From a virus (taxonomy: Duplodnaviria > Caudoviricetes): DNA of 28,989 nt. The position numbers were made by a program, and so were the translations under genes. Under the pieces are notes generated by a model, which saw only the letters and a program-made list of their open reading frames with translations, did not search any database and was not told the origin of the DNA. The stretch covers positions 1-28,989 of IMG/VR virus record IMGVR_UViG_3300033414_000006, one strand, 5' to 3'. Below are positions 1 to 28,989 of this stretch, piece by piece (within the stretch, counting starts at the first letter, position 1; each line of letters starts with the position of its first letter).

Positions 1-88
1 CAGTTAGCTTTCCTTTCGTGTTGTCCAAGGTTCGATCAACATCAAGATCAAGCCTTGTTTCTCCGGGGAAATACACCACGTTATCCAT
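1..88 (-). CDS. Small phage protein, partial (runs off the window edge): MDNVVYFPGETRLDLDVDRTLDNTKGKLT...
   Basis: Not in the ORF track. ATG at 86-88 lies 6 nt after the stop of 95..724, and the frame is open to the edge. Confidence 0.55.
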   Translation of the reverse strand, partial: MDNVVYFPGETRLDLDVDRTLDNTKGKLT

Positions 89-94
89 TCGAGA

Positions 95-724
95 TTAAGC
101 CCCGTACTTTCCAAGAATACCCGGCACCGGGCGATTGGCAGCAACGTTTTTGGAGAGAACGCCAAGTTTTCCAAGATCCAGCCCACTGCCTCCGCCACCA
201 TAACCAACCCCGTAAAAGGTGCTGGCTTCTCGGCGCTTGCGTTCAAGCTCGGCCTGTTCCTCTGCTGCCGTGGGAGTGAATGCGCTTTGCAGTACGTTCC
301 CGGCAATCATTGTGGCGGCCGGATGGGCTTCGATGAAATTGAGCATGGAGGTTGCTGCGCCTTTCAATGATGCGCCCATGGTGGCTTGGCCAGCTGCGCC
401 AGTGGCAAGAGTCGGCGCTGCGGCGGCGGTTGTGGCTGCTCCACCAACACCAGTTGCGGCAGTTGTGGCGGCACCTTCTATCGCTCCGGCCCCAGTAGTG
501 GCAGCCAATCCACTGGTTGCTGCTGGGGCCGCTCCTGTCGCCCCTAACGCTCCAAGTTCAGAACCAGTAGCCGCCAATCCAGATGATGCGCCAGCACCAG
601 TCCCCCAAGCGCCAAGTGCGGCACCCGCTGTGTAAATGGCGGCGGCGGCTATTAACGCTTTTCCGACCTTGCTTGTAATGACCTTCTTGAAAACCTTTCC
701 GATTTTCTTGAGTGGACTCGACAT
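95..724 (-). CDS. Putative internal virion / DNA ejection protein
   Basis: Basic N-terminus followed by a Gly/Ala/Thr-rich hydrophobic stretch; adjacent to the GNAT gene in the late operon, as in podovirus ejection modules. Confidence 0.55.
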   Translation of the reverse strand: MSSPLKKIGKVFKKVITSKVGKALIAAAAIYTAGAALGAWGTGAGASSGLAATGSELGALGATGAAPAATSGLAATTGAGAIEGAATTAATGVGGAATTAAAAPTLATGAAGQATMGASLKGAATSMLNFIEAHPAATMIAGNVLQSAFTPTAAEEQAELERKRREASTFYGVGYGGGGSGLDLGKLGVLSKNVAANRPVPGILGKYGA

Positions 725-725
725 G

Positions 726-1172
726 TCAAATCTCCTTCAAATAGATGCCGCCAACCCGATTCATTTTGAGTCTACGGTAAAGTTGCTCTGTTCGCTCCAC
801 ATCACCAATTCCTGAGCTGACGGCCATGCCCTTGATCTTTACGTCTGGTCTTGCGTCAGCCCATTCCATGAAGCGTTTTGCGAGAAAATATCCTGCCCGC
901 CTTGAATGCTCGTTGACGTAAAAGAAAACATCGCTCGCTTCCTTCTGCCTACTCCAAATCCACTCATCCACCATGCCAAGAAGAACGCCGTTAACCTCAC
1001 CGCCAACTTCGTCAACCCACGCGAATTGGGTAGGGCTCGATATGATGGTGGAGATGATCTTCCGGCACTTCTCGGGTGAAAGAGGAATGTCTTTGTAGAA
1101 GCTGATCGCATGCGCCTCTTGCATCAGCGCCCAGATTCTCGGCGCGTCGAGATAGGTGGCTTTTCTGATCAA
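726..1172 (-). CDS. GNAT-family acetyltransferase-like protein (virion assembly region)
   Basis: MIRKAT..D N-terminus, FFYVNEHSRRAG (motif A-like) and LYRRL C-terminal motif; T7 gp13-like position. Confidence 0.75.
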   Translation of the reverse strand: MIRKATYLDAPRIWALMQEAHAISFYKDIPLSPEKCRKIISTIISSPTQFAWVDEVGGEVNGVLLGMVDEWIWSRQKEASDVFFYVNEHSRRAGYFLAKRFMEWADARPDVKIKGMAVSSGIGDVERTEQLYRRLKMNRVGGIYLKEI

Positions 1173-2329
1173 GCGTTAGCCCATCCTTCGGGGGTCCATT
1201 GAACTCTATACTCACCTGCATTGTTGCCCCATCTATCGAATTTAGGGAATGTTTTTATCTGCCCCAAGAAAGATCCAGGAGATAAGTTTCCGCTACCTGG
1301 CGGAGGCGTCTGGCCCGGCGCCATACCTCCAGTGGATTGAACGGTTGGTGTAGATTCCGCTTCGCCTGGCATTCTTCCTGTCCAGTCAATAGCGTCCGGC
1401 GGAATTGAGCCGATAAGTTTCAGCCCACTCCCTAGCATTTCTAACTGCTTGTTCTTCCCTGCGTTCTGTTGCTCTGGCGATAGGTCTGGATTTGATGCAA
1501 TCTGTGAAATAGCCTGCATGGTTTGGTTGTACATATTAACCGCAGATACATTATTCTGAAGAGTTAGCTGGTGTTCTTTCTCAATACTCGCAAGAGCGAG
1601 TTTATTTTCCTGATCCAGGTTGGCCATCGTTTCTTGATGGGTTTGCTGAATAGAAAGCAGCTTTTCTTGATTGGCCTGCTGTTTGTCGGTCAACTGCAAT
1701 GTTTGTTCAAATCCAGTTTGTTGGGCGGATTTTTGGGCTTCGATCTGCTGCTGGTTAAGTTCTTTCGAGTACCCAAATCCGGCCTGTTGAGCGGCCTTAT
1801 TGGCTTCGATCTGTTGCTGGGTGAGTTGGGTTGAATATCCGAAGCCAGCCGCAGCCGCAGCTTTGTTGGCCTCAATCTGCTGCTGGGTCAACTGAGTTTG
1901 ATAACCAAAACCAGATTTGGCCGCCTCTTTCTGGGCCTCAATCTGCTGCTGGTTGAGCTGGGTGGAGTAGCCGAAGTTTTCAGCGCCAGCCTCTTTCCCC
2001 GCTTGAATCTGCTGTAAGTTCAAAGCCGATTGCCCCAAGAGCCCTTGGTTCGCCGCTGCTTGTCCTCGATATGCTCCGGCGGCTTCTGTGGCCAATGGCA
2101 TTGCAGCCCCGATAGCCGCTTCCTCGCCCGCCTGCACAGCCATTGAAGATGGCAGTAGTCCCCGTGCATTCCATGATTGTTTTGCGCGCGTCACGGCCTG
2201 TTGCTGGAGTGGATTATCCTTTGCAAGAATACCCGGCAACTGTCCAATAGCAGTCTCTTTCTCGGGGTCGAGTTCTCGAGTTGGTATGGTTATATTCTTT
2301 GCCAGTATTCCCGGATTATATTCGGCCAT
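1169..2329 (-). CDS. Putative DNA ejection / internal virion protein with 22-aa Gln-rich repeats
   Basis: Q/A-rich helical sequence with an NARGLL.SSMAV motif and tandem FGYxTQLxQQQIEA repeats. Confidence 0.6.
   Translation of the reverse strand: MAEYNPGILAKNITIPTRELDPEKETAIGQLPGILAKDNPLQQQAVTRAKQSWNARGLLPSSMAVQAGEEAAIGAAMPLATEAAGAYRGQAAANQGLLGQSALNLQQIQAGKEAGAENFGYSTQLNQQQIEAQKEAAKSGFGYQTQLTQQQIEANKAAAAAGFGYSTQLTQQQIEANKAAQQAGFGYSKELNQQQIEAQKSAQQTGFEQTLQLTDKQQANQEKLLSIQQTHQETMANLDQENKLALASIEKEHQLTLQNNVSAVNMYNQTMQAISQIASNPDLSPEQQNAGKNKQLEMLGSGLKLIGSIPPDAIDWTGRMPGEAESTPTVQSTGGMAPGQTPPPGSGNLSPGSFLGQIKTFPKFDRWGNNAGEYRVQWTPEGWANA
1712..1975 (-). repeat. Four tandem 66-bp (22-aa) coding repeats, plus a partial fifth
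   Basis: Phe codons of the repeat units start at 1975, 1909, 1843, 1777 and 1711, an exact 66-bp period. Confidence 0.9.
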
Positions 2330-2908
2330 TTAAACGCCCCTCTTTTCTTTTCCGCGATGCCATGCCGCAATGCCCACAGCAGCGCCAGGTACTCCAAGGA
2401 TAAGAGCGATAGCGGATGCCAGCGAAGGGATGACATTGATCACCTCCGCTACGGTCATTCCCTCACCTCTGGGTGCGTTCAATGCTGCATAAAACAGATA
2501 ACAACAGAACAGGGTGGCCAAGAACGAGCCAGCCGCCACCGCGAACCCATTGGCCGGACGCCATGCCTTTTGATACCACGCTTCGTTTGCGGAATTCGCA
2601 AGTTCAGACCGCATGGTCTCGTTCACGGTTCCAATGTCGGCGCTGTCGGCCTGTCGCATTGCCACCTCGTTGGTGTAGGCCATCTCCATCAGCTTCGACT
2701 GGTGCGCCAGCTCGAACTCTCTGGCCTTCTGCGCTGCCTCTGGGTTACTTGTGAGCGCCGCCACTACATCGGCTGGCTCTGATGATTTGGAGCCAATGGC
2801 AGACGCCAGAGCCGCCCCTATCGCTGAACCTCCGGGTATGGGTAGGGCCGCACCGAGAAGGGGGAGGCCGATCTTCGCGAGTTGCTGACCAAATTCTTTC
2901 AGGTCCAT
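2330..2908 (-). CDS. Holin, 3TM / GTA-holin-like
   Basis: PLLGAALPIPGG N-terminus, WRP motif, C-terminal TM segments ending in RGKEK; directly downstream of the endolysin. Confidence 0.75.
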   Translation of the reverse strand: MDLKEFGQQLAKIGLPLLGAALPIPGGSAIGAALASAIGSKSSEPADVVAALTSNPEAAQKAREFELAHQSKLMEMAYTNEVAMRQADSADIGTVNETMRSELANSANEAWYQKAWRPANGFAVAAGSFLATLFCCYLFYAALNAPRGEGMTVAEVINVIPSLASAIALILGVPGAAVGIAAWHRGKEKRGV

Positions 2909-2911
2909 GAT

Positions 2912-3334
2912 CTACTCCACCAATTCAATATGGGGCATATCCCAGCCGTAAAGTCCGGATGAGTCGCCTTTCCATAAGCCACCCCACTTGATCTTGTACC
3001 CAAGTAATGAGGCCGCCTGTAAGAACGCCGCCGCCACCATGGCCAAGTGTTCACGCTTCCAGGATGCGGCACCATCTACATAGGCATAAAAATCCAATGC
3101 CTTGCCATAGCCATCAGCGGCTTTCTGGTGCTTGCTTTTCTTAATGTAACCATCGGCCTTGCTCTTCTTCTCGATAAAGAGCTGCATCTGTCTTTGGTCT
3201 TCTCTAACGCCAGAATCTGGCCCGTGGCCAAAATCAACAAGAGTTATTGTGATGGCTAAATCGCTAATCTCGATTAACCGTGGGTCGACTCCTTCACGGT
3301 TCTTTTTTGATGCTTCGCTTAATACGTATGTCAC
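2912..3334 (-). CDS. Endolysin, peptidase M15 family (L-Ala-D-Glu peptidase-like)
   Basis: GVDPRL, SKH...ALD, WGGLW and D.PHIEL zinc-peptidase motifs. Confidence 0.9.
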   Translation of the reverse strand: MTYVLSEASKKNREGVDPRLIEISDLAITITLVDFGHGPDSGVREDQRQMQLFIEKKSKADGYIKKSKHQKAADGYGKALDFYAYVDGAASWKREHLAMVAAAFLQAASLLGYKIKWGGLWKGDSSGLYGWDMPHIELVE

Positions 3335-3633
3335 TATTGTTTCCTCGCTTCTGACTCCGCCCTTAACGCTCCAACTAACGCCGTGCTAGCATCTTTTGGC
3401 TGCATCTGAGAAAGATACAATTCAATCCTCTTGAGCGTGTCCCACGTCACCATCTGTGATCTCACTATAGCCAGCTCTTTTTCGAGCGCGATCAATCTTG
3501 TATCGTGTTGAGATAGTAGTTTATATGATTGCCATTGGAATTTTGCACTTATGGCAACGCCTCCAGCTATGACATAGAGCACGAAGTTCTGTGTCAAGCT
3601 ACCAACAAGTATAGCAAGATCATCGCCGGTCAT
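3334..3633 (-). CDS. Small membrane protein (one TM plus coiled coil); possible holin/antiholin
   Basis: Hydrophobic N-terminal helix; coupled to the endolysin start. Confidence 0.5.
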   Translation of the reverse strand: MTGDDLAILVGSLTQNFVLYVIAGGVAISAKFQWQSYKLLSQHDTRLIALEKELAIVRSQMVTWDTLKRIELYLSQMQPKDASTALVGALRAESEARKQ

Positions 3634-4081
3634 TTCGTTTTATGGCCTTTAATGCGGACGCCAATGTATTCGGGTCGAATCTCCATGGGTCATCGAAACC
3701 AAGAATATAGGCGACGGCTTCTGAGCAAAACATTTTATTCCTATCCTCTCCTATTCTCCTTATAACAAATCCGGCAATACCGAGAACGTCATACAACTTC
3801 CCCTTGATGTTAAATATTCTATCCCTAATGCTTTGTTCATAGGCCAAGCGCTTATCTATTCTGTCAGAAAACCAATCCGATTCTAATCCTAGTTCAATAA
3901 AGTCCCAGTTAGATAGGTCGAAATCAATCCGTTTCTTACGCACACCGCCATCCATAAAACTGCTCGATATAGAAATTCCATCGTCAAGCACCAGTTCTAC
4001 ATGAGAGTACGGACCCCGCGTCCACCATGCTACCAGTTTGTTAAATAGGCGCTTTCGGCCTTTGTAAAGTGCAATTTTCAT
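3620..4081 (-). CDS. Permuted papain-like (NlpC/P60, YiiX/C92-like) protein
   Basis: YSHVEL His motif precedes the G..YD and FCSE Cys motifs, the permuted catalytic order. Confidence 0.75.
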   Translation of the reverse strand: MKIALYKGRKRLFNKLVAWWTRGPYSHVELVLDDGISISSSFMDGGVRKKRIDFDLSNWDFIELGLESDWFSDRIDKRLAYEQSIRDRIFNIKGKLYDVLGIAGFVIRRIGEDRNKMFCSEAVAYILGFDDPWRFDPNTLASALKAIKRNDRR

Positions 4082-4117
4082 ACTTTACCTTATTCGTTTT
4101 TGATTCATTAAAATTGG

Positions 4118-5548
4118 TTATCGCGTATACCCGACAATTGCATAGGTCGCGTTACCTCCGGCTGTCCATTTTACATAAGCGTTTCCAGATACGACTGGAG
4201 CAAAAACTTCCATTGTCGACGATCCGAGTGGTGTAGCAACCGCAGTTGCTACTTGCTCGTAAGTTTCTACGGTCATGATTCCAGAAATAGTCGTACCGGC
4301 GTCACTATATACGTTGATAGTTCCGGTTCTTAACGCGACAGAATTTAACGCTTCGGTTATAACATATAGCCTTAATATCAATCCCGTAGCATTAGTTGGA
4401 GCCGCGATACTTGTTAATGTGTTCAATACCAGTACCGTAGGGGTTGCCATTGTGCTTCGACGGTAAGTTCCTCCGCCAATACTCACATATCCAGACTCCG
4501 CAGAATAAGGATAATTCCCAGCGTGCCAGGCGGTGCTGCCGTTGATGGTTACTGTAGTGTCTGCGTTTACAGACAAAACTTCCGTATACGAAATGGTTCC
4601 GCCAGCCACTCCGGTTGCCGCTACGCTAATGATCGCCGCGCCATTGGATGTGTTTAGATTGAGTCGTGGCGCATAGCCATTTACGGAATAATAAAAGACT
4701 CCAGCGGCATCTGTGTACGCATTTGATATAATACTTAGATTATAGTTCGATGAATGATTTCTGATTAATGCCGAATCACCAAAATCAATGGCATACATTG
4801 ATAAACTACTGCGTCTAGTGGCTCCTATGGAAATGTTATTACCTAGTCCTTGAATTGCTTTATTTGCGTCTAGCACGACGGCTTTCGATGCCTCCGCAGT
4901 CCCAGGCGTCGTAACATCCGTGTAATTCAGCTCGGTTGCCGTTGCAGTAACCGCAGCCCCGCCAATCGAGAAATTCGTCGTGCTTAAATCGGTAAGCCCG
5001 GTTGCACTACCACCAGTTATTGAAACAGCATTGCTATTCTGTGTCGCAATAGAACCCAGACCCATGGTGGTCCGTACAGTTGCGCCAGACTCCAGCCCAA
5101 CAGTCCCTGTTCCAGTGCCGACGATAAAATCGCCATCAACCACGCCGGAGATGTTCGCCTCAAGACCGCCATACTCGTGCTTGAGCTGGCCAGTGGAAGA
5201 AGTAAATGCGCTTAGTGTCGTTGGGTCTGTAGTTCCGTCGCCTATAACGATCTGGCCATCGGCAAGAACACTCATTGCCGTAATTGCGCCAGTTCCAGAG
5301 CCAAGCAAAATCCCGCCATCAGTCAAAGAAGCGGCACCAGTCCCTCCTTGTGCCACAGATAATTGAGGGGTCGTCTCAAGCGCGGTCCCGCCAGAATTAA
5401 CCACAACAACTTCCGATCCATTCCCCGTCAGAGTAGGCAATTTGTCAGATATATCTGATTCAATCGCGGCGAATTCATTTCGCATCGTCGCAGAAGCGCC
5501 TTGCGACCCCGTCGATGGGGACCCTGTCTTTGTGTACCAATCTGTCAT
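4118..5548 (-). CDS. Tail fibre / receptor-binding protein
   Basis: Gly/Thr/Ser-rich with VAQGGTGA, LGSIATQ and AWHAGN fibre motifs; follows the nozzle gene. Confidence 0.75.
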   Translation of the reverse strand: MTDWYTKTGSPSTGSQGASATMRNEFAAIESDISDKLPTLTGNGSEVVVVNSGGTALETTPQLSVAQGGTGAASLTDGGILLGSGTGAITAMSVLADGQIVIGDGTTDPTTLSAFTSSTGQLKHEYGGLEANISGVVDGDFIVGTGTGTVGLESGATVRTTMGLGSIATQNSNAVSITGGSATGLTDLSTTNFSIGGAAVTATATELNYTDVTTPGTAEASKAVVLDANKAIQGLGNNISIGATRRSSLSMYAIDFGDSALIRNHSSNYNLSIISNAYTDAAGVFYYSVNGYAPRLNLNTSNGAAIISVAATGVAGGTISYTEVLSVNADTTVTINGSTAWHAGNYPYSAESGYVSIGGGTYRRSTMATPTVLVLNTLTSIAAPTNATGLILRLYVITEALNSVALRTGTINVYSDAGTTISGIMTVETYEQVATAVATPLGSSTMEVFAPVVSGNAYVKWTAGGNATYAIVGYTR

Positions 5549-5555
5549 GTAGCAC

Positions 5556-7604
5556 CTATCTCAATTGGTTTCTAAAAAGCAAGCGCAGCAGCGCTCCTGA
5601 AAATCTAACTGGAGAGAAATAATCAGAATTCTTTCTGATCGTGATGGCGATGTTTTCTGCGCTGCCAGAAAGCTTCAGGTTTGATGGCGTCAACGTTTGG
5701 CCATCCCAGATGAACGCATCCCACACAAACGAATCCCAGTTAACTCCGGAGAACGAAAGTGTCTCCGTCTGAGAGCTAGGCTGTGAAATATACGTCGATC
5801 CATACCCCAACGTATAAGCCAGTTCAAACTGAGCGTACCCGGTGCCGGAAGCTTCGAGCGTAATGCCCATGTAGCGCTTCTTGATTCTTGGGCGCTTGGA
5901 ATGGTGATAGTGCAGTGTGAAGAACGCTTCGATAGCCGCGCCGTCGAATGAGGTCCCTTTCTCCATCTGGTAAACGAACCCGTCATCAGAGCCAAAGAAG
6001 ATCTCCTCAACACCGCTGGAATTCTCAAGCGAGAACATGCATCTCACTTCTGCTGGGAATAGGACGGGCATTGCGCCAATCAACTTTGGACCGAGGAACG
6101 TAAAATAAATCCCATATCCACTTGAGAAGAACAACCTGTACTGGTTCTTGTCTCTAACGATACAGCTGTCGGTTGCGGTGAATCGCTTCTCATTTAAGAA
6201 TGGTTGAATAAGCGCCGAGATAGTGGCGTCTGCGAAGTTGCCGTAGGTCTGCGCGGCGGACAGAGTTGTTACCCCGCGATCATCTAGGAAGATAGTGCTG
6301 TGAACCTTTTGGATCGTATAGGCGTATGCCCCTGCCTCGTCGCTGTATTTGACAAGATTCCAGTTTGCGCTGGACGTACCATATAGAATATACAGCGCAT
6401 TACGGTTATAAATCGCTATTGTTCCACTTCCATCGGCGGCGGCTTCTGTTTTGAACCCCGTAATTGTGTCTTGAGTGCCAATCGCTGCCGCACCAAGTCG
6501 AAGCGTCCAGTTAAATGGCGTGCCAATGCCGGAGTTCTGGAAATTGTTACCAAAACTAAAAAGTAGCTGATTGACGTGCGCTTTTACATGCGTTGGCGTG
6601 TCGGTTGTCATCCCAGTCGCAATTGGGGCAAAAACGGTTCCGTCAAACTCGAAGCCACGATTTACGCCATCGCATCCGTAGGCGCGCTTTGCTGTTCCGA
6701 AATTGTAATAATCGACTTCGTAACGACCGCTTGGTAGCAACGCTATTGCTGTGCTGTCACCTGCTATCGTTGCCACGTTGAGGGTGGCCCCAACGTTCAG
6801 ATTTTCGGCTTGGAACGTTCCTGTCTGCGATGCAAAAATGAAGCGCCCGGCAGCCGTCCCCGCCGCCCACGATCCACTCTCCAAAGAAACTCGAGTGATA
6901 ACCGCTGTAGCTCCTGATATGGCACCAGTGATGGTGTTTCCTTCCACCACTTCATAAGTACCGCCAGAGGTGAAGCTAAGCTCTCTTCCGAGCGCCACGG
7001 CCGTCCAGCCAGACGACGATGATTTGTAGAGCGCCGCAGCAGTTCCGCCCGCATTGTTGCGAAAGGCATACTTCACATCGCTGAGCATCATAATGCCCAA
7101 TATCCGGCCAGAACCGGGCACGGCGGCTATATCGCTGCGATATTCATCGGCGGCAAGGTTTTTATACTGAGCATGAAGAAGCGCGGACGATGCGCCATCG
7201 ACAATAGCGCCGTCTGGCGTAGTGCCTTGAGGACTGCCGCCGACATTCAGGGTTTCCGCCACGAACGTTCCAACAATCTTGGTTATCACCAGATAATCGT
7301 TATTGACCACCGCAATTACTTTTGCGGTCGCGGCGCTAGTAACCCCGGTAATCGTGTTGCCGACAGCAATACTTCCCGTGATTGTCACATCGAGAATCGC
7401 GTAATCCGCATCGGATGGGCTAGGCTGCCCGTCAAAGCGCTCATAGCCCATGATGTCTTGGTAACCGCCGTTGATATCGATCTCGTAGTTCTGCGAATCG
7501 GACAACGTACCAGGGCGGGTATTGAGTACTGGGGTTACTTGATCAAGACCACCGTTAAACGAGATGTAGTCGAATGACGGTTGCGGAAGCTGCGGGGCCT
7601 TCAT
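5556..7604 (-). CDS. Tail nozzle / tubular protein B (head-closure) type protein
   Basis: SFNGGLD N-terminus, beta-rich 682 aa, located between the adaptor and fibre genes. Confidence 0.7.
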   Translation of the reverse strand: MKAPQLPQPSFDYISFNGGLDQVTPVLNTRPGTLSDSQNYEIDINGGYQDIMGYERFDGQPSPSDADYAILDVTITGSIAVGNTITGVTSAATAKVIAVVNNDYLVITKIVGTFVAETLNVGGSPQGTTPDGAIVDGASSALLHAQYKNLAADEYRSDIAAVPGSGRILGIMMLSDVKYAFRNNAGGTAAALYKSSSSGWTAVALGRELSFTSGGTYEVVEGNTITGAISGATAVITRVSLESGSWAAGTAAGRFIFASQTGTFQAENLNVGATLNVATIAGDSTAIALLPSGRYEVDYYNFGTAKRAYGCDGVNRGFEFDGTVFAPIATGMTTDTPTHVKAHVNQLLFSFGNNFQNSGIGTPFNWTLRLGAAAIGTQDTITGFKTEAAADGSGTIAIYNRNALYILYGTSSANWNLVKYSDEAGAYAYTIQKVHSTIFLDDRGVTTLSAAQTYGNFADATISALIQPFLNEKRFTATDSCIVRDKNQYRLFFSSGYGIYFTFLGPKLIGAMPVLFPAEVRCMFSLENSSGVEEIFFGSDDGFVYQMEKGTSFDGAAIEAFFTLHYHHSKRPRIKKRYMGITLEASGTGYAQFELAYTLGYGSTYISQPSSQTETLSFSGVNWDSFVWDAFIWDGQTLTPSNLKLSGSAENIAITIRKNSDYFSPVRFSGALLRLLFRNQLR

Positions 7605-8305
7605 GCAAGTGTTCCATATATGACCGGGCTAGATAGCTGGTTCATTCGCAGCTGCCCCATCAGCAGCGCCGATTCTTTCTGAGCGCGGGCAACCACTTCG
7701 GCGGCTGATTCAAAGTAGCCGTACTTCTCCAGCGCCTTATAAACAATCAGTTTATGAAACTGAGTTGGCATCTCAGGAGTGTCGGCGTCAGCGGCCAGAA
7801 CCTGAGCGGATCGATGATAGTCCCCGGTGATGACGTAAACTGCATCGGGCGATGGACCGACAACGATATTGTTCTGCGGATCGACAGTGATGTGAGCAGG
7901 TGCGCCGGTTGTCTGTGTCCCCATTTTATAGACGGACTTGAACCATTCCCACGGAACGACTTCTAGCCAATACTCGCCGCCTACCCCAGAAGATTGGAGA
8001 TATGCCTTCGGGGGATCATCGCAGTTGTCGAACATCCAATGGTCAAAACGAGTAATGGCACTAGACGTGAGGCTATCGGTGCAATCGCCATAAGCATAGG
8101 TATCGTCGCTGGCCACGGTGTTAAGCGTGAATGTTACCCGCATCCAGCGCCAAAAAGGATTCATGTTCTGAATGTCGGTGTATGCCTCTTCCGCCCAGTT
8201 GACGAAGCGCTTCAGCTCGCCGGTCTGGTTCGTAACGGCAGTCGGCACGGTACCAGAAAGCCCGGCTTCTTGGCAGGTACGCTGCGTGATCTGGAGATAG
8301 TTCAT
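7601..8305 (-). CDS. Head-tail adaptor (tubular protein A-like)
   Basis: MNYLQITQR start and P.PD..Y...D.PEMP..FHKLIVY.A motif typical of podovirus adaptors. Confidence 0.7.
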   Translation of the reverse strand: MNYLQITQRTCQEAGLSGTVPTAVTNQTGELKRFVNWAEEAYTDIQNMNPFWRWMRVTFTLNTVASDDTYAYGDCTDSLTSSAITRFDHWMFDNCDDPPKAYLQSSGVGGEYWLEVVPWEWFKSVYKMGTQTTGAPAHITVDPQNNIVVGPSPDAVYVITGDYHRSAQVLAADADTPEMPTQFHKLIVYKALEKYGYFESAAEVVARAQKESALLMGQLRMNQLSSPVIYGTLA

Positions 8306-8315
8306 TCAGAACCTC

Positions 8316-8343
8316 AAAAGAATAGGGCCTCCGAAGAGGCCCT
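8316..8343 (-). terminator. Rho-independent terminator
   Basis: Minus strand reads AGGGCCTC-TTCG-GAGGCCCT-ATTCTTTT. Confidence 0.75.
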
Positions 8344-8363
8344 TAATGGGGATGGGATAGCGA

Positions 8364-10166
8364 TTAAGCGTCGTAACCTTCCAGCTCGATCAGGAACTTA
8401 CCAGCCGTATAGGCCGCAGCAGTGCCGCCAGCGCCGCCGGTCAGATACAGATACTCATTAGCAGCAGGCCACGCGGAAAAGCTCTTGAACGTGCCAGCAG
8501 ACCACGCGCCACCAGAGGTAAGCAGAGCTGTTTCTGTAAGGTCAGTAACCAAGCCGTCGAACACCCCAGTATTTTCAGTTGCGGAATACAGGTCGATGTC
8601 AGTAACACCACCAGCGGGAGCTTCAAGACAGGTAATGCGGCCTGTCAGGATAGTCCCATTCAGAGCAGCGGTGATCTGCCCGATGTAAGCGGCAGACACG
8701 CCCTGGCCGATAATGTCCAGATCGGTAGTCGAAGAGCTGAGTCCTGTCAGGTCGATCAGATAAGAAGTGCGGATAATGCCGCCCGTCTTTACCACGCTGT
8801 TTTTGTAGACTGTCCCGACGCCACCAGTAATGCCTGCGCCAGCTGTGCCGGTTGTATTACCGCCAAGATCCACCTCATTGCCAAATGTCTTGACGCCGTT
8901 GATCGTCTGCGCCCCTTCGGTCATAACAAACGAGGCGTTAGCACCTGCATCTGGAATGGTGTAGGTGCGTGCCGCAGCTTGTGAGGCATTGGTAATGGTC
9001 GTATTGGTGTTGCCGGCGCTGTTTGCCGCCTGAATGACAAGAGAACCGTTCTGAGTCGAAGGAGCTGGAAGCGTGAGTACTTCGCATGTTTCCCATGTCG
9101 TACCATCGATGGCGCGAAAGGTCAGTTCTCCGCCTGGAGGAATATCCACAGACAGATTGACGGCCAGTGCGTTGATGGCATCGGAGGTGTTGGGGAACAC
9201 CGCCAATGTGGTGGCTCCGGAGTTTTTCACCGTCTGAACCTGGCCAGCAACAGCAGTCAGCAGTTTCACGCTATCGCCAGCGGTTGCGCAGACAGTGACG
9301 TTATTCCATTCTCCAGTGAGAGCGGTTGCGCTTGCCTGACCACCAGTAGCAAACGCGGTAATAGTAGTGTTGTGGTCGGCTACGCGAGGGACGGTGTAGG
9401 TCTGCACCCCGTTAATGGTCTGAGCGCCTTCGCTCATCAAGAACGAAGCCGCCGCATTGCCAGGGTCTGGAATGGTCAGGGTAGAAGCCTGCCCAAATGA
9501 GGCGTTGGTAACCTTCACCTCATGATCGGCTGCGTTATCGGCCGCAACAATGATCAGCTCGCCTTTCTGCGTTGATGGGGCGGAAAGCACTACGGCTTCA
9601 TTCGTTTCCCACACAACAGCACTGATGGCGCGGAATGTTAATGTCCCGCCGACAGGGATGTTCACAGACAAGTTAGCGGCAAGGGCATTAATCGAGTCAT
9701 CTGTCGCCGGGAATACCGCCAGACTTGCAGCGCCGCTATTCTTGATGGTGATTGCCTTTCCTGTCGCTGCGGCAGGCAACTTAACCGAGTCGCCCGCTGT
9801 TGCACATGTCGTGACGTTGTTGAATTCTGCCGTCAACGCTGTTGCGCTTGCTTGACCTCCGGTAGCAAATGCAGTGATGCCTGTCGCGGTATCGTAAACG
9901 ATAGGTTCGTCCGTGGTGATCTGCCCGATAGTGGCAATTTCTCGGGACGCCCCAAGCACCAACGCCTTATTTGCGGCCGCAGTACCATTGGTGATACCGT
10001 CGATCTTGGCGAGGTCGGCGGCGGCTAAGCCGTCGAGAGCGGCAAGCTCTAGCAGATTGATTGTTGATTTTGTGTTGTCGGAATTGACAACGACAATGGA
10101 GGAGTTTTTCCCCATTTCCAGTTTTCCGCTAATAAGCAGATTTGCGAATTTTTGCCATAATCTCAT
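8364..10166 (-). CDS. Virion structural protein (possible head fibre) with a duplicated ~170-aa domain
   Basis: A/T/G-rich; the block ITAFATGGQASATALT...EGAQTINGV occurs twice. Confidence 0.65.
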   Translation of the reverse strand: MRLWQKFANLLISGKLEMGKNSSIVVVNSDNTKSTINLLELAALDGLAAADLAKIDGITNGTAAANKALVLGASREIATIGQITTDEPIVYDTATGITAFATGGQASATALTAEFNNVTTCATAGDSVKLPAAATGKAITIKNSGAASLAVFPATDDSINALAANLSVNIPVGGTLTFRAISAVVWETNEAVVLSAPSTQKGELIIVAADNAADHEVKVTNASFGQASTLTIPDPGNAAASFLMSEGAQTINGVQTYTVPRVADHNTTITAFATGGQASATALTGEWNNVTVCATAGDSVKLLTAVAGQVQTVKNSGATTLAVFPNTSDAINALAVNLSVDIPPGGELTFRAIDGTTWETCEVLTLPAPSTQNGSLVIQAANSAGNTNTTITNASQAAARTYTIPDAGANASFVMTEGAQTINGVKTFGNEVDLGGNTTGTAGAGITGGVGTVYKNSVVKTGGIIRTSYLIDLTGLSSSTTDLDIIGQGVSAAYIGQITAALNGTILTGRITCLEAPAGGVTDIDLYSATENTGVFDGLVTDLTETALLTSGGAWSAGTFKSFSAWPAANEYLYLTGGAGGTAAAYTAGKFLIELEGYDA

Positions 10167-10219
10167 GATGATTTTCCTATATTGAAAGTGGGCTATGCCC
10201 TTGTGAAATAACTATCGAA

Positions 10220-10696
10220 TTAAGCCTCGGACAGCATCTTGTCGAGCCAAGGTCGGCCCATAGGATTCCGGTCTTCAATCAGCTCAAAGGGGTATTTGAG
10301 AGACTGCGTTTTGCTGATGTTGTAGGTATCAAACCCGTTGTTATCTCTACCGAACGGAGTTTCGACATTGTCTTCTTTGGCCTGCGCCAAAACAGCAAGG
10401 AATTTCCGCTTGATAATCTGAGGAATCCCGCGAACGACATATTGGTTGACACCGTTCACTGACAAGCATGGAATTCGTTCGCGCTTTTTGTCGGAGGTTG
10501 TATGGATACGAATCACAACCTTTTCCTCCATAAACGCCAAACGCTCTGCCTTTGCCTTCAGATTTGGCCCATCGACAATCTCGAATTGATCTTTGAAATC
10601 CTCCGGGTCAATTGATCCTGTTGCCGGTATTTCATGGAATTGGTCCTGACCGATCTTCACTTCGTTTGAATCAAAAATCGTTTTTCTGCGACCCAT
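10220..10696 (-). CDS. Hypothetical phage protein (head region)
   Basis: GGAG RBS, 158-aa ORF in the head-gene cluster. Confidence 0.7.
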   Translation of the reverse strand: MGRRKTIFDSNEVKIGQDQFHEIPATGSIDPEDFKDQFEIVDGPNLKAKAERLAFMEEKVVIRIHTTSDKKRERIPCLSVNGVNQYVVRGIPQIIKRKFLAVLAQAKEDNVETPFGRDNNGFDTYNISKTQSLKYPFELIEDRNPMGRPWLDKMLSEA

Positions 10697-10712
10697 ATTT
10701 TTCTCCTAAATG

Positions 10713-10734
10713 AAAAGGCCGCCCGAAGGCGGCC
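10713..10734 (-). terminator. Rho-independent terminator
   Basis: Minus strand reads GGCCGCC-TTCG-GGCGGCC-TTTT. Confidence 0.75.
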
Positions 10735-10751
10735 ATGTTACGCGGACGTGA

Positions 10752-11285
10752 TTAGCTAGCCACTGGACGGTCTGGCATAGCCATCACAGAGGTGAAGGTG
10801 TTGGCGTGGGCGGTAGATGCCGAGTTCTGCGCACCTGTAACAGTGGTATTGCTTGAACCGAAAATGTACGACGCACCGCTGGTGTAGTCGGTCGCCACTT
10901 TGACAACCACATAGCCGAACGGGCAAAAATCCTCCGGCAATGAAGGGAACTGCGGACGATCCTTGAAACTGCCAGGAGTGTATGTGGTCGAATTGACATC
11001 GAGTTCAGCCAGCGGACCCTGCGCCATCCGAAGAGTAGTGGACTCGGTAGATGTTGCACCAACCACAATAACAGCGCCGTAACCAGCGGGGATGCCTTCC
11101 AGCGTAGCTCCAGTAGTAATGTCGGTTGTGCTTGGCTGTACATTGGTAGTTGTGGCCTGAGTGTATGCCTTGCCCTTGATGCAATAGTACGGCGCAACGC
11201 CAAGCGTAAGGGTAGTAGTAGAGCCGCCAGCAAGCGCCGAGTCAGCATGGCAGAAAGTCGCCCCTGCAAATTGAATTACGTTCAT
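10752..11285 (-). CDS. Putative capsid decoration / minor head protein
   Basis: T/A/G-rich 177 aa immediately after the major capsid gene; GGAG RBS. Confidence 0.55.
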   Translation of the reverse strand: MNVIQFAGATFCHADSALAGGSTTTLTLGVAPYYCIKGKAYTQATTTNVQPSTTDITTGATLEGIPAGYGAVIVVGATSTESTTLRMAQGPLAELDVNSTTYTPGSFKDRPQFPSLPEDFCPFGYVVVKVATDYTSGASYIFGSSNTTVTGAQNSASTAHANTFTSVMAMPDRPVAS

Positions 11286-11298
11286 GATATTTCTCCAG

Positions 11299-11326
11299 AA
11301 AAAGAAAGGGCGGATTTCTCCGCCCT
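11299..11326 (-). terminator. Rho-independent terminator after the major capsid gene
   Basis: Minus strand reads AGGGCGGA-GAAA-TCCGCCCT-TTCTTTTT. Confidence 0.8.
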
Positions 11327-11332
11327 ATTTAA

Positions 11333-12388
11333 TTACGCCTGAACTGTTGCGCCGACTTCGCCGACCGCCATCCATCCGTTGTTCAGAACGGCGGACTGGA
11401 AGTAGAACTTGGCGCCAGCATAACCGCGCTGACCGCCCGGGTCTGACTTGCTCTTTTCGCGAGGGTCAATCCAGATGATGTCCATGGCTTTGGTGTTCTT
11501 GACGCCAAGCTGGCACCAAGCATCCATACCGGTAACGATGACGGGGTACACGTCAATCTGAGAAGCACCAGTAGACACCAGCCCTGTGGAACCAACTGAT
11601 GCACCAGAATCCGGGATTGACGCCAATTCCGGAGAGAGTACGAATCTGAAGCTCTCGCATGAACCGATTTCCTGCTCATGAACAACTGAGCGTTTGCCAT
11701 ATTCGGCAATTGGAATGAAATTCTCCAAATCGCGAATATCGCCTTCCAGGTCTGTATGACAGAACACCAGATATGCGGCCTCGACTGGAGATGTCCCGGT
11801 GTTTGTACTTCCGTCGATGATCTTTGTGATCATCTTCGCATGATTGCCTTTCAGACTCTTGGTAATGTTGCGCAAAAACGATCTTGTCAGCGTCTGGTCA
11901 ACGGTCGCACGCGAAGTACCACCAGAGTAGAACTTATTGGTGCAAGCCTTAACTGCGCCATAACGAACCATCTCCTTCACTAGCCCCATACGCTCCCCAG
12001 TGGCGATCTTCATCTCTTCTGGAATGTCGTCTTCGTACAGGTCGTAGGTCTGATCGGTGAAACCGTACAGGCACATATACTGGTTGATGTTTATTTCAAC
12101 ATCATGGAACGCCAACGTATCGGCAGCCGGAGTAACGCCTTCCTGTGTCAGGTGCGCCGCAGCCGTAACTGTCCAGCGGTCTGTAGGGTCGACGCCGCTA
12201 GAAACGGCGGTGTCGGTTGCGCCATATGGAAGCACGCGACGATAAACAATGGTTTTACCCATGTTCTTGTCCATCTGCTTCTCGACGCCGGTAATGCCGA
12301 GAACCTGAATGGGCTCTGAGTGATTGATAATTTCGCCCTTTTGCTTGCCAATACGGGCGGCTTCGGTAGTTGTTAGCTGAAAAGCCAT
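11333..12388 (-). CDS. Major capsid protein, N4-gp56 family
   Basis: LTQEGVTP, HTDLEGDIR, EIGSCESFRF and KSDPGGQRGYAGAK motifs; follows the scaffold. Confidence 0.9.
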   Translation of the reverse strand: MAFQLTTTEAARIGKQKGEIINHSEPIQVLGITGVEKQMDKNMGKTIVYRRVLPYGATDTAVSSGVDPTDRWTVTAAAHLTQEGVTPAADTLAFHDVEININQYMCLYGFTDQTYDLYEDDIPEEMKIATGERMGLVKEMVRYGAVKACTNKFYSGGTSRATVDQTLTRSFLRNITKSLKGNHAKMITKIIDGSTNTGTSPVEAAYLVFCHTDLEGDIRDLENFIPIAEYGKRSVVHEQEIGSCESFRFVLSPELASIPDSGASVGSTGLVSTGASQIDVYPVIVTGMDAWCQLGVKNTKAMDIIWIDPREKSKSDPGGQRGYAGAKFYFQSAVLNNGWMAVGEVGATVQA

Positions 12389-12404
12389 GATGTTCTCCTA
12401 GTAA

Positions 12405-13289
12405 TCAATTGGCACTACGCAGAGACGGCTTGCTTCGCCGTGCCTGCATGAATGCTTCTTCTTCGGATAATGCGGATTGAGTGACAGGAGCCAAGCCGGA
12501 TGGCTGTGCCGCTGCTGCTAATCTCCGCTTCTGTTCTTGCTTCAGGCGCTCCGCCACTTGTGCTTCGCCCTGCTGTTTTTCTTGCTGTTTGCGATGACCT
12601 TCTCGCCAAGATTTGAACTCGGACAGTTTCTTTGCTGCATAGAAAAGGTCGTGGCTAGTTTCGGTTTCTTGAAACTCTTCAGGGGTCAGGGTTTCTCTCC
12701 ACGCGTCATACTCTTTCGACGCTACGCTCTCCCTCCAGTCTGGGTGCTGAGACTCAAAAAACTTGGTGGCGAAATCGGAAACGGCTTTCGATACTCGCTC
12801 CTCGACCTGCTCCTCAATCTTTTTGGGGTCGACCTGATTCGTTTGAGAGACAAAGCCCTTTAGATCCTCCTCCAATGAATTGGCGAACTCGTCATATCCT
12901 TGAGCCCTCAATCTCTCCAGTTTTGCAACGACCTGAGGCGGCTGCTGCTGAAGCTGCTGCTTCTGTGCGCTCTTGAGTTGATGAATCATTTCCTTCATCG
13001 CCCCAATCTGCCCAGATAACTTTTGAGACGTTCCTTCAAGCGTTTCAAGACGATCCAACTTGGCCCTTATCTGAGATTCCGTAAGCCCGGCCAAAACAGG
13101 TTTTTCTTCCTCCACCTCAACTACCGTTTCAGTGGTGACAACGGGCTCTTCAGGTTGCAATACGGTCTCGTCTTCGCTCTTTGTGGTCCCATCAGCAGGC
13201 TCTTCACCTCTGATGGCGGCCTGGAAGGCGGCGCTCTCTGCCTGGTCGAGTTGGTCCTGTGAAAATTCCTGCTCTTGCTCTTCAGCCAT
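12405..13289 (-). CDS. Capsid scaffolding protein
   Basis: Acidic N-terminus, coiled coil, HPDW motif; directly upstream of the capsid gene. Confidence 0.7.
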   Translation of the reverse strand: MAEEQEQEFSQDQLDQAESAAFQAAIRGEEPADGTTKSEDETVLQPEEPVVTTETVVEVEEEKPVLAGLTESQIRAKLDRLETLEGTSQKLSGQIGAMKEMIHQLKSAQKQQLQQQPPQVVAKLERLRAQGYDEFANSLEEDLKGFVSQTNQVDPKKIEEQVEERVSKAVSDFATKFFESQHPDWRESVASKEYDAWRETLTPEEFQETETSHDLFYAAKKLSEFKSWREGHRKQQEKQQGEAQVAERLKQEQKRRLAAAAQPSGLAPVTQSALSEEEAFMQARRSKPSLRSAN

Positions 13290-13304
13290 GTTTTCTCCGC
13301 AAAC

Positions 13305-13326
13305 AAAAAAGCCAGCATCAGCTGGC
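13305..13326 (-). terminator. Rho-independent terminator
   Basis: Minus strand reads GCCAGC-TGAT-GCTGGC-TTTTTT. Confidence 0.6.
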
Positions 13327-13352
13327 CTGTGTCTTACAAAACAGCGTGGCGG

Positions 13353-13571
13353 CTATCTGCCGTCGTCTGTCACCTGTGCCGCGACTGGTTTTTCCAGACT
13401 CAGCAAAGCCTTTAATCGCGCAATCTGTCCGCGAATGTTCGCGGTAGCAACGGGGTCGTGATCACCGTCGTTTCTCATGCGCAGGGTGTTCAATTCGGCT
13501 TCCATGTGCGCCTTCAGCTTCTTCCATAGGGCGCTGTGGATTTCGTTCTGTTCGAGCTTATTGAGCCTCAT
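13353..13571 (-). CDS. Small conserved-position protein between portal and scaffold
   Basis: ATGA overlap with the portal stop; helical TANIRGQIARLK motif. Confidence 0.7.
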   Translation of the reverse strand: MRLNKLEQNEIHSALWKKLKAHMEAELNTLRMRNDGDHDPVATANIRGQIARLKALLSLEKPVAAQVTDDGR

Positions 13572-15775
13572 ATGCCGCTACCTTCTTGGGCTTTGAGCAG
13601 AGCTTCGGCGGTGAATAATTTCTCTTTCATGCTCTGATCCAACTGGTTGTTGGCGAGGTCGGTTCTGAGCTTATCTATCTCGACACTGCGCTTCAGCTCC
13701 ATTTCCATGGTCTTCAACTGGAGTTCGATGTTCTTCATCGACATTTCATGCTGGCGTTGACGTTCGGCTTCTTGGGCCTTGAATTGCAGCTCTGACATGT
13801 CTGATTGCTGGACCAGTTGAGCCTTCTGGAGCTCTGTCTGAGAACGGATATTGGCCGCCTCAATACCTGGGTCGGTCTGCTGAGGGGCCTGCTGCATCTG
13901 CGCCTTCTTCTCGTCAGAGAGCTTCATGGCGTTGTAATTCATGCGCTGGGACTTCATCAGCTCCTTGGTCCACAGCTCGAAATCCAGACCAGAGGCCGGG
14001 TTAGCGGCGATCTCCGCAAGCTGGACAATCGTCTGATCGTGAATAGCCCTCTCTACTAGGGAAGAGGAGGCATGGACTACTACGCAATAATCGCCCTTCT
14101 CGTCATCCGGAACGTCTGGATCTGCCATCAGGTAATCGTAGTAGCGCTTGACGTGAGGCTCGAAGAAATCGTCAAACGTGCGGGCGATGCGACGCAACAT
14201 CGATCCAGACGCTTGGGTCTTGAGAATTGAGCTTGTCGCTGTCTCGGGCGCGGCGGATGCCTGCCCTTGCATGATCAGGTCGAATCCTGTTAGCCGGTCG
14301 GCCATGTCCAGTGAAAACTGGATAATGTTCATCAGTTCAACTTGACGGGTTTCGATCGTGATAGCAGCGAACGCCTTGTTTACGTCGTCCATCGTCGCGC
14401 CAGGCAGCTTGCGCCAGACCTTGCGGGGATAGAGTTTCATGTTTCCATCAGCCGGGACTATTGCCTCGTCATCCAGAACGATCTGGGGGCCGCCGGAGAG
14501 CGCGGCATTGTCGAGCATGTTGCGGTTGGCCCCGTTCAGTTCTTTCTGAGCGGGCATGATCTGCTTGGCAATACCGATTCCTGCCCAGAAGTCGGCGCGG
14601 CGGCGCATTACCCAGACGTCGTATGGGAACTCGCCGGACTCCAGATGGGAAACGGCGGCCTTAATCACCCGGTCATTGACCATCGTGATCACGACAGGAA
14701 TGGTTTCGGTCGTGTACGCCCTGCACTCGCAGCCAGCAGATTCAACGTCTTCGGCGCTCACGTCGCCGTAGAAATACCAGACATCAAACCGTTCGTCGTC
14801 CTCGACGATTTTACGGGTATGGGTCTCCTCGTTGCGCTTGCCCGGCCCTTCCTCAAGCACGGCCATGATCTCATCGCGCAGATACCCGAGGTGTTCCGGG
14901 GAATCCATGCACTCGCGCAGCTGTTTGGCCGACCACGAATCAAACTCGAACACGAACGAGCCGTTGTGGATGTCTTCACCGCACGCTGGATCGGGGTAGA
15001 AATTGCGGATGTTGACCGCTTTCGATGCGGGGATGATCTCTTCGACCATTTCCATGACCATCGCGCCGTCTCTAACACTCGATGTTCTGCGGCGCTTAAC
15101 GGTCGGAATCGGGCCCTTGAGCACCCCCGTTCCGTAAAGGGACAGCGAATCAGTGACCTTACGCAACTCTCCATGGATGTTACATTCCTCCATCCAATCA
15201 TCGATGCGTGTCTGCGCTTTCTCCGCGCGTTTCTTTGCCTCGTCTAGCTGCTGCTGAGCGATGTCTTTTGCTGGGACGGTCTGCGGCCCCGCTGGAGATT
15301 GGAGCTGGACTAGATCGGTACTCTGCTTCATCCCCTCCAACTCAGGAATGGGAGAATGGTCAATCGTGAAGTTCCGGTCATCCATCGGATTAACGATGTC
15401 GCTGATGCGGGCCGAGAACCCTTCGACATACTTGGCGGTGATCCCTAGGTAGAGATTTGACCCGTTACTTCCTCCCTGGCGCTCAACCGTTACCCTCCCG
15501 CTCATCGTGCGCGGCTTTACCAACTTCTCGGTATTGCGGTTGGCGTTATCGATGCCTTCGTAAGCGTCCTCGCACTCGTCCCACTCGTCCTCGATGCCGC
15601 TTAGGTAGCGGTGCTCGATGGCTTTTTTGCGCTTACCCGACAGTGTCGCGGCCAGTGAATGCAGGCGCGACTTGCGCTCTTCCTCCATCTGCTTCAGGAG
15701 GGCGAGATCCTCTTCAGACAATACCTCTTCGAGAATTGAGTTATCCTCCAATGTCGCGTTTTCGTACTGATCCAT
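13568..15775 (-). CDS. Portal protein
   Basis: 735 aa with LYGTGVLKGP, NFYPDP, GIGIA and ETAT motifs and a Gln-rich C-terminal coiled-coil barrel (P22-like). Confidence 0.88.
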   Translation of the reverse strand: MDQYENATLEDNSILEEVLSEEDLALLKQMEEERKSRLHSLAATLSGKRKKAIEHRYLSGIEDEWDECEDAYEGIDNANRNTEKLVKPRTMSGRVTVERQGGSNGSNLYLGITAKYVEGFSARISDIVNPMDDRNFTIDHSPIPELEGMKQSTDLVQLQSPAGPQTVPAKDIAQQQLDEAKKRAEKAQTRIDDWMEECNIHGELRKVTDSLSLYGTGVLKGPIPTVKRRRTSSVRDGAMVMEMVEEIIPASKAVNIRNFYPDPACGEDIHNGSFVFEFDSWSAKQLRECMDSPEHLGYLRDEIMAVLEEGPGKRNEETHTRKIVEDDERFDVWYFYGDVSAEDVESAGCECRAYTTETIPVVITMVNDRVIKAAVSHLESGEFPYDVWVMRRRADFWAGIGIAKQIMPAQKELNGANRNMLDNAALSGGPQIVLDDEAIVPADGNMKLYPRKVWRKLPGATMDDVNKAFAAITIETRQVELMNIIQFSLDMADRLTGFDLIMQGQASAAPETATSSILKTQASGSMLRRIARTFDDFFEPHVKRYYDYLMADPDVPDDEKGDYCVVVHASSSLVERAIHDQTIVQLAEIAANPASGLDFELWTKELMKSQRMNYNAMKLSDEKKAQMQQAPQQTDPGIEAANIRSQTELQKAQLVQQSDMSELQFKAQEAERQRQHEMSMKNIELQLKTMEMELKRSVEIDKLRTDLANNQLDQSMKEKLFTAEALLKAQEGSGI

Positions 15776-15780
15776 TCCGT

Positions 15781-16851
15781 TTATCCTATGCGGAACCAGG
15801 CGCGCGGCAATGCGGTAACTGACGATGAATATGCCATCACCCCGAGCGTTGATGGCATCGTTGCGCTATATGCTGTGGAGATATATCCAACGCATGTGAG
15901 ATCGGTGGGGGCAACGAGCCCCAGAATAGAGCACAGCGAACTATCTACAGTGAACTGAGTGACCGACGGGTCTGCGCTAAAATTGACGACGATGAAATAC
16001 AGTCCTGCATCAACATATCCATCGGAGATGGTTATTGCGCCCTCCTTTATTCCAGTCGTGCCTGTTGAAATTGCTGAAATCTGAGCAACAAGAGTGGTCG
16101 GAACGCCGTTGGTAGATCCTGGCGCACCACTGCATGCTGAATTATACAATCCAATGACAACGTTGCCCGCTACTGCCGTAGTTACGTTAATCCCGAGTTT
16201 CGTCGGCAGGCATCGATGCGGAATGATCACGGGGATGCAATACATCGTATTGGCCAATACAGCTGCTGGCGTGATTGCAGATGTTGGCGCCGAGTAGTAT
16301 TGCCCGGCCACTAATCCAGGGTGATAGGCGGGAGAGAGTTCTGTTAGCCGTCCATTGACAGTGATTCCACTTTCTTTGCTGATGGCCGGTTTTGCCAGTG
16401 CGTTGCTCGGAGCCCCTACGTGATCGTTGGCAAATGAATAAAATAGATCGACATTCCCAATGTTCGACACACTAGAGAGATTCGGTGAGTAATATGCACA
16501 CCATGACCCAACGGTTGTAGACGCCCCGACTCCGACGAGTTCTGACTCAAAACCCAACAACGACGTGACATTGCCGCCCAGAGCGGACGCGGTGCCTAAC
16601 TGAACCACCCCTTTGTCATGAGTCCCCGCCCCCGTCAATGTCAGGTTTAATTGTTTGACGCTGTTATACCCAGGAGCCGATACGCTGTTTGAACTGTTGT
16701 AGGTGTTGGCCTCGCTTGTTGCAAAAACTTGCTTATCGCTGGCGCCGGATGGTGTCGTTGTGAGCGTCAGCGTTTGTAGGTTTTCGGTCCCAGTAGTGCC
16801 GGTATCGCCGTATGTCTGATACCGCTGGACTAGCGCACGCCAGTTAGCCAT
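15781..16851 (-). CDS. Putative virion structural / appendage protein
   Basis: S/T/G/A-rich beta-type composition; operonic overlap with its neighbours. Confidence 0.55.
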   Translation of the reverse strand: MANWRALVQRYQTYGDTGTTGTENLQTLTLTTTPSGASDKQVFATSEANTYNSSNSVSAPGYNSVKQLNLTLTGAGTHDKGVVQLGTASALGGNVTSLLGFESELVGVGASTTVGSWCAYYSPNLSSVSNIGNVDLFYSFANDHVGAPSNALAKPAISKESGITVNGRLTELSPAYHPGLVAGQYYSAPTSAITPAAVLANTMYCIPVIIPHRCLPTKLGINVTTAVAGNVVIGLYNSACSGAPGSTNGVPTTLVAQISAISTGTTGIKEGAITISDGYVDAGLYFIVVNFSADPSVTQFTVDSSLCSILGLVAPTDLTCVGYISTAYSATMPSTLGVMAYSSSVTALPRAWFRIG

Positions 16852-17234
16852 TACGAACCCCCGGCATAAACAGATACAGTCGATCCGTCAGCGTGGCCGC
16901 TTGATGCCAGCAATTTGATCTCGTACAAACCTTTGAGATCCATCGAAAACCAACCAGTTGCGCCCGCTGCGAGTGTTGTTAAATCCCCGCTGGCTCCGAC
17001 GAGGATACCTGTTGGCGATGTAAAATCGGCTGCGGCGCTGAACAGCGTTTCATAGCTAGCGTCATCATGCCAGCGGCCCTGAATTATAAATGCGTCAAGG
17101 GCCTGGCCGGTGACTGCGATATGCACCCCCACTTGCGAGAATCCGAACACTTGCCACTCCAGTATTGAGGTATTCCCGGTCTGAACGACGGAAGTCGCTA
17201 ATTTGCTCTTTTTCTGTTGATTGCTCGTACTCAT
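16851..17234 (-). CDS. Hypothetical beta-rich phage protein
   Basis: GGAG RBS; TAATG coupling to the next gene. Confidence 0.65.
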   Translation of the reverse strand: MSTSNQQKKSKLATSVVQTGNTSILEWQVFGFSQVGVHIAVTGQALDAFIIQGRWHDDASYETLFSAAADFTSPTGILVGASGDLTTLAAGATGWFSMDLKGLYEIKLLASSGHADGSTVSVYAGGS

Positions 17235-17241
17235 GATGCTC

Positions 17242-17997
17242 CTATGCAGGCTCTAGCCAGCCGAACCAGCTGCCGGTAATTGTTGCGGCCTTGTCTGTGA
17301 CGAATGTTAATCCGACACTCTGACCTTCGGTAAACGGTAGGGGCGGATCAAATCTCAGGCCGCCAGAATTATCCTGAAATGGCGCAGACGCTAGCGGCAT
17401 AAAAACGCTGGAGGACGTGAAATCATGCCCCTCGAATGTTGGAGTTGCCAACCTTACTATCGTCCCGGCTGCTGCTGATCCACTCAGGGAGCCCGAAAAA
17501 GCGGCATTGACCATCAATCTATAGCCAGCTGGCACCATTCTGACGCTACTGGAGCAGCGCAGCGCGCCGGTTGAAATCTGGGCGTAGGTCACTCCGCCGT
17601 TTTTGGCCGTAATCGTTCCGGCCGCCACAGCCCCACTGCCCCACGTCCGCAGGTGCATACACTGGATAAATCTGATGTCGGTAGCGACCGTCAGTACGTT
17701 GGAGACGCCATCCATCGTGATAATTTCCATCTGCTCCGCAAGATTTGCGTCGAGATAATGTACGTCGATTGTGCGCGCGCCCGTTCCAGCGGAGTCATCG
17801 TTAGCCGATGTGCTGGCTATTGTCATCTGCACCCCAGCGGAAGGGGGAAGGGTATATGTTCCGTTGGGCCACAAAACATTGCTCTCGGCCCCTGTCGTCG
17901 TGCGCTCTCCGTAACCACCGAACGGTCTAGCGCCAGGAATGATGCCCCGCGCCAAATCCGTCAGATATGTATTGCCGTTCTTGTTCCAGTTCGGCAT
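17242..17997 (-). CDS. Hypothetical, probably structural, phage protein
   Basis: Starts immediately after the terL stop; G/T/A-rich, containing STSANDDSAGTGART. Confidence 0.65.
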   Translation of the reverse strand: MPNWNKNGNTYLTDLARGIIPGARPFGGYGERTTTGAESNVLWPNGTYTLPPSAGVQMTIASTSANDDSAGTGARTIDVHYLDANLAEQMEIITMDGVSNVLTVATDIRFIQCMHLRTWGSGAVAAGTITAKNGGVTYAQISTGALRCSSSVRMVPAGYRLMVNAAFSGSLSGSAAAGTIVRLATPTFEGHDFTSSSVFMPLASAPFQDNSGGLRFDPPLPFTEGQSVGLTFVTDKAATITGSWFGWLEPA

Positions 17998-17998
17998 C

Positions 17999-19393
17999 TC
18001 AATATCCTGTTGACGGGTCTATGGGGGCGTAGGGCTGGACTGTGATTGATGGCGCTTTCTTCTTCGCCATCACGGGGCCAGCAATATGCAATCCGGCGTA
18101 CTGAAGTGCGTCATGAGGATGAGAGTAGCCGTTCTTCTCCGGTGAATCCGTGTATCTATCTTCGCCAGATACCTGCAATCTGCGGTATCTGTAGCCGCCG
18201 TTGAACCCCTTGCGCAGAGTTTTGCAGCTCGGAGACAGCAGAAATGCTGGCTCTCCATCCACCAGCCGAGTCAAAAACCCGGCCACGGCCTCGCGCCGGG
18301 CCGTGAATTCATTCGTCCACGCCGGTCGTGTCTTCAGGTCCGCCGCAGATAACTCGTCGTAGCAGGTTTTCTCATCCGTCTGCGCACGCTGATTGCCAGC
18401 CGGATCGGCCACGCTCTCTATTGACAGTCCTGGATAGACGTTCGCCAGAAATGGCTTTACGACCGCCGTGGAGAACTGCCTAATACCCATGTCTTCAGAT
18501 ACCAGCTCATCGAGTATTCGCCATTGGCCGCGCTTACTCACTTGGCTGATGATGCAGGCCGGAGTGAGTCCGAAATCCCACGACAGGATCAGTGGTAGGC
18601 CGCGATAGGCCACTAGCTCGTCTGGAGCAACGTGGATACGCTCGTTGAATTCGGGGTAAACGGGCCTGCCATCAATGACCGTCCCGTAATCGCCGTCAAC
18701 ATAAACCTTGATCCACTCCGGCGTTTTGCCAGGAGTCATGTTCTCGTAGTAGCCATTCGGCAAATTTGCTACGTTTTCGGCTTCGGAGCTGCGACCAGAG
18801 GGCTGACGGAAAAACTCGAATCCGTCCGGCTGCTCTTCCTCGGCCAGTTTGTACCACCAGTGATCATCGTCTGGCGGGTTGGTGTCCATGATGACGCCCC
18901 ACCATGTCGCTCCACCGTCGCGCATCGAGGGGAATCGACCGACACGGCCAGTGGCCGCATCAAGCACGGCCTTGGGAATCTCGCGAGCCTCGTTGATCCA
19001 GACCCCTGTTACCTCCAGAGATAGCAACTTTTTGATGTCATCGGGGCGGTCCAGCGCCAGAAACAGCACCTCCAGCTCAACGTCGTGAGCCAGTTTCAGG
19101 TGCTGAGTGATGGGAGAATCCCACTTTACCGTACCAAACCACTCAGGCTTGAACCAGTCCGTCCATGTTTTTATGGTCGTGGACTTCAGCTCCGGGTAGG
19201 TATTGCGGATTACAGCCCACCTAGTCCGCCGAATTCCATCCGGGCCAGGAGCCTGACGGAAGGCTCGCCCGGCTATCTCCATGCAACAGGTGACGCTCTT
19301 GCCACTACCGATAGGCCCCATGAGCCCTCGAACCAACACATTGGAGGAATGGAACCGAACCCCGGTGGGGCTGGCGGTGTAATTTATTTCCAT
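17999..19393 (-). CDS. terL: Terminase large subunit
   Basis: Walker A GPIGSGKS, Walker B VWINEARE, motif III DTNPP, and nuclease motifs WDFGLTPA and HPHDALQY. Confidence 0.95.
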   Translation of the reverse strand: MEINYTASPTGVRFHSSNVLVRGLMGPIGSGKSVTCCMEIAGRAFRQAPGPDGIRRTRWAVIRNTYPELKSTTIKTWTDWFKPEWFGTVKWDSPITQHLKLAHDVELEVLFLALDRPDDIKKLLSLEVTGVWINEAREIPKAVLDAATGRVGRFPSMRDGGATWWGVIMDTNPPDDDHWWYKLAEEEQPDGFEFFRQPSGRSSEAENVANLPNGYYENMTPGKTPEWIKVYVDGDYGTVIDGRPVYPEFNERIHVAPDELVAYRGLPLILSWDFGLTPACIISQVSKRGQWRILDELVSEDMGIRQFSTAVVKPFLANVYPGLSIESVADPAGNQRAQTDEKTCYDELSAADLKTRPAWTNEFTARREAVAGFLTRLVDGEPAFLLSPSCKTLRKGFNGGYRYRRLQVSGEDRYTDSPEKNGYSHPHDALQYAGLHIAGPVMAKKKAPSITVQPYAPIDPSTGY

Positions 19394-19394
19394 T

Positions 19395-19528
19395 GTGGGG
19401 AATGGTTGCCGAAACGAGGCCGGTTTTCAGCACAAAGTGGGAAATCGTCTTTATCCGCACCGTGAAGATTTGAGACAAAGTGGGGAATCATTCCTTCTTT
19501 CCGTCGAAATTCAGGACGAAAGTGGGAG
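19395..19528. repeat. Four GTGGG(G)A boxes phased at 42/43/42 bp
   Basis: GTGGG starts at 19395, 19437, 19480 and 19522; the best copies read CAAAGTGGGAAATC and CAAAGTGGGGAATC. Confidence 0.75.
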
Positions 19529-20021
19529 GCGTTGTCTTGATCTCCCCGGAATGCTTGACCTCCTGAACATCCCCGTACTTCTTCGGGGCCTCTTTGCTCG
19601 ACTGCCACTTGAACGCATCGTGCTTGAGTCTAGCGAACGCAACTGATTGAGGAGTAATGGTTTTTACTATCTTCCCATCAGGTCCGAGCAGCGGAACATC
19701 ATCAATAACCACTGGAACCATAGCAGTTTCGGCTAGGTCTTCCCAATGTTCATCAGATAAATACTCTCTGGATATTGCTCGCGCCCGTGTGTATTGGTCG
19801 TGGAAGGCGGCGTAATTCTCATCTGCGCCTTCTATCCCAGCCTTCAGCAGCCACTGGAAAACGGTAGCTTTGTCCGGCATATCATCATCAGCACAGACCT
19901 TGCGCAGTGATCCGCGCTCTACCAGTCTTGAACACAGAATGGCGGTGAGCTCTGGAGTGCACAGCGTTGGACGGCCCTTAGCCTTCTTCGGAGCCTCTGC
20001 CACTGTCGCCTTCTTAGCCAT
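19488..20021 (-). CDS. terS: Terminase small subunit
   Basis: GRPT..TPEL, SLRKVCADDDMPD..TV..W HTH, YTRAR and PKKYGD motifs; upstream of terL. ATG at 20021 preferred over GTG at 20027 on RBS spacing. Confidence 0.88.
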   Translation of the reverse strand: MAKKATVAEAPKKAKGRPTLCTPELTAILCSRLVERGSLRKVCADDDMPDKATVFQWLLKAGIEGADENYAAFHDQYTRARAISREYLSDEHWEDLAETAMVPVVIDDVPLLGPDGKIVKTITPQSVAFARLKHDAFKWQSSKEAPKKYGDVQEVKHSGEIKTTPPTFVLNFDGKKE

Positions 20022-20030
20022 TCTCACCTA

Positions 20031-20094
20031 AATTCCCATTAAGTGGGGAATTGCCTCCTGTTTTTGGTCTGTTTTGATGGTCTAGTGGGGAATT
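20031..20094. repeat. Two AGTGGGGAATTG boxes 42 bp apart plus an inverted half copy
   Basis: GTGGG starts at 20043 and 20085; AATTCCCATTAAGTGGGGAATT at 20031-20052 is quasi-palindromic. Confidence 0.75.
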
Positions 20095-20225
20095 GTTTAT
20101 ATCCGCCCGGTGGCAGAGTGTCATTCTGTGTTGCCCTGTCCCTATTTTCGGGTAGAGGTCAGTGCTTGTGGCACGCTTCTTCGCCATCTCGCCCTATATA
20201 GAGTGATTTATTTCTTTCCTTGGCC

Positions 20226-20254
20226 TTGACTTGTGACATGTCACGACATATCAT
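20226..20254 (+). promoter_or_regulatory. Sigma70 promoter with a palindromic operator in the spacer
   Basis: TTGACT (20226-31), 17-bp spacer, TATCAT (20249-54); perfect palindrome GTGACATGTCAC at 20233-20244. Confidence 0.8.
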
Positions 20255-20315
20255 TACCACATCAGCGGAACAAACCGCTGGCCCGACCCGGGATAGGGGA
20301 TAGAGGGAATCTAAA

Positions 20316-20645
20316 ATGAAAAAGCAAATCGCACTGCACACACAGCTGAATTCAGGTATCTACAAATCATGTGGTGGCGGTCAGGACGTAATCGTCAGCA
20401 GCTGGAATTGTGGCCCGGCGAATCTGCTCAAGGCACTGGATGCCCTGCATGAAGAGCGTCAGTCTAATGTGCGTGGATACGGCAATATCGGATGTGGCAA
20501 ATCATGGCTTGAAATTGATGGTGTTTTTTTCGACGCGACCGCGCTTAATGATGAAATCCAGTATGAACAATACGTCCGCGAAGACAAGAATTTCCACCGC
20601 GCTCCTCTCAGCAAGATTGAAATAGCCAAAAAGCACATTGGCTAA
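20316..20645 (+). CDS. Hypothetical protein, gene 1 of the opposite-strand operon
   Basis: GAGGG RBS downstream of the consensus promoter. Confidence 0.75.
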   Translation: MKKQIALHTQLNSGIYKSCGGGQDVIVSSWNCGPANLLKALDALHEERQSNVRGYGNIGCGKSWLEIDGVFFDATALNDEIQYEQYVREDKNFHRAPLSKIEIAKKHIG

Positions 20646-20694
20646 AGCCCCTCAGCCCGGCGACCACCGCCGGGCGATACCTTGGAGAGAAAAA

Positions 20695-20955
20695 ATGACT
20701 ATATCGCCACTTAAACGAGCAACCGGGGTCATCATCAGAACCCTGCGCAGCACAGGCCACGGCAGTGATTACTATGGCGTCTGTGATCGATGCGGAAAGC
20801 ACGTATCTGAGACATTCGTCAGCCAATCCAGGGCACAGTACAAGCGCTCAACCGGAGAATTCTATTACTCTCCAATTGGCGGCGGTGCGTATGGCCACCG
20901 GGAATGCCTAGAACGTGATTACGGCCCACATCAGGAGGCTGTGACTCATGGCTAA
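20695..20955 (+). CDS. Small putative Zn-binding protein (CDRC...HREC)
   Basis: GGAG RBS before the ATG at 20695 (track start 20638 is a TTG); preceded by hairpin GCCCGGCG/CGCCGGGC. Confidence 0.7.
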   Translation: MTISPLKRATGVIIRTLRSTGHGSDYYGVCDRCGKHVSETFVSQSRAQYKRSTGEFYYSPIGGGAYGHRECLERDYGPHQEAVTHG

Positions 20956-21097
20956 ATCCACCAACCAGCGCAAAACCGAGCAGCGCAAGCGGGACCGAGC
21001 CCTTGGCATCGTCGAGCGCATCATCATCGTGCATGAGGATGACGTGCAGAGGGTCCGCGCCTTCGCCGAATCCCTGATGAAACAAAGGGGTTTCTAA
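20948..21097 (+). CDS. 49-aa basic protein, possible ribbon-helix-helix-type DNA-binding regulator (MAKSTNQRKTEQRKRDRALGIVERIIIVHEDDVQRVRAFAESLMKQRGF)
   Basis: Not in the ORF track. GGAGG RBS, overlaps the previous stop; basic helix, alternating strand, then helix. Confidence 0.7.
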   Translation: MAKSTNQRKTEQRKRDRALGIVERIIIVHEDDVQRVRAFAESLMKQRGF

Positions 21098-21098
21098 C

Positions 21099-21127
21099 AA
21101 AAAAGGCCGGTCATTCCCGACCGGCCT
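21099..21127. terminator. Terminator hairpin between convergent units (U-tract on the minus strand)
   Basis: AAAAAA-GGCCGGTC-ATTCCC-GACCGGCC-T. Confidence 0.8.
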
Positions 21128-21216
21128 ATCTCAAACACAACTTTCACCACTACTGGAACAGTAGCAAAAGAATTTGGTTTTTGCAACTACCTGTAATTTC
21201 AGACCTTGCACGGTCC

Positions 21217-21235
21217 GCATATTCAGATGTTAGGC
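21217..21235 (+). other. attI-like simple site / first insertion point of the cassette array
   Basis: GCATATT-CAGAT-GTTAGGC: degenerate L box, 5-bp spacer, GTTRRRY core; no upstream attC arm. Confidence 0.45.
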
Positions 21236-21859
21236 AACAAAGTCCCGGCATTTGATCTTCGTAATTAGCCTGTGGCCACTTCTTGTTCGCAGTTCCGTCT
21301 TCGGCCTTGCCACAATACCCTCGGCCTCGAAGTCTCCCCATGTGGAGGGTATGCCACGCTTCGCCCATGCAATGGCATCGTGAAGTGTTCCTTCCCCGAT
21401 GATCGGCACCACGTCGATTCCAAATTTGGCGGCCACATCCTCAACGTCTGTGCGTTGCAGCCACCAGTCGCCCACCTTCACATCAAACAGAACAAAGTCT
21501 TGGTCTTGCCGGTAGTTGCCTCCTCCCTTCTGAATTTTTGCACCATAGCCCTCTCCGTAAAGGCAAGCGTCACAACCGAACACCTCCTGCATCTTCTCCG
21601 CCAGGGGCAAGAACCGCTCATTGAGCCGTGCCACAAGCTGCGCGGGAATCTGCGTGGAGTCAGTCTTGCCACCAAAGGTAATTGCGCCGCCCTGCAACAT
21701 CACACGGATGTTCGTGCCGTCCACCTTCTCTGTAAAAACCCAAGTGTTCCCGGCCAGAAATTCAAGCTCCGGCAACGTCCACTGGCCCTCCAAAAGTGTT
21801 TTTTCCTTACGTTCCATGTCGCGCTTAAACAGCGTTTGTATCTTGTGGTACTCGTTCAT
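21230..21859 (-). CDS. ATP-dependent RNA ligase family protein (Rnl2-like nucleotidyltransferase domain); cassette 1
   Basis: Motifs I EKVDGTN, III LYGEGYG, IIIa FVLFDV, IV EGIVAR and V KIK. Confidence 0.85.
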   Translation of the reverse strand: MNEYHKIQTLFKRDMERKEKTLLEGQWTLPELEFLAGNTWVFTEKVDGTNIRVMLQGGAITFGGKTDSTQIPAQLVARLNERFLPLAEKMQEVFGCDACLYGEGYGAKIQKGGGNYRQDQDFVLFDVKVGDWWLQRTDVEDVAAKFGIDVVPIIGEGTLHDAIAWAKRGIPSTWGDFEAEGIVARPKTELRTRSGHRLITKIKCRDFVA

Positions 21860-21884
21860 TGTCTTCTCCGTAGATAAAATTGTT

Positions 21885-21969
21885 GCCTAACCATGCGCCC
21901 AAGCCGACGCCTTCGTCGGCGGTTAAATTTCACACGCCAGTGCGGCGCGGCTTACCTTCACCGTTATGC
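21885..21969 (+). other. attC site 1 (85 bp)
   Basis: GCCTAAC-N8-CAAGCCGACGCC...GGCGCGGCTTA-N8-GTTATGC; the arms resemble the aadA-type attC top strand as recalled. Confidence 0.9.
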
Positions 21970-22281
21970 CTCATCATCAACTATGCGCACCCTATTTCGG
22001 CTTGAATGGCTAGCGACAAAATCCATCACCTGCTGCTCATTATCGAATGCAATTGTGACAGTGCATTCATCACGATCAAATGCGACATGCTGCAAAGAAT
22101 CAGCGCGCACATACCTAATGGAGTCGTCTTTTATCATGCCATATCCTGGAGTAGGGCAATCACACCAACTCCATTCATCGCCATCCCGCACGAGATATAT
22201 TTCTGCATGGTCTGGCATAACAAGGCCTCTAAACACGGACTGGCCGCCAGCGGCGCTGCTCTTATTCTGTTGTTCACTCAT
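21964..22281 (-). CDS. Hypothetical protein; cassette 2
   Basis: Start MSEQ lies in the attC2 loop after AGGGGA; the TAA stop lies in the core site. Confidence 0.7.
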   Translation of the reverse strand: MSEQQNKSSAAGGQSVFRGLVMPDHAEIYLVRDGDEWSWCDCPTPGYGMIKDDSIRYVRADSLQHVAFDRDECTVTIAFDNEQQVMDFVASHSSRNRVRIVDDEA

Positions 22282-22340
22282 CTTCATCGGTCCCCTGTTG
22301 GTTCGGTGTTGCGGCCATCCGGTTAGCGGCACCGTTAGAC
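22215..22340 (+). other. attC site 2 (126 bp)
   Basis: GCATAAC...TAAACACGGACTGGCCGC / GCGGCCATCCGGTTA...GTTAGAC; imperfect stem with bulged bases on the left arm. Confidence 0.85.
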
Positions 22341-22597
22341 ATTAGGTTTACAGACTCGACAATCATAGCCGCGTGCTCCGGCGATTTCGCCCAGCACACA
22401 TGCCTTCCGTGGTAGTCGCAAACTTGCACAACTTGGTATCGAACTAAGTCTGGATGCCAGTCACCAGTCGGGCGCAGCATGTCGGCAATTTCGTTGCCGA
22501 ACCCAATGTGCCAAGGAGTGCTCATGTCTAACAATGCCGGTAGAGCGGACTGGCCTTCAGCGGTGCTTGCTTCAATGCTTGGGGTTTCGTTTTTCAT
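22274..22597 (-). CDS. Hypothetical protein; cassette 3
   Basis: Starts in the attC3 loop (TAATG overlap) and ends in the attC2 loop. Confidence 0.7.
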   Translation of the reverse strand: MKNETPSIEASTAEGQSALPALLDMSTPWHIGFGNEIADMLRPTGDWHPDLVRYQVVQVCDYHGRHVCWAKSPEHAAMIVESVNLMSNGAANRMAATPNQQGTDEDE

Positions 22598-22657
22598 TAT
22601 TGGCTCTCTATGTTTTGTGGTTTCGGTTCGGCCAGTCGCTCACCGGCAACGTTATGC
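22526..22657 (+). other. attC site 3 (132 bp)
   Basis: GTCTAAC..TGCCGGT-A-GAGCG-G-ACTGGCC / GGCCAGT-CGCTC-ACCGGCA..GTTATGC; two extrahelical bases. Confidence 0.88.
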
Positions 22658-22872
22658 CTCTTGTTCCAGCGCTCAAGCAACAGATCGGTTACGTCATCCA
22701 TCAGCGGGTAAATTAATCCGCTGGCCGCTCCGCATGCGCTGCTCGTGCATTGCACGCACTGTGCTCCAATGCTCGGGGCGTCGGTCTCGCCTTCGAGCGT
22801 GATAATTTCCGCCTCTGCGCCGCAGAATGGGTACGGTTTGAGCCGGTCGCTGTCGTCTATCATGTGGTCCAT
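22597..22872 (-). CDS. Lar-family restriction alleviation protein; cassette 4
   Basis: LKPYPFCG...CTSSACG...WNKR matches the LKPCPFCG/CxxCG/WNRR family signature; GGAG RBS before the ATG at 22872. Confidence 0.8.
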   Translation of the reverse strand: MDHMIDDSDRLKPYPFCGAEAEIITLEGETDAPSIGAQCVQCTSSACGAASGLIYPLMDDVTDLLLERWNKRHNVAGERLAEPKPQNIESQ

Positions 22873-22895
22873 AGTTAATCTCCGTTGTTGTCGCC

Positions 22896-22909
22896 GAGGC
22901 ATAACCCCG
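22896..22909 (+). other. attC remnant (R'' only)
   Basis: GAGGCATAAC is the exact complement of GTTATGCCTC at 22651; no pairing arms follow. Confidence 0.6.
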
Positions 22910-23290
22910 TCAGCACGTTGGCGCCGGAACGCCGAAGTCATGTTCAAGCCACGGCTTCTTGCACTTTGGGCAAAGCTCTTCGCCGAGCGGAAATGTCCCC
23001 TCTTCCGGGTACTCGCTTAGGTACGCTACGTGCGCGTAGTGCGTGGCCTTGCCATTGTCGTCAAGCACACCAGCCACCGGGCATTCGATGATGGTCATTT
23101 CCGTTTCCATCTCGTCGGTGTAGTCATGCGGCGCGATTACCAGCCCTACGGCCTCGGCCAGGTCTTTGATCTCTTTCCCAGTCAGTGTCAGCATTTCGGT
23201 TTCCTCTCTCAAAATCCGCCCAACACGGCGGTCAACGGCAGACTGGCCGCCAGCGGTTTCGTTTTCGTTTTCGGTTTTTTGTTCACTCAT
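22910..23290 (-). CDS. Hypothetical acidic protein; cassette 5
   Basis: The N-terminus MSEQ...AGGQS..RRVGR is encoded by an attC left arm. Confidence 0.75.
   Translation of the reverse strand: MSEQKTENENETAGGQSAVDRRVGRILREETEMLTLTGKEIKDLAEAVGLVIAPHDYTDEMETEMTIIECPVAGVLDDNGKATHYAHVAYLSEYPEEGTFPLGEELCPKCKKPWLEHDFGVPAPTC
23218..23290 (+). other. Half attC (left arm and part of loop)
   Basis: GCCCAAC...GACTGGCCGCCAGCGG...TGTTCACTCAT is shared with attC2; the right arm is absent. Confidence 0.7.
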
Positions 23291-23535
23291 CCACTCAGTT
23301 TCCTGCCGTGCAGATCCAACATGACATTTTTAAGCGCCTCCACTGCTGCCACTCCCCTCTTTTTCTGCCTATTTGCCAGCTCTGCCCGGCGCTCTGCCAA
23401 TGGCATAGAGAGCAAATGCCTGGCCTCACACTCTATCAGCCACTCCGGGCAGCTGCTGCACACCGTAGAGCCGTCTCGCAACGTGACCATTGGTGTTGCC
23501 TCATCCTCGCAGCGCTGGCAGCCTAGGCAGCTCAT
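23287..23535 (-). CDS. Hypothetical Cys-rich phage protein
   Basis: ATGA overlaps at both ends; contains ECEARHLL and KRG motifs. Confidence 0.7.
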   Translation of the reverse strand: MSCLGCQRCEDEATPMVTLRDGSTVCSSCPEWLIECEARHLLSMPLAERRAELANRQKKRGVAAVEALKNVMLDLHGRKLSG

Positions 23536-23708
23536 GAGTTGAGCGCCGCAGCCAGTTTGTTGTAGTGATCAACCCGCACGAGCAGGACATTATCGCTAGC
23601 CACGGGACTAGCACCAAACGCATGTCTGACTGCCTCTTTCGTGAGATTAATTTTCTCCAGCAGCCGGGCATTTTCTTTTTCAAGTGCCTCGATTTTCTCG
23701 GAGTCCAT
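23532..23708 (-). CDS. 58-aa hypothetical protein (MDSEKIEALEKENARLL...AAALNS)
   Basis: Not in the ORF track. Fills the gap exactly, with TAATG and ATGA overlaps and a GAGGAG RBS. Confidence 0.7.
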   Translation of the reverse strand: MDSEKIEALEKENARLLEKINLTKEAVRHAFGASPVASDNVLLVRVDHYNKLAAALNS

Positions 23709-23926
23709 TATGCGCTCCTCTCGACGGTAGTAACGCTATACCCGCACTTGCTACACTTCAGGCATTCAACAAGTCTATCTGGCCCTCCCGCAGACATTGT
23801 GACGACCTCCTTTCCAGGAAAGTCGGGCGTCCCGGTATAGGTCTGATCAATCGCCTGTCCTGGGCTTAACTCAATTTTGCAATGTTTACAATGCGGAGCT
23901 GGGATGTTTGCAATCGATTCGCTCAT
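23708..23926 (-). CDS. Small zinc-ribbon protein
   Basis: CKHC...CSKCG motifs; coupled overlaps. Confidence 0.7.
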   Translation of the reverse strand: MSESIANIPAPHCKHCKIELSPGQAIDQTYTGTPDFPGKEVVTMSAGGPDRLVECLKCSKCGYSVTTVERSA

Positions 23927-24204
23927 CTCAATATCCCCCGCGAATCCATCATTTTGGCCTTCAGGAATCCAATGTTTTCCAGCTCCGCCATGGCCCTGTT
24001 TCTTCCCCGTATGTCATCAACAGTTTTCAATCTCACAGGCCTTTTCTTTCCGCCCCTAATCTCGTCCATCCGTTCCACCGCCCTATCCTCTACCGGCCAA
24101 ATAACTATCGGCCTCACACTAATTGACTCTGCCTGGGGCTGGGACGGAATTTTCATTTCCGCCGTCCTCGTACTCACGAACGCCTTAACATGAGCATCCA
24201 TCAT
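23923..24204 (-). CDS. Hypothetical protein
   Basis: ATGA overlaps on both sides. Confidence 0.6.
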   Translation of the reverse strand: MMDAHVKAFVSTRTAEMKIPSQPQAESISVRPIVIWPVEDRAVERMDEIRGGKKRPVRLKTVDDIRGRNRAMAELENIGFLKAKMMDSRGILR

Positions 24205-25109
24205 GCTGATTTTCTCGATTTTGCGTGGCGGATGTTCTGGTGCTGGATGTATGCCAGCGTCTCAGGGCTGGGGGTGAGGCGTGGGGCGTCTTTGTAGGCG
24301 TTGGGCAATGACCACTCTGTTTGTGTTTTTCCGATTCGTTTAGTTATTACTCCTATCGATGATTTTGCCCTCCTTATTGATCCTGACTGTCCATTATATC
24401 CATGTTTAGACAACTCAATTAATACATCATTCAAAGATTTTGGCCCATCAGAGAGGATTTCTATTATCACTTTCTTAGCTCTGCTCAAAGCGGGGCTTCT
24501 ATCAATGTCATTCCTTATCGCTTTTTCTGGAGACCACCCTAGCTTGCGGATTCTTTGTCTAAAAGTAGATTCATCTATTTTATATTTTCTTGCGGCGTTT
24601 GCTATCGTTATGTATTCTCCATTGACATAAATAATCACATTTTTAGATGTGTTGTTTGCATTGATAATTTTTGTAACAAACCTACAATTATCTGGAGAAT
24701 ATCCTTTTTCATTATCTGCTCTATCTATTTCCTTTGATTCGTCATATCCATTATTGGTTGCCCATGTAATGAATGAATCAATACTATCCATCCATTCATC
24801 ACATATTTTGATTCCTCGCCCTCCATAGCGATGATACATTAATGATTTATCGTCATAACATCGCTGTCTCATTGCTCTATATATTGAGTATATTTTTTTT
24901 GATGAATGACCATGCGTTCTTGCCGAATCTTTCTGCAAGCACCCACATGATTTAGCATGTCCTCTTATCAGGTCATGAGATGTTATTTCTTTATCAATTC
25001 CGCAGTCACATCTACATAACCAGACTACGCTGCCACCCTTACGTCCGGCCTCAGAAATAACAGTAAGCCGCCCATATCTAGATCCACATAATTCGCGTTT
25101 ACTTGGCAT
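24201..25109 (-). CDS. HNH homing-endonuclease-like protein with C-terminal extension
   Basis: G.RYGRLTV, WLCRCDCG, KSCGCL, YGGRGIKICDEW and IDRADNEKGYSPDNCRF motifs; AT-rich. Confidence 0.85.
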   Translation of the reverse strand: MPSKRELCGSRYGRLTVISEAGRKGGSVVWLCRCDCGIDKEITSHDLIRGHAKSCGCLQKDSARTHGHSSKKIYSIYRAMRQRCYDDKSLMYHRYGGRGIKICDEWMDSIDSFITWATNNGYDESKEIDRADNEKGYSPDNCRFVTKIINANNTSKNVIIYVNGEYITIANAARKYKIDESTFRQRIRKLGWSPEKAIRNDIDRSPALSRAKKVIIEILSDGPKSLNDVLIELSKHGYNGQSGSIRRAKSSIGVITKRIGKTQTEWSLPNAYKDAPRLTPSPETLAYIQHQNIRHAKSRKSA

Positions 25110-26574
25110 ACGATCCCCTTATAAGTGAATTTTTTATAAAATTCATGACGTCACCTGCTGGCTTTGATGGCTTGCAGTGTTTTAGTCTAGCATCATTTGG
25201 CCAAACTGACATCATTTGCTTATAATTATGATTGGCCCATCCATCTTTATATCCATGCTCTTTTGCATACCATTTGAATCCTGCCATAAATCTTATTTTT
25301 TCATCCCATGGCATATTTCGATTGCGCTTTTCGGCGGCGTTCTCTTTGTCTGCTTTTGGCGAAAGTTGAACGAGTTCACCGGCTTCGTGCTCTATCGTGC
25401 TTTGTTTTTCTGGAGCGAATCCGCAGCATGGGCATATATGGACTTTTGCGGGCTTGACGAAATGACACTTCGCGCACGTCTTCGGCAACGGCTCTTCACG
25501 TTCCTTTTTATTCGATGAATTTTCTTTTTTCTTTCCGTCGTCAAGCTCAGATGGGAGTGGATCGGTTACAAACCCGAGCCGGGTTGTATTTCCAGCGTGA
25601 TCCAGCACTATGCAATCGTCCTTTCCCTCGCTTAATCTTAGCCCCCTGCCCTTCATTTGGATGTGCAGTATCAGGCTTTTAGTCGGCCTTCCAAGAATAA
25701 TGCATGAGGCATTCGGAGCGTCAAACCCTGTAGTAAGCACCCCCACAGAGGTCAGGAGTTTTATGTCACCCCTCTTGAAGGCGGATATGACCTCGTGGCG
25801 CTCTGAACTATCGGTGTAAGCGTCTATGTGCACCGCCTTTACTCCGGCGCGCACAAATTCACGCTCGATATGCTTTGAGTGCGCCACGTTGGTGGCAAAA
25901 CAGATTGTCTGTCTGTTCTGCCCCAGTTTCAGCCACGTCTCTACAATGTCGGCAACCAGCTTTGGCTTATCAACGGCCTCGTAAAGCTGCCCCTGGTGGT
26001 ACTCGCCAGCAACAATCTTGACGCCAGATAAATCGGGGGTGCTGGGGGCGTAAACTACGGCAGGAACCAGAAAGCCTTCATCCGTCAGCTGTTCCGTTGT
26101 TGCCCCAACAACGAGATTTGTGAAGTATTTCCCGAGTCCTTTTGAAAATGGCGTCGCCGAAAGTCCGATAAAAGGGATGTTGTTGTATGACTCGATCAAC
26201 TTTATGTGGGCTTTGTGCAGGCAGTGGACCTCATCTATGATGCAAAATCCCATGTCCGGCATGTTTCGCCTAGCGATGGTTTGAATGCTGGCAACCTGCA
26301 CGTCAGCTCTAGGGTTCCATTGGTAATGGTCTCCCTGTATCACGCCAACTGTAAGTCCGACGGCCTCCAGGTGGGCGACGCTCTGATCAACGAGGCTGAT
26401 TCGGTCTACAATGAAAACCGGCTTTCTTCCCTTTTCATAAGCCGATTTGATCAGGGTTGCAGCACAAATGCTCTTCCCACCGCCTGTGGCAAGCTGAAAT
26501 ATTTGGCATCTATGCCCATTCCTAAATCCTTCCCTTAGCTTATTTATGCCATCGGTTTGATATGGTCTTAGCAT
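25099..26574 (-). CDS. Superfamily 2 DEAD/DEAH-box DNA helicase with C-terminal Zn finger
   Basis: LRPYQ, ATGGGKS, DEVH, SAT, TGFD, QMKGRGLR and CAKC..CPCCG motifs. Confidence 0.95.
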   Translation of the reverse strand: MLRPYQTDGINKLREGFRNGHRCQIFQLATGGGKSICAATLIKSAYEKGRKPVFIVDRISLVDQSVAHLEAVGLTVGVIQGDHYQWNPRADVQVASIQTIARRNMPDMGFCIIDEVHCLHKAHIKLIESYNNIPFIGLSATPFSKGLGKYFTNLVVGATTEQLTDEGFLVPAVVYAPSTPDLSGVKIVAGEYHQGQLYEAVDKPKLVADIVETWLKLGQNRQTICFATNVAHSKHIEREFVRAGVKAVHIDAYTDSSERHEVISAFKRGDIKLLTSVGVLTTGFDAPNASCIILGRPTKSLILHIQMKGRGLRLSEGKDDCIVLDHAGNTTRLGFVTDPLPSELDDGKKKENSSNKKEREEPLPKTCAKCHFVKPAKVHICPCCGFAPEKQSTIEHEAGELVQLSPKADKENAAEKRNRNMPWDEKIRFMAGFKWYAKEHGYKDGWANHNYKQMMSVWPNDARLKHCKPSKPAGDVMNFIKNSLIRGSYAK

Positions 26575-27185
26575 GATGGATACTTCCGCTCACACAAGTA
26601 CCCGGGCGCTCCCTTAGAGACTCGCTTTCTAAGCGTGTTGACACTTATTCCTAAATGATTGGCGGCTAATTTTGCCGTTTCAAATGTCGAGCCATTGACG
26701 ATCCATCTCAGGCTATCTCTCTTGTTGTTAGCGTTTTGTGTCGGCGTGGCCCACCTGCAATTATCTACAGAATAATTCCCATTGTTATCTATCCTGTCTA
26801 TTTGATGATGAGGAGAAGGCTTTTCGCCCATATCTTCCAAGAATCCAACAAATCCACTCAACCATTTATCGCAAACAGAAATTCCGCGCCCACCGTAATT
26901 TTTATACAGAGCGTGCGCTGGATTTGTGCACCTCCCTATCATTTCCACCCACGTGTGATAAATCTTTGTTTTGGCGTATGAATGAATTGCTTTTCCTACG
27001 ACAATCAAACATCCACATGATTTTGTTTGTCCATTTTTTAAGTGACTACCAACAACAATGGAGGTTTTTCCACACTCACAAAGGCAGTTCCACCTTGAAT
27101 TCTTCGAGGAATTCCGCCCCGCAAACGATACTACGGAAAGTTTTCCGAAAGTTTTTCCAGTTAAATCTTCTGTTTTTGATTTCAT
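26568..27185 (-). CDS. HNH homing-endonuclease-like protein
   Basis: DLTGKTFGKL, WNCLCECG, YGGRGISVCDKW and IDRIDNNGNYSVDNCRWAT motifs; AAGGA RBS before the ATG at 27185. Confidence 0.88.
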   Translation of the reverse strand: MKSKTEDLTGKTFGKLSVVSFAGRNSSKNSRWNCLCECGKTSIVVGSHLKNGQTKSCGCLIVVGKAIHSYAKTKIYHTWVEMIGRCTNPAHALYKNYGGRGISVCDKWLSGFVGFLEDMGEKPSPHHQIDRIDNNGNYSVDNCRWATPTQNANNKRDSLRWIVNGSTFETAKLAANHLGISVNTLRKRVSKGAPGYLCERKYPSC

Positions 27186-27201
27186 AGCAGAATCCTTAAG
27201 G

Positions 27202-27276
27202 CAACCTGCCAGCAAGGAACCACCCTTGCCCAAGTTTGACGCCACAAGGTATACGCCGCCATTGTTTGGCAGGTTG
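27202..27276 (-). promoter_or_regulatory. Structured 5' leader (closing stem plus inner hairpins)
   Basis: CAACCTGCCA/TGGCAGGTTG inverted repeat encloses a GCAAGG/CCTTGC hairpin. Confidence 0.5.
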
Positions 27277-27406
27277 TCGTAAAGACTCTGAGATAATTTT
27301 TCATTTCGTGCCCTTGTGTGCAGCCGGGTGGTCAGCCCGATGGAATCATCGTATCAATTTTGTGTTCTTGGCTCAATAGCTCTCTGCTGGTAGGCACGCA
27401 GGGGGA

Positions 27407-28000
27407 TCATTTGCCACCACCCTGGTAGACCATACCGGCCTTTCCGCCCCCTCCACCGGTAGAAAATATCTCCCCGGTTTCAGGATCAAACGAAAAAAGA
27501 TCGGTGCCACTAGAAACTACGTTAATCAGCGATATTTCTGTGATGTTTAGGGGGGTAGGGTTATTTTTTTTACCGGCCACGCGCTGCTGCCAGCGGCAAA
27601 AATCTGAAAAACACTTGAGAATGGTGAGGGAGGTGGTGCGTCGACGGGTCTCTCGGTCCTTGGTGTAGCGGTGGAAGGTTATAAGGAGTCCAGCCTTGAC
27701 CAACCCCCTTATTCCCCGCTGAACGGTCGCTATGGACAGCCCCACGCGGTCTGCCATGGCCCTCTGCCCTGAGGTGGAGGCGAATTCCCGGCCCATCTCT
27801 CCGACTGCGGCGCAGATTGCCCGGAGGTTGGGAAGGGACACCCGGCAGATTTCCCGGACGTGCTCCAGCTCTTTGCGAAAATATTTAACGTGGTTGACGT
27901 ACCACGCGAAGGATTTTAGGTCGAACTCAAGCCCATAAGCGGGGTGATTGACTGGGTGGCACTCCGATGACTTCATCGGGTTATAAAAATAACTTCTCAT
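27407..28000 (-). CDS. Helix-turn-helix protein, putative replication initiator
   Basis: SGQRAMADRVGLSIATVQRGIRGLVKAGLL winged-HTH; upstream of the helicase; AAGGA RBS before the ATG at 28000. Confidence 0.65.
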   Translation of the reverse strand: MRSYFYNPMKSSECHPVNHPAYGLEFDLKSFAWYVNHVKYFRKELEHVREICRVSLPNLRAICAAVGEMGREFASTSGQRAMADRVGLSIATVQRGIRGLVKAGLLITFHRYTKDRETRRRTTSLTILKCFSDFCRWQQRVAGKKNNPTPLNITEISLINVVSSGTDLFSFDPETGEIFSTGGGGGKAGMVYQGGGK

Positions 28001-28131
28001 TATTGTTTCCTTTATCTGAATTTTCGATAAAGGATGCTTGCGATTAGTTACGTTATAACATAACATACTCGCGTACATCCCAGGGTACGCCACCCTAGAG
28101 CCATCACTCTATGATGGGTGGCTGTTTTTAA

Positions 28132-28896
28132 TTAATCATCGTTCTTCAATATACCGCAAATGTTTATCATTTGCGTTTCTTTAAAGCCCTTGTATACCCA
28201 GCTATCAAGTAGCTTGAATCCCGGCAATGCCCTCTTTACTATTTCAACTCTTGAGTCCTCGCCAGAGCCATTAAAGTACATGTCCCTGCCATACATCAAA
28301 GTTAAACAAATCACTGCGCCAGGAACTGCTACATTCTTTAAATTGTAGATTGCTAAGTAAGTATCTTTATTGAAAGATGACGTGAAGTCATACCAAATCG
28401 CAGTGTTATTTGTCAGTCCCCTAATAAGGGTGCCTGATTTATTTTCATTGTTTTTAGTATGGTCGCCAATTTGCTGTAGAATTAACTCATCAGTCAATGA
28501 AACTACATCTCCGCAGATATAAACAGCTCTGCTTGAACGCAATATCTCTATTTTATTTCCATACACATCCTTGCTTTTGTCGCATGGAGAATGCCCAATC
28601 ATATAAGCTTGTGCCTTATGAAAAATTTTTAAATCTTTCTCTACCCCGGTTATTATGGTGCTCTTCTCGCTAGATAGGTCTAGCATTCGTTCAAATATCC
28701 AGCCTTTTCCAGGTAATCCTAGGTATTTATGCCTAACCCCTTGCGCTTGATTATCAAGAATAATTTTTAGAATGCGCTCTCTTTGCTCTTGTTTTGTTTC
28801 TGACTTGAATTCATAGTCATTTGATGCGCGGTAATCTGTTTGCTTAGTGATATAGTGAAGTGGCTGTTGTGCTATATCAGAAATATTGCTTTTCAT
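28132..28896 (-). CDS. Putative class I SAM-dependent methyltransferase-fold protein
   Basis: YLGLPG, ITGVEKD, ICGDV and IWYDF in Rossmann motif order; AT-rich. Confidence 0.45.
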   Translation of the reverse strand: MKSNISDIAQQPLHYITKQTDYRASNDYEFKSETKQEQRERILKIILDNQAQGVRHKYLGLPGKGWIFERMLDLSSEKSTIITGVEKDLKIFHKAQAYMIGHSPCDKSKDVYGNKIEILRSSRAVYICGDVVSLTDELILQQIGDHTKNNENKSGTLIRGLTNNTAIWYDFTSSFNKDTYLAIYNLKNVAVPGAVICLTLMYGRDMYFNGSGEDSRVEIVKRALPGFKLLDSWVYKGFKETQMINICGILKNDD

Positions 28897-28907
28897 CCGT
28901 CAATCCT

Positions 28908-28989
28908 CTATGGCGGCTGGTCCTGGGTGAAAGTTACCCGGGAGGCCGACCTGTTGGTCTTTGATGAGGTACCAAGACCAGCCCCATAG
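28908..28989 (-). promoter_or_regulatory. Structured 5' leader (three-way junction)
   Basis: CTATGG-C-GGCTGGTC / GACCAGCC-CCATAG stem encloses two hairpins. Confidence 0.55.

What the first reader, a model, noticed from the sequence alone, without database searches (positions are those of the whole stretch)
21217..23290. Phage-borne integron-like cassette array without an integrase
Seen: three complete attC sites (21885-21969, 22215-22340, 22526-22657) with AAC/GTT ends, L boxes and bulged bases, plus two remnants. Each cassette's two ends are complementary beyond the 7-bp core: GTTAGGCAACAA/TTGTTGCCTAAC (12 bp), GTTATGCC/GGCATAAC, GTTAGACAT/ATGTCTAAC and GTTATGCCTC/GAGGCATAAC. Established: this is the footprint left when circular cassettes integrate at G|TT via IntI. 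Inference: the phage has a shufflable accessory-gene platform between its replication and packaging modules, driven by a host IntI in trans or by a recombinase outside the window. Integrons are classically chromosomal or plasmid-borne.
Basis: partly seen in the sequence, partly recalled or inferred. Interest (0 to 1): 0.92.

Follow-up and report, generated by a model that had tools for sequence, protein, structure and literature searches.

The report
Phage integron array with backwards genes
This phage keeps five small early genes as integron-type cassettes that read backwards relative to their recombination hairpins; the same cassettes appear in other phages joined to different neighbours at the same base, so an integron integrase, likely borrowed from the host or another phage, probably reshuffles them.

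Summary
Confirmed, with a major addition. The three attC sites are real: a model built from bacterial attC sites finds exactly them, on + only. All cargo genes (RNA ligase, Lar-like, three unknowns) lie on the opposite strand, and three begin inside an attC loop. The left "remnant" behaves as an attI docking site: relatives keep it and carry other first cassettes. Exchange at G|TT is seen directly: in 9 of 14 phage contigs the Lar cassette is followed by a different attC, and near-identical metagenome contigs put cassettes 1, 3 and 4 beside other neighbours. The two ends of the ligase cassette co-vary across phages. No tyrosine recombinase lies in this half-complete genome or in a complete relative with the same platform. 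However, cassettes 4 and 5 also occur in phages that encode their own IntI beside a conserved attI. I found no paper describing the inverted cargo or this phage IntI group. This scan noted inverted phage arrays before, on other DNA. IntI activity on these sites is untested. Verdict: new variant of a known kind.

The parts
21104..21127 (-). Intrinsic-terminator-like hairpin that closes the leftward gene run just past the docking site
   Evidence: 10-bp stem, T tail; also present in G020
21119..21235 (+). attI-like docking site; crossover G|TT at 21229/21230; not a full attC
   Evidence: 93% identical over 116 bp in G020, ending at the core, with another first cassette; other first cassettes in runs X2 and X4; no covariance-model hit
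21230..21859 (-). Cassette 1 gene: Rnl2-type RNA ligase, 209 aa; its stop TAA lies in the core site
   Evidence: PF09414 E 8e-19; PHROG 548; T4 Rnl2 E 2e-4
21885..21969 (+). attC 1 (aadB/aadA-type arms), belongs to the ligase cassette
   Evidence: 44.7 bits; its 5' half is 85% like the aadB attC, in the sense of aadB
21964..22281 (-). Cassette 2 gene, unknown, 105 aa; starts in the loop of attC 2 and reads through the core in frame
   Evidence: no family hit; no homologue other than itself
22215..22340 (+). attC 2 (long type, three extra bases on the 5' arm); its loop holds the stop of gene 3 overlapping the start of gene 2
22274..22597 (-). Cassette 3 gene, unknown, 107 aa; starts in the loop of attC 3 and ends in the loop of attC 2
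   Evidence: 12 homologues, several with attC-type leaders and no Met after the core
22526..22657 (+). attC 3 (long type); its loop holds a TAATG stop/start overlap
22597..22872 (-). Cassette 4 gene: Lar-like restriction-alleviation protein; its C-terminal tail is encoded by the neighbouring attC; first Cys of the CxxC motif is Tyr here
   Evidence: PHROG 599, PF14354 and TIGR03655, the last two below cut-off; relatives
22899..22923 (+). Collapsed attC: both core boxes kept, only 11 bases between them
   Evidence: full-length attC at this place in relatives
22910..23290 (-). Cassette 5 gene, unknown; leader from the half attC plus its own SD and ATG at 23194
   Evidence: 83% identical cassette docked at attI next to an intact IntI in L395
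23218..23290 (+). Half attC (left arm and loop up to the start codon), joined to the end of the DUF7696 gene
   Evidence: 90% like a full attC in L273; same junction type with a different cassette in G020
23287..23535 (-). DUF7696 gene, the fixed flank at the promoter-proximal end of the array
   Evidence: PF24751; shared with G020

Best explanation
This is a phage-borne integron cassette array whose genes read antisense to the attC sites and whose cassettes are exchanged between phages at G|TT, most likely by an IntI supplied in trans by the host or by a co-resident IntI-encoding phage. Shown: attC anatomy and polarity; all five genes on the attC bottom strand; the same cassettes with other neighbours at the same base; a constant left site with variable first cassettes; no recombinase in the window or in complete relative G020; intact IntI genes in other phages that share cassettes 4 and 5. 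Inferred: (1) The bottom strands fold, IntI excises cassettes as circles and reinserts them at the attI-like site or at an attC. (2) The genes are read from the phage's leftward early transcript, with no integron Pc promoter; new cassettes would land last, before the terminator, rather than first. (3) Each gene's own attC sits at its 5' end, so long attC loops carry the ribosome-binding site and start codon with the cassette; translating through the hairpin would couple neighbouring genes. (4) Ordinary bacterial cassettes docked here would be antisense and silent, which would keep the phage pool functionally separate. (5) The promoter-proximal end (collapsed and half attC) is older, decayed and partly rearranged by homologous recombination. 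The cargo probably serves counter-defence (Lar-like; RNA repair), by family resemblance only.
For: Polarity: model hits on + only; extra bases on the 5' arm; aadB match in gene sense; the same long-attC arms lie near IntI genes in bacterial loci L193 and L220. Exchange: Lar homology stops at 22647-22651 in 10 of 14 loci, and 9 of 14 have a different full attC there. Population: X2 holds cassette 3 (22332-22654, 1 difference) running on into other sequence after the core; X2 and X4 hold cassette 4 starting at 22650; X6 holds the ligase cassette (1 difference) behind an attC-like arm at 21229; X4 joins 21234 to 22216 across 252 other letters. Circle signature: core positions 4-7 match in 46 of 56 cells across 14 distinct ligase cassette end pairs, against 31.1 when permuted, p about 5e-5; circle-form sites fold better than array-form ones (site 1: -19.8 against -17.4 kcal/mol). 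Enzyme: G001, a complete temperate phage with the Lar cassette, encodes IntI (TIGR02249 453 bits, cut-off 265; 57% to IntI1). 50 viral loci hold relatives of that IntI; 29 of 44 cassette intervals beside them are inverted, 1 canonical, 14 unclear. G020 has the platform and no tyrosine recombinase.
Against: No recombination assay was run and no circle junction was seen (no joint of that kind; contigs drop rare forms). The window's attI-like site does not match the attI of the phage IntI group beyond a loose dyad, so the cognate integrase is unidentified. Contig break points in a metagenome can come from other phages. The permutation test does not correct for kinship. 31 of 52 full-length ligase loci lack cassette ends. 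Two of the five sites are broken. Loop starts are a minority: 5 of 17 long and 0 of 25 short attC sites. No expression data exist for any gene.
Confidence: 0.68

Rival explanations
1. The same mechanism, but this phage encodes its own IntI in the missing half of its genome, so it is a complete phage integron with a detached integrase.
For: The record is about 50% complete. G007 has an integrase-less array near its terminase and an IntI with a second array elsewhere.
Against: G020 is complete, has the same platform and two arrays, and has no tyrosine recombinase. IntI was found in only 2 of 10 attC-bearing records at least 90% complete. A terminator, not intI, follows the docking site here.
Confidence: 0.14
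2. The array is a fossil: cassettes were once made by IntI, but today they move only by homologous or illegitimate recombination between similar attC arms and cores.
For: Collapsed and half sites; the half site shares its loop with attC 2; no integrase; G020 shares only 3.1 of 29 kb with the window, typical of mosaic exchange.
Against: Break points fall at the core, with unrelated attC arms on the other side. The ends of a cassette co-vary 660 bp apart. Near-identical cassettes have different neighbours.
Confidence: 0.12
3. A non-IntI phage or host tyrosine recombinase moves the cassettes.
For: G003, G005 and G018 carry ordinary phage integrases; an earlier scan note reported a shorter recombinase beside similar arrays in giant phages (not checked here).
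Against: The sites have IntI-type extra bases and cores; shared cassettes lie beside true IntI genes.
Confidence: 0.04
4. The hairpins are RNA elements (terminators, processing or translation signals) and the resemblance to attC is incidental.
For: They lie on the predicted mRNA and hold start and stop codons.
Against: No Rfam match; exact attC anatomy; exchange at G|TT; association with IntI and attI.
Confidence: 0.02

Closest known systems
Phage CALINs (attC clusters lacking an integrase) of Qi et al. 2023, PMC9892861: TJE1, PH101, P12002L, ctTUS972
   Same: Phage genome, several attC sites, no intI nearby, counter-defence-like cargo; five of six phage attC sites tested there recombined with attI1 through IntI1.
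   Different: The paper's main text and the part of the supplement I read do not describe antisense genes, loop starts, an attI-like phage site of this kind or exchange between phages. TJE1 is canonical (2 of 2 cassettes). In ctTUS972 four attC hits lie on - among genes annotated on +, so it looks inverted; my interval test there gave 1 inverted, 1 canonical, 1 unclear. PH101 was not examined; P12002L gave no model hit.
Class 1 mobile integrons and sedentary chromosomal integrons (IntI, attI, Pc, attC cassettes)
   Same: attC cores, L boxes, extra bases, G|TT crossover, cassette-end complementarity; attC 1 resembles aadB attC; in the IntI-bearing phages intI, attI and attC have the regular geometry (75 of 76 hits opposite to intI).
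   Different: Genes lie on the bottom strand, each behind its own attC; expression would come from a phage promoter at the far end; new cassettes would be last in the transcript. Nivina et al. 2016 (PMC5027507, passages) say cassettes facing the promoter were never seen in mobile or sedentary integrons; that refers to whole cassettes, whereas here only the gene is flipped.
Short ORFs within attC sites that relieve translation blocks (Jacquier et al., as reviewed in PMC8876359 section 3.2)
   Same: Translation through an attC hairpin couples neighbouring cassette genes.
   Different: Here it happens on the bottom strand, and the loop supplies the start and N-terminus of the cassette's own protein (the only ATG in G020 cassette B).

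Membership tests
attC site | RYYYAAC and GTTRRRY cores, 57-141 bp, imperfect hairpin | tested here: met
   85, 126 and 132 bp
attC site | Two or three extrahelical bases on the R''-L'' arm that set strand polarity | tested here: met
   Three and two extra bases on the 5' arm for sites 2 and 3; site 1 aligns to the aadB-type C and A
attC site | Bottom strand recombined by IntI | not testable with these tools
   Needs a conjugation assay; predicted pairing of the R box is 0.37-0.89 in the array and 0.94-0.98 as circles
Gene cassette | Mobile unit bounded by G|TT crossovers | tested here: met
   Cassettes 1, 3, 4 and 5 seen with other neighbours; cassette 2 not seen elsewhere in another context
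Gene cassette (canonical) | ORF on the attC top strand, followed by its attC | tested here: not met
   5 of 5 ORFs are on the bottom strand
CALIN | At least three attC sites clustered with no neighbouring intI | tested here: met
   the genome is only half complete
Complete integron | intI with the IntI-specific patch next to attI | tested here: not met
   None in the window; met in G001
Complete integron | attI primary insertion site | tested here: inconclusive
   21119-21235 behaves as a constant docking site but matches no attI next to an IntI that I fetched
Complete integron | Pc promoter reading into the array from attI | tested here: not met
   No promoter-like site there; a terminator on the gene strand instead (consensus scan only)

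The most novel reading that the evidence does not exclude
Temperate phages run their own integron system: a phage-specific IntI lineage placed as a gene of the early operon, with its own attI, serving a cassette pool of opposite polarity that is shared with integrase-less phages like this one and is silent in host integrons. Ordinary phage genes (RNA ligase, Lar) are converted into such cassettes, so phage genomes are a place where cassette genesis can be watched: the ligase family occurs both with and without cassette ends, and attC loops have evolved into ribosome-binding sites and protein leaders.
Probability: 0.45. Interest if true: 0.85.

Novelty: new variant of a known kind. Interest (0 to 1): 0.68.

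Why it matters
It gives a site-specific route for the gene turnover seen in phage early regions, usually put down to illegitimate recombination (recalled, not from a call). It extends integrons from a bacterial adaptation device to one that phages use, plausibly for counter-defence genes. The flipped polarity predicts a different expression logic: no Pc, newest cassette last, start codons inside attC. A gene family found both free and in cassette form makes the open question of cassette genesis testable by phylogeny. Practically, it explains a class of variable N- and C-terminal tails on small phage proteins (for example nine Lar neighbours giving different tails).

Tried and rejected
Rfam scan: no match up to E 1. 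TerL-based search for close relatives: 80 loci kept of 471, at most 60% identical, with no comparable array. Viral scans for cassettes 2 and 3: two weak 24-residue hits and none. A pattern scan for the attI-like site in viral contigs gave 51 chance matches with no attC nearby (0 model hits); the longer pattern in metagenome contigs returned only the window's own contig. The cognate bacterial integron was not found. BLAST of the array against GenBank phages found only four RNA ligase matches. My first covariation test chose the best GTT per row and was replaced by a fixed rule. The ORF-polarity script is crude: it left 7 of 10 bacterial intervals unclear with the SD rule (3 canonical, 0 inverted) and 2 of 6 without it (4 canonical). 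A single fixed reading frame through all sites was considered and rejected: gene 2 reads GTT as a codon, gene 3 does not, and two genes stop at the core while two read on. No RNA holder listed. No structure prediction or complex job was run, as neither bears on the claim. Literature searches that found no description of inverted cargo or a phage IntI group; the library lacks most subscription papers, and the Dryad annotation file and figures of Qi et al. were not visible, so prior mention cannot be excluded.

Full report
1. Context. The window is the whole record G000, a linear virus contig about 50% complete. It carries endolysin, head, portal and terminase genes on the left and HNH, helicase and small early genes on the right, nearly all on the minus strand.

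2. The three sites have the stated cores and lengths. A covariance model built from 26 attC top strands finds these three on + only, and nothing else credible in 29 kb. Some training sites were fetched with a motif from sites 2 and 3, so those two scores lean upward. Site 1 is independently like the aadB attC, 85% over 37 bases, in the sense of the aadB gene. A separate detector gave a mean of 0.13 hits per shuffled window and never three in 1 kb (0 of 60), though it missed site 1. The long-type arms of sites 2 and 3 recur in bacterial loci, with a full-length IntI match in L193, a broken one in L220 and fragments in L180 and L211. End complementarity is 12, 8, 9 and 10 bases; cassettes 2 and 4 share a start, so their pairing is not specific.

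3. The attC top strand is +, but all five genes are on -. Each gene therefore lies behind its own attC. Genes 2, 3 and 5 have an ATG inside an attC loop, in frame with the body and overlapping the stop of the gene before. Homologues of gene 3 keep an attC-type leader and mostly lack a Met after the core. In relative G020 both cassettes start in the loop, and one has no other ATG. In 59 cassette intervals from viral loci, 42 were inverted, 1 canonical and 16 unclear; this includes two from the window, counts homologous Lar and ligase cassettes more than once, and uses loci fetched through this array's genes or an attC motif. Loop starts are a minority (5 of 17 long sites, 0 of 25 short). Bacterial controls gave 3 canonical, 0 inverted, 7 unclear of 10. 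The frame through the core is not fixed across sites.

4. Cassettes are exchanged at G|TT. Lar-like cassette: 14 viral loci; homology ends at 22647-22651 in 10 of them, and in 9 a different full attC follows. Its own attC is intact in most relatives and collapsed to 25 bases here. Ligase cassette: of 52 full-length copies including the window, 21 have both core boxes by a fixed rule, giving 14 distinct end pairs; positions 4-7 match in 46 of 56 cells against 31.1 permuted (p about 5e-5, kinship not corrected). The other 31 lack cassette ends. Circle-form attC sites fold better than array-form ones. In public metagenome contigs from two studies (X1 left out as the possible source): X2 holds cassette 3 with one difference, running into other sequence after 22654; X2 and X4 hold cassette 4 starting at 22650 with unlaid letters in front; X6 holds the ligase cassette behind an attC-like arm at 21229; X2 holds 72 identical bases of the left site followed by another sequence after 21234; X4 joins 21234 to 22216 across 252 other letters. 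Tables were cut, and short matches may come from other phages. No circle junction was seen.

5. The ends of the array. The left remnant is a constant site with variable first cassettes. G020, a complete 51 kb phage with terminal repeats, shares it at 93% over 116 bases up to the core, together with the terminator before it and the DUF7696 gene at the far end, but holds two other cassettes. I read it as attI-like. It does not match the attI of the phage IntI group beyond a loose dyad, and pattern scans found no further copies. The right remnant is a half attC whose loop start is joined to the DUF7696 stop in both phages, with different cassettes attached. I infer homologous exchange in the shared loop there.

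6. The enzyme. There is no tyrosine recombinase in the window or in G020. Of 20 attC-bearing records searched, 2 encode IntI (G001, G007); of the 10 at least 90% complete, the same 2. G001 is a complete temperate phage (terminase, portal, tail, endolysin, a separate integrase) with the Lar cassette and an intact IntI directly after the last cassette (TIGR02249 453 bits). That IntI has relatives in 50 viral loci. A shared attI core, matched with a pattern written from these same loci, lies in 35 of 50, with 30 distinct cassette ends next to it. In the 37 loci searched, 75 of 76 attC hits are opposite to intI, the regular geometry. Beside them 29 of 44 intervals are inverted, 1 canonical and 14 unclear; without the SD rule the counts are 24, 4 and 16. 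The window's cassette 5 sits at attI next to such an IntI in L395. So this array shares its pool with complete phage integrons.

7. Mechanism. Established for integrons: IntI recombines the folded attC bottom strand with attI at G|TT, and extra bases set the strand (PMC5027507 and PMC5371416, passages read). Inferred here: IntI in trans excises and reinserts these cassettes; the genes are read from the phage early transcript, so a new cassette would come last; loops carry translation starts, which would also melt the hairpin in the mRNA (compare PMC8876359, section 3.2 and passages); canonical host cassettes would be silent at this site. If the genes are co-directional with replication, the bottom strand would be the lagging-strand template, which favours folding (PMC5371416); the direction of replication is unknown here. 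Cargo functions rest on family hits only. The Lar-like copy has Tyr for the first Cys that all 11 translated relatives keep, so it may be impaired.

8. Prior knowledge. Qi et al. 2023 (PMC9892861; I read parts 1-4 of 7, which hold the main text, and part 1 of 2 of the supplement) report 17 phage CALINs, 3 complete phage integrons and IntI1 recombination of five phage attC sites. Phage location is therefore not new. They do not describe antisense cargo. TJE1 is canonical; ctTUS972 looks inverted by strand of hits against annotation. Eight searches found no paper on inverted cargo or a phage IntI group. PMC9024848, PMC13323075 and PMC13366799 were checked by passages and add nothing on this. Earlier notes of this scan report the same layout in other phages; they are unchecked and are not counted as support.

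9. Verdict. A real, recently shuffled phage cassette array. It is a member of the CALIN class and works like an integron, but it is not a canonical or complete integron. New variant of a known kind; interest 0.68.

Noticed in passing
L037 and L038, both sides of the RNA ligase gene (about 3960-4000 and 4643-4670): A direct repeat of about 24 bases flanks the ligase gene on both sides, with no attC cores: a different kind of gene-boundary module.
   Followed up: no
window 20110-21095: Three small + strand ORFs between the terminase promoter region and the terminator are absent or replaced in relatives: X4 and X2 contigs skip about 1 kb, and G020 has another gene there. A second variable slot.
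   Followed up: partly
L346-L395 (viral loci), for example L346 2940-4032: A group of phage-encoded IntI genes with a conserved attI directly before the start codon and inverted cargo; worth its own study.
   Followed up: partly
L396 8437-9525 (G020); L293 5813-6625 and 15449-18028 (G007): These phages carry two separate attC arrays each; in G007 one lies beside IntI and one does not.
   Followed up: partly
L269 2069-3738 (ctTUS972, MW202573): A published phage CALIN has attC hits on the strand opposite to its annotated genes; the paper's text does not remark on it.
   Followed up: partly
L187 3898-4031: A long attC in a Desulfobacterales contig has ATG codons in its bottom-strand loop and a leader-like frame, although neighbouring cassettes are canonical; it may be a phage-type site in a bacterial array.
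   Followed up: no
L273 996-1632: A methyltransferase-like cassette (motif recalled) whose only plausible start lies in its attC loop; that attC is 90% like the window's half site.
   Followed up: partly
window 24201-25109 and 26568-27245: Two related HNH endonuclease genes flank the helicase; the first lies in a low-GC stretch (34%).
   Followed up: no
window 1169-2329: A glutamine-rich virion or ejection-like protein with about six imperfect 22-residue repeats.
   Followed up: no
window 22830-22835 (Lar-like gene): The first Cys of the CPFCG motif is Tyr here and Cys in 11 of 11 translated relatives.
   Followed up: partly
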